DNA of 41,838 nucleotides, from the IMG/VR virus record IMGVR_UViG_3300033565_000009, positions 1 through 41,838 of that record, one strand, 5' to 3'. How positions within the stretch are numbered: the first letter of the stretch is position 1; each line of letters begins with the position of its first letter. Shown piece by piece: positions 1 through 41,838 of the stretch. The notes below the pieces were generated by a model. That model did no database searches, was not told the DNA's origin, and saw only the letters and a program-made list of their open reading frames with translations. The position numbers and the translations under genes were made by a program. The stretch comes from a virus (lineage: Duplodnaviria; Caudoviricetes).

Positions 1-126
1 AAATCTTTCTTTTAGCCGGCTGATCTCGGCTGATAACTCGGTATTTTGCATTATATCACCAACTTTTTCTCGATCTCGGAAAACCAAAATCAAAAAGTCA
101 AAACTTCACTGTATGTCACATAAGGG
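1..126. repeat. Terminal direct repeat (circular assembly overlap), left copy; contains the 5' part of terS
   Basis: 1-126 is identical to 41614-41739. Confidence 0.97.
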
Positions 127-140
127 TCCACCCCCAGTCT
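120..140. other. Candidate cos site / physical genome end
   Basis: The terminal copy stops at the base equivalent to 126 and runs straight into adapter. The site lies between the HNH gene and terS, the usual cos position in HK97-like phages; G-rich ACTGGGGGTGGACCC on the minus strand. Confidence 0.5.
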
Positions 141-209
141 CAGTCTCCAGAATTATTTTGACAGGCCGGGGGGCATTCTTTAAACTTTTTAAATTGTTTC
201 TCGTTCATG

Positions 210-869
210 TTAATGTTCACTATATCTCTCCCACCATTCAATAATGTATTTCTCCCAGGCTTTGGGCTTTCCGCTGATCTCTAATCTCTTTAAGCATTCT
301 TCCTTAGTACTCTCACAGTGGATTAACTCAGCTCCCAGAGTCTGTGCTAATCTTTCACGTTCATACTTATCAGGGTACCCACCAATGACATAGGCATCGT
401 ACCACTGACCATAACGTGTCTTGATCTGATCCAGCAGTTCATCCCGCAGTTTAAATATATTGAACCTGCAGTTGTTTGGCTTGATGTATTCTGGCTGCAT
501 TGTTACTGCCTGCCATAGTGCATCCATATCCAGAACGATATCACCGTATTGCATCATCTGTCTTACCAAAGTGTTCTTGCCTGATAAAGGACTACCCCAC
601 ACAATATAAACATGCTGCTTATTACCAAAACGTCGATGTTCTTTGTTATGACAATTAAAGCAGATAATTTCAATTAATTCAGGATTAAGAGATATATTTG
701 GATCATCAACGTTTTCCTCTGTAAGTTCTATCTTATGATGACCAATAAGCTGGCTGAAGTCTTCTAATATTTCATTGCACCTTAAGCATTTGCCCTTAGC
801 TGCAATCTTTAGTGCATATGATAAATCCCGCCAATCCTTTGAACAGTAGAATAGATGTACCTTATCCAT
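210..869 (-). CDS. HNH endonuclease (packaging cofactor type) fused to a C-terminal P-loop domain
   Basis: CxxC...HH...CxxCH HNH motif, then Walker A-like GSPLSGKN; next to terS in the circular genome. Confidence 0.85.
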   Translation of the reverse strand: MDKVHLFYCSKDWRDLSYALKIAAKGKCLRCNEILEDFSQLIGHHKIELTEENVDDPNISLNPELIEIICFNCHNKEHRRFGNKQHVYIVWGSPLSGKNTLVRQMMQYGDIVLDMDALWQAVTMQPEYIKPNNCRFNIFKLRDELLDQIKTRYGQWYDAYVIGGYPDKYERERLAQTLGAELIHCESTKEECLKRLEISGKPKAWEKYIIEWWERYSEH

Positions 870-1610
870 TTACCAGTACTTCTTCCCATCGATTTCTTTT
901 TGATGCTCAAAACGATCTTTAGAAAGTTGCAGTTTATCCTCTGCAATCTTCCTTCGACTTTTAATCTCTGCCTCAGTGTTATTAACGTTCAGTTTAAGCT
1001 TTTCAGCCCGCAGCCTTTGTTCTTCTGTTACTGTATCCCAATTAGCATGAAGCATCTCATCATAGCGCTTTATCATGTTGGTTAACTGAGCCATTGCTGT
1101 TGATTGAGCTTTTAAGAAGGTTGCCTGTTTATCCCATGCAAACTGTATTTCATACTCTACAGAATCTATTTCCTTTCCTTCCATAGTCTTTTTAATTTCC
1201 TTGGTCATATCATTATGATCTTTAACATACATGATCTTTTGGCTGTTAATGATTGTAGCGAATTTAGTTTGGATGTTAACCCATAAGATATCTAACGGAT
1301 CCATTCCCTCGGTTAATTCTAGGATGCTTACAACTTTCTTAGGGAAGTATTTCGAATAGAATCCACGGATATAATGATTTTGGTTTGCTTCAGGAGCTCC
1401 CCCGCCTCTGTTGCCAACCGCGTTTTTATTTCCAAATGGAGCGCCCTTCTTACCTACTTTATCCTTCCATTTATCCTGAACACGCCAATTATTTATATTT
1501 CCTACCTTCTCATTTAGCTGCTTAGCAATTTCAACAGAAGTTATCCTACCGTTACTTTCTTTATATAGTTTAAATGCCATATCTCTGTTAGGACTTCTAG
1601 GTCTGCTCAT
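870..1610 (-). CDS. Terminase small subunit-like protein, YqaS/PBSX type
   Basis: N-terminal MSRPRSPNRD..AF.LY HTH and GAP.GNKNA.G...GAP motif typical of YqaS-like TerS. Confidence 0.75.
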   Translation of the reverse strand: MSRPRSPNRDMAFKLYKESNGRITSVEIAKQLNEKVGNINNWRVQDKWKDKVGKKGAPFGNKNAVGNRGGGAPEANQNHYIRGFYSKYFPKKVVSILELTEGMDPLDILWVNIQTKFATIINSQKIMYVKDHNDMTKEIKKTMEGKEIDSVEYEIQFAWDKQATFLKAQSTAMAQLTNMIKRYDEMLHANWDTVTEEQRLRAEKLKLNVNNTEAEIKSRRKIAEDKLQLSKDRFEHQKEIDGKKYW

Positions 1611-1772
1611 TCAGCTCACTCCATACGAAAATCATATAAATAATTTATATGAATCAGATAAAACAACATTTGAATCAACAACTGCTATCAGGTTCATTTG
1701 AGTTTGAATCGATTCGGTTTTTTATATTAATTCCTATTATCTCTTGACCAGCGTCGGGTTAATAATATTATG

Positions 1773-1819
1773 AAAAACTGCTTCTAAGCTCGGTTTATTC
1801 GGAGCTAGAAGCAGTTTTT
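1773..1819. terminator. Bidirectional intrinsic terminator-like hairpin
   Basis: AAAAACTGCTTCTA...TAGAAGCAGTTTTT inverted repeat. Confidence 0.65.
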
Positions 1820-1830
1820 TAACTACTCTC

Positions 1831-1940
1831 TGAATGTGCTATTTATATAGGGAATCGAACATTCAATAAATATTTTCCCTTCCTTAATATGTCTTATTTT
1901 TTATCCCATGAATGTTATATAAGTAAAAAATAAAGCATTC
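1831..1940. other. Two palindromic candidate tyrosine-recombinase sites (1831-1865, 1910-1940)
   Basis: TGAATGTGCTATT-N9-AATCGAACATTCA (11/13 IR) and GAATGTTATAT-N9-ATAAAGCATTC (9/11 IR), directly downstream of the recombinase gene. Confidence 0.45.
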
Positions 1941-1956
1941 GAAAGCACAAAATTTT

Positions 1957-2565
1957 TTATACCCTGATCAAGGTATTCAAAGTGTCACTAAATTTATCAT
2001 AAGTATCTCTATCCAGACCAATATATGCTTTTGTTTCCGCTTCACTTCTATGGCCCAGCATTTCTTTGACCAGAGTTATATTACATCCACTTTCAACATA
2101 GATCATATAGGCAAATGTCTTACGCATTGAATGAGCAGTGATATTATGTAAGCCAAATTCCTGCCCGGCCTGGTTAAGGATCCGGCTTACATGGCTGACT
2201 GTGATATGATTATTTTTACCCTTCCGGGACTGAAAGACATATTCATAATCCTTTTTATTTTTAATGAACTGTGAAAGCAACGCGTCCAGGTTCGTGATCA
2301 CCTTTACAGTCCTTGGCTTTATGTTTTCTTTTCTGATGTTTTTACTGTTTGCTTTTTTCCCTTCAAGGATTCTAAAATATCCGTTGTTTAAGGATTCTTT
2401 GATATCCCTGACTTTTAACTCCACCAAATCACCTGCACGATAACCAGTAGAAATACCTGTAACAAAAAGGATACCATCACGCTGGTTTCTAGCGTTAAGA
2501 TAATCCTGAATATCCAGGACTGTTGCTTTATCTTTAATTGGCTTTGCAGGTTGTTTGGTATTCAT
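1957..2565 (-). CDS. Small tyrosine recombinase (catalytic domain only)
   Basis: GYRAGDL (R), HSMRKT (HxxR), LGH, catalytic Y in TKAYI; 202 aa. Confidence 0.92.
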   Translation of the reverse strand: MNTKQPAKPIKDKATVLDIQDYLNARNQRDGILFVTGISTGYRAGDLVELKVRDIKESLNNGYFRILEGKKANSKNIRKENIKPRTVKVITNLDALLSQFIKNKKDYEYVFQSRKGKNNHITVSHVSRILNQAGQEFGLHNITAHSMRKTFAYMIYVESGCNITLVKEMLGHRSEAETKAYIGLDRDTYDKFSDTLNTLIRV

Positions 2566-2593
2566 TTCCTCAAGTCCAATCTTTAGATTTTAT

Positions 2594-2646
2594 TTATTAA
2601 TCAAAAAGCCCTAGACCATTTTTGTCCAGGGCTTTTTGATTAATAA
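2594..2646. terminator. Long palindrome with perfect 19-bp arms; bidirectional terminator-like
   Basis: TTATTAATCAAAAAGCCCT (2594-2612) / AGGGCTTTTTGATTAATAA (2628-2646). Confidence 0.7.
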
Positions 2647-2651
2647 TAAAT

Positions 2652-2686
2652 AAAAAATCGGCACCACTAATTATAGTGACACCGAT
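2652..2686 (-). terminator. Intrinsic terminator just downstream of the putative late promoter
   Basis: ATCGGTGTCACTA-TAAT-TAGTGGTGCCGAT followed by a T run on the minus strand. Confidence 0.7.
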
Positions 2687-2693
2687 ATGTATT

Positions 2694-2722
2694 ATAATAA
2701 CTCTATCAAGAGTATAAGTCAA
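2694..2722 (-). promoter_or_regulatory. SigA-type promoter (putative late promoter)
   Basis: TTGACT-17 bp-TATTAT. Confidence 0.65.
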
Positions 2723-2728
2723 CTAGTT

Positions 2729-3034
2729 TTATGGGTATGGACTTAAATATTTCTTACTAATTGAAGTCTGCCGTCTCTGTGGCTTCTTCCTATTCCGGCC
2801 TTTACTGCTTTTTCCGTGCCCCACTGCCCCGCCAAGAAATGTTTCGCCATTACTATTGCTATGATGAACCTGAGTTGAAAAAATACCCTCTCTCCACTCC
2901 CCATGACCGCGAGGGCAGGAGAATATGCCTGGCTCGTTCTCTTCCAGTCTTCTTCCGCACTTCGAACACAGCCTCATCTTTTCCGGTTGCTTGGTTCCGC
3001 TTGCCACCAGCCCCGATTCAGCGAAAAAAGCCAT
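2729..3034 (-). CDS. Small zinc-ribbon protein with basic tail
   Basis: CSKC...CPRGH motif; SD GAGAGG upstream. Confidence 0.65.
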   Translation of the reverse strand: MAFFAESGLVASGTKQPEKMRLCSKCGRRLEENEPGIFSCPRGHGEWREGIFSTQVHHSNSNGETFLGGAVGHGKSSKGRNRKKPQRRQTSISKKYLSPYP

Positions 3035-3101
3035 CCTCTCACCCCTCCTAATTTCTTACCTTCCCCATCTATTTGCGCATAATCTTTGTAATGCGCAGCA
3101 A

Positions 3102-4226
3102 CTACATTGCCGCCAGATCAAACAGATCCAACTGTTTTGCTCGTTGCCGTGCCCGTGGTGCTGACCCCTCGTCGATCCGCCTAGCCGCTTTGTACTCGTT
3201 GTACTGCTGACGGTATCTATAGCTGTCCCCAAACACGTTCCACGCAGCTTTTACCAAATTGGGCTCAAAGGGCCGTATCTTTTCTAAATCATCTACCGCT
3301 TTCGCCGATATGGAGCACCCGCAGCAGCCTGTGCGCGTCAATCCGTATACCTCGTAGGCATCCGAATAGCGGATTTTGTAGTAATTCTTATACCATTGCT
3401 TATCTGCGTCCGACACATAATACAATGGCCGGAGTCTGTATTTCCCGTCAGCCGTTTCGGAAAAGCACATGGACGTATTATCCTTGCGCGGCACAGATCG
3501 CATACCGCCCTCGTCTCTGCGTTCCCCCGTGATTACCATATCAAACGGCTTTTGGGCGCGGTGTGCCACTTGCTTTTTGCAGTAATCGCAGCATTTATCG
3601 CTTACTTTAAACGGGATTGGATTCTCAATAATAAAGTCGAGCATATATTTTGACGAGTTTATGACGAGCTGGATATCTGGCCGTGGTTCACCGGCAGAAT
3701 TGCACCCGCACAGGAAGTTTATTGTCGATTCACACTTCGGGTAGCGTTCTTTAAGCTCTGCCCGCTTTGCCGCCTTATCCTCTGCATTTGCGTATTCTGC
3801 GGCGATTGACAACGGAATGTTTTTCTTCTGAACACCCTCTAATCCGCTTGACATGATTTTTGAAACAAACGGCAGCCCATATTCCCTTGTAGCCTGTATT
3901 ATGTTCTTTTTAGGCCGATGGGTGGTGATTGTGATACCGTACATCTCCTCCATATGGCGGACTTGGCGTTTTGTCGCCTCCATCTCCAAGCCTGTGTTAA
4001 AAAAGCAGTATTGAACCGGTGGAAGATTGAAGATTTTGCGCACCATCTCGATCAGGTGTAGCAGGATATCGCTGTCACTCCCACCAGAATAGGAGCAGAT
4101 CGCGTTCGGGTGCTCAACCAGTCTTTTTGCGATTATGCTAATAATGGCCCTAAATTTTGCTGGCGCGTCAAAATCCGCATAATCCGGTCGGTCTGTGTAT
4201 ACCTTGCTTTTGAACGTGGTTTTCAT
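3102..4226 (-). CDS. PAPS reductase family (CysH/DndC-like) protein
   Basis: PP-loop SYSGGSDS, CCDYCKK, TGERRDE, RTGCCGC; start moved to MKTTFK after SD GAGGGG. Confidence 0.85.
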   Translation of the reverse strand: MKTTFKSKVYTDRPDYADFDAPAKFRAIISIIAKRLVEHPNAICSYSGGSDSDILLHLIEMVRKIFNLPPVQYCFFNTGLEMEATKRQVRHMEEMYGITITTHRPKKNIIQATREYGLPFVSKIMSSGLEGVQKKNIPLSIAAEYANAEDKAAKRAELKERYPKCESTINFLCGCNSAGEPRPDIQLVINSSKYMLDFIIENPIPFKVSDKCCDYCKKQVAHRAQKPFDMVITGERRDEGGMRSVPRKDNTSMCFSETADGKYRLRPLYYVSDADKQWYKNYYKIRYSDAYEVYGLTRTGCCGCSISAKAVDDLEKIRPFEPNLVKAAWNVFGDSYRYRQQYNEYKAARRIDEGSAPRARQRAKQLDLFDLAAM

Positions 4227-4272
4227 AGATGTTCCCCTCCCCTCATGCTGCGCAGTTTTTACAGACTGCACA

Positions 4273-4842
4273 CTACCCGATCTTCTGCAGCCGATCCCCG
4301 GGCAAGCAACACAGCTGCTGCATGATTAACTGGATGTCATAATCAATTGTCTCGGGCTTGCTATTAATCCTCTTAATGCGGCTATTGATTAGCTGTTTTT
4401 TGGTTTCCAATGCCTTAAGCCATTGCCGGGCCCTTAGAATTTTCCTGTCTACCTCCGCAAGCTTTCTTTCCTGAACATTATTTTTCCGGGCTGCTACTTC
4501 CTGAGCTTCTATTAAAAGCCTTTGCTGCCGTTGGATCTCCGCAACCAGGTTCTTAATTATCTTCCTTGATGATCGCTGCGGGAGATTAAATTTAACCCGA
4601 TAAAGTGTACGGATATATCCACCTCGGCTGATCAAAATAATATCATCATGGATATAATAATCACTCGGTGCATGCTTTGGGTCTATCTTTCCGTGATATA
4701 GAAAAGTACTCTCCTTTACAAATATTTTGATGTATCCCTGGATCTCTTCTTTGTTCTCTGCTAGGTATGCTGGGATGCTCTTAGTCGGCATCCCAATTAT
4801 CCTTTCGCAATATCTTTTGCAAGCGTGGTCCGTGCCTATCAA
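4273..4842 (-). CDS. Hypothetical protein (N-terminal T-D-H-A-x-x-R-Y motif, C-terminal coiled coil)
   Basis: 189-aa ORF with SD, colinear in the early operon. Confidence 0.7.
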   Translation of the reverse strand: MIGTDHACKRYCERIIGMPTKSIPAYLAENKEEIQGYIKIFVKESTFLYHGKIDPKHAPSDYYIHDDIILISRGGYIRTLYRVKFNLPQRSSRKIIKNLVAEIQRQQRLLIEAQEVAARKNNVQERKLAEVDRKILRARQWLKALETKKQLINSRIKRINSKPETIDYDIQLIMQQLCCLPGDRLQKIG

Positions 4843-4885
4843 TTACATCTCCCCCTTATTCCTCCCTTACTTAACCGGTTTATAT

Positions 4886-5707
4886 TTATGTTACCCTCCA
4901 GTCTTTTCCCTCAATTTCGTATTGTCCTGCCAGTCCGCCAGCTCCCCATATGCGACTTGTGAGAGCCCCACCTAACCTGCCAACCATTTCCCCACCATCT
5001 AAATTTGTGGTAAATATCGTACTTTTGTGATGTTCTACCCGATGATCAATGACCATATACAACTTTTCCAAAACCCAATCTGTTGGGTTTTCAGTACCAA
5101 TATCATCAATCAATAACAGATCAACATCTTGCATAATATCAAGGATCTCAGATTCAGCTTCCCGATCAGTGCGATAAGTTATTTTTATTCGCTTGAGCAG
5201 ATCAACACACTTTAACGCCAGCACGACAAATCCATTATCTTTCTGATCACGAGCACATGATACTGCCAGGTGGGTTTTACCTCTACCTTGGAGACCAAAT
5301 AAAATAATACTGTTTTCGCCTGTTTTAAAATTTTTCAAAGCTTTTAAAGCAGTCTGTTGGCTTATATTCTCAGATTTGTATGTTGCAAAACTCATATGTG
5401 AAAAACCTTGGCTACTTATCATGTCATAGTTCTGGAAATAATAATGCACCCGGCTCCGTAGTTGATCTTTTTTATCCTGCTGACGTTTCAATAACTGCTG
5501 CTGGTTAATGTCCTTCGTCATACATAGACATGGTTTACGTTCTGTGCCCATCCATTTATCAGGGGTAACATAAACACGTTCGTTGTAAGATGATCCACAC
5601 ACATCGCATACCAGCTCATACATGCTGATTAATGAATACCCCCAAGGTAACTGCTCAAAATTTGGATTGATATCAACCTCTATAGGCTCTTGAAGTGTTT
5701 GTGGCAT
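4886..5707 (-). CDS. DnaC/IstB-like ATPase (helicase loader)
   Basis: Walker A GLQGRGKT, Walker B LLLIDD, TIFTTN, SRI; follows the initiator gene. Confidence 0.9.
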   Translation of the reverse strand: MPQTLQEPIEVDINPNFEQLPWGYSLISMYELVCDVCGSSYNERVYVTPDKWMGTERKPCLCMTKDINQQQLLKRQQDKKDQLRSRVHYYFQNYDMISSQGFSHMSFATYKSENISQQTALKALKNFKTGENSIILFGLQGRGKTHLAVSCARDQKDNGFVVLALKCVDLLKRIKITYRTDREAESEILDIMQDVDLLLIDDIGTENPTDWVLEKLYMVIDHRVEHHKSTIFTTNLDGGEMVGRLGGALTSRIWGAGGLAGQYEIEGKDWRVT

Positions 5708-6389
5708 TATTAATATTCACCACCTTAGATTTATTACCGTCCCAATTAAGGGCATTTTTACACCAATTTCTTATTTGAGACCGTGGATTACTTTTCTTTT
5801 TGAGAGGTTTACCGATAAGCCATGTTGACCATGCTTTTACCTGCTCCAATACGTCCAGTGTTGGAAATTCAACAAGTAAAGATCTGATAAAATTAAGGTC
5901 CTTTTCAAAATTAAAAGGATAATCAGGAACGTTTTTTAAGGTTTGAAGTATGACCCGCTCGGAGTCAGCAAGATCATCAAAAAGAATAACATCGTTTTGT
6001 TTTATTTCGTTTAGTTTATTTAATGTGGCACTATTGTCGGCACAGTTGTCGGTATAACTGTCGGCACAGTTGTCGGTATAACTGTCGGCACTATTTGCCT
6101 GCAATTCTGCTGACAATGAAATAAGATGATAAATAGCAGATTGGTTACCTTTCCTTTGTCGCCATTCAATACGACCTTTTAGTTTTAATTCATTCCGGGC
6201 TTCGGTTACTCCCCTTGGGGACAACCCAGTCTTTACGCATAACACCGATACGGCCACCGCAAACTCATCTGCCCATGCTGCCTTGTTGTTTATGTGCAAT
6301 AAACCATGCCATAAAGCAATCGCAGATAGTGACAACCGGTTTGTTTCGAGCCAATCATAGAATGCGTTAATCTCCCGGATATAGTTCAT
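5673..6389 (-). CDS. Phage replication initiator (DnaD-like N-terminal winged helix)
   Basis: MNYIREINAFYDWL..LW..L..INNK..W family-type start, internal iterons, upstream of DnaC-like gene; start moved to 6389. Confidence 0.8.
   Translation of the reverse strand: MNYIREINAFYDWLETNRLSLSAIALWHGLLHINNKAAWADEFAVAVSVLCVKTGLSPRGVTEARNELKLKGRIEWRQRKGNQSAIYHLISLSAELQANSADSYTDNCADSYTDNCADNSATLNKLNEIKQNDVILFDDLADSERVILQTLKNVPDYPFNFEKDLNFIRSLLVEFPTLDVLEQVKAWSTWLIGKPLKKKSNPRSQIRNWCKNALNWDGNKSKVVNINNATNTSRAYRG
6024..6094. repeat. Iterons / replication origin inside the initiator gene
   Basis: TGTCGG every 12 bp (6035, 6047, 6059, 6071, 6083); 24-bp unit repeated 2.5 times, next to an AT-rich tract. Confidence 0.8.
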
Positions 6390-6393
6390 ACTT

Positions 6394-6585
6394 TTATCCC
6401 CTCCTCTCAAACCTAACATTCCCCCTGGGTACCACCACGGTACCCAGCTCAGTCTCAACCAGTACGTTTTTAGGTCCGCCCCTTCTCCCGGCAGCGATAG
6501 CATGACCTCTTAAATCTCTCCACTTTGGATCAGGGGCGGTGTTTTTAATTGCATAATGAATAAGGCAGGGTGTTCTCATGATCAT
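6394..6585 (-). CDS. Hypothetical protein
   Basis: Short ORF filling the gap between the MTase and the initiator. Confidence 0.6.
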   Translation of the reverse strand: MIMRTPCLIHYAIKNTAPDPKWRDLRGHAIAAGRRGGPKNVLVETELGTVVVPRGNVRFERRG

Positions 6586-8302
6586 TCACCACCCAAATAC
6601 CAGATGCACTCAGTCTCCAGTCATCGTTAAATTCACTGGCCAGGAACGATGTCAATATCTCTTCTGCAATAGCATCGGCCGCAGGTGGCGGTACCGCATT
6701 GCCTATTCTTTCCCGCCATCTGGCATCACTATTGCCGGCCAGAGTCAGAGGGCTGCCATCGCTCAATGTCTGTGGAAATCCTTGCAACATAGCCAGCTCG
6801 AATGTTGTTAAAGGTCTATGCCACGTACCATCCAACGCGATGATCACCGGTGGCGGGTCAAGGATTTCACTGTCTTTTGGGATACGTGGATCAGCTATGG
6901 CAGCTGCTCCGGAATGAATATCACCGGCGCCAATTACTGTACTTGACGGCTTGTCCCATCTTTGGACTCCATAACTACCGTTCCGACAGCTGCAGCCCAG
7001 GCGGGGATCGGCTACCGTAACCGCTCCATTACTTGGAGATACTCCAGATGTAACTGTCCCGCCAGCCTCATTCCATGGCGTGACTCGATAAGAATGATTG
7101 AATTTTTCAATTCTGGAATCTGCGATAGATTGAGCTCCACTTTGAATATCCGGGGTACCTGTCACCGTAGTCGCTGGATCATTCCAGTTTAAAACCTTTC
7201 TTTTATTGGAATATCCTCCGGACACCCTCGGATCATTTACAACAATGGCACCGTTATTCGGGCCTGCAGCGCCGGTTACCGTATTGCCCGTTTCTTCCCA
7301 GGGGCTAACTTTATAAATTGATTTATGAGTACTATTATGGTCCAGGTTTATTCTCGGATCTGAAATCGCAGACACCCCATTGCTATGACCGATTCTTGCT
7401 GATCCCACAATCGTTCCAGCAGTTTCATCCCAATTCGCGACTTGCCAGCCGCCGGGCCTCGGTACATATTCAAGGCCATAATTACCAGTGTTCTCAAGGT
7501 CCCTCCAATCTCCTCCGGCCGGGATCAGTGCCAACCGCACCCATGTTTTCCATTGCAGCCGTGGCAGCCGGTGCATAGGTCCCATAGTAGGATCATCAGG
7601 CATAGGCAACGGTCCGATCACTTCGCCGATGGATTTAACCCGCTGCGTATGCGGCCGATAAATAAAGCTGCTCATCTTTTCCGGCAACCTGGATTGAAGC
7701 AGATAACGTTTTCTATGTTGGCCTAAGCCTCCAAGTTGGCCGCAATCATGATATCCCTCGTGGAATAAATAGCCATAAGTACCGAGCAAATTCTTTACCT
7801 GTTTTAAAAGGAACTCACCCCGGCTGGTAATCCGTGGCACGTTCTCGATCATGATTACTGCCGGCAAATTATCTGCAAAGGCTTCAAGTACCAGCTGCAA
7901 ACCACGTATAACCAGTTGATTAAGCGCCTGATATTTATCAGACTTGGATTTTTCACTAGGCAGCAAGCCAGAGAATCCTTTGCATGGAGGCGAAAGGAAT
8001 ATCATATCCGGATACTCTCCGCCGACTGCAGCAATAAGATCATCAGCTGTTACTTCTCGCCAACCTTCCGGTGGTTCTTTTCCGTGGAATGCTATATATT
8101 GCTCCCTGGTAAAAAGATCCATCAGAACTGCCGGGGCCCCGGTAATCGCTTCAAAGTCCTGACATGATTCAGGGTCACAATCGATTCCGGCCAGGGTGCG
8201 GAAGCTGCCAACCAATCCCCGGTACTCAGCTTTTGCCTGTTGGAAGCCTAAGGCGGCGCCTCCCAGGCCACAGAATAAATGTAATGCTTTATATTCTTTC
8301 AA
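6545..8302 (-). CDS. DNA cytosine-C5 methyltransferase with five tandem TRD-like repeats
   Basis: Motifs LFCGLGG (I), SPPCKGFS (IV), ENV (VI), QHRKR (VIII), R.L...E...LQGFP and IGNAVPP (IX-X); TTG start overlaps the upstream TGA. Confidence 0.92.
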   Translation of the reverse strand: MKEYKALHLFCGLGGAALGFQQAKAEYRGLVGSFRTLAGIDCDPESCQDFEAITGAPAVLMDLFTREQYIAFHGKEPPEGWREVTADDLIAAVGGEYPDMIFLSPPCKGFSGLLPSEKSKSDKYQALNQLVIRGLQLVLEAFADNLPAVIMIENVPRITSRGEFLLKQVKNLLGTYGYLFHEGYHDCGQLGGLGQHRKRYLLQSRLPEKMSSFIYRPHTQRVKSIGEVIGPLPMPDDPTMGPMHRLPRLQWKTWVRLALIPAGGDWRDLENTGNYGLEYVPRPGGWQVANWDETAGTIVGSARIGHSNGVSAISDPRINLDHNSTHKSIYKVSPWEETGNTVTGAAGPNNGAIVVNDPRVSGGYSNKRKVLNWNDPATTVTGTPDIQSGAQSIADSRIEKFNHSYRVTPWNEAGGTVTSGVSPSNGAVTVADPRLGCSCRNGSYGVQRWDKPSSTVIGAGDIHSGAAAIADPRIPKDSEILDPPPVIIALDGTWHRPLTTFELAMLQGFPQTLSDGSPLTLAGNSDARWRERIGNAVPPPAADAIAEEILTSFLASEFNDDWRLSASGIWVVNDHENTLPYSLCN

Positions 8303-9387
8303 ACCGTCACCCCCGGGATCTGGTTCCACTCCTGCCCATCCAGGAGGCGGCCAGCGTTCTTTTTGCCGACTTTACGAACAAGAACGGCAGTATTATCAGG
8401 ATTCCCGGTATAATTTATCCATGTACCGTCAGCGTCGTTAAGTTTGCATTTCCCTTGTTTACCGTTTAAACAAATGTAATCATCCCATTTGCCAGAGTCT
8501 GCTCCATAACCGTAATAAGGATCAAATCCTTCATGCGTCCAATCTCCCCAGCCCTTGAAAAAGAACGGTATCCCTGCAGCGTAGCACTGGTCCCGCAATG
8601 ACCTTACCCAGTCCGGGTGCATCGGCCTAGCTCCTGGGCCTGTTTCTCCACCGCAGATTGCAAAGTCTAGTCCCTGCCCAGATTGGGAAGGGGAAATAGG
8701 TCCACGTGGCGTATTTCTCCCGTTAAAAGGATGACTTCCAGACCACCATCCTTCGCGGCCACAGTCAGGGCAAATATTACGATATGGCCCGTTAAAATAA
8801 CCTCCACATCCAGAGCATTGCCAGGATATACGTAACCACCGGGATATATTTACTGGTCCCAACATCGGTTCAATACTGACAAACCTCTTCGCTGCCGGAG
8901 TCTGTAACAGGATCGGTATCCGCTCATCTGCCCTTTGCTGGTTTTCGGCTGTTATTCCTATCTGTATATTTGCTGGAAGCGTATGATATTGAATACCGAC
9001 CGATTCATCAGAACACCGCCCTAAATACCACTCAGAAAACTGAAGCATCCGCTGAGGTCTTTTGGTAAGGACCATAAAGGTATGCCAGGCACATTCATCC
9101 ATAGCGATAAAAACCTCTTCAATCAGTTCAAAAGGCACTTCTTCATGGAATAAATCCCCCATGCTGCATACGAATATCCGGGATGGTTTTCTCCACCGCA
9201 GCGGTTCATCCAGATTGTCTGGGTGAAAAGTAACCGTAAACGGATCGTTTTTATCATACCCGCACCTGCCAGCCAGCCTTTTACTCATCCGCTCCGCATA
9301 ACAGTGCTGGCAGCCTTCGCTGATCTTTGTGCAGCCTGTAATTGGGTTCCATGTTTTTTCTGCCCATTCAATCTTTGTATCAGACAT
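8299..9387 (-). CDS. DUF5131 / Gp37Gp68 family protein with an inserted zinc ribbon
   Basis: TKIEW..TWNP.TGC.K.SEGC.HCYA, SMGDLFH, LTKRP, SIEPMLG, GGETG..ARPM; extra CSGC...CPDC. Confidence 0.9.
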   Translation of the reverse strand: MSDTKIEWAEKTWNPITGCTKISEGCQHCYAERMSKRLAGRCGYDKNDPFTVTFHPDNLDEPLRWRKPSRIFVCSMGDLFHEEVPFELIEEVFIAMDECAWHTFMVLTKRPQRMLQFSEWYLGRCSDESVGIQYHTLPANIQIGITAENQQRADERIPILLQTPAAKRFVSIEPMLGPVNISRWLRISWQCSGCGGYFNGPYRNICPDCGREGWWSGSHPFNGRNTPRGPISPSQSGQGLDFAICGGETGPGARPMHPDWVRSLRDQCYAAGIPFFFKGWGDWTHEGFDPYYGYGADSGKWDDYICLNGKQGKCKLNDADGTWINYTGNPDNTAVLVRKVGKKNAGRLLDGQEWNQIPGVTV

Positions 9388-9536
9388 CAGTCCATCCTCC
9401 TAAAAGACCTCTGCACGTCCGTTTCATACCACTTGGCTAGCAGATTAAGCCGTATCCTAACCCGCTCGTTATCCGCATAACACCTAAGATATATCGGGCA
9501 TTGCTTGTCCATGAAATCAGTGTAAGAAAAGACCAT
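9387..9536 (-). CDS. Small hypothetical protein, 49 aa (MVFSYTDFMDKQCPIYLRCY...)
   Basis: Not in the ORF track; SD GGAGGT; stop overlaps the next ATG (TGATG). Confidence 0.65.
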   Translation of the reverse strand: MVFSYTDFMDKQCPIYLRCYADNERVRIRLNLLAKWYETDVQRSFRRMD

Positions 9537-9547
9537 CGATATACCTC

Positions 9548-9808
9548 CTATCTAATAAAATCACTAAGATAACACGGCCCTGTAATCTCCCCGGTAGTAA
9601 TCATAATCTGGGAAGCAATACAGAGAATCAGGAATATAACAACAAGAATAGAGAATACCTTCGTGGGTCGGTCCGTAAACTCGCGCTTAAGCTCCTGCTT
9701 GACAATCTCTTTCTGCCTTTCCCGACGGGGCTTGTCCGCCGCTGTTGGTGGCTGAACCGTCTGGGTCTGCTGCAACCAGTAATGTTGGGTAATCGCTGTT
9801 TCTTTCAA
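9548..9808 (-). CDS. Hypothetical membrane protein (one C-terminal TM)
   Basis: TTG start after SD GGAGGGGG; hydrophobic VFSILVVIFLILCIA. Confidence 0.65.
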   Translation of the reverse strand: MKETAITQHYWLQQTQTVQPPTAADKPRRERQKEIVKQELKREFTDRPTKVFSILVVIFLILCIASQIMITTGEITGPCYLSDFIR

Positions 9809-9831
9809 AAGTAATCCCCCTCCCTGAGTTT

Positions 9832-9907
9832 TGGACAGCAGGAGCGGGAATCGAACCCGCCTGTCCAAGGCTGTGCTGGCCCTGGGTGATGCCCAGATCT
9901 CTGCCGT
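9832..9907 (-). ncRNA. tRNA-like 76-nt element (degenerate tRNA or RNase P substrate)
   Basis: T-arm GCGGG-TTCGATT-CCCGC, acceptor-like ACGGCAG/CTGCTGT, 3' CCA; fills an intergenic gap. Confidence 0.55.
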
Positions 9908-9909
9908 AG

Positions 9910-10245
9910 TTATATCGCCAGTGCGACTGTTTCCTCTTGCCATTGCTCCCTGATCCAGCTTTCCAGCGTTCCAGCTTCCCGGGCCTTGTCCAATTCTTCC
10001 CGGTCGTAAGCCCGTGGAATAGTACCCGGTATTAACAAAACTAGATAATCGATATCGTACTCATTCAGATAATCTATAAGGTCCTCAAGTTTTTGAATAG
10101 CAGGTACTGAAATACCTTCCAACGTGATACCTCCATTTATTAAAGTAATTATGATATCAGCCAGCAGCTGGCAGGTTTTGCTCTGCTTGTCCTGCTCTTT
10201 TATGATGTTGAGAAGGTTTGCTACTGACTGATCGATACGATTCAA
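9910..10245 (-). CDS. Hypothetical protein
   Basis: ORF with SD GGAGG before a TTG at 10245. Confidence 0.65.
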   Translation of the reverse strand: MNRIDQSVANLLNIIKEQDKQSKTCQLLADIIITLINGGITLEGISVPAIQKLEDLIDYLNEYDIDYLVLLIPGTIPRAYDREELDKAREAGTLESWIREQWQEETVALAI

Positions 10246-10288
10246 GGTTGTATCCTCCAACGTTATGAGTTATAATTTAATTGCTTAA

Positions 10289-10750
10289 TTATTGGGCCGC
10301 TTGAAGCGGTCTTTTTTCTTTTCTGAATAGAATTGACATGGCAGCTGCTGCCACATGCCATACTTCCTCTCTTACCTGTTCCCATCCAGACAGTTCTTCA
10401 TCTGTTACTTCACCATCACAAGCGATTGATACCATCTGCGGATTGATTGTCTGTAAGTCGTTTTGTTCTTTCTGAAACCGTAAAACCGCCCTAGATAACT
10501 CTTCATCCCGGATGTCAGGTAAGAATCGGCGTCCAACTTCGTTATTTAATTTCAAATGTAGGTATGCAAGAATTGGTGATTGGTAAAGATCAACCATTGA
10601 GCAGACAATATCATCGCCCGGTATGGTTTTGCCGGTTTCGTAGTCTGACAATGATCTGGTAGAAATGAATAAAAGACTTGCAGCGGTTTCCTGGTTAAAA
10701 TCTGCAGCTTCTCTGCTGATTTTATAAATATTTGTACATTCATTCTTCAT
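10289..10750 (-). CDS. XRE-family HTH regulator
   Basis: IYK..RE....QE.AA.LL.IS.RSL.DYE.G.T.P HTH signature. Confidence 0.85.
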   Translation of the reverse strand: MKNECTNIYKISREAADFNQETAASLLFISTRSLSDYETGKTIPGDDIVCSMVDLYQSPILAYLHLKLNNEVGRRFLPDIRDEELSRAVLRFQKEQNDLQTINPQMVSIACDGEVTDEELSGWEQVREEVWHVAAAAMSILFRKEKRPLQAAQ

Positions 10751-10878
10751 GTATTTTCACCCCCTCTCGGTGTACTATTGGATATATAAGTCAGCCCATT
10801 GGCCTGGGTCTTGCCCCAGATCCAGGCCGCCCTCTCCCCTAAAAGATCTTTGAATAGAAAATATTAAAAATAAAATCG

Positions 10879-10971
10879 TTACGCTGAAATATTTATTGAA
10901 TTGGTAGGTGTCTCGTTTTTTAATTCCTCCACTACCTTGCGCACGAGCCACGCAACTATATCAGGATGCAT
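10879..10971 (-). CDS. Small hypothetical protein, 30 aa (MHPDIVAWLVRKVVEELK...)
   Basis: SD GGAGGT; downstream of cro; not in the ORF track. Confidence 0.5.
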   Translation of the reverse strand: MHPDIVAWLVRKVVEELKNETPTNSINISA

Positions 10972-11004
10972 AATAGACCTCCTTTTTTGCGTCAGCGCAA
11001 ACAT

Positions 11005-11214
11005 TTAAGCAACAAAAAATATGTCCTCGAATTTCAATTCAGGAAATTTTTTTAGAACTGCAGAAATAAATTCATTCCCAGGTAACATTTTACCTTTTTT
11101 AATTCTCCAGACTGTTGATTGTGAAACCCCTATGTATTCAGCAATTAAAGCATTATCGGGTTTTTTAGTTAACTGCTGCAATCTCTCAAACTCAACAACG
11201 TTTAACTTTATCAT
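11005..11214 (-). CDS. Cro-like HTH regulator
   Basis: IAEYIGVSQSTVWRI HTH, F.DIF C-terminus, divergent from the repressor. Confidence 0.85.
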   Translation of the reverse strand: MIKLNVVEFERLQQLTKKPDNALIAEYIGVSQSTVWRIKKGKMLPGNEFISAVLKKFPELKFEDIFFVA

Positions 11215-11255
11215 TATTTTACCTCCCATGCGTATATTTTCTAACCGATAAACTA

Positions 11256-11355
11256 ATACTATATTATCGTTGGCGCAAACGCAACACTAAATATTAATAC
11301 TTTTTCATTAAATTTTCGACATTCTATTGCGTATACGCAAAACTATATATATAAT
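11256..11355. promoter_or_regulatory. Divergent lysis/lysogeny promoters overlapped by TTGCG-N4-CGCAA operators
   Basis: Minus: TTGCGT-17-TAGTAT (11284-11256). Plus: TTGCGT-17-TATAAT (11327-11355). Operators at 11271-11284 and 11327-11340, with a further copy at 10987-11000. Confidence 0.8.
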
Positions 11356-11395
11356 GTAAACACAAAAGGGTATTTTTATTTGAGGTGATACTATA

Positions 11396-11752
11396 ATGGA
11401 GTTGTCTGAATTTGGCCAATATATTGAGAAACTCAGAATTGAGCGTGGAATAGACAGCCGGTCAGAGTTAGCTCGGATGGCTAAAACTTCTGCAACAACT
11501 ATATCTCGGGTTATCGCAGGAAAACAAAAACCAACTCCTGAAACTCTTGGAGCTTTAGCTCCCCATCTCGGAGTTAGTTATGAACACTTAATGCAGAAGG
11601 CAGGGTATCTATTAGTTGCAGAAGAAGCATCTACATATAATTTTAAAAATAATAATACGACTTTGTATGATAAAATTGATAAATTAAGCGCAAGAGATAG
11701 GGCGGTTGTAGAAGCTCTTATCCAGGCGTTAAGTAGTAAGGGTGATGAATAA
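11396..11752 (+). CDS. CI-like repressor (XRE HTH, no S24 peptidase domain)
   Basis: HTH SRSELARMAKTSATTISRV..GK..P; directly upstream of the integrase. Confidence 0.85.
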   Translation: MELSEFGQYIEKLRIERGIDSRSELARMAKTSATTISRVIAGKQKPTPETLGALAPHLGVSYEHLMQKAGYLLVAEEASTYNFKNNNTTLYDKIDKLSARDRAVVEALIQALSSKGDE

Positions 11753-13224
11753 TGCTACGGGCAGTAGCTTATGCACGATACAGTTCTGATAATCAAAGGG
11801 CCGAATCTATTACTGCTCAATTGCGTGCTATTCACTCATATGCACTTAAAGAGTCAATTGAAATAATCAAAGAATATATCGATGAAGCCGAGACTGCCAC
11901 TTCTGATGAGCGTCCTGATTTCCAAAACATGATAAAAGAAATAGAGAAAACTAAACCAGATCTGGTTTTGGTTCATAAGCTAGATCGTTTTGCACGTGAT
12001 AGAATTGATGCTGGTCATTATCGCTGGTTGTTAAAAAAGAAAGGTGCTAGGCTTGTTGCAGTTGAACAGGACTTCGGTAACGGGCCAGAAGCTGCACTGA
12101 TGGAATCAACAGTTGAAGGTGTTGCTGAGTACTTTTCCAAAAATTTATCAAGAGAAGTAAAAAAAGGTCTTTTTGAAAATGTTATACAAGGTAAACATTG
12201 CGGAGGTTTGCCACCATTAGGTTATGATATTGATCCTGATAAAATGTATATTATAAATGAGCATGAAGCCCAAGCAATTAGAATGATATTTGATATGAAG
12301 ATACAAAATATGAATTATCAAATGATTATGGACGCACTAAATAAAGCTGGATATAGAAGCAAAAGAGGAAAAATAATTGGAAAAAATAGTCTTCATGATA
12401 TACTAAGAAACGAAAAATATATAGGTAATTATATTTATCGTAAAACATCATCATCAAATAGCAGAGTTGCTGCCGATCCATTAGCGACAGTTCGTATTGA
12501 AGGTATCATCCCACGTATTATTGATGATGAAACATTTTATAAAGCTCAGTCTATGATGGATGGTAGTAAGCAACAGCCAAGGATGAGAAGTGATACTGTT
12601 TATATTTTATCCGGTATAGCCAAATGCGGTGAGTGCGGACAGGCTATGACTGGAAGCTCTCATGTTAATCGTGGTAGGAAATATGAATACTACCGTTGTA
12701 ATAATGCAAATAGGACTGGAGGTAAATCATGTAGCAATCTATACAGGTACAAAAGATCAACACTTGAACAAGATGTAATCGAACGTACACAAGAAGCTTT
12801 AGATATTTTACGAGCTAATATTGATAATGAGATTGATGTAATTTATGAAGCAATCATCAATAAAACGGAAAGTGAAAATGCTGAACGGCAGTCATTACAA
12901 AAAGAGATTAGAAAAATCAAAATAGAAATTGATAACCTAATTAACTCTGTTGCGGCTGGTGTAGACGCTAAAATACTAGCTCCTAAAATAAATGACTTAG
13001 GAAGGAAAAAAGACGCCTTAGAGAAACGTAAAAATAGAATAGAGATTAATAATATTTCGAAAGATGTGGTGCGAGAATATTTATTAAAAATAATAAACAC
13101 TTCAATTAATCCTGAAGAACCAGTTACTTGCCGAGAAGTTTTAAAAGTATTATTGGATGAGGTTATTATTTACGATAAAAATAACATATATATCCCTCTT
13201 GAAAGATTTGGCTTAGCGCGGTAG
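11752..13224 (+). CDS. Large serine recombinase (phage integrase)
   Basis: YARYSS catalytic motif, DRFAR, recombinase domain, zinc ribbon CGECG...YYRC...C, coiled coil. Confidence 0.95.
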   Translation: MLRAVAYARYSSDNQRAESITAQLRAIHSYALKESIEIIKEYIDEAETATSDERPDFQNMIKEIEKTKPDLVLVHKLDRFARDRIDAGHYRWLLKKKGARLVAVEQDFGNGPEAALMESTVEGVAEYFSKNLSREVKKGLFENVIQGKHCGGLPPLGYDIDPDKMYIINEHEAQAIRMIFDMKIQNMNYQMIMDALNKAGYRSKRGKIIGKNSLHDILRNEKYIGNYIYRKTSSSNSRVAADPLATVRIEGIIPRIIDDETFYKAQSMMDGSKQQPRMRSDTVYILSGIAKCGECGQAMTGSSHVNRGRKYEYYRCNNANRTGGKSCSNLYRYKRSTLEQDVIERTQEALDILRANIDNEIDVIYEAIINKTESENAERQSLQKEIRKIKIEIDNLINSVAAGVDAKILAPKINDLGRKKDALEKRKNRIEINNISKDVVREYLLKIINTSINPEEPVTCREVLKVLLDEVIIYDKNNIYIPLERFGLAR

Positions 13225-13254
13225 TCCCTTGGGGCTACCATATTTAAGCCAAAT
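13206..13254. other. Candidate attP of the serine integrase
   Basis: ATTTGGCTTA...GGTAGTCCC-TT-GGGGCTACC...TAAGCCAAAT dyad overlapping the integrase stop codon. Confidence 0.7.
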
Positions 13255-13268
13255 TTATAATCTAAGTT

Positions 13269-13295
13269 TAACCCCCTATATTAGGGGGTTATTTT
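13269..13295. terminator. Intrinsic terminator between convergent genes
   Basis: TAACCCCCTA-TAT-TAGGGGGTTA followed by TTTT. Confidence 0.75.
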
Positions 13296-13304
13296 CGTAT
13301 TTAT

Positions 13305-13592
13305 TTAAAAGATTTGCAATAAAGTCTTGATACCATCACGGGCTCCTTGTTTATAAAACTCCTCATTCCCGGTTAACTCCATGTCCAAATGCGCATCAAC
13401 TAACTCGCATAAAACTTTATTCTGTTCCTCATTTAGTTGGGCATAAAGCTGATCATATAAGACTCTAGTTTTTGACCTGGCCTGGGAATATTTTAGTGAT
13501 ATATTCCTCTCATACACAGATCTTAATCGATTCTCCAAAAAAGCTTCTATATCATCATTTGTTCCACCATTTACTGGTATATTCATCCACAT
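13305..13592 (-). CDS. Hypothetical protein
   Basis: 95-aa helical ORF with SD AGGAGG; ends in YKQGARDG motif. Confidence 0.65.
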   Translation of the reverse strand: MWMNIPVNGGTNDDIEAFLENRLRSVYERNISLKYSQARSKTRVLYDQLYAQLNEEQNKVLCELVDAHLDMELTGNEEFYKQGARDGIKTLLQIF

Positions 13593-13688
13593 GCCTCCTT
13601 TTCTACATATTGCCCACCATGCCCACTTTATTTGTCAATATTCTGCAATTTATCTATACTATTGCAATAAAGTTATTTGGGGGACGAC

Positions 13689-13868
13689 ATGGGAACAACA
13701 AAGACCAAAACAATTTTTTACACCGACAAGTTGCTATTAACTGGGATTGATAAGTTTTGGCATAAATATGGCTTTTCATCTCGCAGCAAAGCTATTGCTT
13801 GGCTTGTGACATGGGCTCTTAGTCAGCGACCGGTTCCACCACCACAAAACGATGATGAATATGAATAA
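13689..13868 (+). CDS. Ribbon-helix-helix (CopG-like) regulator
   Basis: TIFY.....L..ID.......SRSKAI..LV..AL RHH pattern. Confidence 0.7.
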   Translation: MGTTKTKTIFYTDKLLLTGIDKFWHKYGFSSRSKAIAWLVTWALSQRPVPPPQNDDEYE

Positions 13869-14135
13869 AGTCCTACGATTTAAGTCCTGTAATTACCATC
13901 CTTTCCGGTTTTTTATAATTCTAACACTCTACAGCTATTAAAACTACAAACAAAATCCACGCAGAAAAAACAAAACATATGTTCTAGTTGAATTTATTAA
14001 ATTGTATAATAAATTTAAGCCGATAAAATAAACATTACAGAAATTTATCTGTAAGTATATGGATTTGACTTTTGTCGAATTGTATATAAAGGATATTTTT
14101 TCCAATTTATCGAATAGCACCTATGAGGTGATGCT

Positions 14136-14357
14136 ATGGTCAAGAACCGTTTAAGAGAGATTCGGCATGAATTGAAAATAAATCGTCAAAAGGAATTTGC
14201 TGAGATCCTTGGAGTTACTCAATCCCAAATAAGCCTATGGGAAACCCAGCAACAGCAGCTGCAAACTGATACATACATTAGAATCTGGAAAAAGCTTCTA
14301 CCCCTTTCCCCCGGTTTAAATTTACAAGACCTGATCGACCATGAAGACCTCGATTAA
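14136..14357 (+). CDS. XRE-family HTH protein
   Basis: NRLREIR...QKEFAEILGVTQSQISLWE. Confidence 0.85.
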   Translation: MVKNRLREIRHELKINRQKEFAEILGVTQSQISLWETQQQQLQTDTYIRIWKKLLPLSPGLNLQDLIDHEDLD

Positions 14358-14370
14358 GAGGTCTTTTTTT
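14344..14370 (+). terminator. Intrinsic terminator
   Basis: AAGACCTC-GATTAA-GAGGTCTT followed by a T run. Confidence 0.75.
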
Positions 14371-14464
14371 ATGTCTTTAAAAATTAATTTTTCGGGACAG
14401 GCAATTTAATTTCCGCACAGCATATATTGTGGTAAACCACATCAACTGAATGGAGGTATACCAC

Positions 14465-15511
14465 ATGGATCCATTAACGTTATTTTGCGCTGGGGCCACT
14501 CTCTGGACCGCCTTACACTTCATACCTGGCCGGACCAAATTGAATCAGGATGAACTTATCTTAAAGACTTGGGAGCAAACAGGAACCACCAACAAAGAAT
14601 GTCTGTTGCCGGTTAAAAAGAAAGGTGCTTGGTTCTTGCCGGCTGGTCTCTCACCCCGGGATATTGAAAAGACAATTCCGGCTTTAGCCTATCAACTGAA
14701 TGCCCATATAGAGATGGAAACACGGGGCAAGGCGGTACTGCTCCACGTACATCCCGGCCAGCTGCCACGTAAAGTACCATATACCCTCCAGGATCTTAGC
14801 AGATGCAAACTTGGCCTGGTCATGGGTCATACCTGGACGGAGGCATGCCTGACCTTTGACCTAAATGATAGTAATCCATACATTTTGACAGCCGGCGGTG
14901 TAGGGATGGGTAAATCCAACTGGCTTAATCTTGTCCTCAGGCAGATCAACGACAATTACACCCCTGACCAGGTGCAATACTTTTTAATTGATCTCAAACT
15001 AGGAGTAGAACTTGGACAATGGGCTGATTCACCTATGTGTGCAGGTACGTGCTGGGATCCGTCTACTGATCAGCTTCCGGCCATGCTTGGTTATCTGACC
15101 CGGGAAGTACGTAGGAGGATGAAGCTATTTAAAAAGCACGGTGTTTATAAGGTGGATGAATATAACCGACTTGATGTTAAGCAATTACCCTATTTGCTCC
15201 TCGTGGTGGATGAGTATGCGGAACTGAATCGTGATAAAGATGCTGAAGATAAATTGCAATCCTTGCTTCAGATCGGGCGCGCTGCAGGGCTTAGAGTTAT
15301 AATGTCTACCCAACGCCCAACGCACGACAATATCAACACTAGTATAAAAGGATTGATACCAACCAGATTATGTTTTAGCGTTGCTGACCGAGTAAATAGT
15401 GATGTCGTATTAGATCAATCTGGAGCTGAAGACTTGGGCGGAATTCCAGGGCGTGCTTTGCTTTTATCTGGGGCACGGCTGCGCGAAGTGCAAGTCATGA
15501 TCGCTTCTTAA
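14465..15511 (+). CDS. FtsK/SpoIIIE-family ATPase with N-terminal membrane anchor
   Basis: Walker A GGVGMGKS, IDLK, Walker B LLLVVDEY, GRAAG, TQRP; SD GGAGG at 14452. Confidence 0.9.
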   Translation: MDPLTLFCAGATLWTALHFIPGRTKLNQDELILKTWEQTGTTNKECLLPVKKKGAWFLPAGLSPRDIEKTIPALAYQLNAHIEMETRGKAVLLHVHPGQLPRKVPYTLQDLSRCKLGLVMGHTWTEACLTFDLNDSNPYILTAGGVGMGKSNWLNLVLRQINDNYTPDQVQYFLIDLKLGVELGQWADSPMCAGTCWDPSTDQLPAMLGYLTREVRRRMKLFKKHGVYKVDEYNRLDVKQLPYLLLVVDEYAELNRDKDAEDKLQSLLQIGRAAGLRVIMSTQRPTHDNINTSIKGLIPTRLCFSVADRVNSDVVLDQSGAEDLGGIPGRALLLSGARLREVQVMIAS

Positions 15512-15630
15512 TCATCAGCGATCCTTCCTTATTGGGGTTTTTTATTAATGGATTTATCGGTCTTTGGGCCTGTACACCTGTATATTACTGGCTATATGGT
15601 TTGCCAGTAGAAAGATATGGAGGGATATAC

Positions 15631-16239
15631 GTGGAGATCAGAGATCAGAGAGTACTGGAAGGGATAGAAAAGCATAGGTACCTGAGAGCGGACCAGGTTG
15701 CGGAATTGTATTTCCGAACTATTAAAAACAGCGATCAGAGAAAAAAGAAAGCAGCTGCCAGGCTCTTGGTGCTATACCGGTCAAAACTTGTGCAGCGCAC
15801 CAGGTACCCAGGGGATCCTTTTATTTATTTTGCCCGGGGGAATAAATACAGCCATAAACTGCAGCACTACCTTACCATCACGGATGTGCTGCTTCAGATC
15901 CTGGACCTAATACCTGCCAGTTCAAAAGTTGAGTATGAGGTTGAATACTCCCTGGGAAGCGGTATCATTGCCGACCTGGTGATCAGATACAGCAATCCAT
16001 TTCGGCAAGAGAAAAAGACGTATTATATTGAGATTGAGCTGGACAGTTCTGGCAGTATCATTGAGAAGCTGCGGAAGTATGAAGAAATTGAAATCGAGGA
16101 CAGCACAGTGGTAGTAATCGCAAAGCACCGATACACCATAGAAAAAATTCAATCCACTTTATTCACGGTGCCGATCCGCGCTATCGACATACGAGACATT
16201 CCCGGAGGATGGAATTCTGATGGAAGCAATTTGCTTTAA
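15631..16239 (+). CDS. Replication-relaxation (Replic_Relax) family protein
   Basis: Winged-helix-like N-terminus, H in LQHYL, IADL..IEIE nuclease-like motif; GTG start after GGAGG; follows FtsK. Confidence 0.75.
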   Translation: MEIRDQRVLEGIEKHRYLRADQVAELYFRTIKNSDQRKKKAAARLLVLYRSKLVQRTRYPGDPFIYFARGNKYSHKLQHYLTITDVLLQILDLIPASSKVEYEVEYSLGSGIIADLVIRYSNPFRQEKKTYYIEIELDSSGSIIEKLRKYEEIEIEDSTVVVIAKHRYTIEKIQSTLFTVPIRAIDIRDIPGGWNSDGSNLL

Positions 16240-16282
16240 ATAAAGAGGATATGTCAGGAGGAAGAAAGGAGTTGTTGTTGTA

Positions 16283-16567
16283 ATGTTTGAGATAATCTTT
16301 TTACTTTTTATCTGCGCTTGTGCATGGTTGGCACTTCAGGCTGCCAGATCTCCGCGACGTAAACGCAAGGTTAAATCCAATCGAGTGTCTATTATTGAAC
16401 AGTTATTTGGTGTACCGTTCTATTTGTGGATCTGCATGAAGCTCTTGCCATCTAAGATACCAGATGAAATGAGGGTCACCATTCAAACTGAATCAAAAAG
16501 ATCTCGTACCGAAAATACTTTGAAATACGTACAGCGTGAATCAGGCTTATGGGTACCGGCCAGGTAG
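16283..16567 (+). CDS. Small membrane protein
   Basis: Hydrophobic N-terminus followed by a basic stretch; SD AAAGGAG. Confidence 0.65.
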   Translation: MFEIIFLLFICACAWLALQAARSPRRKRKVKSNRVSIIEQLFGVPFYLWICMKLLPSKIPDEMRVTIQTESKRSRTENTLKYVQRESGLWVPAR

Positions 16568-16674
16568 GATGCAGGTAATAAGTTGGAGAAGGGCCAAGGG
16601 CGTATAATTTGCTTTGGTTCTTCCTCCTTATCCTCATTTGGTGTAAACTGGAAAATAAAAAGGAGGAATGCATT

Positions 16675-17271
16675 GTGTTTGTTATCGGCATCATATGTAT
16701 GATAATCAGTGTGGCATATATAATTAATTATCGAATTAAGAATCCTGATAAGGAAGTTAATACAAAGCATTTGGCATTCTTTGCTTTATTTATGATTATA
16801 TCCGCAGTTGGGTTTTTGTCGTCAAGTGATAACGAACCAGCTGTTAATCAAACTCAAATAGCATCAATGGAAATAACGGAATATGCAAAATACCTTGTAA
16901 ATAGTGCACTTGGCGATAAAACAAATGTGGAAAAACCTATATTTAGAAGCGCCATTAATACATCTGAATATCTTGTCATTGATATGAATGCAAACGACAA
17001 CCTGTCTAACAGCTTAACCAAAACTGGAATTTTAGCTGACTCAATTGACGTATATACTCAGGCTTTTAAAGATAGACCGGATCTGCAAGGCTTAAAGCTG
17101 GTGTGGTATTTAGACTTGGTGGATGTTAAAGGAAACACGTCAGAAGGTTCTGTTTTGTACATTTTAATCAGAAAAGAAAACGCAGCGACAATTAATTGGG
17201 ATAATATGCTTACAGATAACATACCCAAAGTAGCCGACGATTACTGGGAACATCCTTTATTCAGTAAGTAA
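16675..17271 (+). CDS. Membrane-anchored protein (2 TM plus outer domain); possible superinfection exclusion
   Basis: GTG after AAGGAGG, two hydrophobic segments, own terminator; function inferred only. Confidence 0.65.
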   Translation: MFVIGIICMIISVAYIINYRIKNPDKEVNTKHLAFFALFMIISAVGFLSSSDNEPAVNQTQIASMEITEYAKYLVNSALGDKTNVEKPIFRSAINTSEYLVIDMNANDNLSNSLTKTGILADSIDVYTQAFKDRPDLQGLKLVWYLDLVDVKGNTSEGSVLYILIRKENAATINWDNMLTDNIPKVADDYWEHPLFSK

Positions 17272-17277
17272 TTCTTA

Positions 17278-17314
17278 TACTACAGCCGGGGATAACCCCC
17301 GGCTGTAGTATTTT
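17278..17314 (+). terminator. Intrinsic terminator
   Basis: TACTACAGCCGGGG-ATAAC-CCCCGGCTGTAGTA followed by TTTT. Confidence 0.8.
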
Positions 17315-17334
17315 AAGTATTTCTAATTATGGTA

Positions 17335-17363
17335 TTGCTTTTTATTTTATTTAGGTATATACT
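17335..17363 (+). promoter_or_regulatory. SigA-type promoter
   Basis: TTGCTT-17-TATACT. Confidence 0.6.
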
Positions 17364-17389
17364 TTAATTAATGAGAGGGGCTGACATGA

Positions 17390-17569
17390 ATGATAGAATA
17401 CACCTTAAAGGAATTGGCAAAAAGAGCAGGATTAAGAACCAGAAGAGCAGAATTGCTTATGCAAACCATGGACTTAGCAGCCAGAGGTTGCCCGGAAGAT
17501 TATGATAGAATTGCTAAACTGGACATAGAGATTGACAGTATTACTTCAGAGTTAGAGGAGTGCTTTTAA
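17390..17569 (+). CDS. Small hypothetical protein, 59 aa (MIEYTLKELAKRAGLRTRR...)
   Basis: Not in the ORF track; SD GAGGGG; stop abuts the next ATG. Confidence 0.6.
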   Translation: MIEYTLKELAKRAGLRTRRAELLMQTMDLAARGCPEDYDRIAKLDIEIDSITSELEECF

Positions 17570-17839
17570 ATGGCAGAACATAAATGGTTGCCGAGTGAAA
17601 ACGATACGCGTCGACATTGTGCGTTGTGCGGAATATATGAGGATTATGGCAAGAAAAATAAATGTCAGTATAAAGATCCAGAACCAGTTGGTCGTCCAGC
17701 GTTAGAACCAGATAAAAAGCGTAAACCCCGCAGTTTTAAGGCTACAGATGAAGAGTGGCAGGATATACAAGACAGAGCAAAAGAGGCAGGAATGAGCGCT
17801 GGTGAGTATATCAGGAGAAAAACGTTGGGGGCTGGTTAG
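17570..17839 (+). CDS. Zinc-finger plus MobC-like ribbon-helix-helix protein
   Basis: H..HCALCG..C, then GRP and RSFKATDEEW..I...A...GMS..EYIR RHH pattern. Confidence 0.7.
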   Translation: MAEHKWLPSENDTRRHCALCGIYEDYGKKNKCQYKDPEPVGRPALEPDKKRKPRSFKATDEEWQDIQDRAKEAGMSAGEYIRRKTLGAG

Positions 17840-17867
17840 GCCCCCACAGATAGGGATCACCTCCCCT

Positions 17868-18155
17868 CTAATTAATCGAAAGCTTTTCTACACCTTTAAA
17901 AAGATCGTGAACAAAGTTTGCACCCCGGCTGATCAGAACGCCAGTTAATATTTGTCCAATAATCGGATACATTATGGTCAACCCCAAGGCAGCGCAGAGA
18001 TCAACTCCTGTTGCTACAGCCACAACCACACCAATAATTAAAGCTCCAATTCTATCTGGATTCAGCTTGCCTTTGTCCCAAATCGGCTTGAAAGTTTCCC
18101 AGATTGCCTCCGCTAAGATTGCGGCGATTATGATAACCGTAATACCAGTTGCCAT
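17868..18155 (-). CDS. Putative holin
   Basis: Small multi-TM protein directly after the endolysin; ILTG..ISRGANFVHD motif; SD GGAGGT. Confidence 0.7.
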   Translation of the reverse strand: MATGITVIIIAAILAEAIWETFKPIWDKGKLNPDRIGALIIGVVVAVATGVDLCAALGLTIMYPIIGQILTGVLISRGANFVHDLFKGVEKLSIN

Positions 18156-18156
18156 A

Positions 18157-18921
18157 CTATTTACCTCCTTTGATGATAACAGTTGAAGTAGGTTTATCCC
18201 ACTCAACACTCATACCGGCATTTCTGAGCGATACAGCAGGTATAAAAGTGGTATCCTTGCCATCGACGTTCAAAATAACAGCATTATCAAGAGGGGATCC
18301 ATTTAGAGTTGTTTTGACTTCGGGCATTTCAATTCCTAACTTCATTTCTTCTGCCACTTCCTTTCTTGTAAACAGCCAGTAAGAAGGGTTTCTATTGGCT
18401 GTATCCATCGTCAATACAGAAATATCACAAATACAGTTATTGCCCTGCATTTTTACTTTGCCGGTACGGCCTGGCTTTTGATATTTACCCTGATAATAAC
18501 CAGGGTCAAGAACAATAACCTTTTCATCTGCCGAAAGTCCAGCAACGACAATGAAATGTCCTCCATCGCTGAACACACCCATATACCCAGGACGATTACC
18601 ACCAACATTAGCAATGGCCATTCCCCCCTTGCGGAGATGATCCAGTAGGATGCTCTCATTATTGGTTGTTTTAAAGTTCAAATCGTAGTCTTTGCCGATT
18701 TTTTCAGCAAGAATATTCATATCAGTACCTCCTGACACACGAGCCTTGACCTTGATCGCATAAGCGGCCATGGCTACCGGATCAATCGTTTTACCTGACA
18801 TATTACTAACGACCATAGCCATACATGTTGGTCCGCAGCCACTACTCTTCACGGTTGCCTTTTCATAACTAGGTGCCGGATAAAGCACATTCCCATAGTT
18901 GTTTTGATTAAAAACGATCAA
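18157..18921 (-). CDS. Putative endolysin: C39-like cysteine peptidase plus copper-amine-oxidase-N-like binding domain
   Basis: SGCGPT (Cys), GGHFIV (His), LDP (Asp); C-terminal TFIP....G..VEWD; flanked by holin-like genes. Confidence 0.75.
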   Translation of the reverse strand: MIVFNQNNYGNVLYPAPSYEKATVKSSGCGPTCMAMVVSNMSGKTIDPVAMAAYAIKVKARVSGGTDMNILAEKIGKDYDLNFKTTNNESILLDHLRKGGMAIANVGGNRPGYMGVFSDGGHFIVVAGLSADEKVIVLDPGYYQGKYQKPGRTGKVKMQGNNCICDISVLTMDTANRNPSYWLFTRKEVAEEMKLGIEMPEVKTTLNGSPLDNAVILNVDGKDTTFIPAVSLRNAGMSVEWDKPTSTVIIKGGK

Positions 18922-18933
18922 TTCAACTCCCCC

Positions 18934-19203
18934 TTATAACGGGTTGACCTCTGCCGGTTTCTCATCTTCTATTTCCTTACACATAGGCTTATCTGGCCAG
19001 GTATTATTTTTACTAAGATTTTCAAACAAGGATTTGAGAGCATAAATTAATGTGACTGTCAGAATTTCCACGACGATTGTTTTTGATAGGGTTTCGGCAA
19101 TTTTAATTTTATTCATGAAAGCCAAGGCATAGGTAAGATACACCCAAACAGTGGCATGAAAAATCAGCCAGGCAACGATTAGTTTTGAAAATTCCTTTTT
19201 CAA
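18934..19203 (-). CDS. Two-TM lysis cassette protein (holin-like)
   Basis: KKEFSK followed by two hydrophobic helices. Confidence 0.65.
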   Translation of the reverse strand: MKKEFSKLIVAWLIFHATVWVYLTYALAFMNKIKIAETLSKTIVVEILTVTLIYALKSLFENLSKNNTWPDKPMCKEIEDEKPAEVNPL

Positions 19204-19215
19204 TGGATCACACCC

Positions 19216-19503
19216 TTAAACTGTTTGAGAAATGCGCCGCAAATAATCGTTGTATTTTATCTCAACCTCTTTTGCCCAGCACATTGCCTCTTCCACATCG
19301 CCATTTGTTTTTTGGTTAAGTACCGCCTTTGCTGTTACCTTACTTAATTTAAGTCCAGCTTGGGACATTTCCATTTGAATTAGAGCTCCTTCATTGCGTA
19401 AATCATTAACGCGTTTTTCTTTACGCTGGTGAACCCCGATATAAGCAACACCAATAGCCCCAATAGCAGAAATTCCAGCGGAAACAATACCTGTCAAATC
19501 CAC
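19216..19503 (-). CDS. Single-TM lysis cassette protein (holin/XhlA-like)
   Basis: N-terminal TM plus helical tail; first gene of the lysis cassette. Confidence 0.65.
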   Translation of the reverse strand: MDLTGIVSAGISAIGAIGVAYIGVHQRKEKRVNDLRNEGALIQMEMSQAGLKLSKVTAKAVLNQKTNGDVEEAMCWAKEVEIKYNDYLRRISQTV

Positions 19504-19548
19504 TCCCCATCACTCCCCAACAAATATTAAATATGGTAAACTTACTTC

Positions 19549-19601
19549 GCAGGCGTAAAAAGTGTGCTCGCACTTTTCCTATTCCCCAACAGGTTGCCTG
19601 C
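19549..19601 (+). ncRNA. Putative three-way-junction antisense RNA opposite the lysis cassette leader
   Basis: P1 GCAGGC/GCCTGC, P2 AAAAGTG/CACTTTT, P3 CCT/AGG with loop ATTCCCCAAC; extended -10 TGgTAAACT at 19534-19542. Confidence 0.55.
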
Positions 19602-19615
19602 ACCTTACCCCATAT

Positions 19616-19643
19616 AAAAAGCCGCCCATCTTTGAGCGGCTTT
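19616..19643 (-). terminator. Intrinsic terminator after the tyrosine recombinase (probably bidirectional)
   Basis: AGCCGCTCA-AAGA-TGGGCGGCT followed by TTTT. Confidence 0.8.
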
Positions 19644-19647
19644 AACC

Positions 19648-20487
19648 TTAGAAATACCTCGTATAAATTTCTTTCCTCCGTGGCCCTGATAGCTGAGCGT
19701 ACAGCATTGTTGTCTCTAGTTTTTGGTGCCCAAGTAAAGTTTGAATCCCTTCCATCGGAGCCCCGTTATTTAAAAGGTGCGTAGCATATGAATGCCGTAG
19801 CTTGTGTGGATAGACATTCACCGGTACTTCAGACCTCCTGGCAACCCGCTTAATAACATATCTTAACTGGTCAATGCCCATCCGGTGCGGTTTCCGCTCA
19901 GTAACGAATAAAGCGATATCAGTATCTTTCCTTTTAGACAAATACTTTTTGAGCCAGATCGCTGCCTTGATGCTGAAATACACTTCCCTTTCCTTATTAC
20001 CCTTACCCAGTACGATACATGACCGATTATCCCAGTCAATAGCATTCCTGTTAAGTCGATGTATCTCTCCGATCCGGCAGCCGGTTGTGTACATAAATTC
20101 AATCAGAGCATGCTCCAATGGAGTTATGCATCCTTCTCTGAGTAATTCTGTATCTTCTTCACTGAGCGCTTTTGGAACACGTTGCCCGAGCTTTGGTTCT
20201 CGTAACTTTGCAGCCGGGTTCCTGGGACAATAACCTTCATCAGTTGCCCAACGAAAAAAGGCTCGAATGAAACGAATTCGTCCACCCAAGCTGGCAGGTT
20301 TAAGATGAGCGCACTTCTCAATAAGATAGCTCTTGAGATCTACCAGATTGATCTCTTCAATATCTGTCTCCCCAAAATGCCTGATCAGTAGATTAATTTG
20401 TACCCGGTATAACCTTAAAGTGGCTTGAGAATACCCCTCAATGGTTTTGTCGGCAACATAGAGCTGCCATGCTTCACTAAGTAGCAT
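19648..20487 (-). CDS. XerD-like tyrosine recombinase adjacent to the cassette array
   Basis: Core-binding N-terminal domain, TGCRIGE, GKGNKER, HKLRHSYATH, LLGH, TT.LY. Confidence 0.95.
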   Translation of the reverse strand: MLLSEAWQLYVADKTIEGYSQATLRLYRVQINLLIRHFGETDIEEINLVDLKSYLIEKCAHLKPASLGGRIRFIRAFFRWATDEGYCPRNPAAKLREPKLGQRVPKALSEEDTELLREGCITPLEHALIEFMYTTGCRIGEIHRLNRNAIDWDNRSCIVLGKGNKEREVYFSIKAAIWLKKYLSKRKDTDIALFVTERKPHRMGIDQLRYVIKRVARRSEVPVNVYPHKLRHSYATHLLNNGAPMEGIQTLLGHQKLETTMLYAQLSGPRRKEIYTRYF

Positions 20488-20529
20488 GATATGATACCTC
20501 CCGCAAGATATTTTTGTTTCCCGCAGTAG

Positions 20530-20603
20530 ATGTGTATAACAGGCTGCACCTGCGGGGGTGCTTTTCGATCAGGTAGCTAATCCGACCTAGCCTGCTTACA
20601 CAT
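20530..20603 (-). ncRNA. Structured three-way-junction leader RNA of the recombinase
   Basis: P1 AGCAGGCT/AGCCTGTT, P2 GGTCGG/CTGATC, P3 GCACC/GGTGC with loop CCCGCA complementary to two downstream TGCGGG sites. Confidence 0.6.
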
Positions 20604-20604
20604 T

Positions 20605-20633
20605 ACCATATCATTCCAATTAGGACAAGTCAA
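20605..20633 (-). promoter_or_regulatory. SigA-type promoter of the recombinase
   Basis: TTGACT-17-TATGGT with extended -10 TG. Confidence 0.65.
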
Positions 20634-20635
20634 TC

Positions 20636-20663
20636 TTCAAGTAACGCTATTCCGTTGACATAA
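20636..20663 (-). repeat. Candidate recombination site 3 (11-6-11)
   Basis: TTATGTCAACG-GAATAG-CGTTACTTGAA. Confidence 0.75.
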
Positions 20664-20711
20664 TTTAACAAAATACGCAAATATTTGACATAACGTATAC
20701 AGAAATATACG

Positions 20712-20912
20712 TCAGTCCATCTCATCCTTGGTAATACCGAACTCTTTGATAAGTTCTTTTATAACCAGGTCAAGGGCTTGCATCTGTCCCAGGAGATTAT
20801 CTTTCATGCCGTCAAAGTCTGGATCGTTGATTTCGTTCTTCAGCATTTGCCTTTTCCAGACATACCGCTTGATTATGTCTATGATTTTTCCTCTCCTGAA
20901 TGTCTCTGCCAT
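20712..20912 (-). CDS. Conserved cassette protein, copy B (66 aa)
   Basis: SD GAGGTGA before MAETF; paralogue of 21305-21505. Confidence 0.8.
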   Translation of the reverse strand: MAETFRRGKIIDIIKRYVWKRQMLKNEINDPDFDGMKDNLLGQMQALDLVIKELIKEFGITKDEMD

Positions 20913-20982
20913 CCTGATCACCTCGTTGGTTTATATACGTGATCAGAAAGGATTTTCCTTTATTATGCCGAGGTTATTGTAA

Positions 20983-21165
20983 TTAGCCCTTAAAGTTAGG
21001 ATTTACAGTTGGATATTTATCGTATCCGGTTCCTTCCCACTTGGGATCATCTTTGTACTTACCTTCTTTCCAGCATTTTACGCAACATTCGTTACTATTG
21101 AAAAAGCTGTGCTTGGGGTTTCGTTCTCCACCACAATATTTGCATTTAATTTCGGTGTCAAACAT
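20983..21165 (-). CDS. Small Cys-rich (CxxC...CxxC) cargo protein
   Basis: SD GAGGAGGTGG; CKYC and CVKC. Confidence 0.7.
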   Translation of the reverse strand: MFDTEIKCKYCGGERNPKHSFFNSNECCVKCWKEGKYKDDPKWEGTGYDKYPTVNPNFKG

Positions 21166-21228
21166 ATTTCCACCTCCTCAGATGTTATTCTGCTAAAGTA
21201 TATTCACCGTATACAAATGTATGCGTTA

Positions 21229-21256
21229 TGCAAGTAACGCTATTCCGTTGACATAA
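21229..21256 (-). repeat. Candidate recombination site 2 (11-6-11)
   Basis: TTATGTCAACG-GAATAG-CGTTACTTGCA. Confidence 0.75.
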
Positions 21257-21304
21257 TTTAACAAAATACGTAAATATTTGACAAAACGTATACAGAAATA
21301 TACG

Positions 21305-21505
21305 TCAGTCCAGTTCATCTTTGGTAATACCGAACTCTTTGACAAGCTCTTTTATAACTAGGTCAAGGGCTTGCATTTGGCCCAGGAGATTATCTTTCAT
21401 ACCATCGAAGTCTGGATCGTTGATCTCGTTCTTAAGCATTTGCCGTTTCCAGACATACCGTTTGATTATGTCTATGATTTTTCCTCTCCTGAATGTCTCT
21501 GCCAT
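21305..21505 (-). CDS. Conserved cassette protein, copy A (66 aa)
   Basis: 64/66 aa identical to copy B. Confidence 0.8.
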   Translation of the reverse strand: MAETFRRGKIIDIIKRYVWKRQMLKNEINDPDFDGMKDNLLGQMQALDLVIKELVKEFGITKDELD

Positions 21506-21520
21506 CCCGATCACCTCATG

Positions 21521-21925
21521 TTAATTATAGGTGATTAGTTCAGGATTTTGAAATATGTTTCCGATTATTTCCCATGACATTTCCATGTCGCTTCTGCAAT
21601 GCCAAAAATCTTCGTTAATCGGCTGGGGATATAAAATATACATCGGAACACCTGTTTCACGCCACTTCACCGCAAAAACTCTGTGAGATCCGTCACGCCA
21701 AACCCTCAGTATATCTCCTTCATATACTTCTCGTTTGTTTTTATCACGCAGGCCGGTAAATTGTTGTAAGACAAAACGTTCTTTAAACATATCAGGGTCT
21801 TTAATGATGTCTAAATAGAATATATTTTTAGGATTTTTACCAGGTTGTATTGCAATAAAAATCTCTCCGCCACTTAAAAACTCACACCTCCGTGTATCCC
21901 ATGCCCTAAACCTTATGTCTCGCAT
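21521..21925 (-). CDS. YopX family protein
   Basis: MR.I.FRAWD, QFTGL.DKN..EVYEGDI, EIIGNI..NPEL. Confidence 0.9.
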   Translation of the reverse strand: MRDIRFRAWDTRRCEFLSGGEIFIAIQPGKNPKNIFYLDIIKDPDMFKERFVLQQFTGLRDKNKREVYEGDILRVWRDGSHRVFAVKWRETGVPMYILYPQPINEDFWHCRSDMEMSWEIIGNIFQNPELITYN

Positions 21926-22005
21926 TCTTGCAAAATCACTCCCCTCCATGTTTATCCAAAGCCTTTTTAAGTATCGAAATATTATTGTATGCTTTCGTAT
22001 ACATA

Positions 22006-22033
22006 TTCAAGTTACGCTATTCCGTTAGCTAAA
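22006..22033 (-). repeat. Candidate recombination site 1 (11-6-11), overlapping the upstream gene's stop codon
   Basis: TTTAGCTAACG-GAATAG-CGTAACTTGAA. Confidence 0.75.
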
Positions 22034-22277
22034 TAACGGACTCTTTCACAGGGTATGGAAGCACATCTGATTCAACGACTTCTGCCCCTGTGATGCTCTG
22101 CACATATCCCGCCAGCCAGTCAAGCGTGACCTCGTTCCACGGATGGCAACAAGCAAAGCGTCCGTCTGCCAGTTCAAGCGGTTCACCCAGTAGCACCGGG
22201 CCAATGCCACCCTCAAGGTCGGGGGTGCAGGCAATTTCTGTCAGAATATCCTTATTCGGCACTATCAGTATCGCCAT
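22029..22277 (-). CDS. Hypothetical protein (distal tail region)
   Basis: SD GGAGG; 82 aa. Confidence 0.7.
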   Translation of the reverse strand: MAILIVPNKDILTEIACTPDLEGGIGPVLLGEPLELADGRFACCHPWNEVTLDWLAGYVQSITGAEVVESDVLPYPVKESVI

Positions 22278-22419
22278 AGCGTTCCCTCCAATCCTGTAAG
22301 CGTTCTTCTTTCTGTGCTTCCCGGTCTTTTTTGAGCTTCGGTCGTTTCCATGTTTTTAGGCGTTCTGTCTTGCGTTCTTCGCGGGTTTGGGCTTTTGCTA
22401 CATCCTTTATTTTAGGCAA
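22252..22419 (-). CDS. Small highly charged protein, about 55 aa (MPKIKDVAKAQTREERK...)
   Basis: Open frame bridging two genes; TTG after GGGGTG; not in the ORF track. Confidence 0.5.
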   Translation of the reverse strand: MPKIKDVAKAQTREERKTERLKTWKRPKLKKDREAQKEERLQDWRERYGDTDSAE

Positions 22420-23650
22420 CAGCAACACCCCGTTTCGCGAGTTCTTTTTTAATAGCGAGATTATTCTGTTTTAATTCATAATCAGACAAAGCCCGATTAT
22501 AAATAAGTAAAATATATATATCCCCATTCCAAAAATATCCTGCAGCCCCGATTCGGCCAATATTTAGTAAAGTGCTTACATCAGCATTAGAAGCCTGCGT
22601 CCATCTGGAATCTGAATTACCTACCTTTACTCTTAACGCATCTTTCACGGATTGTCCTGTGAAAATATTTACCGTTTCGTTAGGGGGTATGCCGGCTAAT
22701 GTAACAGAAGCACTCCCAGATTTAAGAACTACGTTAGTGTTACTTTGGTAAAACTGAACACCACTTGCCCCACCGCTTGTTAAAGAACATATGTCTCCCT
22801 CAGCGGTAATCCCTGTAGCTCTTTTAGCTGCAGTCATAATAGTCCAGTTGTATCCCAGGGCGGGGAATGCTACAGAATTAGCATAATCATCACTTCCAAA
22901 ACTCAACCCCTGGCTCGTCCATGTCGGGTCGTTGGTATCGCTGCCCGTGGTGCTGCCTAACGTGCCGTTATAAAGCGGTAATTCTCGCGATACAGTGCCG
23001 TCGAACCAGCCTGCGAAGAGTACATCACATTGGGCGGCGGTTGGCTCGTTTCCTGCTCCGAATAAGGCGGTTAGGTCGATTGCCATGACTTCTTGTATTT
23101 CTGTTATTTTTCCGTTGGCAGTGGAATTATCTGCATAAACACTAAGGATTCTCATGCTAATAGATCCAGTACCACCAGAAGTTAAAGTAACCAAAGCCCC
23201 TTTATTGTAAACTGTATTAACTGCCGGAGAAGTTACAAGTATACCCTCCTGAGTTGTCATTCCAGAAGTTGAATCAACCCATATTTTAAGAACAGAACAT
23301 GCGGAGTTAGTAACTTTAATCTTTGGTTTTATATATAATTTTTTACCAGAGACATAGGAACATATATTTGAATAACGAGCAATCGGATACGAATTGTTGC
23401 CAGTACCAGTAACAGTTAAGGTATTGTTAGAGGCAGTTAAAACAGAAGAGCCACTATAAGTATCCCACCCAGTAGTACTCTGCGAGAAGTTGCCATTCGT
23501 TATTAAATTCGATACATCTTTAGGTATCATAACCTTATTCCATAGCGTCTGTGCGTCCACATTCTGTACGAAGTCGTACCATGCAACAAGACCATTCTTC
23601 ACAATACCCGCTGGCGGTGAAGCCATTAGTAACCTTTGATTAGGCATCAT
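22412..23650 (-). CDS. Virion protein with LamG/ConA-like and carbohydrate-binding-like domains
   Basis: GLVAWYDF start, NLITNGNFS, IDLT..FG.G.EPT, GDIY..LIYNRALS..E end. Confidence 0.7.
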   Translation of the reverse strand: MMPNQRLLMASPPAGIVKNGLVAWYDFVQNVDAQTLWNKVMIPKDVSNLITNGNFSQSTTGWDTYSGSSVLTASNNTLTVTGTGNNSYPIARYSNICSYVSGKKLYIKPKIKVTNSACSVLKIWVDSTSGMTTQEGILVTSPAVNTVYNKGALVTLTSGGTGSISMRILSVYADNSTANGKITEIQEVMAIDLTALFGAGNEPTAAQCDVLFAGWFDGTVSRELPLYNGTLGSTTGSDTNDPTWTSQGLSFGSDDYANSVAFPALGYNWTIMTAAKRATGITAEGDICSLTSGGASGVQFYQSNTNVVLKSGSASVTLAGIPPNETVNIFTGQSVKDALRVKVGNSDSRWTQASNADVSTLLNIGRIGAAGYFWNGDIYILLIYNRALSDYELKQNNLAIKKELAKRGVAVA

Positions 23651-23663
23651 AAGCCATCACCCC

Positions 23664-24302
23664 CTACATCGGAACGACAAACAGATCAATTGTTTTTACC
23701 ACACTGGCAGTCGGAGTATAGGCTCCAATGGTTTCGAGGATGCCGTACAATGACGTTCCGGTCAGGGTAACGTATTTATTGATATTATCATCTTGACTAA
23801 ATATGTTATAACCAACGTCAACCGGGGTACTGATTGTGATGTATCCGCAATATTTACCCGCAGCTGCATCAGCTTCGGCAAGAGTTGTGAATGCGGCGTT
23901 ATCAGCAATCGCAGTTGGTGCTGTTTTGAATAAATGTAAACGCCAACCAGAACATCCGGACGGTACGGCAAGGTTTGTACTTGCCTTACTTGCAATTAAT
24001 TTTGCACTTGAAATTACAACCGTAGCACCTGCTGTTCCTACGCCAGCAAAGGTTAAATAATTTGGTGCGCTTGTGCTGTCTGATAAAACATCGCCAGCGG
24101 CATAGGCATCTGTTAGGTTGGGACGGGTGAAGTTCGCACTGACTTTCTTTGCAACATTACTTCCCGCTACTTGCAGACCAGCATTCTTGTTTACGATCAG
24201 TCCGTTATACAATGCCTCGATCATGTCAGCAATATTTACTGTGGTATTGTCTTCCTTAAGCCGCCGTCCAGAACCAGGTGCCATTTGTTTTATGTCACTC
24301 AT
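23664..24302 (-). CDS. Putative virion structural protein
   Basis: Ala/Thr-rich beta protein, TRP....YAAGDV motif, in the tail region. Confidence 0.6.
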   Translation of the reverse strand: MSDIKQMAPGSGRRLKEDNTTVNIADMIEALYNGLIVNKNAGLQVAGSNVAKKVSANFTRPNLTDAYAAGDVLSDSTSAPNYLTFAGVGTAGATVVISSAKLIASKASTNLAVPSGCSGWRLHLFKTAPTAIADNAAFTTLAEADAAAGKYCGYITISTPVDVGYNIFSQDDNINKYVTLTGTSLYGILETIGAYTPTASVVKTIDLFVVPM

Positions 24303-24344
24303 TTTTATATAGCCTCCTTCTTTTTAATAACTCAAGCTATAATT

Positions 24345-24368
24345 AAAGCCGCCCATCTCTGAACGGTT
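24345..24368 (-). terminator. Terminator-like hairpin; near-copy of 19618-19641
   Basis: AAAGCCGCCCATCTCTGAACGGTT, 21/24 identical to the other copy. Confidence 0.55.
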
Positions 24369-26799
24369 AATTAGTTTTCTTTGATGTTGGCAATGGTTTT
24401 AGTCCGTTGACTATATCCTTGAAATTCAGCTTTCCGATCCGGCCACCACTATCAACTGTATTTTCAGTAGTAAATCCTTTGTCTCCGAAAGTAAATTTGA
24501 TGCTTGTATTAACCCCGATCAAAGTTTTAGTGGCATCCGCTTCTAAGATCTCCGCTTCATCCCCTGGAATGAGTTGCGGCCGGAATGGCCCGATCAGCGT
24601 CTCGACTGCCCCTGAATTTGACATTGCCTCTGCGAGATCAGTTGCAATATCTGCCGCCTCAAGTGATGTGGTCCCGTCTAAGACTTGATGGTAATAAGTT
24701 TTCTTAGGCGGACTATTCCATCCGAGATTACTTGTGACCGGGCGCCATACCTTTACTAAAAAATCTGAAGTGTGAACACAAACGCGTCCATAAACACTGC
24801 GGTCATCTGTTACAATATCCCGAGAAAATATGTCCCGGTTCCTCTGGAACGTATATCGGCTGGGCCGAGTAAAATGACTGTCAGTTTTCTCGGCTATAAC
24901 TACTTTGCCGCTGACCTCCTCTCGGATTTGCCACCCAGGGAGATATTGAATAATTTCTTCAATGCCATCAAAAACACTTTTATTCGGTGCAAATTCCATT
25001 CCCATATACACTGTGCTGGGCTGTACATAATAGTCAGTCAGTCCAGCTGCATCCAATATTGATTTCAGCATATCTGAAACAAGCATATTGTCGAATTTGC
25101 AGGCTTCGTCAAAGGACTGGTCTTTCAGATATTTGCCGATTGAATTGCGACCGTCTACTTTCAGGGACGCAGTATTAACTTTATACTGGGTTTTATCCAC
25201 ATAAAACTTACCCATGGAGTACTCTTCAGAATCGCCAGCGCAAAAAACCAACTCAATAACCGACTGCGGCACATACGAAGGTAGTACTTCCTTCACGGGA
25301 ACGACAAGGTTTTCCCACTGCAGATAAGGATATCCATCATTTGCAGCAGAATTAATACTCCATACGGTGCTGAAATCCCACCCAGAGAAGGTGGACTGTT
25401 GCTTTAAATCAACCTCTGACTTAGACGTACCATAATAGGTGGTAGAACCAGTCACAGCATTGTAGTAAGAATTGATTACCCCTTCAGGCGACCCATAGAT
25501 ACCAGCTCCTATAAATTTACTGCCAGTTCCTAAAAAATTGCCGATAACATAACAATTAGATATATTTGCAAATTGAAATGCTACACAAATAAATTGTTCA
25601 TTAGGAGAATCGATTGATAAAATGCCATAACAATCTTCCATATTTCCGTAATTCGTTAAGCATAAGCAAATCCCGATATTATTTTCAGTGCTTTCAGAAT
25701 AAACAAATCCACGCAAACTACATTTTTTTATATAAGCATCATTGCGGTAGCAAATACCAACCATAGCTCCATCAGTTTTACCTTCTACATCGACAAGACA
25801 GTTTTCAACAACTGCATTTTCATAATCTGCGTTTCCGTTTTGTCCGGCAATTGTGACAATGGAACCACTTAAATTATTTTCACCCGTAACTCTGCAGTTT
25901 TGAATAGTACCTACTGAGCCCAGCGCAATTCCTGCGAACATTTGAGATGTATTATTGAATTCTGTTAAATTGATATTTGATAGCGTTCCTGTTACTTGTT
26001 TGAATAACAACCCGTTTAGACCGGATATATTATAATTATTCCCATTATAAGAACCGCTGAAGGGAATGTCATATTCATCACCATCAACGGCATTGATCTC
26101 AGTCCATCCGACATAACTGCTCATATCGATATTAGCCATCTGCATATAATTAGCATAAAGATCTTTTCGGACATTATATAGTTCTTCGGGTGTTCTTATT
26201 TCAATTACTATCGAGTCATCCGGCAAATCATTCACTTCATTTATGACATCTCCACCCGATGCTGACCAGGCTGAACCTGATTTATAAACATTCCAGTTAA
26301 CTTCATCTTCTACCCAATCACTTTTTGCGCATTTATAAACTTGAACGCTTTTCCCCGCTGGGGAAGCATTATAATAAGTTGAGCAATACAATCGCAATTT
26401 CGCTACAGCAACATGGCTTATTTCAGATAAAGAAAAAGATGCTATTGATCTGATAGTAGTCCCATCGGCAGATGTATTGCTAATCTTAAGACAATCTAAA
26501 TCACCTTGGTTAAAATTTGGATTGCCTTCAGCTATTGCTGAATCTTTTAAAACTTGAATTATGTTGCCACCATTTAATACAAGTTTTGGTTTACGATCCT
26601 CATCCTCATAAAGACCCTCTTTTGAGTAAAAATCCATAATTGAAGATGATGATTCGTTTTCTGTTTCAAATCTAATAATAAAATCAACGTTATCTAAACC
26701 TTCTCTTACGGCATCTTTGACATGATTAGTAACATCCCATTCCATCCATCCGAATACATAATCAGAAACAATCGCTTCTGCTACAACAGATACTGCCAC
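24367..26799 (-). CDS. Tail protein (DNRLRE-like domain, GLUG/beta-helix domain, C-terminal hub-like domain)
   Basis: AKLRLY..W.E..V.W motif, FYSKE..PKL, GLUG-like region ending GWDF..VW..YPYL, C-terminal GPFRPQL.PGD. Confidence 0.75.
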   Translation of the reverse strand: MAVSVVAEAIVSDYVFGWMEWDVTNHVKDAVREGLDNVDFIIRFETENESSSSIMDFYSKEGLYEDEDRKPKLVLNGGNIIQVLKDSAIAEGNPNFNQGDLDCLKISNTSADGTTIRSIASFSLSEISHVAVAKLRLYCSTYYNASPAGKSVQVYKCAKSDWVEDEVNWNVYKSGSAWSASGGDVINEVNDLPDDSIVIEIRTPEELYNVRKDLYANYMQMANIDMSSYVGWTEINAVDGDEYDIPFSGSYNGNNYNISGLNGLLFKQVTGTLSNINLTEFNNTSQMFAGIALGSVGTIQNCRVTGENNLSGSIVTIAGQNGNADYENAVVENCLVDVEGKTDGAMVGICYRNDAYIKKCSLRGFVYSESTENNIGICLCLTNYGNMEDCYGILSIDSPNEQFICVAFQFANISNCYVIGNFLGTGSKFIGAGIYGSPEGVINSYYNAVTGSTTYYGTSKSEVDLKQQSTFSGWDFSTVWSINSAANDGYPYLQWENLVVPVKEVLPSYVPQSVIELVFCAGDSEEYSMGKFYVDKTQYKVNTASLKVDGRNSIGKYLKDQSFDEACKFDNMLVSDMLKSILDAAGLTDYYVQPSTVYMGMEFAPNKSVFDGIEEIIQYLPGWQIREEVSGKVVIAEKTDSHFTRPSRYTFQRNRDIFSRDIVTDDRSVYGRVCVHTSDFLVKVWRPVTSNLGWNSPPKKTYYHQVLDGTTSLEAADIATDLAEAMSNSGAVETLIGPFRPQLIPGDEAEILEADATKTLIGVNTSIKFTFGDKGFTTENTVDSGGRIGKLNFKDIVNGLKPLPTSKKTN

Positions 26800-26803
26800 G
26801 CTA

Positions 26804-29032
26804 TCAGATCACCACCTCTTCATCGAATTCTACTGATACACTCACAATAGGACTGTCCAAAGACATCGTTATTGTCCCTGATCTTACCCGGTGCTTCTCG
26901 ACCGTGTCTTTGGTCAGCGACACTACCATTAGTCGGTGCTGCCCTTTTGATCTCCACACCAGGTAACCGTATTTGCCGAATATGCCTGCCCGAAAATTCG
27001 CCATCTGGGAATCAGAGGGCAGCGGTTTAGCAGATGTAAAAGCTACTGATTCCCAGCCACTGGATACATCTGCTTTCATCTGTACCAGGCTGCCCACATC
27101 ATTAATAGCCAACATAACTGCTTCATCATCAGGAGTTTGTACAACATCACCATAGGATCCCTTGGCAAGAGTCATCTCACTGTCAATTGTCATTGCGCTT
27201 ACATCGGTAAGCAAACACTTTACATAATCACCCTCAACCACAACGAATCCCAGCCGGCTGTCAGCCGTCCGGAACATATTGATAGTTACAGCCTCGCTGA
27301 CATTTTCAACCTGGACGGCAGCACCCCAACTGCTATCCAACTGACGATAAAACAATTCACCATTATTCAAATATGCAAAAGTCAGTCCCTGAGCCGCACG
27401 TATTAAGCTAATCGCAATTCCATAAGGTTCAGCGAAACATTTCAACTGCGGATATAGGTCGCCTTCCTCATCATCTATCACCCAGGTTGAGTCGAATCTT
27501 TTCCACGCTGTTGTCGCGCTTTCATAAGTATTCTGCAGAGATAATTCTGATGCCGTTGCCCCTGTCCCGCCGTACTGGGTACTAGCTGTGTTTGCATCGG
27601 AGTTATAGAAAATATCGGTCATAAAATACACTTCGCCCACCGGCTTGTCATAGTTGGCGTCAATCAGATTGTAATCTTCCCACTCAATATAGGATCCTCT
27701 AACGCCGATGATCGCCCCGGCGTTGCTTCCAGTAACTGAACCGGTGCAATAACACTGTTCAAGTTCAAAAGCGCCTGCCCAGATGAAGCCAATCAATCCG
27801 CCTACATGTCCGGATGATGCCGAAACATTCCCCCGCGCATAACAGCCAAACAGATTCGGAGTAGCATAATTACCGCCCAGATATGACCCAATCAAGCCTC
27901 CTGCGCGATATACAGCTGATATAGTCCCCAGCGCGTAGCATTCATGCAAGAAGTCTGCATCAGTGCATCCTACGATTCCGCCGACACCAGCATTAAATAC
28001 ATTAATAAGACCGGGGTATGTTCCACCGGTCCCGGTGATGTTACCTTCTGTCCGGCATTGCTCTATTTTCGGCCTGTACTGCGCTATGCCGGCAATGCCG
28101 CCAACTCGTTTCGTGCCGGTGACTGCTCCGGTTGTATCACAGACCATGATTCCGCAACGGTAGCCGTTTCCGACTATGCCGCCGACAACATCTCCGCCTA
28201 TAACATCTTCGGTAGTATTTGATTCATATACAGATATCTCAAATAGCTTACCAAATAGACCTCCTATGTTTTCACCTGATCCGGTGACTGCTGCCGCTGA
28301 TGCCAGGTTGTTTAATCTTGCAATCCAATCTTCAAAAACTGTATAATCTGAGCTGTCGCTTGATTGATTTATACCTGCAAATTCCGGCCCTTTTACCATG
28401 CCGAATATCCCGCCAATGTAATTGCGTCCAGATATTGTTCCGGCCACTGAACAGTGACTTACTAGCGTACCAACTGCCGGATCAGTCCAGGCATTTCCGG
28501 TAGATCCCAGCGTGGTTGCAATGTAGCCCGCTATTATACCGACATAATCCTGCCCTATCACGTTAGCTCCGGTAAATATTATGTCATGCAGGTTCGGTAG
28601 GTTGGCTGCAGTATTAAACTGACAATAGCCAAAAAGGCCCACATAATCAGTCGTAGGTCTGTTTATTACCAGGTTTGAAATTGTGAATCTGTTACCATTT
28701 AGCACTCCGGTAAATGGTGCTACAGAGGTTCCTATCGGCACCCAATTTGGGATGCTTGAGAGATCAATATTATCTACCAGGACATACTTTTTGGATAAAT
28801 CATTACGGATATTATTAAGGTCTGTTGCGCTGGCTATTGGCACACCTTCAACGATTTTGCCAGTGACACTGGATTGGGCGGTTATGTTGGCAGATATTTT
28901 TGCCACTTCATTAACTGTACCTGTGACGTTTGAACCCGCATCAATGCTCCCGGATACCTGACCAAGCAGGTTTGCATTACCTGTAACACTTGATACAGCA
29001 GATATTACTCCAGCAATATTTACTTCTGCCAT
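26804..29032 (-). CDS. Tail protein with GLUG-repeat beta-helix (adhesin-like)
   Basis: Repeated G.V.G...VGG..G units; W.PIG...PFTG..NGN. Confidence 0.75.
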   Translation of the reverse strand: MAEVNIAGVISAVSSVTGNANLLGQVSGSIDAGSNVTGTVNEVAKISANITAQSSVTGKIVEGVPIASATDLNNIRNDLSKKYVLVDNIDLSSIPNWVPIGTSVAPFTGVLNGNRFTISNLVINRPTTDYVGLFGYCQFNTAANLPNLHDIIFTGANVIGQDYVGIIAGYIATTLGSTGNAWTDPAVGTLVSHCSVAGTISGRNYIGGIFGMVKGPEFAGINQSSDSSDYTVFEDWIARLNNLASAAAVTGSGENIGGLFGKLFEISVYESNTTEDVIGGDVVGGIVGNGYRCGIMVCDTTGAVTGTKRVGGIAGIAQYRPKIEQCRTEGNITGTGGTYPGLINVFNAGVGGIVGCTDADFLHECYALGTISAVYRAGGLIGSYLGGNYATPNLFGCYARGNVSASSGHVGGLIGFIWAGAFELEQCYCTGSVTGSNAGAIIGVRGSYIEWEDYNLIDANYDKPVGEVYFMTDIFYNSDANTASTQYGGTGATASELSLQNTYESATTAWKRFDSTWVIDDEEGDLYPQLKCFAEPYGIAISLIRAAQGLTFAYLNNGELFYRQLDSSWGAAVQVENVSEAVTINMFRTADSRLGFVVVEGDYVKCLLTDVSAMTIDSEMTLAKGSYGDVVQTPDDEAVMLAINDVGSLVQMKADVSSGWESVAFTSAKPLPSDSQMANFRAGIFGKYGYLVWRSKGQHRLMVVSLTKDTVEKHRVRSGTITMSLDSPIVSVSVEFDEEVVI

Positions 29033-29044
29033 CTTTTACACCTC

Positions 29045-29449
29045 TTATGTTAATGTGATATCAAGTTCACCCACAGCAAAGTTTGGAGAGATACCAGTAG
29101 ATACAGTAAGTGGCGCTGTTAAAGCGCCATATGCTAAAATATTGCCGTTAGTGGAAGCATCTGCAATAAAGAAATCAGTAACTGTTCCCCAAGTATCTGC
29201 AGGTGCTGGAAATGTGATTGCCGCACCGTTGCTTTTCGCTCCACCAGATGCAGCCGGGAAGTTCGTCGCATTATTAGTCACTGCTACACGAGCGTAATTA
29301 TTGCCGCTGGGCTCAGTTATATTACCGCCGGCATCTGTAATGGTTGTAGTTGATAATCCAACATACAGCGTTTCTGGCCGTGCGTAGTCAGCTCCACCAA
29401 ATACATGATCCAGTATTTCATTCTCTAAGTAATCTGCAAAAGATCCCAT
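29045..29449 (-). CDS. Minor tail/structural protein
   Basis: F..YLEN..L.H......LYVGL..YARV.V..ITF....WGT.T..DA...GN.L motif; SD GGGAGG. Confidence 0.75.
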   Translation of the reverse strand: MGSFADYLENEILDHVFGGADYARPETLYVGLSTTTITDAGGNITEPSGNNYARVAVTNNATNFPAASGGAKSNGAAITFPAPADTWGTVTDFFIADASTNGNILAYGALTAPLTVSTGISPNFAVGELDITLT

Positions 29450-29463
29450 TTCATAAAACCTCC

Positions 29464-29970
29464 CTATGTTCTCGCTACTTGTAGCAGTTCTGTAGCTGCC
29501 GGCTGACTGCCAGTGCCATCCCACTGAATGACATAACTCGTATCATACCCGGTGGTTCGTTCCAGCCATGCGATAAAAGGCGCTCCGCTGGTCTGCAATT
29601 GGCCGTCCGTTAGAGAACCGTCAAATTCGATGGAAATATATTTTACCCTGGCATTTGTGCCAACTGTGGCCAGCGTGAATGTTCTTGTCGGTGTCGTAAA
29701 GTCCATGTCCTCAGAATAGGTATAGACCTTAATAACCGCTTGATGGTTGATAACCTCTGCAATCCATACCTCATTGGGATCAGCGGCAAGGTCTGTCCAC
29801 TTAATAGCTAAGTCTATAGCCCCTAATAAAGTGCCTGACGCAATAGTATAAACCTGCAGGTCGCTTACCACCTTAGTAATTTTCACGTACATCTGCGGAT
29901 TCGCATTATTAAATATACCTTGATTGAGTGCCTGTATCTTTGCCAATAGCGAAGGTGATATAGTCCTCAT
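29464..29970 (-). CDS. Minor tail protein
   Basis: Position downstream of the tape measure gene; coupled ATGA overlap. Confidence 0.65.
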   Translation of the reverse strand: MRTISPSLLAKIQALNQGIFNNANPQMYVKITKVVSDLQVYTIASGTLLGAIDLAIKWTDLAADPNEVWIAEVINHQAVIKVYTYSEDMDFTTPTRTFTLATVGTNARVKYISIEFDGSLTDGQLQTSGAPFIAWLERTTGYDTSYVIQWDGTGSQPAATELLQVART

Positions 29971-30317
29971 GAGATAGGGCCCTCCTCAGATACGAGCAGC
30001 ATAATAGTAGCTGAATAATTTCCCCGGGTTATACGACGCCATTTAGGTGCGGATTCAATCGTTCCAATGTAATATGTCTGGCCATCTTCTAGTCGGACGG
30101 TTCCACCGGTGCTTTCAAGTAAATTAATGGTATTTCTTCCGGCAGCATCGACAAAAGTTTCAACACTGACTATCCGGGCACCAGTCCCGATAATCTGTGT
30201 GTGAAAAGCCCCAGAAAGTAATTGTTTTGTTACTTTATTTGTTTTATACCCAGGGATAATTTCAGCAAGGCGAGAAGTTATTAAGGTACTATCCGACTTC
30301 TTTAAAGCAACCGCCAT
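29967..30317 (-). CDS. Minor tail protein (distal tail-like)
   Basis: First gene after the tape measure gene; TAATG coupling. Confidence 0.65.
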   Translation of the reverse strand: MAVALKKSDSTLITSRLAEIIPGYKTNKVTKQLLSGAFHTQIIGTGARIVSVETFVDAAGRNTINLLESTGGTVRLEDGQTYYIGTIESAPKWRRITRGNYSATIMLLVSEEGPIS

Positions 30318-32422
30318 TAACCTCTCACCTCCTGGATAATTTTATCCAGGAGATCATCCCAGATAAGATCAACCGATGCTATCAGCTCATCTTTGTTATT
30401 GACACCTTCGATAGTTATCCTGCCGGTATGTTCTATTTTCTGTTTGACACTGTCGGCAGTTAATTTTTCAGTGTCAAATTCTTTCAGCTCATCAATATCA
30501 AGGCTGAATTCTTTTCCGCCCCATTTGCCTCCTACCCAATCAGGTACTTTAAATTTTATTGAGTTAAGGGCTTTTATCATATTATTGATACCGTCAATAA
30601 TGCCATTGATAAACTCCAGTATCCCAATATATATACCCGACCATATATCAATTAAGAAGAATTTAAACTGATCCCATTTATCCAGTATGAGATTAGCAAA
30701 ATCAATGACTGCCGTATAAATAACAGTTATATAGTTTCGGAATGTCCCAAATACTGACTCCCAAAGCGTTGTCCATGTATCAACGATACCATCCTTCAGG
30801 GCCTTAAAAACCTTGCCTATGTTGTCTCCAAAATCAGAAAACGCTTTTTTAATTGCAGCTATACCTTCAGTAAAGCCTGTTGCGAGATCATTCCATAGTC
30901 TTTTTATAGTTGCAATATTTTGTTGAAAACCAATTATAAAAACTGTCTTTAGGAAATTCAACAATTCCGACAACTTGGTTGCAAAGTTGATAATATCATC
31001 GCCCCAGAGCTTCATGATCGTATCGCCAATAAATAATCCGGCAGCAAAGGCAGCTATTAATGCGATTACTGGTAACAGAACCGCCCCAATTCCTGCGATA
31101 GCTGCGGATAGTCCTCCGGCTGCTCCCGCTGCTGCAGCTCCTTCTGCGGCCACTGCCCCTCCTGCAGCTGCAGCTCCACCTCCGCCAAAGGCAGTGGCAA
31201 GCAAAGAAACACCGATTGCCAGCTGGCTGAATGCAAACAGTAGCGGCCCGATAGCAGCAAGTATCAGAGCGGACTTAGTGATAAAGTCTTGTGTTCCTTC
31301 CGGCAGCTTATTGAAGGCTTCTACAACCCCGATTACAGCTTCTTTGATTTCCGTCAAGATAGGTACAAGTTCTTTACCTAAGTCGGCCATAGCCTGTTGG
31401 TATTCGTATGTTGCCTCTGAGCTTTTGACTAGTTCTTCATTGTTCTTGCGGTATTGTTCATATACATTGGCCAATCCTTCTTTGGCCAGAACATCTAATA
31501 TATACTGGTTTTGGGTTCCGTTTTTGATTGCACTTTTTAGACCTTCATTGAATGTGGTCAAGCTTATCCCTGATCTATCCAGCAGTTCAGCAAATGGGCC
31601 AATAGCTGCACCAGTAGCAAGCGTTTCCTGAAGGCCGTCAGCTATCCCCTCAAACTTGAGAGTATCTTTGAATTTAAGTGAAGCTCCAGCTAGTTGATCC
31701 ACTAAAGCAGTTAATTGCTCACCCTTAAAGCCGGCAGCCAGGATGTTTGAAAGGCCCTCTACGTTGGAGTCAAGTTCACCTGTGACGGCCTGCATCTTCC
31801 GCATAGCTGCATGGACTTCTTCCATACCCTGCCCCGCCATTTTCGCATTCGTTTCCAGCTTGGCCAGTTCTGTCCGAAATTCTTCAGTACCTTCTGTAGC
31901 CAGCGCTATTCCAGCCACGATAGGAGCGGTAACCCCTACAGACATTGTTTCGCCAACATCTTTTAATTTATTGCCCACTTTTTCGGCATTATCGCCAAGA
32001 TCATTTAGTTTACTACCGGCCTTATCAACATCGCTACCCATTTCAATTGATGCTTGGCCAACCTCACTAAGATTTTTTTCCAGCTTCTTAAGTTCCTGTT
32101 CGGTCTTAATAATCTCACGTTGGAATGCCCGATATTGGCCTTCATTTATTTCGCCTTTTTTAAACTGCTCATTGATCTGCTCCTGGGCAGTTTTGAGTCG
32201 ATCAAGTTTATCTTTAGTATTTTCAACCGATTCGGCAAGCAGTTTCTGCTTCTGGGCAAGCAGTTCTGTGCTGGTCGGGTCAAGTTTCAGCAGTTTCTCA
32301 ACTCGTGATAGCTCGCTCTGCAGATCACGGCTCTTTTTATTTACGTCTGATAAAGCCGTTTGAAGACTAGTGGTCTCGCCGCCGATTTCCAAATTAAGTC
32401 CTTTTATTGTTTCTACCGCCAC
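30317..32422 (-). CDS. Tape measure protein
   Basis: IKG....IGG.T..L..AL start, LLKLDP...LL.QKQ, long helical Ala/Gly-rich body. Confidence 0.92.
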   Translation of the reverse strand: MAVETIKGLNLEIGGETTSLQTALSDVNKKSRDLQSELSRVEKLLKLDPTSTELLAQKQKLLAESVENTKDKLDRLKTAQEQINEQFKKGEINEGQYRAFQREIIKTEQELKKLEKNLSEVGQASIEMGSDVDKAGSKLNDLGDNAEKVGNKLKDVGETMSVGVTAPIVAGIALATEGTEEFRTELAKLETNAKMAGQGMEEVHAAMRKMQAVTGELDSNVEGLSNILAAGFKGEQLTALVDQLAGASLKFKDTLKFEGIADGLQETLATGAAIGPFAELLDRSGISLTTFNEGLKSAIKNGTQNQYILDVLAKEGLANVYEQYRKNNEELVKSSEATYEYQQAMADLGKELVPILTEIKEAVIGVVEAFNKLPEGTQDFITKSALILAAIGPLLFAFSQLAIGVSLLATAFGGGGAAAAGGAVAAEGAAAAGAAGGLSAAIAGIGAVLLPVIALIAAFAAGLFIGDTIMKLWGDDIINFATKLSELLNFLKTVFIIGFQQNIATIKRLWNDLATGFTEGIAAIKKAFSDFGDNIGKVFKALKDGIVDTWTTLWESVFGTFRNYITVIYTAVIDFANLILDKWDQFKFFLIDIWSGIYIGILEFINGIIDGINNMIKALNSIKFKVPDWVGGKWGGKEFSLDIDELKEFDTEKLTADSVKQKIEHTGRITIEGVNNKDELIASVDLIWDDLLDKIIQEVRG

Positions 32423-32434
32423 AATACCACCGCC

Positions 32435-32660
32435 TTACGCCAGTAATCGATCAATATCCGACTGTGCAACCTTTTTAACCTTCTTGTCTTTCACGTTGAA
32501 AAACATCTTAATAAATGTAAGCAGTTCACCGATGCTGAATTCATTCACTTCCCATAATGACAACCCTGCCTGTTTGGCTCGAGCCAGAAGTATTATTTCT
32601 GTATTCTCTACAGGTTCATAGTTTCCAGTACCTTTAGGTGCGTTTGGTAGCCCGGCGAAA
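32435..32660 (-). CDS. Tail assembly chaperone, frameshifted C-terminal part (GT-like)
   Basis: Overlaps the chaperone end in the +1 frame; ends with the typical Q.DID motif. Confidence 0.7.
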
Positions 32661-32978
32661 AAAGCCGTCGCGGGCTTCCTCCAAAAGCGCTGCAAATAAG
32701 TCTGGATCGGTAACATCAACACCTTCGAGAGTCATAATCCAGTTTTCAAAAGACGGAAAATCTTCACCTGATTTAGAGCTCAAAGAATCAGCTTTAGCCA
32801 TGGCCCAGGTAATCTGCAACAGAGTGACTGAATCAAATTCGCTCATGTCCTTGGACACTTTTTCAAGAGATGTTAGGTCGCCGATCAGGTCGCGTTTGAA
32901 TTCTTTTTTATAAAAGAAAAGGGCCGGGGCTGTCGCCCTGACCCGAATTTCTTTATCACTGATCTTTATTTCTCTCAT
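32634..32978 (-). CDS. Tail assembly chaperone (G-like)
   Basis: Between the major tail and tape measure genes; YK.EF..D...WAMAK..P.F..W motif. Confidence 0.8.
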   Translation of the reverse strand: MREIKISDKEIRVRATAPALFFYKKEFKRDLIGDLTSLEKVSKDMSEFDSVTLLQITWAMAKADSLSSKSGEDFPSFENWIMTLEGVDVTDPDLFAALLEEARDGFFRRATKRT

Positions 32979-32986
32979 GGTCCCTC

Positions 32987-33895
32987 CTATGCTGCCACCG
33001 GCACGTAAACAGAGTTGAAGAAACTGTTATATGCCGTAGCGTTGGTGTCGCTCAGTTCCAACACGCTCTTGACAACAGACTTGGTTTCTCCCCCAATCTC
33101 AAGATCCATCGGGGAAATAATGAAGCTGAGAACATCATCTGCAGCTTCTAGCTTCTCATTCTTGGTGGCATGTTCTTTTTCCGGACGGCTGACCTGGGTG
33201 TCATAGTAAACAAATCGCCGGTTTTTAGAATCGCCTTGAACCTGCCCCATCAATGCAAAATGTTTCGGGATCGCATCCGCCACTTCAATTAAAGCCCCAT
33301 TGGAATCGATATCCCAACCCAGCATTTCAGCCAGTATAGTATCCGGTACCAGGACCATGGTTAAATCTCCGGTATATCCGTTATTGGATGTGATCACAAA
33401 ATAAGGCCCGTTGTCGGCGTATTTGGTAGATGACTCACCCTCTGGTTTCGGTGCAAAACTTACCGCCCCGGGAATTGCAACCGGGGTACCCCAACCAGTT
33501 GTACCTGCAGTTACATTCGTGCTTGATCCAACAGTTACCCCAGTAGAACCAGGTGTAAAAGCTATAGACAGGGTGGCATCATTGGCGGCAGCTACTTTTG
33601 CAATGAGCTTTATGGTTGCACCCAATGTTACAGCCCGGAAAGCAGCGCTGATTGCAGAATTATTATTCAAAACATTGGCAACCGCACTTGCTACTTTAGC
33701 GGCAGTACTATGGCTTTCAGTACTCAAAGGGACAATAGCCGATACAGGTGACCCAGTGACCGCCGCAGAAGTAACCTGCACAGTAATTTCCCCGTCAGTG
33801 CCGCATCCGGTAAGCACCTCTATACTTTCTACCTGGGCAACGCCCTGAAAAGCAATATAGACTTGTTCAAGTCCGTAAGTTACTTTGTTACCCAT
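32987..33895 (-). CDS. Major tail protein (phi13 family) with an inserted domain
   Basis: NKV.YGL..V, P..IPGAV, YADN..Y, GY.G.L. Confidence 0.9.
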   Translation of the reverse strand: MGNKVTYGLEQVYIAFQGVAQVESIEVLTGCGTDGEITVQVTSAAVTGSPVSAIVPLSTESHSTAAKVASAVANVLNNNSAISAAFRAVTLGATIKLIAKVAAANDATLSIAFTPGSTGVTVGSSTNVTAGTTGWGTPVAIPGAVSFAPKPEGESSTKYADNGPYFVITSNNGYTGDLTMVLVPDTILAEMLGWDIDSNGALIEVADAIPKHFALMGQVQGDSKNRRFVYYDTQVSRPEKEHATKNEKLEAADDVLSFIISPMDLEIGGETKSVVKSVLELSDTNATAYNSFFNSVYVPVAA

Positions 33896-33896
33896 A

Positions 33897-34328
33897 TTAT
33901 TTTCCTCCTTTGATTTCAGCTACAATCGCTGCAGCCATCTCATCTATGCTGTTCTGGAACACTTGTTTAATGAATGGATTCCCTCTTTTGGTTGAATACT
34001 CAAATATGTTTGCCAGGGCAATTCTCTCTCCCGATTTATTCGTTACGGTTTTTGCATTGCCCACATATCGGACCATTTTATATTTCCTTCCTGTACCTTT
34101 CCATGACTTTGCAAACTCACCGCTTTTCACTGGACTGGCAGCCGCCAAATTTTTGATTAACACTTTTTCGGCAGCATCAAGCCCTTCTTCGGTCGCTTCG
34201 TAAACCGTATCACCGTATTCCTGTAAGATGCTCATGATCGCATCTTCAAGTCCGTCAACTCTTACGCTGGTAAAGTTTTCATGTCTTCCAAGAGCGCGTC
34301 CTCTGGCTCTGGATTCTCTTCTTCCCAT
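33897..34328 (-). CDS. HK97 gp10-like neck/tail completion protein
   Basis: SP..SG....W and EY...PF motifs; position in the neck cluster. Confidence 0.7.
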   Translation of the reverse strand: MGRRESRARGRALGRHENFTSVRVDGLEDAIMSILQEYGDTVYEATEEGLDAAEKVLIKNLAAASPVKSGEFAKSWKGTGRKYKMVRYVGNAKTVTNKSGERIALANIFEYSTKRGNPFIKQVFQNSIDEMAAAIVAEIKGGK

Positions 34329-34702
34329 TAAACCGTCCTCCAGTATTCGCATTCCCAAACAGTTACATAGAAGCCAATATCATCAACATCTCCTGCATCA
34401 ACTTTACCAAAAGGGAATCCAAAGCCGGCGGCTTTTAACGCTGTTTCAATTGCATCTTCACGGGTTTGAATAGCTTGTCTTCCCGTATGGGTATCAAGTT
34501 TATCAGCCCTGTAATAATATCTGACGGTAACACTGGCAGCCTTTACAACAGGAACATTATCGGCGAAGTGCATGGTTTCATCCCCACCCAGAGAAAATAT
34601 AATGTATTCGTCAACATCGGGTCCTGACTTGCGCTGCCAGTGTGTCAGCACATTCGGGTACAGGGATGCATCAAGGGCAGTTTGCACCAATGCTCTGATC
34701 AT
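34328..34702 (-). CDS. Tail terminator-like protein
   Basis: YI.F..ADN..AGF pattern; position in the neck cluster. Confidence 0.65.
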   Translation of the reverse strand: MIRALVQTALDASLYPNVLTHWQRKSGPDVDEYIIFSLGGDETMHFADNVPVVKAASVTVRYYYRADKLDTHTGRQAIQTREDAIETALKAAGFGFPFGKVDAGDVDDIGFYVTVWECEYWRTV

Positions 34703-35100
34703 AAACCCTCGTACCTCCTTACCCGGAATTCCATGTACTGGTTTTCCTCTTTCACATTGTCAACGCCGCCCCAGAGTTCGTATACATTTGGGTTATTCTT
34801 GTCCGGAACGCCAGATGCAATGGCTGCAGGATCTGCGTTTTTAATCACTACAACCTGCGTGGCACGAAGTTTTTCATAAACAGTCGGGTTATAAAATGTC
34901 CGCACAGTTGCGGAGTCTTTCACGCCAAGAGCCTGAGCCGACATTGCCCGGTCGCCAAAGCTTCCCTGCCATTCGCAAAAGAAGGTGCTGTAAGATCCGC
35001 TTGCAACCAGTAACCAGGTGGCTGCTTCCCCTTGCCCCTTGACATAGGTAACAGTCTTTGCATAAAAATTAACCGGTGTGTTTGGATTAAACTTAAGCAC
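34699..35100 (-). CDS. Head closure / head-tail adaptor
   Basis: DNV.E.N.YME..V C-terminus; GTG start overlapping the connector stop. Confidence 0.7.
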   Translation of the reverse strand: MLKFNPNTPVNFYAKTVTYVKGQGEAATWLLVASGSYSTFFCEWQGSFGDRAMSAQALGVKDSATVRTFYNPTVYEKLRATQVVVIKNADPAAIASGVPDKNNPNVYELWGGVDNVKEENQYMEFRVRRYEGL

Positions 35101-35359
35101 TTGGTACCACCGCCCTCCCCTGGGCAATAAAAGATAATAACACGGGATGATTGACCAGCTGGGCCGGGTCAGTTGACTGGGCCATCTTGCAGTACAGTAC
35201 AACAGCCTCAACAGCAAGAGCATCCGGGGTGGAGATATCCCACCCCGCGCCCTTGAAATATGCTGTTGCACCGTCAATCATACCTTGAATCTCAGCATCT
35301 TTGTTTGCTTCGGAGTAGAACACTCCAAGCCTTGGTTTTACTTGATCAATCAGTGCCAT
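35093..35359 (-). CDS. Head-tail connector (gp6-like)
   Basis: L...VK..L......D..I...I..A......AG pattern. Confidence 0.75.
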   Translation of the reverse strand: MALIDQVKPRLGVFYSEANKDAEIQGMIDGATAYFKGAGWDISTPDALAVEAVVLYCKMAQSTDPAQLVNHPVLLSFIAQGRAVVPSA

Positions 35360-35373
35360 ACTCCGCTGCCTCC

Positions 35374-36315
35374 TTAAACCACGATATACAGGTCGATGTC
35401 TTTGGCTCCATCAGGTGTACCATTGACTGCAAAAACGTTCTTTTCCAGCTCATCAGCATCATTGGTAATCGTGCCAGTATCTGCAGCCTTGTTGAAAAGT
35501 TTCAGAAGAACCAGTTCTGCAGCATATAGTTCGTAGGGCAGGCCAAACTTTACCCCCCAGCCAACGCTGACCTTGTCATAGGGTACGCCCGTGGTACCAT
35601 TTGTGGAACTTCCAACAGTGACACCCGTACTGCCGGCGGTAACAGCCATGGCAAGAGTACTGTCATTTGCCGCCGGGGTTTTATCCGCCAGTGTGATTAC
35701 TCCTGCCTCATTACTGGCTGTGAATACGGCACCTATTTTGTCATCATCATTCAGAGCAGCGACAATAGCTGCAGCCACTTCAGTCACGGTATCCATTGCC
35801 GTGGTCAACGCAACGGTTACCGATGCTGGAGAATCAGCACCAAGCAGCGTACCAGCGGTTACCGCTACGGTGATATCACCAGCCGTGCTGCAACCAGCGG
35901 TAACTGCAATCGTTTCTGTCTGGGCTGCTGGAGTGTGAACCTGTACCGGCAGATCAACTTTGGTAACCGTTTTGAATGCCAGACTACCAGGAACATCAGT
36001 GGTACCGTTTAATGCCAGGGTTTCAGTTATTGCATCACCATCGAAGTTGGTACCATAAATCTTGACATTTCCAGTAATACCAGATACGTTACCGTCAATA
36101 ACCAGGTTTCGCGGAACCGCCGGACTGGTCAGGCCAGCAGTAATTGACTGTACTGCTGCGCCCAGGTTGGTCAGTGCCATTACCCCGTTGGTATTGGCAG
36201 CCGGTGCGTTTGCTCCGTCAATGTGGTAGCGAGCACCAAAGGCGCGGTAAATTTCCACGCCTTTGGCATCCGTTTTTATCAGACCAAGTTTAGGATTAAA
36301 TGCAGATCTAGTCAT
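35374..36315 (-). CDS. Putative capsid decoration/fibre protein
   Basis: Ala/Thr/Gly-rich gene directly after the major capsid gene. Confidence 0.6.
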   Translation of the reverse strand: MTRSAFNPKLGLIKTDAKGVEIYRAFGARYHIDGANAPAANTNGVMALTNLGAAVQSITAGLTSPAVPRNLVIDGNVSGITGNVKIYGTNFDGDAITETLALNGTTDVPGSLAFKTVTKVDLPVQVHTPAAQTETIAVTAGCSTAGDITVAVTAGTLLGADSPASVTVALTTAMDTVTEVAAAIVAALNDDDKIGAVFTASNEAGVITLADKTPAANDSTLAMAVTAGSTGVTVGSSTNGTTGVPYDKVSVGWGVKFGLPYELYAAELVLLKLFNKAADTGTITNDADELEKNVFAVNGTPDGAKDIDLYIVV

Positions 36316-36325
36316 GTTTTACCTC

Positions 36326-37540
36326 CTATTTCTTGGCAATGGTGACCAGGGAGTTTACATCAACGACCTTTCCATCCACTGCCATTACCGCTTTGGTCAG
36401 CATATCCTCAGTATCCCAGTCCTGCTTGCGTTGGACACCCATGTCATAAACAGTGTTCAGGGCATAATCAGAGAAATTGAAGATAAACGCGAAAACCTTG
36501 GCTGCTGTCAGGGATGCACTGAAGCTGTCCATATAATCTCCGCACAGAATAACGCTTCTGCCCAGTAGGGTGCGTTCAGGTTTGCCTCCGATTCCGTAGT
36601 TGATACGGGCTATAGGTTGGCCGTTTGCATCTTCAATGCCAATAAAACCCATAAAGGTTTTCTTGGTCATGCACCAGACAGCCCCGCCCTCATATGCCTG
36701 CGGAAGTGCTGCTTCTGCTTCGATAAGCAGCCCATAGGAAAGAGCAGATGCTTCAAGGGCCTGTCCTGTTGCCGGCGTTTCAGTCAGAATACCCTTCGGT
36801 GATGCGGTACCAGCTCCGCTAATAATGGACTGCTCGATGGCTTTGATCATCGCCTCGGTTACCTGGCGAACAAAAGCTTCTTCAAAAGCAGATATTGCCA
36901 TGGTGCTGGCTTCCATCGACATAGAGATTTCGCAACGTAATTTGAAACGGGTAAATGTAATCGTGCCGGTAGTTTTTTTCTGCCGGTCTGAGCTGGCTCC
37001 TTCAGACACCCATGATGCCACAGGTTTCACGCTTGATGTCGGAATGTTGACGCCGGCAGCAAAAGCAGTGCGGGTAACGAGCGGGAGAATCATGCCTGTG
37101 CTTTCAAGCTTTTCAACGATTTTATTTACCAGGACGGTGGGGATCACGCTGCCGATGTCAGTCGTTAAGGTATTTGCATCTACGCGGAGTTCGGACGGAA
37201 TCTCAACGCCACGGGTTACATACTGCTGGAAAGCCTTTCTGTATTCCATGCCATCCTCATCAGCCGCTTTACGCTGTTCCTGCTGTTTGGCATTCGTGGC
37301 AACCATACCAGGAATTTCACCATTGATGGCCGCAGTTCTCTGGTCAGGGTCTTTGGGGTCAATATCATCCGGCATCCCGTCAATCATTTCCTGCAGGCTG
37401 CGGATTTCCGTATTCAGCGTGTCCAGTTCCGAATTGAAAGCCCTCAGTTCTTCCACTTTTTCAGTTTTATCAGCCAGGGCAACAATATCTTTTTTCCGAG
37501 TTTCTTTGGCGGTAAGCATCACCTGTAATTTTTTCTTCAT
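36326..37540 (-). CDS. Major capsid protein (HK97 fold, with delta domain)
   Basis: Coiled-coil N-terminus, VIPT....I, G.G...PKGI, D.NGQP, LLGR.V, DGKV. Confidence 0.93.
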   Translation of the reverse strand: MKKKLQVMLTAKETRKKDIVALADKTEKVEELRAFNSELDTLNTEIRSLQEMIDGMPDDIDPKDPDQRTAAINGEIPGMVATNAKQQEQRKAADEDGMEYRKAFQQYVTRGVEIPSELRVDANTLTTDIGSVIPTVLVNKIVEKLESTGMILPLVTRTAFAAGVNIPTSSVKPVASWVSEGASSDRQKKTTGTITFTRFKLRCEISMSMEASTMAISAFEEAFVRQVTEAMIKAIEQSIISGAGTASPKGILTETPATGQALEASALSYGLLIEAEAALPQAYEGGAVWCMTKKTFMGFIGIEDANGQPIARINYGIGGKPERTLLGRSVILCGDYMDSFSASLTAAKVFAFIFNFSDYALNTVYDMGVQRKQDWDTEDMLTKAVMAVDGKVVDVNSLVTIAKK

Positions 37541-37541
37541 A

Positions 37542-38186
37542 TCAAATCTTTCCTTTCAAAGTAATTTTTTGTTTCAGGAGCTGCATTTCCGCTTGGCTGT
37601 CCAGCTGCTTCTTTTCGTTATCCAACGCCCTTAACTCAATTTCCATCTCATCAAGGGAGCGCGCGTAAATGCTCGTATCTTTATATGTGCCGCTATATGC
37701 GGTAGATACGTCAATTAGTTTGGGTATATGTGTGATCCTTCGAATGGGAATTCCATCGGCAGATCGCGTCCACACTGACTGTGTTCCCATTTCTTTTTTG
37801 GGAAAAGCAAAAGACATTTCAGGCAAAAGCCCATCTCTAACCTCTGTATATACATCCTTGGATTTTTGCGTATTAGATAAAACCGCTCTCATTTCAAGTC
37901 CAGCCGGGGTCTTGGTCAACTGCAAGCTCTTATTCCTTACTCGAGCCAGGACATCTTGATGATTATGTTTAAGAGCCGTATCACTCATGTCTGTGTTATC
38001 CAGGGCCCTGCGGTCTATAATCTCAATGTATTTCTGAAGCTCACCCTTACTATTAAGACCCTGAATCATTGTAGGAGTCTCAAACACAATTGGGGTACCG
38101 TAAAGTTCCATTACCCCCTCTGCTCCGTCTTGGGCCCTGATCTCAGCAATACGATATTCTCGATCGAGCTTAAATTCAGTACTCAT
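37542..38186 (-). CDS. HK97-family prohead protease
   Basis: E.I...A, NH...LAR, MSFAF, DVS motifs. Confidence 0.88.
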   Translation of the reverse strand: MSTEFKLDREYRIAEIRAQDGAEGVMELYGTPIVFETPTMIQGLNSKGELQKYIEIIDRRALDNTDMSDTALKHNHQDVLARVRNKSLQLTKTPAGLEMRAVLSNTQKSKDVYTEVRDGLLPEMSFAFPKKEMGTQSVWTRSADGIPIRRITHIPKLIDVSTAYSGTYKDTSIYARSLDEMEIELRALDNEKKQLDSQAEMQLLKQKITLKGKI

Positions 38187-38195
38187 TAATACCTC

Positions 38196-39647
38196 CTATT
38201 CCAGCCCTTCAATTATCTTCTGGGCTTCTTGTCTTGATATGCCAATTGCAATACTAACTATATTGATTGCTTGTCCAAGCGTTAATTGCTTGGCCGCATA
38301 CTGCTCCATAACCGCCAATAGAGACTGAGTCTGTGCACCATTTAATGATTTTCCGGCAACATCCTGGGCAACATTTTCTGCCTCTTCAGCAACAGCTGGA
38401 GATGGATCTGCAGCTGTTGGCTGGGCAACAATACCCGCCTTCCCTTTCTGATAGGCATCGATATCTTCGATGTTTACATAATTCAGGCTCTGCAGCCTGC
38501 GATTGCCGCCTTCAAAAGGTTCAATGCCATACATTTCATTGATCTGATTTAAGGTCATAATTCCTGTTTCTTTGGCTAAATTGGCAAGATTCATTTTGTC
38601 AGCAGTTGCCATGTAATTTACTTTACTGTAATAGCACTTTACCCTACGCCCCACATCCTGCTCACGCGTGGTGAATATACAGGCGGTCATCGCCTGCTCG
38701 AACTGGACAATAAAATCCTCAATGGCGGTCTGATAAAAAGCGCTGTGCTGCTCACCTTTGTAATCACCAGATAGTATTGCGGCTGATACACCATAACGCT
38801 CCTGGATGACAGACTTTAAGAATGTCAGTGCATTATCCGGTATATCTGCAGCCTTGATATTCACCGGCGTAAAATCTCCAGCCAAGTCAGTTGCAACCAT
38901 GCCTGAGCTGCTGGTCGTTATATGATCTTCAAAATCATTTCTGATTCCAGCTAACTTCTGCGTATCAGCCAATGTTTTTGCATGATAGACACCTTTTATC
39001 TGCAGACTTGCTTCAATGCTTTTGGGCAGTCCCTGAATCGTTTTATCCAAGGCTTCAATGGTGCGGATCACATCAAAATTATTTACTGCCCCGAAATCAT
39101 CCCCGCCGCCGATTATTGTATTCGCGCCCCTGCGCCAGCGCAAATGAATTAAGTCGCTATACGGCAATGTGTAGCTGCTACCATCCTCGAAATCCATTCT
39201 AATTTCCCAGACATCCCCATTATTTTCACCAATATAGACCGCTTGGGGTTTGAGAGGATAAAAAGCAATGTACTTTCTAAATTCCCGGCCATCCGGCAGT
39301 TTAATGATTTGATATTGCGGATAAATAAAGGCATTACAATATTTTCGCCTCAGCCACTCCACATTCGCCAAGAAGTCGCTGGTTGTCTGCAGCGGATTGG
39401 GCTTGAAACGGAATAAGCGTGTAATATCGTCATTCTGAATATGAACCACATCACTATTGAGGACAATGCTCTTTAATTCGATTTTGCTGATCTCGCTGGC
39501 AATGCGATCTATCGCGTTGTTTACAAAATCGGATAGATAAATGTTCTTACCGAAGCTTGAAAATATCGGGACTGAGTCAGTCAGCCAGGCATAATATTGA
39601 CTTTCCTTGCCTCTGAATATATTTTTCAAATAGTTTATAATTGCCAT
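38196..39647 (-). CDS. Portal protein (HK97 family) with a C-terminal extension
   Basis: V..AI..IA..IS, PN..QT..DF, IHLR, GIMT.N....G..P..GG. Confidence 0.92.
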   Translation of the reverse strand: MAIINYLKNIFRGKESQYYAWLTDSVPIFSSFGKNIYLSDFVNNAIDRIASEISKIELKSIVLNSDVVHIQNDDITRLFRFKPNPLQTTSDFLANVEWLRRKYCNAFIYPQYQIIKLPDGREFRKYIAFYPLKPQAVYIGENNGDVWEIRMDFEDGSSYTLPYSDLIHLRWRRGANTIIGGGDDFGAVNNFDVIRTIEALDKTIQGLPKSIEASLQIKGVYHAKTLADTQKLAGIRNDFEDHITTSSSGMVATDLAGDFTPVNIKAADIPDNALTFLKSVIQERYGVSAAILSGDYKGEQHSAFYQTAIEDFIVQFEQAMTACIFTTREQDVGRRVKCYYSKVNYMATADKMNLANLAKETGIMTLNQINEMYGIEPFEGGNRRLQSLNYVNIEDIDAYQKGKAGIVAQPTAADPSPAVAEEAENVAQDVAGKSLNGAQTQSLLAVMEQYAAKQLTLGQAINIVSIAIGISRQEAQKIIEGLE

Positions 39648-39662
39648 TTTTCACCTTCTCCC

Positions 39663-41348
39663 CTATCCGATTAAACTCATAAATTCAGACCGGTACCATT
39701 CCATGATTGCATAAGCAATAACAGCAGCTGCCGTACCGTCTATGCGTTTTGTTGTGTGCATTTTGCATGGCATAACTCTGCCCAGGGTGTCCAGCTTAAT
39801 ACCGGTATTACAAAAGCACCAAAAATCAATTGGATTATTCTGATATATAACCAGCTTATCTCGCAGATCCGCTTCCAGTGTTCGCATTGGGTTATTTAAC
39901 ACTTTTGCCTCCTGGGGAACATTGACTGCAATCTTTTCGCCAAAAATTTCAACATATCTGCGTTCAAAATCCTTTGCAAAACGATTATCATAACCGCTCT
40001 TATATGGCTTAAGATCATATTCTTTAAATAATTCATAATGCCAATCCGCAATCATAGATGATTCTACCGAGTTCCCTGGTACAATGGTCAGCAGTCCGGC
40101 AGTCTTCCATGCTAAATAATCAACATCATCCGGAGCATTGATAAGCTTACTCTCTGGGATCCAATAGCGAGAATAGAAATAAATCTTTCTATCATTAGGT
40201 TTTTTGAGTAGTAGCTTACTCGCGCATAAATCCGTTGTTTCAGCGAAGTCATTTCCTGAAATATAAAAACCTCCGACAAATTCTTTCAAGTCGAAGGTTT
40301 CAGTATTTATAATTTCAGCCTGCTGCAGCCAGGCCTGGGCATTTGACTGTTTTATATTAAAGTCCTTGGCCAGCATGAAGGCCCGTGTTGCACTGTTGGT
40401 TTTAGCTTCTTCAACCAATCCATCAAGGTAATGCCATTTCTTTGCTATTCCTAAATTAGGATTAGACTTTACCCAGCTGGACCGGTTCTGCCAGATTTCA
40501 GTTTCATTGTCCTGAGTATATAGCCATATCAACCACCTTGGCCGGTATAGTTCACCCTTTAAAACTCTCCGGGCCTCCACCAACCGTTTATCTAGGTACC
40601 CATCTTCCGTAAATCCTTCAGTGGTGATCTCCCAGTATAAAGGCTCATCTTTAGTAGACATTGACTGTTTAATCGGGCGTACCAAGCTATCATCTTTCAT
40701 TTCATGTACTTCATCAACAAAGGCAACGTCTACATTTTTTCCTTCTTTTGCCCCTGTTTTGGCTGATAGTTTTTTGATCTTGGCTTTATTCTGCCGGCTG
40801 AATTTACCTTTCTTTTTCTTCTGTTTCGGGTTCCCCATAAAAATGCCTTTGATGTTTTTACGGCTTACCTTAACAAGCTTCGGACTTTCCTCGCGCATAT
40901 TATTAATTTCGTCAAAAACCAATCCGGCCTGCTCATAGTCATTTGATGCACAAAGGATATTTGTTCCGACGTTTCCGCAAAAGAATTCAGCATTTCCATC
41001 CCCTGCAACCTCAGTAGTCTTGCCGTTTTTTCGACCTACCATATAAAGCACTTCTGTAAATCGCCTAAGCCATTTCCCCTCGAGCTCCATCTGAAAACCG
41101 TAAATAGCTTCCCTAAGCGCTTTCTGGTGTAGCTCCAATATAAAAGGTTTACCGGCGAAAGGTGATATACTATGTTTGCATTCATTCTCGATAAACCTGA
41201 TCCGTTTATGTGCTTCGGTTGTATCAAAGCGATAAAGGGGATTCTGCATATCATCTATTAGCATTTCCAGCTGCACCATGAGTTCCCTGCCAATAATAAT
41301 TTCACCTGACTTGCATTTCTCATAATACTCAACCAGATAACTATGCAT
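39663..41348 (-). CDS. terL: Terminase large subunit (cos-type, Terminase_1 family)
   Basis: GRKNGKT Walker A, FVDEVH Walker B, ITTEG, W.KSNPNLG, RIDG. Confidence 0.95.
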   Translation of the reverse strand: MHSYLVEYYEKCKSGEIIIGRELMVQLEMLIDDMQNPLYRFDTTEAHKRIRFIENECKHSISPFAGKPFILELHQKALREAIYGFQMELEGKWLRRFTEVLYMVGRKNGKTTEVAGDGNAEFFCGNVGTNILCASNDYEQAGLVFDEINNMREESPKLVKVSRKNIKGIFMGNPKQKKKKGKFSRQNKAKIKKLSAKTGAKEGKNVDVAFVDEVHEMKDDSLVRPIKQSMSTKDEPLYWEITTEGFTEDGYLDKRLVEARRVLKGELYRPRWLIWLYTQDNETEIWQNRSSWVKSNPNLGIAKKWHYLDGLVEEAKTNSATRAFMLAKDFNIKQSNAQAWLQQAEIINTETFDLKEFVGGFYISGNDFAETTDLCASKLLLKKPNDRKIYFYSRYWIPESKLINAPDDVDYLAWKTAGLLTIVPGNSVESSMIADWHYELFKEYDLKPYKSGYDNRFAKDFERRYVEIFGEKIAVNVPQEAKVLNNPMRTLEADLRDKLVIYQNNPIDFWCFCNTGIKLDTLGRVMPCKMHTTKRIDGTAAAVIAYAIMEWYRSEFMSLIG

Positions 41349-41664
41349 AATCGTCCAGTCCTTCATCATCGTCTTCCACTTCCACGGCCAGGTGCTTCAT
41401 CAATTTATCCATTATGTTTGTGAGCGCTGCGCTATGCTTTGCGATCTGGCCGGAAATAGGCAAAACCTGCTGCATCATAGGATTATCCGGGTGTATTTTT
41501 ACCAGCCCCGTTTCAAGCGCCTGGCGGTTAAGCCGGCGAAGGAATATTTTTTCGTAAGCTGCCTGCTCGATCAGCGCGTCCAGGGCATCAAGTTTATTTT
41601 CATCAGCTGCGGCAAATCTTTCTTTTAGCCGGCTGATCTCGGCTGATAACTCGGTATTTTGCAT
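41341..41664 (-). CDS. terS: Terminase small subunit (P27-like)
   Basis: Helical 107-aa ORF overlapping the terL start; acidic C-terminus. Confidence 0.75.
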   Translation of the reverse strand: MQNTELSAEISRLKERFAAADENKLDALDALIEQAAYEKIFLRRLNRQALETGLVKIHPDNPMMQQVLPISGQIAKHSAALTNIMDKLMKHLAVEVEDDDEGLDDYA

Positions 41665-41739
41665 TATATCACCAACTTTTTCTCGATCTCGGAAAACCAA
41701 AATCAAAAAGTCAAAACTTCACTGTATGTCACATAAGGG
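41614..41739. repeat. Terminal direct repeat, right copy
   Basis: Identical to 1-126. Confidence 0.97.
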
Positions 41740-41838
41740 AGATCGGAAGAGCGTCGTGTAGGGAAAGAGTGTAAATAGTGGGTGACGACGTAGCATTAAA
41801 TATAATGAAAAGAGAGTAAATAGAAAAAAAAGCAGAGA
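41740..41838 (+). other. Sequencing artefact: Illumina TruSeq adapter read-through and low-quality tail
   Basis: AGATCGGAAGAGCGTCGTGTAGGGAAAGAGTGT at 41740-41772, then a degraded P5-like stretch and A-rich junk. Confidence 0.97.

What the first reader, a model, noticed from the sequence alone, without database searches (positions are those of the whole stretch)
19504..19643. Antisense three-way-junction RNA aimed at the lysis-gene RBS
Seen: an extended -10 (TGgTAAACT, 19534-19542) places +1 at about 19549, the first base of stem P1. The P3 loop region TCCCCAACA (19583-19591) is repeated at 19514-19522, and TCCCCA recurs at 19504-19509, so the loop is complementary to both SDs of the lysis mRNA. 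The 19514 copy also occupies this RNA's own -35 position. Inference: a C4-like antisense RNA that silences the lysis genes. Caveat: P3 pairs slightly better on the minus strand, so a cis leader structure is possible.
Basis: partly seen in the sequence, partly recalled or inferred. Interest (0 to 1): 0.7.

Follow-up and report, generated by a model that had tools for sequence, protein, structure and literature searches.

The report
Phage RNA guarding lysis-gene ribosome site
Head-to-head with the first lysis-module gene of this Bacillota phage lies a short sequence predicted to fold into a three-armed RNA, whose third arm is complementary to that gene's ribosome-binding site and changes in step with it in five other phage loci, so it likely keeps cell-lysis genes untranslated until late in infection.

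Summary
Observation confirmed. A promoter-like extended -10 (19534-19542) precedes a 53-nt three-way junction (19549-19601). Nine bases of its P3 arm are repeated at the ribosome-binding site of the oppositely oriented first lysis-module gene, which is P3's best non-self target in the 41.8-kb genome. Five other phage loci (four lineages) have the same layout at the head of lysis modules with different first genes. Their P3 and target words change together while P2 shows no match. A sister fold sits in sense before the neighbouring recombinase, with its loop complementary to downstream sites; that type reaches Rfam int-alpA. The element itself matches no Rfam family and is not C4. Best reading (0.68): an antisense RNA that blocks translation of the first lysis gene. 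Against: it folds better on the mRNA strand, its -35 is poor, two of six pairs fail an accessibility test, and no transcript data exist. Only one of the two 'SDs' is properly spaced, and the target gene is not a recognised holin. The scan noted similar anti-RBS three-arm RNAs before, on other DNA (homing endonucleases); among the notes shown I saw none head-to-head with a lysis module.

The parts
19549..19601 (+). Three-way-junction RNA core: P1 19549-19554/19596-19601, P2 19558-19577, open P3 arm 19578-19593
   Evidence: close homologues L222 (=L567) and L505
19576..19593 (+). Recognition arm (P3), predicted to pair 17 nt over both G-rich blocks of the lysis leader; 9-nt seed 19583-19591
   Evidence: -23.0 kcal/mol, best non-self site of 2062 in the window; seed opening cost 1.7 kcal/mol
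19534..19542 (+). Extended -10 promoter-like motif; predicted start near 19549; poor -35 at 19514-19519
   Evidence: conservation; not listed by the consensus scan
19514..19522 (-). Main target: 5' flank and Shine-Dalgarno of the first lysis-module gene
19504..19509 (-). Second G-rich block abutting the GTG start codon; paired by the 5' part of P3 in the predicted duplex
19616..19643 (-). Terminator-like hairpin of the recombinase gene (U5 on -, only U3 on +); possible 3' boundary of the small RNA
   Evidence: similar hairpin before the homologous gene in L166
19216..19503 (-). Target gene: 95-aa protein with hydrophobic N-terminus, no named family, first gene of the lysis module
   Evidence: no Pfam/NCBIfam hit, phrog_9428 unknown (13), Atlas hypothetical (97); homologues precede amidase/CHAP/peptidase genes in 8 of 9 loci scanned
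18934..19203 (-). 89-aa hydrophobic (holin-like, inferred) protein
   Evidence: phrog_27228 unknown (13)
18157..18921 (-). Endolysin-like protein: Peptidase_C39_2 plus a C-terminal domain shared with an amidase endolysin
   Evidence: (E 5e-11 to the L639 amidase)
17868..18179 (-). Holin-like membrane protein
   Evidence: third Atlas hit 'Holin family protein', 0.92, automatic name
20535..20599 (-). Sister three-way junction in sense before the recombinase; P3 loop complementary to 20520-20526 and to the SD at 20500-20505; promoter 20633-20605
   Evidence: (int-alpA 20.3 bits, below 35.8)
19648..20487 (-). XerD-like tyrosine recombinase, convergent with the small RNA

Best explanation
A short plus-strand RNA is likely transcribed from the extended -10 motif at 19534-19542, is predicted to fold into a three-way junction with an open third arm, and would pair through that arm with the ribosome-binding site and start region of the first lysis-module gene on the opposite strand, likely blocking its translation. 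Shown by sequence: the motif, the complementarity, the lysis-module context and the joint change of arm and target across phages. Inferred: that the RNA is made (probably in the lysogen and early in infection), that it represses translation, and that late transcription through the locus out-titrates it and interferes with its promoter, so that it works as a leak filter or threshold for lysis genes. Downstream lysis genes would be affected only through translational coupling or polarity; their own RBSs are not among the 12 best predicted sites.
For: Target rank: the RBS is the best non-self site for the P3 18-mer on either strand of the genome, -23.0 against -19.3 next, of 2062 sites. Covariation: seeds differ between phages and each is repeated at its own divergent RBS region: window 9 nt, L222 7, L505 8, L211 8, L226 9, L219 11 (69, 27, 35, 14, 3, 3 of 3000 shuffles). 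P2 control is at chance in 6 of 6. All 5 other loci lie at the head of a module with a holin_4_1, amidase, M15, S8 or C1 peptidase gene, and the first genes are of four unrelated kinds. L222, L211, L226 and L219 came from a pattern without any target term and were the 4 of 15 members lacking a downstream target. Layout logic: in the sense-leader type the loop is the inverted complement of downstream sites, in the divergent type it is a direct repeat of an upstream site; in both the promoter-strand loop is complementary to the neighbouring mRNA. The leader-type fold has compensatory changes in 11 of 18 pairs. Promoter: -10 sixth T in 15 of 15 vs 13 of 37; a promoter-free pattern found TGnTAnnnT in 12 of 16 hits, the other four being two antirepressor leaders (L621, L622) and two hits inside coding sequence. 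With opening costs the cognate pair is best for window (-14.2 vs -6.3), L222, L505 and L211.
Against: No transcript evidence. This copy and L505 fold better on the mRNA strand (-19.9 vs -15.9; -20.2 vs -18.6), and G-U counts do not settle the strand. The -35 is 3 of 6 and the consensus scan does not list the promoter; L505 has a plain -10 without the canonical TG spacing. Only three U follow the hairpin on +. A model built from 19 leader-type sequences does not detect this element on either strand at E<=10; it scores L211 25.4 and L226 18.4, but L219 14.2 and L222 11.7 lie in the noise. In the accessibility table L226 prefers non-cognate targets, L219's seed is buried (12.2 kcal/mol, net -0.2), and L222 and L505 cross-react; plain duplex energies are best for the cognate in only 1 of 6 rows. 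L505 was picked from 98 distinct hits by the upstream match, which 3 unrelated hits also reached. L211 and L226 are relatives. In L219 the target overlaps the only nearby start codon found, with no spaced SD. None of 31 loci with homologues of the target gene showed the element before that gene, so it is not required. The target gene is not a recognised holin.
Confidence: 0.68

Rival explanations
1. The RNA is made, but acts mainly at transcript level: it pairs with its own perfect complement in the late mRNA or with the RBS and causes premature termination or cleavage (P4 CI-like), or its promoter interferes with read-through into the lysis module.
For: Late or read-through mRNA must carry the full 53-nt complement just upstream of the RBS. 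CI RNA of P4 acts by termination after pairing with two sites (PMC4825925 passage). In L222 the self copy is more open than the RBS copy (2.6 vs 4.5 kcal/mol).
Against: The perfect complement needs no second, covarying copy at the RBS, yet one is kept in 6 of 6 loci. In the window and L505 the self copy is closed in a hairpin (5.8, 5.9) while the RBS copy is more open (3.7, 3.2).
Confidence: 0.12
2. The functional molecule is the minus-strand mRNA leader: a cis three-way junction showing a G-rich decoy copy of the RBS to a protein or to ribosomes.
For: Better minus-strand folding in the window and L505. An out-of-frame GTG follows the decoy in the window (ORF 19421-19603).
Against: Loop and RBS are identical on the mRNA, so they cannot pair in cis; the 7-mer complement has no copy on that strand near the locus. 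The word varies between phages, unlike a fixed protein site. The upstream start codon is absent in 5 of 5 other loci. The conserved -10 points the other way, and L211 and L226 match int-alpA on the promoter strand (27.9, 34.8 bits).
Confidence: 0.1
3. It is a relic: a leader-type element left behind in inverted orientation, with the repeat arising from local duplication and no present function.
For: Sporadic occurrence (0 of 31 target-gene homologue loci); the same terminator and G-rich run lie side by side without the element in L166; divergence from the leader model; neighbourhood of a recombinase cassette.
Against: Same position and orientation before four unrelated first lysis genes, with P2 stems of different sequence still pairing and intact -10 motifs; the other five loci show no tyrosine recombinase next to the element.
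Confidence: 0.1

Closest known systems
int-alpA RNA motif (Rfam RF02996; attribution to Weinberg et al. 2017 recalled, the main text of PMC5737381 has 0 mentions and its supplement could not be read)
   Same: Three-way junction of like size with a C-rich P3 loop. Relatives in my set score 35.9 (L246, over the 35.8 cut-off), 35.5, 34.8 (L226, divergent type) and 27.9 (L211) bits; the window's recombinase leader scores 20.3.
   Different: The finding's element gives no int-alpA hit at E<=10, lacks the CGAAAAGC junction and the CUAG start of P2, points away from its target gene instead of lying in its leader, and serves a lysis module.
C4 antisense RNA of phages P1/P7 (Rfam RF01695; PMC5320573 passages)
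   Same: Three stems, a variable loop that gives target specificity and covers a ribosome-binding site; phage-specific loop/target pairs.
   Different: No C4 model hit; one recognition arm instead of a' and b'; predicted to start at P1 from its own promoter on the strand opposite the target, not cut from the target transcript by RNase P; Bacillota phages.
CI RNA of satellite phage P4 (PMC4825925 passage)
   Same: Small phage RNA pairing with nearby sites; the sense-leader sister type has two sites as CI does.
   Different: CI is processed from the transcript it controls and causes termination; here the RNA is on the opposite strand and the site is an RBS.
SprA1AS of Staphylococcus aureus (passage in PMC4825925) and P22 sar RNA (PMC2629481 passage)
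   Same: RNA from the opposite strand; SprA1AS occludes the RBS of a cytolytic peptide in trans; sar controls a phage gene by antisense pairing.
   Different: No sequence or fold relation tested; neither is described there as a three-way junction aimed at a lysis module.

Membership tests
C4 antisense RNA (RF01695) | Covariance-model score at or above 45 bits | tested here: not met
   no match at E<=10 in the genome; none at gathering score
C4 antisense RNA (RF01695) | Three stems P1-P3 around one junction | tested here: inconclusive
   P1 and P2 form on +; P3 is a 2-3 bp stem in the MFE and open in the centroid; complete on -
C4 antisense RNA (RF01695) | A loop complementary to the target RBS, covarying with it | tested here: met
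   6 of 6 divergent-type loci
C4 antisense RNA (RF01695) | Two recognition loops (a' and b') | tested here: not met
   P2 arm matches the target leader no better than chance in 6 of 6
C4 antisense RNA (RF01695) | Processing from a longer precursor by RNase P | not testable with these tools
   predicted start coincides with P1; no RNA data
int-alpA (RF02996) | Covariance-model score at or above 35.8 bits | tested here: not met
   no hit on this element; one relative of leader type passes (L246 35.9)
int-alpA (RF02996) | CUAG at the P1-P2 step and CGAAAAGC at the P2-P3 junction (model consensus as printed) | tested here: not met
   absent in window, L222, L505; present in divergent-type L211, L226
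int-alpA (RF02996) | Position in sense upstream of an integrase or regulator gene (read from the family name; not from a paper seen) | tested here: not met
   divergent from a lysis-module gene; the sister copy at 20535-20599 does meet it
Bacillota GCAGGC three-way-junction group defined here (leader and divergent layouts) | TGGTAnnnT motif 3-9 nt before a GCAGGC/GCCTGC stem closing two arms | tested here: met
Bacillota GCAGGC three-way-junction group defined here (leader and divergent layouts) | Detected by the model built from leader-type members | tested here: not met
   the link rests on shared P1, promoter motif, loop logic and the intermediates L211/L226

The most novel reading that the evidence does not exclude
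Bacillota phages use one portable scaffold, an int-alpA-like three-way junction with its own promoter and an exchangeable guide arm, as a programmable translational silencer: in sense it limits recombinases and antirepressors, and flipped head-to-head with the lysis module it sets an RNA threshold for lysis, a layer of lysis timing and lysogen protection upstream of the holin clock, with phage-specific guide/RBS pairs.
Probability: 0.3. Interest if true: 0.8.

Novelty: new variant of a known kind. Interest (0 to 1): 0.6.

Why it matters
Lysis timing is usually explained by late promoters and holin/antiholin proteins (recalled). A small RNA aimed at the first RBS of the lysis module would add a translational gate, and five natural guide/target pairs make it testable by swaps. 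The two layouts in one genome also give a concrete, testable function for int-alpA-like RNAs. Three literature searches on antisense or small RNAs with holin or lysis genes listed 1, 7 and 2 papers, none about such an RNA by title or abstract start, and 'sRNA' with 'holin translation' gave 0; the library lacks most subscription journals.

Tried and rejected
Rfam: nothing at gathering score in the window; the weak hits over 19300-20800 other than int-alpA on the sister copy are terminator or chance matches. An exact 24-nt pattern found 0 viral contigs; blastn against 50,697 annotated phages gave only 20-27 nt chance matches. The metagenome scan with the recombinase alignment returned generic XerD genes. 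The close-subtype pattern matched 0 of 125 genomes of one class. A wider pattern matched 20 of 401 genomes of the phylum; I inspected 6 of the 23 loci by fold and ran the model on 20, finding one new leader-type member (L651) and no divergent one. No RNA holder was listed for the region; this is no evidence either way. Rejected: a conserved upstream ORF from the decoy SD (1 of 6); the + strand ORF 19533-19784 (no SD before it); a second recognition loop; a DNA operator pair, because the spacing of the two copies runs from 64 to 117 nt and one copy is always in P3. L565 shares P1 and lies near lysis-like genes but has no promoter motif or upstream match and was left out. L009 has a sense copy behind its recombinase with a downstream match and was not counted. 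The supplement of PMC5737381, which should describe int-alpA, could not be read and may bear on novelty. 'xerDC RNA' gave 0 papers.

Full report
Setting. The window is a 41.8-kb virus record of a temperate Bacillota-type phage, with terminase, portal, capsid and a serine integrase. The finding lies between a XerD-like tyrosine recombinase (19648-20487, -) and four minus-strand genes that form the lysis module: a 95-aa protein of no named family (19216-19503), an 89-aa hydrophobic protein, a C39-like peptidase whose C-terminal domain is shared with an amidase endolysin, and a holin-like protein. Homologues of the 95-aa gene precede amidase, CHAP or peptidase genes in 8 of the 9 loci I scanned. 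It is the first gene of the module, but not a recognised holin.

The observation. The 9-mer occurs twice in the genome, in P3 and at the RBS. On + the 53-nt core forms P1 and P2 and leaves the P3 arm largely open; on - it closes into a more stable three-way junction. By itself the repeat is only mildly beyond chance (69 of 3000 shuffles). Only the upstream block is at SD spacing from the start whose frame homologues share.

A sister element gives the orientation. Upstream of the recombinase lies a second junction with the same P1 sequence, preceded by the same TGGTAnnnT motif. Its P3 loop is complementary to two downstream sites, one on the SD, and loop and sites change together in relatives. 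An alignment of 19 such leaders shows changes on both sides in 11 of 18 pairs, 6 of 6 in P2 (related sequences inflate this control). They score up to 35.9 bits on Rfam int-alpA, one of 18 loci scanned passing the cut-off. Read on +, the finding's element has the same order of parts: -10 motif, GCAGGC, P2, C-rich P3, GCCTGC. But a model built from the leaders does not detect it on either strand, so its kinship with them is an inference from P1, promoter motif and intermediates.

Homologues with the finding's layout. A pattern made of the -10 motif and P1 only gave 63 viral hits; I judged 15 of 52 distinct matches to be family members by fold and context (two duplicates dropped). Eleven are leaders. 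The other four (L222, L211, L226, L219) have no downstream target; each has its P3 word repeated upstream, at the translation start region of a divergent gene. A second pattern added L505, chosen from 98 distinct hits by the upstream match, which three unrelated hits also reached. All five lie at the head of a lysis module: holin_4_1 plus amidase; small coiled-coil membrane proteins plus C1 peptidase and amidase, S8 plus M15, a peptidoglycan-binding protein plus M15, or amidase_3. L211 and L226 are relatives, so with the window there are five lineages. The shared words differ between them and are 7-11 nt long, reached by 3-35 of 3000 shuffles, while the P2 arm matches at chance level in 6 of 6. 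The sixth base of the -10, left free in the pattern, is T in 15 of 15 members and 13 of 37 other hits. Window, L222 and L505 form a close subtype with 27 invariant columns of 62, 17 of them fixed by the search pattern.

Why antisense. In leaders the loop and target are inverted repeats; in the divergent layout they are direct repeats. Both make the promoter-strand loop complementary to the neighbouring mRNA, and neither a fixed protein site nor cis pairing on the mRNA accounts for both. With opening costs the window RNA binds its own leader at -14.2 kcal/mol and the others at -6.3 or weaker; the cognate pair is also best for L222, L505 (narrowly) and L211, but not for L226 or L219. In the window and L505 the A-C/G-U asymmetry leaves the seed open in the small RNA and closes its perfect complement in the mRNA, which would steer the RNA to the RBS; L222 does not show this.

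Mechanism. Shown: motifs, complementarity, covariation, context. Inferred: a host-type promoter makes the RNA in the lysogen and early in infection; the open arm covers SD and start region of the first lysis gene and silences leaky transcripts, such as read-through from the recombinase cassette; strong late transcription then titrates the RNA and runs against its promoter. The 3' end is uncertain, because the hairpin at 19616-19643 has only three U on +. The element is accessory: it was not seen before the gene in any of 31 loci with homologues of the target gene (two have under 250 nt of upstream sequence), and L166 has a similar terminator and G-rich run without it.

Comparison. It works like C4 (three arms, variable loop on an RBS; PMC5320573, passages seen) but fails the C4 model and has one recognition arm. 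It is nearest in fold to int-alpA through relatives but fails that model too. P4 CI and SprA1AS (passages in PMC4825925) and P22 sar (passage in PMC2629481) are functional analogues. Of PMC5737381 and PMC2864571 I saw passages only. Earlier notes of this scan describe head-to-head anti-RBS junction RNAs at homing endonucleases and an int-alpA-like leader, unchecked here; none of the 16 notes shown describes this layout at a lysis module, and no look-alike sequence was indexed.

Verdict. A real, conserved element; a new variant of loop-guided phage antisense RNA aimed at the lysis module. Confidence in RBS occlusion 0.68, in some plus-strand RNA action 0.80. Interest 0.6.

Noticed in passing
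window 22003-22026, 21226-21249, 20633-20656; L002, L006, L007, L009, L014, L166, L172: A short palindromic site (inverted 5-6 nt arms around a conserved 6-nt spacer) occurs three times in direct orientation, bounding two small gene cassettes just upstream of the recombinase promoter. The same site precedes the recombinase in relatives and remains before the lysis module in L166 and L172, where no recombinase lies within 2.5 kb. It looks like the core site of an integron-like cassette array.
   Followed up: partly
window 20638-20924 and 21231-21517: 287-nt direct duplication (94%) holding two copies of a 69-aa gene of no known family, each ending at one of those sites.
   Followed up: no
window 20490-20633 (-): int-alpA-like leader of the recombinase with a P3 loop complementary to two downstream sites, one on the SD; loop and sites covary in about 20 relatives, also before longer integrases.
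   Followed up: yes
L009:2345-2420: A sense-oriented junction with a different P1 lies behind the recombinase and before a lysis-like gene, with a downstream match to its loop (18.4 bits on the leader model).
   Followed up: partly
L621 and L622, 701-761: The same scaffold in front of an AntA/AntB antirepressor gene, without the Bacillota promoter motif.
   Followed up: no
L013, L015, L018, L022, L027-L031 and others, 190 nt upstream of the recombinase: Many recombinase homologues lack the RNA leader and have instead a short divergent ORF start and repeated operator-like words, suggesting that protein and RNA control are exchangeable (by eye).
   Followed up: no
L650, L665, L667 (G247, three copies): An identical promoter plus long GCAGGC stem in three places of one genome, perhaps the end of a mobile element.
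   Followed up: no
window 14450-16239 (+): FtsK/SpoIIIE and replication-relaxation genes between the integrase and the lysis module.
   Followed up: no

Follow-up and report, generated by a model that had tools for sequence, protein, structure and literature searches.

The three direct repeats beside a tyrosine recombinase gene in the 41,838-nucleotide stretch of viral DNA analysed here (IMG/VR record IMGVR_UViG_3300033565_000009, Caudoviricetes; hereafter the window) are probably, at odds that we put at roughly two in three, the crossover sites of that Xer-like enzyme, and the two units which they bound would be self-regulated mini-elements inserted successively into the outer site of a two-site system for the swapping of virion modules, a reading drawn from sequence comparison. 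A broader proposal, for which the balance is even, is that Bacillota possess a counterpart of integrons, in which a single clade of Xer-like recombinases, acting on two types of core-specific site, carries out natural cassette exchange. Phages would use it to trade virion tips in frame; Bacillales would have taken it up at least twice in the tree, assembling arrays with genes in the hundreds; and sub-kilobase elements that bear a member of an undescribed repressor family would live on it as parasites. No description of this system was found in literature searches that covered mainly open-access main texts.

The sites, genes and signals of the locus located below are all on the minus strand. 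The 19-nt word common to the repeats has exactly three matches in the window (20638, 21231 and 22008), and still three when 3 mismatches are permitted, the chance expectation being 0.02 (0 of 100 shuffles reach three). The corresponding 28-bp sites, of the outer type, are S1 (distal, 22006-22033), S2 (middle, 21229-21256) and S3 (proximal, 20636-20663); all are direct, with no inverted copy found in the window. Spaced by 777 and 593 nt, they bound unit 1 (777 bp, 21246-22022) and unit 2 (593 bp, 20653-21245), both with a GC content of 38% and with identical cores at their two ends. S1 overlaps, with its left arm, the stop codon (22029) that closes the virion module's last gene, and the recombinase promoter lies directly after the right arm of S3. 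These two outermost arms, TTTAGCTAACG and CGTTACTTGAA, are complementary at 8/11 positions, and the left arms of S2 and S3, which would be element-derived, match the right arms at only 5-6/11; the right arm of S3 would come from the phage. The initial annotation had reported the repeats at 20636, 21229 and 22006, the two cassette lengths and the combination of a cargo gene (YopX or a Cys-rich ORF) with a common 66-aa gene in each, all of which hold, and the arms and positions agree with its proposal that removal of both cassettes would rebuild a site with an 8/11 inverted repeat, keeping the stop codon and the promoter. The dif-like 11-6-11 geometry that it described applies to the window and does not extend to the family, in which 4-7 nt lie between the inner C/G bases.

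The recombinase (279 aa, 19648-20487) consists of a core-binding and a catalytic domain only, without an arm-binding domain. Its reading frame is intact, and residues R138, K162, H228, R231, H254 and Y263 are invariant across 45 homologues. Its best model matches are XerC, XerD and XerA, with 200 and 183 bits against the XerC and XerD models (cut-offs 335 and 330), and the IntI model TIGR02249 gives a split match of 94 bits (cut-off 265). The protein is colinear with XerD and XerA, without the IntI insertion, and only residues 199-265 match IntI4. These scores, and the missing insertion, support the earlier view of a recombinase distinct from IntI with a dif-like site of its own; it is Xer-like, neither IntI nor XerC/D. 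The gene is not at a prophage attachment end, and a separate 490-aa serine recombinase/integrase is encoded at 11752-13224. Its promoter-like site (TTGACT-17-TATGGT with a TG extension, 20605-20633) is conserved in relatives, and is followed by a conserved structured leader of the mRNA (20488-20612), in which alternative pairings cover the ribosome-binding site; a search of Rfam matched neither the region nor this leader.

The units encode a cargo and the 66-aa protein only, and carry no recombinase of their own. The cargo of unit 1 is a YopX-family gene (PF09643, E 5e-19; 21521-21949), and that of unit 2 a Cys-rich ORF of 60 aa (20983-21165), for which a search returned no homologue. The 66-aa gene (copy 1, 21305-21505, in unit 1; copy 2, 20712-20912, in unit 2) sits within a 287-nt block that is 94% identical between the units. 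Boxes of 16 bp mark the 5' and 3' ends of unit 1 (21987-22002 and 21288-21303) and of unit 2 (21209-21224 and 20695-20710), and a hairpin covers the ribosome-binding site of the 66-aa gene in unit 1 (21506-21540), with counterparts in unit 2 (about 20913-20948) and in L168, a phage relative. The latter provides a third unit, which likewise has a box at either end, but whose cargo is unrelated and whose regulator is 48% identical; its core, 7 nt long and duplicated, is unlike that of the window and also identical at both ends, although the downstream site of L168 is degenerate. Only these three units have been observed at the DNA level. That unit 2 might contain the remains of a YopX gene was considered and given up, as this hairpin is present in L168, where YopX is lacking.

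The 66-aa protein is likely an autoregulator of its element, its binding to the boxes being predicted from their co-occurrence, and the units are likely self-regulated non-autonomous mini-elements and not generic cassettes. In Bacillaceae, the 16-bp box appears beside 66-aa homologues in 21 of 21 loci (38 places, versus 0.56 in shuffled sequences). Since these homologues precede metabolic genes and have no site nearby, a role as regulator fits better than one as recombination factor. The protein is modelled as a helical hairpin (pLDDT 92); fold searches gave generic matches only (best Z 8.5), and neither these nor atlas matches (below 0.9) yielded a family. CsoR and RcnR are small all-helical repressors with a palindromic box over their own promoter. 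The 66-aa hairpin, the His-rich N-terminal tail of some members and an ATAC...GTAT-type box over its own promoter recall them, as a lead only, but the 66-aa box has a 4-nt centre, and neither Pfam nor PDB sequences nor fold comparison linked the protein to that family; a Spo0E-like and a CsoR-like reading are both leads that no match backs. Searches of viral contigs for further units gave 0 matches with the pattern of the ribosome-binding-site hairpin, 12 with a site-plus-box pattern, none of them with a 66-aa gene or a recombinase, and no confirmed match with the 66-aa alignment. Among 125 genomes of the Syntrophomonas order, the recombinase is present in 2, and the 66-aa gene and the unit in none; in a Syntrophomonas MAG, the accession numbers of a 66-aa homologue and of a recombinase homologue follow one another directly.

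Phage relatives differ at the outer site. A natural empty allele, known from L011 and not from the window phage, has the 58-aa and 82-aa genes found upstream in the window, then one site, the promoter and the recombinase. Starting from the site, a stretch of 1010 nt is 100% identical in L010 and L011, while the 400 nt upstream give no mutual blastn match, and L306 has a third upstream gene at the site. In most relatives the outer site is single and an array is lacking, the inner in-frame site being their second. Site-like reverse copies were not found in the phage loci. In viral contigs, the exact 19-nt word has 1 match, taken as chance, and a 17-nt word has 28; among the matches listed, 3 adjoin the recombinase, several follow virion genes where the recombinase is lacking and many are due to chance. 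INPHARED phages contain no match for the recombinase at 1e-60, nor for the array DNA.

In Bacillales, the two types of this site family (A, outer; B, inner) alternate through long arrays, in which the recombinase homologues occur in several copies per genome. On four B. mycoides plasmids, three different upstream neighbours are joined at the core GGGCGC to a block that is 97.5-98.4% identical. In Neobacillus, 87 of 227 match ends fall within 20 nt of a site, against only 5% of all and 15% of intergenic positions; a cross-genus blast breakpoint test, dominated by insertion sequences and hence uninformative, gives slight enrichment (10/110 vs 5%). Sites track this recombinase clade: their density around recombinases under 47% identity, 0.09 against 5.6 per 10 kb, is that of the null, the array loci having served both to train the site matrix and to be counted by it. 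The gene follows the site orientation in 88 of 103 array units, and neighbouring sites are opposite in 32 of 491 cases, with orientation assigned by a core-composition rule.

It could be argued from such true long arrays, from the common core of the three direct sites next to the recombinase, and from L009, in which two outer sites with the same core surround a 2-kb virion module, that the window holds a general phage platform for gene capture, whose proximal site would be attI-like and to which any one-site gene could be added, the 66-aa gene being incidental or a directionality factor. This seems unlikely, taking into account that regulator, hairpin and boxes are common to all three phage units seen, that a second upstream outer-type site occurs only in L009, L013 and L168 among the phage relatives, and that the setting of the Bacillaceae homologues better suits a regulator. 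The general capture array that the initial annotation gave as its first option is not borne out by relatives with a single outer site, and both units are best accounted for, in the light of L168, by its other option, in which non-autonomous elements stack up at a single site. An empty site, for which it proposed a search, exists in L011, and variable upstream content, which it proposed to check, is seen in the changing neighbours of phages and B. mycoides; as for upstream arrays beside homologous recombinases, long ones occur in Bacillales and multi-cassette ones are rare in phages.

The likely mini-elements of the window resemble in part IMEX elements such as TLC and CTX, which are small, have no integrase of their own and use a Xer-type site for insertion, accumulating there in tandem. 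The window units likewise lack a recombinase, and their insertion would duplicate the site core, which is identical at both ends; unlike IMEX, their target is a phage recombinase site in a late region and not a chromosomal dif, and their common small gene looks like an autoregulator.

The second component of the proposed system is an inner-type site, degenerate in the window (24150-24175; matrix score 4.4), that lies in frame (Q-V-A-G-S) inside a 212-aa gene (23664-24302). From inner to outer site extends a variable virion-associated module (22029-24160), composed of the 3' part of the 212-aa gene, a 412-aa gene, a 58-aa ORF and an 82-aa gene. In phages the inner site is in frame at LTGS/VAGS and, with the outer site, brackets such a module. 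With a matrix built from chromosomal B sites only, the best match is the in-frame [LV][TSA]G in 20 of 38 phage loci, window included; in 18 of 38 the inner site is not the best match, and only 16 of 38 have a clear outer site within 420 nt. When the flanks of inner sites picked by hand were compared in 496 pairs, identity of at least 45% was found upstream only in 10, downstream only in 2 and on both sides in 0, the values for the window and L045 being 77%/20%. A codon test at inner sites gave 21/25 vs 16/198, and is partly circular because these sites were hand-picked. Given the degenerate inner site of the window and the arm match of 5-6/11, these parts may be inactive here.

Alternatively, the outer site would be a loxP- or dif-like resolution site, serving phage dimers or circularisation and hijacked by the mini-elements, and the virion mosaic would derive from homologous or microhomology exchange at a conserved linker. 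One site directly upstream of an arm-less XerD-like gene is the usual Cre-type layout, according to the accessible part of PMC10250229, and the XerC/D/A models as best matches point the same way. Its probability is nevertheless low: the recombinase follows the LTGS-bearing module at many different genome positions, the inner word is detected by a matrix trained on chromosomal sites, and homologues lie in arrays and in several copies per genome, an arrangement that dimer resolution does not need.

Still less probable is that one site-plus-gene block was duplicated in tandem and its cargo then replaced, the array being a relic of these events and the recombinase now idle here. The 287-nt block and the weak left arms of S2 and S3 would accord with it, but the 66-aa copies differ at 13 synonymous and 2 conservative codons, the unit recurs with another core in an independent phage (L168), units end within the site core and the enzyme is intact. 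That the sites are counterparts of attC, used by the enzyme as in integrons in a folded single-stranded form (with the A-spacer-B pair as hairpin), can hardly be maintained, even though their arms resemble the integron-type consensus RYYYAAC/GTTRRRY, core length varies and the distance from A to B is about 58 nt in 77 of 114 cases, since array A-B junctions have no cross-junction covariation (p 0.43 and 0.50, n=77), window junctions fold no better than shuffles (z -0.8 to -2.0) except for one strand at -2.0, the IntI insertion is missing from the recombinase and the spacer consists of a terminator-like hairpin with a T run. A circle-junction covariation of p 0.044, one of six tests, was not counted.

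For the swap system with its mini-elements, the following steps are proposed. The recombinase would bind the imperfect palindromic arms on double-stranded DNA and exchange strands in the 6-8 bp centre. Crossovers at the inner (B) and outer (A) sites, with different cores, would exchange one virion module for another, from phage genome to phage genome or by way of a circle, the frame being kept at L/V-T/S/A-G-S. A circle with cargo, 66-aa gene and one site of matching core could integrate at the outer site, duplicating the core and sparing the upstream stop codon and the recombinase promoter, and repetition of this step would give the array, while the 66-aa protein would bind the boxes and repress the promoter of its own element. 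In Bacillales, the same enzyme family would have settled on chromosomes and plasmids, shuffling gene and terminator modules.

Integrons, as presented in the accessible parts of PMC8618304 and PMC8138268, comprise IntI, attI and attC cassettes, and IntI has a specific insertion in its catalytic domain (PMC8138268). Both systems join a tyrosine recombinase to tandem co-oriented gene units with one site between neighbours, to circles (predicted here) and to chromosomal accessory-gene arrays. By comparison with those accounts, the present enzyme lacks the insertion (94 vs a cut-off of 265), attC-like folding was not found, two site types alternate, one site is in frame in a virion gene, and the recombinase gene is within the array and co-oriented. 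In the pdif modules of Acinetobacter plasmids, short dif-like sites also flank genes that shuffle between replicons; there, as far as the accessible part of PMC9771954 goes, host XerC/XerD act on inversely oriented sites, whereas here a single element-encoded enzyme, below the XerC/D cut-offs, is accompanied by direct sites (all in the window; 32/491 opposite in arrays). The Rin shufflon of Bifidobacterium prophages, in the accessible text of PMC6109161, shares an arm-less XerD-like recombinase by a virion gene, a site inside that gene and a direct site past its 3' end, but inverts local spare tips at an 11-bp asymmetric word; the window has neither spare tips nor inverted sites, its sites are palindromic, of 26-28 bp and two core types, and exchange appears to run between genomes. 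Engineered recombinase-mediated cassette exchange, so far as the accessible sources describe it, likewise places the segment to be exchanged between two direct sites that differ in core, but here the arrangement is natural, cores vary within one genome and core selectivity is predicted.

If the enzyme acts as proposed, it would explain both the clustering of accessory genes in Bacillus-type arrays uncalled by integron detectors and the replacement of virion tip modules at a fixed codon in Clostridia-type phages. Within 4.5 kb, the window brings together the enzyme, both site types and the two small units, a convenient set for tests; so small a recombinase, having natural core-specific sites, could also become a tool, and the 66-aa family and its predicted operator offer a new candidate regulator that can be put to the test.

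Among minor observations, a B-like word 47 nt after the recombinase was discarded as a part, not being conserved in the other phage-type loci listed. The inner in-frame site (24150-24175), the four 16-bp boxes and the structured leader had been missed by the initial annotation. The recombinase stop codon is followed by a hairpin and T run (19613-19645), a likely terminator.

In the window, between virion genes on one side and lysis genes on the other, the word AACGGAATAGCGTWACTTG occurs three times, always on the minus strand (20638, 21231 and 22008), with 0.02 matches expected by chance and three copies in none of 100 shuffles. The initial annotation had described three direct repeat sites here, and these are confirmed as the 28-nt sites S3 (20636-20663), S2 (21229-21256) and S1 (22006-22033). 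The distances between successive sites, 593 and 777 nt, agree with the two cassettes it had proposed, each with a variable cargo gene and a shared 66-aa gene: unit 1 (777 bp, S1-S2) contains a YopX gene (PF09643) and a 66-aa gene, and unit 2 (593 bp, S2-S3) a 60-aa Cys-rich ORF, for which a homologue search returned none, and a second 66-aa gene. We would give about two chances in three to the reading that each unit is a hitchhiking mini-element and that the two have stacked up in the outer site of a two-site system by which phages and chromosomes of Bacillota exchange cassettes. The phage is temperate and encodes a separate 490-aa serine recombinase (11752-13224) in addition to the 279-aa Xer-like tyrosine recombinase beside the array (19648-20487, minus strand).

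Three scans gave 240 locus rows, from which 152 distinct loci (at least 47% recombinase identity, upstream DNA present) were examined. Scanned with a site matrix built from these loci, 75 Bacillales-type genome loci show a density of 5.6 sites per 10 kb, and 46 of the 64 loci of at least 8 kb have at least four sites; arrays of this site family near homologous recombinases, which the initial annotation had proposed to look for, are present in Bacillales. Because the matrix was trained on the loci that it counts, the argument rests mainly on the controls: where the recombinase is more distant (59 loci), the density is 0.09 sites per 10 kb, which is the shuffle rate. A strict site pattern gives 6, 59 and 31 clustered matches in three Bacillales genomes, and none in a reversed control or in two other genomes. 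On these counts, the site is taken to belong to this recombinase clade. Two types alternate in the arrays, A (core GGTG.C or GGAAA.C) and B (core GCA.G), the window sites S1-S3 being A-like. After an A site, a B site follows no more than 120 nt away in 77 of 114 cases; a terminator-like hairpin separates the two, and this slot is often occupied by the recombinase gene. From B to the next A, the distance is that of a gene (within 120 nt in only 2/130). Neighbouring sites are oppositely oriented in 32 of 491 cases, and of 103 B-to-A units, 88 have their gene in the same orientation as the sites.

In L253, L254, L263, L264 and L266, the outer site lies directly 3' of a virion-type gene, and the nearest 4 kb contain no recombinase; such sites could possibly be used in trans. 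The closest genome hit, L085 (G002), comes from an assembly labelled Saccharibacteria and is phage DNA grouping with Clostridia-type phages; its contig is probably mis-binned.

An empty allele exists naturally in the relative L011, where homologues of the 58-aa and 82-aa genes are followed by a single site, then by the promoter, the recombinase and the lysis genes. Gene content at the site also varies among homologous loci, as had been supposed. From the site onward, L010 and L011 match perfectly for 1010 nt, their sequences ahead of it being unrelated, and in L306 yet another gene, the third kind, precedes the same site and promoter. Four B. mycoides plasmids share a 97.5-98.4% identical block that begins at the core GGGCGC and is preceded by three different genes. 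When a 16.8-kb Neobacillus array was compared with 90 genomes of the genus, matches were fragmented, and several junctions break inside the core; among the matches listed (120 rows used, the self hit and multi-copy-intron rows dropped, and 97 further matches lying beyond the list), 87 of the 227 ends fall no more than 20 nt from a site, versus 5% of positions overall and 15% of those between genes. Across genera, the breakpoint test is near chance (10/110 vs 5%). The array of the window is real and mobile-looking.

Phage relatives have a B-type site in frame inside the upstream virion-associated gene. With a matrix built from chromosomal B sites only, the top-scoring position is an in-frame [LV][TSA]G in 20 of the 38 phage loci and a different one in 18; the window site at 24170, missing from the site list of the initial annotation, reads VAGS and is among the 20, with a low score. 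A clear A site lies within 420 nt of the recombinase in 16 of the 38. Among the 496 pairs of 32 hand-picked inner sites, 10 share at least 45% upstream with at most 26% downstream, 2 share the downstream side only and none shares both; the window is 77% identical to L045 upstream and 20% downstream, and 60% and 17% to L023. On this evidence, the ~2.15 kb between 24170 and S1 form a variable module with a B site at one end and an A site at the other, the same type of unit as in chromosomal arrays. By position its genes would be virion parts; Pfam gave them no firm family. Phage-borne multi-cassette arrays are rare: apart from the window, a second outer-type site appears only in L009, L013 and L168.

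In L009 (33-2070), two same-core outer sites bracket a 2-kb module that also holds an inner in-frame site. Other inserts, with no clear second site, lie between outer site and recombinase promoter in L007 (6995-7870), L023 (7300-7830) and L043 (6758-7700). The upstream modules of L010 (6228-7653), L033 and L248 end in genes that we take to resemble diversity-generating-retroelement targets, and L248 has a presumably reverse-transcriptase-like ORF ahead of the site; two diversification systems may meet at the virion module.

Anatomy, site family, empty allele, switches at cores and inner-site mosaic are observed, and the chemistry of tyrosine recombinases, which is established, suggests the rest. 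Crossovers would occur in the 6-8 nt centre on duplex DNA, B-to-A modules would be exchanged by two crossovers or via a circle, and small circles would insert at A with core duplication, an insertion that would disrupt neither the recombinase promoter nor the stop codon upstream. A lox-like resolution role of the outer site is a less likely rival reading, for which a comparison with PMC10250229 speaks.

The proposed cassette-exchange system would work like an integron as described in PMC8618304, and differs in enzyme and attC. The recombinase has core-binding and catalytic domains only, aligns colinearly with XerD and XerA, and lacks an insertion such as that in the catalytic domain named as essential for integron function (PMC8138268). 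It scores below the cut-offs of the XerC, XerD, XerA and IntI models (94 against 265 for IntI), and R138, K162, H228, R231, H254 and Y263 are invariant in all 45 homologues aligned, out of at least 120. An attC-like folding of the sites is unlikely, with no covariation across 77 junctions (p 0.43, 0.50) and ordinary folding of the window junctions; the proposed distinction from IntI/attC integrons is upheld on both counts. The pdif modules (PMC9771954) are similar, the system here having its own enzyme and direct sites instead, and the Rin shufflon (PMC6109161) likewise has one site inside a gene and one after it, whereas the phage layout is without spare tips or inverted sites. A literature search, its coverage mostly outside subscription papers, found no description of this system. 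IMEX elements, CsoR repressors and Tn554 are further points of comparison. A quick tree of 116 rows requires two changes of the array label and places the array groups among phage rows, on an unresolved backbone.

The recombinase leader RNA (20488-20612, minus strand) has compensatory changes in 14 of 29 pairs, scored on the alignment from which the structure was derived, and this support exceeds all 500 shuffles and the slid controls; no Rfam match was found. Such a conserved structure suggests that recombinase expression is probably gated. The leader is conserved in L002, L006, L008, L011, L015, L023, L024, L038 and others. It consists of a stem that encloses a hairpin, and the hairpin loop is in many cases self-complementary (AGCT, GATC, CATG, CGCG). 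A C-rich word is complementary to two downstream copies, one over the ribosome-binding site, and there is also complementarity between the -10 region and the sequence around the start codon. Other relatives have a divergent HTH gene and operator repeats in its place.

Returning to the proposed mini-elements, a 287-nt block is repeated at 94% identity. Because the two 66-aa genes show 15 codon differences, 13 of them synonymous, and each unit has 38% GC versus 43% in the window, neither an assembly error nor a recent duplication accounts for the array. L168, from another metagenome and with a recombinase 65% identical, has in order an outer site, an unrelated 65-aa cargo, the same hairpin over the ribosome-binding site as in the window, a 66-aa-gene homologue (48% identical) and a degenerate site with the 7-nt core of its own outer site, different from that of the window. 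In a Syntrophomonas MAG, 66-aa and recombinase homologues have consecutive accessions, judged by accession order only. Scans of viral contigs found no further such units.

A 16-nt box, G(C/T)ATA-H-N4-G(C/T)ATA-H, has four copies in the window and two in L168, each of them at the end of a unit. Defined from these six copies before the Bacillaceae homologue loci were fetched (105 representatives; 20/121 genomes), it is present in 21 of 21 such loci, at 38 places versus 0.56 in shuffles, and just upstream of the gene in the 19 orientable ones, mostly over the promoter; these 21 loci have no A or B sites. The 66-aa protein, predicted as a helical hairpin (pLDDT 92), had no match in family and fold searches; box co-occurrence suggests that it may be an autoregulator with the box as its operator.

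Degenerate copies of the element left arm lie 30 nt upstream of S2 and S3 (20676-20700, 21269-21293), and each 3' box is preceded, at a distance of four bases, by a plus-strand TTGACA. The Bacillaceae promoters show the same arrangement, and here it is possibly an antisense promoter into the 66-aa gene. An 11/12 match to the S2/S3 left arm and core at 24400-24411, in the 3' end of the 810-aa gene, is probably chance. On the plus strand, HTH, FtsK/SpoIIIE, replication-relaxation and membrane-protein genes (14136-17271) sit between the lysis genes and the serine integrase.

In Bacillaceae (L308-L328), the unannotated TFRRG family, many members with a His-rich N-tail, leads genes that look O-methyltransferase-, monooxygenase-, nitroreductase- or ABC-transporter-like. 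Its promoter is overlapped by one or two GTATAC-N4-GTATAC boxes, and it is likely an undescribed repressor family. A short member in L329 (1278-1710; G268:C22), with a box on each side, lies on the border of a radC-interrupting element, which encodes large recombinase-like ORFs and is presumably Tn554-like.

Follow-up and report, generated by a model that had tools for sequence, protein, structure and literature searches.

The leaders of phage transcripts can harbour small structured RNAs whose loops pair with two sites on the transcript to which they belong. One of them is the C4 antisense RNA of phages P1 and P7 (Rfam family RF01695), which controls an antirepressor gene. Members of another Rfam family, int-alpA (RF02996, typed 'Gene; sRNA'), are presumably located, as the family name implies, 5' of an integrase-type or AlpA-type gene. 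The int-alpA motif is attributed to Weinberg et al. (2017). The name is absent from the main text of PMC5737381, and the papers found to contain it use it, in the portions available, as an item of a list or in an account of gene order. A literature search, whose scope did not extend to the supplement of Weinberg et al. (2017), which may discuss a pseudoknot or a palindrome, found neither a functional study nor a dimer reading of int-alpA.

According to an excerpt of PMC4825925, the CI RNA of phage P4 pairs with the sequences seqA and seqC. Its targets are placed both upstream and downstream of the RNA. The same article describes IsrK of Gifsy-1 as a phage leader RNA that, in its terminated short form, activates its own mRNA in trans by strand invasion; the words 'kissing' and 'dimer' do not appear in the main text of that article. 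RNA homodimers that serve a regulatory role are seldom encountered in nature (excerpt of PMC7357161). Dimerisation loops of retroviruses, which serve packaging, may carry a palindromic hexamer in a hairpin loop (HIV-1 DIS) or the sequence GACG, a structurally proven self-kissing loop of the Moloney viruses (MoMuLV/MoMuSV) that forms a stable two-pair kissing homodimer (excerpt of PMC7357161). Finally, the transposable element IS10 is protected from external promoters (Davis, Simons and Kleckner 1985, as cited in a passage of PMC13181058). Here we compare with these systems the leader of a recombinase gene identified in a phage genome.

Genetic context of the leader

The analysed window (41,838 nucleotides, the virus record IMGVR_UViG_3300033565_000009) represents a temperate phage with Bacillota-like relatives. 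On its minus strand, genes of the terminase, portal, capsid and tail region are followed by three 22-bp sites with small genes between them, then by a XerD-like tyrosine recombinase, which is the second recombinase of this phage, and by putative lysis genes (Table 1). The leader under study comprises the 146 nt preceding the recombinase gene. FtsK/SpoIIIE and replication-relaxation genes (positions 14450-16239, plus strand) reside between the lysis genes and the serine integrase. Two related terminator-like hairpins on the minus strand (19612-19643 and 24345-24366; 91% alike over 22 nt) are situated 3' of the recombinase and 3' of an 810-aa tail gene, respectively.

Table 1. Features of the leader and its surroundings (positions refer to the window)
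Feature	Position	Strand	Basis
dif-like site 1, at stop codon of last tail-region ORF	22009..22030	-	
Putative cassette 1: YopX gene and 69-aa ORF	21254..22008	-	
dif-like site 2	21232..21253	-	
Putative cassette 2: 60-aa ORF and second copy of 69-aa ORF	20661..21231	-	
dif-like site 3, arms around GAATAG, 6 nt 5' of -35 box	20639..20660	-	
Predicted -35 box TTGACT	20628..20633	-	
P0 5' strand, expected in read-through transcripts only	20604..20614	-	
Predicted extended -10, TG-A-TATGGT	20605..20613	-	TGnTAnnnT in 33/37 leaders
P1-P2-P3 three-way junction (int-alpA core)	20532..20601	-	Rfam alignment, covariation, fold
P2 hairpin, 9-nt loop L2 at 20581-20573	20567..20587	-	covariation and fold
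Palindromic hexamer UAGCUA in L2, predicted self-kissing site	20574..20579	-	palindromic in 30/37 leaders
P3 hairpin, loop L3 CCCGCA at 20556-20551	20546..20561	-	covariation and fold
T1, first target CUGCGGG, likely decoy	20520..20526	-	covariation with L3
T2, second target UGCGGG, SD-overlapping	20500..20505	-	covariation with L3
P4 weak hairpin AUAUC/GGUAU, T2 in 8-nt loop, covers SD 3' end	20494..20511	-	
Shine-Dalgarno (SD) GGAGG	20497..20501	-	sequence; 9 nt 5' of ATG at 20487
P0 3' strand, over SD-ATG spacer and start codon	20486..20496	-	
XerD-like tyrosine recombinase, 279 aa	19648..20487	-	PF00589 E 4e-34; XerD 1a0p E 4e-31
Serine integrase	11752..13224		

The three dif-like sites, arranged in direct repeat (22030-20639, minus strand), delimit two small blocks of genes with a common end of 287 nt (94% identical), and together they constitute a candidate integron-like array. 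A dif-like pattern, drawn from the observed sites themselves, was present in 42 of 115 loci and matched the sense strand 44 times upstream of the recombinases (326 kb) versus 5 times downstream (316 kb), an enrichment by which the sites are linked to the recombinase. In the fetched loci the cassettes of the window gave one 70-nt blastn match and were not seen in any altered order; small portions of two DNA sequencing runs, in themselves uninformative, contained no joints. Therefore the influence of the leader on the rate of cassette shuffling, put forward in the preliminary description, stays a conjecture.

Relationship of the leader to the int-alpA family

Homologous recombinases were gathered from three collections and a covariance model was built from 27 of their leaders. 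Searches with it returned 24 matches in one set of 100 sources and 19 in another; among sampled genomes, 6 of 125 and 2 of 151 contained a match. The final alignment contains 37 distinct leaders; duplicate loci and weak hits (L126, L127, L154 and a second leader class, L094, L167 and L183) were left out, and all leader counts given below treat related sequences as independent. A loose pattern scan of viral contigs yielded 120 loci, mostly chance matches with few real members, while a scan for the second class yielded five loci, one already in the set and four without the motif.

The predicted fold of the leader in the window is a three-way junction (-29.8 kcal/mol, z -4.15), a stability equalled by none of 200 shuffled sequences. 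Across the alignment, 94% of 773 cells are paired (a count that takes in three pairs of loop L2, in an alignment fitted to the nested structure), and double changes occur in 17 of the 21 pairs. None of 500 shuffles scored as high, and helices slid out of register were paired in 31-40%. G-U combinations outnumber A-C both in the stems (46:13) and in helix P0 described below (57:17), which fits an RNA of the sense strand. These comparisons indicate that the leader is a real, strongly covarying RNA element.

A scan of the window against Rfam at the gathering level gave no match. When aligned directly to RF02996, the leader covers all 71 model positions with 20.3 bits (E 0.061; cut-off 35.8). The cut-off is passed by four leaders of homologous recombinases (L180, L091, L386 and L374; 35.9-39.9 bits), which share one covariance model with the leader of the window; in total 6 of 40 related loci reach the gathering score, the other two being leaders of replication-type genes. 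As in int-alpA, there is a three-stem junction with covarying helices directly 5' of a recombinase gene (PF00589), and the CUAG and CGAAAA junction letters, the pyrimidine-rich P3 loop and the complementary 3' end are common to both. The leader differs from the model in its longer P2 with a 9-nt loop, and T2, P4, the SD overlap and P0 all fall beyond the 71 modelled positions. Judged by these alignments, with its score below the cut-off, it is probably a divergent member of int-alpA and not a C4 RNA.

The parallel with C4 drawn in the preliminary description was thus not borne out: neither the window nor the 40 related loci match RF01695 or c4-a1b1, and membership of IsrK was rejected in the same way. 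The layout is also different, since a single loop meets two identical sites, both downstream, whereas the targets of CI lie on either side of the RNA; the word complementary to L3 occurs within 200 nt upstream in 2 of 37 leaders (1.1 expected), i.e. at chance level. Moreover, the gene behind the leader encodes a recombinase and not an antirepressor. What remains in common with C4 and CI is the general plan of a small structured RNA of a phage leader, whose loops pair with two sites on its own transcript.

Loop L3 and its two targets

On the minus strand, the complementary words of the leader were confirmed at the positions first given for them (CCCGCAG at 20556-20550, CTGCGGG at 20526-20520, TGCGGG at 20505-20500 and GGAGG at 20501-20497). 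G20550, the seventh base of CCCGCAG, forms the closing pair of the 5-bp P3 stem, which leaves a free loop of 6 nt (CCCGCA). TGCGGG alone is not a rare word (14 matches in the window versus 15.7 expected); two copies within the 44-nt tail of the leader were obtained in 1 of 200,000 shuffles.

Covariation upstream of homologous recombinases had been proposed as a check of the claim that this loop reaches the recombinase SD by pairing. The claim gains support from the alignment, in which both sites are Watson-Crick complements (at least 6 nt) of the leader's own L3 in 37/37 cases. When loops were swapped among leaders, both sites matched in a mean of 6.0 of 37 (maximum 16), and the observed mean complement length was reached in 0 of 20,000 permutations. 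All ten leaders outside the model training, one of which (L367) is nearly identical to a training sequence, pass as well. The lack of conservation that would have spoken against the preliminary description was therefore not observed. The complements span 6-8 nt and T2 lies 16-20 nt 5' of the start codon, while the words themselves differ, e.g. CCCGCA/TGCGGG in the window, CCTGGA/TCCAGG in L164, CCCGTA/TACGGG in L095 and CCTTGG/CCAAGG in L108. In a tree built from 33 recombinase proteins (three of 36, L153, L215 and L220, were shorter than 230 aa and were left out, as was the second L174 leader), the 12 words of L3 require at least 21 changes, versus 24.2 for shuffled labels. Thus the covariation of loop and targets is not one inherited event.

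The two targets are closely balanced: their predicted duplexes with L3 differ by a mean of 0.16 kcal/mol, T1 being stronger in 13 and T2 in 17 of 37 leaders. Their spacing is conserved (16-23 nt). T1 is synthesised about 20 nt before T2 and lies 4-16 nt (median 9) from P1. The minimum-energy fold of the window (ViennaRNA) pairs T1 with T2 over 8 bp, which would hide both sites and leave the SD mostly paired; this state competes with pseudoknots, and the folding model has no means of ranking the two.

A weaker form of this two-site layout is seen past the end of the model in the 22 Rfam int-alpA hits obtained in sampled Gammaproteobacteria, a count that omits L402 because it duplicates L393. 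The shorter site has a mean length of 4.77 nt there, versus 3.93 nt for swapped loops (reached in 0 of 20,000 trials) and 3.42 nt for shuffled tails; in 11 of the 22 hits the second site has at most 4 nt of Watson-Crick complementarity. The visible part of S1 Table of Rivas (2020) gives 23 annotated pairs for int-alpA, and the RF02996 model contains 17 nested pairs. The difference suggests an annotated pseudoknot of about 6 bp, so that the L3-T1 pairing is probably already part of the Rfam annotation.

The palindromic loop L2

Of the 37 leaders, 30 have a perfectly palindromic hexamer in loop L2, and six different words account for this (TAGCTA 10, TGATCA 8, TCATGA 5, TCGCGA 4, TAATTA 2 and TGCGCA 1). 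No palindromes are found when the frame is slid by 1-2 nt (0/37), and at most 16 arise when the halves are swapped between sequences. The central pair of the hexamer is complementary in all 37 leaders, and double changes were counted 16 and 18 times in its two inner pairs. Adjacent bases are unable to pair within one strand, and therefore the complementarity of the two central bases of L2 cannot reflect pairing in a single strand. A nearby cis partner for L2 was found in 2 of 37 leaders (1.75 expected), i.e. at chance level. Thus, as far as the aligned sequences indicate, L2 is a hairpin loop whose self-complementarity is retained under sequence change.

The remaining seven hexamers are imperfect (TAGCTC 4, TTGCTC 2 and TCGCTC 1); three of the seven keep only the central GC, with a predicted self-duplex of -1.7 to -2.1 kcal/mol, and the value for the palindrome TAATTA is -0.4 kcal/mol. 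The L2 word carries no tree signal (18 changes versus 18.1 for shuffled labels), and the almost identical recombinases of L115 and L118 are preceded by different palindromes. The swapping of leaders as modules between phages may account for this without selection for new codes.

In the 22 gammaproteobacterial int-alpA hits, L2 contains an even palindrome of at least 4 nt in 12 cases and a GACG tetraloop, resembling the loops of the Moloney viruses, in 7. The palindromic hexamer likewise recalls HIV-1 DIS. Unlike in the retroviral loops, whose origin is unrelated, the hexamer is not flanked by the conserved purines on which DIS depends, and the role proposed for dimers of the leader is translational feedback rather than packaging. 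S1 Table of Rivas (2020), in the part available, flags 7 to 11 extra loop covariations for int-alpA, and we infer that the L2 signal is among them, without interpretation; the main text of that article contains none of 'alpA', 'palindrom' and 'dimer'.

Predicted helices over the ribosome binding site and the promoter

A stem of at least 5 bp (P4) that presents T2 in a short loop can be formed in 32 of 37 leaders, versus 22.0 for swapped strands, and its observed mean length was reached in 0 of 20,000 swaps. Compensatory changes include ATACC/GGTAT, ACCAAT/GTTGGT and AACACT/GGTGTT. The P4 of the window is weak (-1.0 kcal/mol) and covers about half of the SD.

The leader is preceded by a promoter-like sequence (TTGACT-17-TATGGT with the TG extension), from which a +1 near 20599-20597, at the foot of P1, is expected. 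A loose -35/-10 pair is found in 30 of 37 leaders (by a loose definition, without a control), and the extended -10 is at the same place in 33 of 37 (2.3 expected from shuffles). The region of the -10 pairs with that of the start codon to form helix P0: the predicted energy is -17.0 kcal/mol for each leader's own strands, -14.1 for swapped strands (the observed value reached in 0 of 20,000 swaps) and -7.7 for shuffled ones, and compensatory changes extend into codon 2. The 5' strand of P0 lies 5' of the expected +1. This helix would be possible only in read-through RNA, which it would silence. Addition of the upstream sequence lowered the predicted accessibility of the start in 33 of 37 leaders, although any added sequence raises pairing somewhat. 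As in IS10, read-through RNA would thus have its translation start sequestered; unlike IS10, the leader would contain a loop-loop switch as well.

No intrinsic terminator follows the leader on the minus strand of the window, and no U-tract follows P1. U-runs of at least 5 were found in 2 of the 37 Bacillota-type leaders and, among the 22 Rfam hits, in 3; no conserved terminator was detected after P1 across the leaders. A terminated short form is therefore unsupported here. The terminator-like appearance of the P3 hairpin on the plus strand was discounted, as its T-run is missing in L002.

Genes replacing the leader

Among 115 distinct homologous loci, the place of the leader is occupied by a divergent small ORF in 22, of which 12 encode Cro/C1 HTH proteins (Pfam), one has a weak RHH match and six look alike by eye. 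Such an ORF is present in 0 of the 27 RNA-bearing loci; 66 of the 115 loci were classed as neither.

Proposed mechanism and alternatives

We consider it an even chance that the leader is a transcript-counting translational repressor of the recombinase, whose dimers hand L3 over to the SD site. Transcription would start at the foot of P1. T1, made first, would trap L3 as a pseudoknot and leave the SD under the weak P4 only, so that a lone mRNA would be translated. With growing numbers of transcripts, L2-L2 contacts would join one leader to another or to a shortened form; one L3 would then kiss T2 in the P4 loop of the partner and lock its SD, which would result in a sequence-coded negative feedback that needs no protein. 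Read-through transcripts coming from the cassettes or the tail genes would be kept silent by P0, formed over their start codon. The words of L2 and L3 would encode specificity between related phages. The junction, the contacts of L3 with T1 and T2, the L2 palindrome, P4 and P0 all emerge from sequence comparison; the steps of the switch and its direction (dimer off or dimer on) are what we infer beyond it. Repression is favoured indirectly, because repressor-type genes fill the same slot in homologues lacking the RNA, because the words of L2 and L3 change fast, and because repression would be the one effect open to a shortened RNA whose L3 is free.

The opposite direction is built from the same anatomy of L3 sites and palindrome. 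A lone transcript would be off, with L3 on its own T2, and L2-L2 dimers would move L3 to T1 of the partner and free the SD, so that the recombinase would be made only on strong induction. The isoenergetic T1 and T2 are compatible with this, the LexA-type boxes reported below for 16 of 37 promoters would suit an induction threshold, and IsrK (PMC4825925, excerpt) provides a precedent for a leader RNA acting in trans on its own long mRNA to change its translation, although the leader differs from IsrK in having a self-complementary loop, and the window has no terminator for a short form like that of IsrK. We consider this direction unlikely, given that T1 is made about 20 nt earlier than T2 and, at 4-16 nt from P1, is probably reachable in cis, and given the two arguments for repression drawn from the shortened RNA and from the repressor-type genes standing in the leader's place.

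It is also rather improbable that the switch operates solely in cis, as in the first option of the preliminary description (a pseudoknot), with L3 on T1 during transcription and later on T2, giving each mRNA a short translation window, and with the palindrome serving otherwise. Both pairings can be drawn in cis, with conserved spacing and balanced energies, and 7 of 37 L2 hexamers are imperfect. However, such a switch leaves unexplained a loop that remains self-complementary through six hexamers and GACG, and it gives no reason for the frequent changes of the word at all three sites.

Least probable by far is that the symmetry belongs to the DNA, as operators bound by proteins, as an antisense promoter or as a substrate of recombination. 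Sites of DNA binding are typically palindromic, and P0 is an inverted repeat; in 19 of 37 leaders its 3' half matches an extended -10 on the antisense strand. However, an antisense -35/-10 pair over the start codon is found in 0/37, which led us to reject such a promoter. In addition, G-U is preferred to A-C on the sense strand, the palindrome is free to change its letters, L3 covaries with its targets, and members of the family precede different genes. A metabolite riboswitch was rejected by reasoning, given the free variation of the letters in the loops and the DNA-handling genes, unrelated to each other, that lie downstream.

The repressor reading may, somewhat more tentatively, be extended to int-alpA as a whole: the family would be a protein-free repressor that keeps count of its copies, a homodimer of which, held by a retrovirus-like kissing loop, locks the partner's ribosome binding site, and whose two fast-changing words set incompatibility groups across the phages and islands of Bacillota and Proteobacteria, in front of recombinases and replication genes alike. 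A dimer-gated mechanism has apparently not been described for int-alpA before. If true, an uncharacterised Rfam family would gain a concrete mechanism. It would also become clear how phages limit a recombinase encoded next to candidate cassette sites, and that the part of a Cro-type repressor gene can be played by an RNA. The natural orthogonal loop and target words (28 combinations among the 33 leaders on the tree) would serve as a kit of independent RNA switches.

Further observations on related loci

In several homologous loci (L163, L166, L090, L172, L177, L096 and others), a divergent gene of the Cro/C1 HTH or RHH-like type replaces the leader about 90-140 nt upstream of the recombinase; this is the case even beside a recombinase 83% identical to that of the window. 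Locus L174 carries two recombinase genes, each with a leader (3885-4003 and 6023-6140); the L2 palindromes of the two are identical and their L3 words almost so.

A LexA-type box lies upstream of many promoters: with at most one mismatch it is present at 16 of 37 (2.2 expected), and in its perfect form at 8 (0.06 expected). Examples are L091, L095, L099, L006, L153, L370, L372 and L174:6023. The box and an abutting recombination site are nearly exclusive (both in 1/37), and the window has the site and no box.

The leaders of the second class (L094:2598-2712, L168 and L183:3884-4003) have another sequence and the same plan, i.e. a palindromic loop, and a loop matching two sites, the second of them on the SD; in this class a U-rich stretch follows P1. 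Furthermore, in other viruses int-alpA-like leaders precede phage replication-type and HNH-like genes, as named from their sequences (L242, L375-L385, L281 and L411-L425), and these leaders also contain palindromic L2 loops (TAATTA, TTGCAA).
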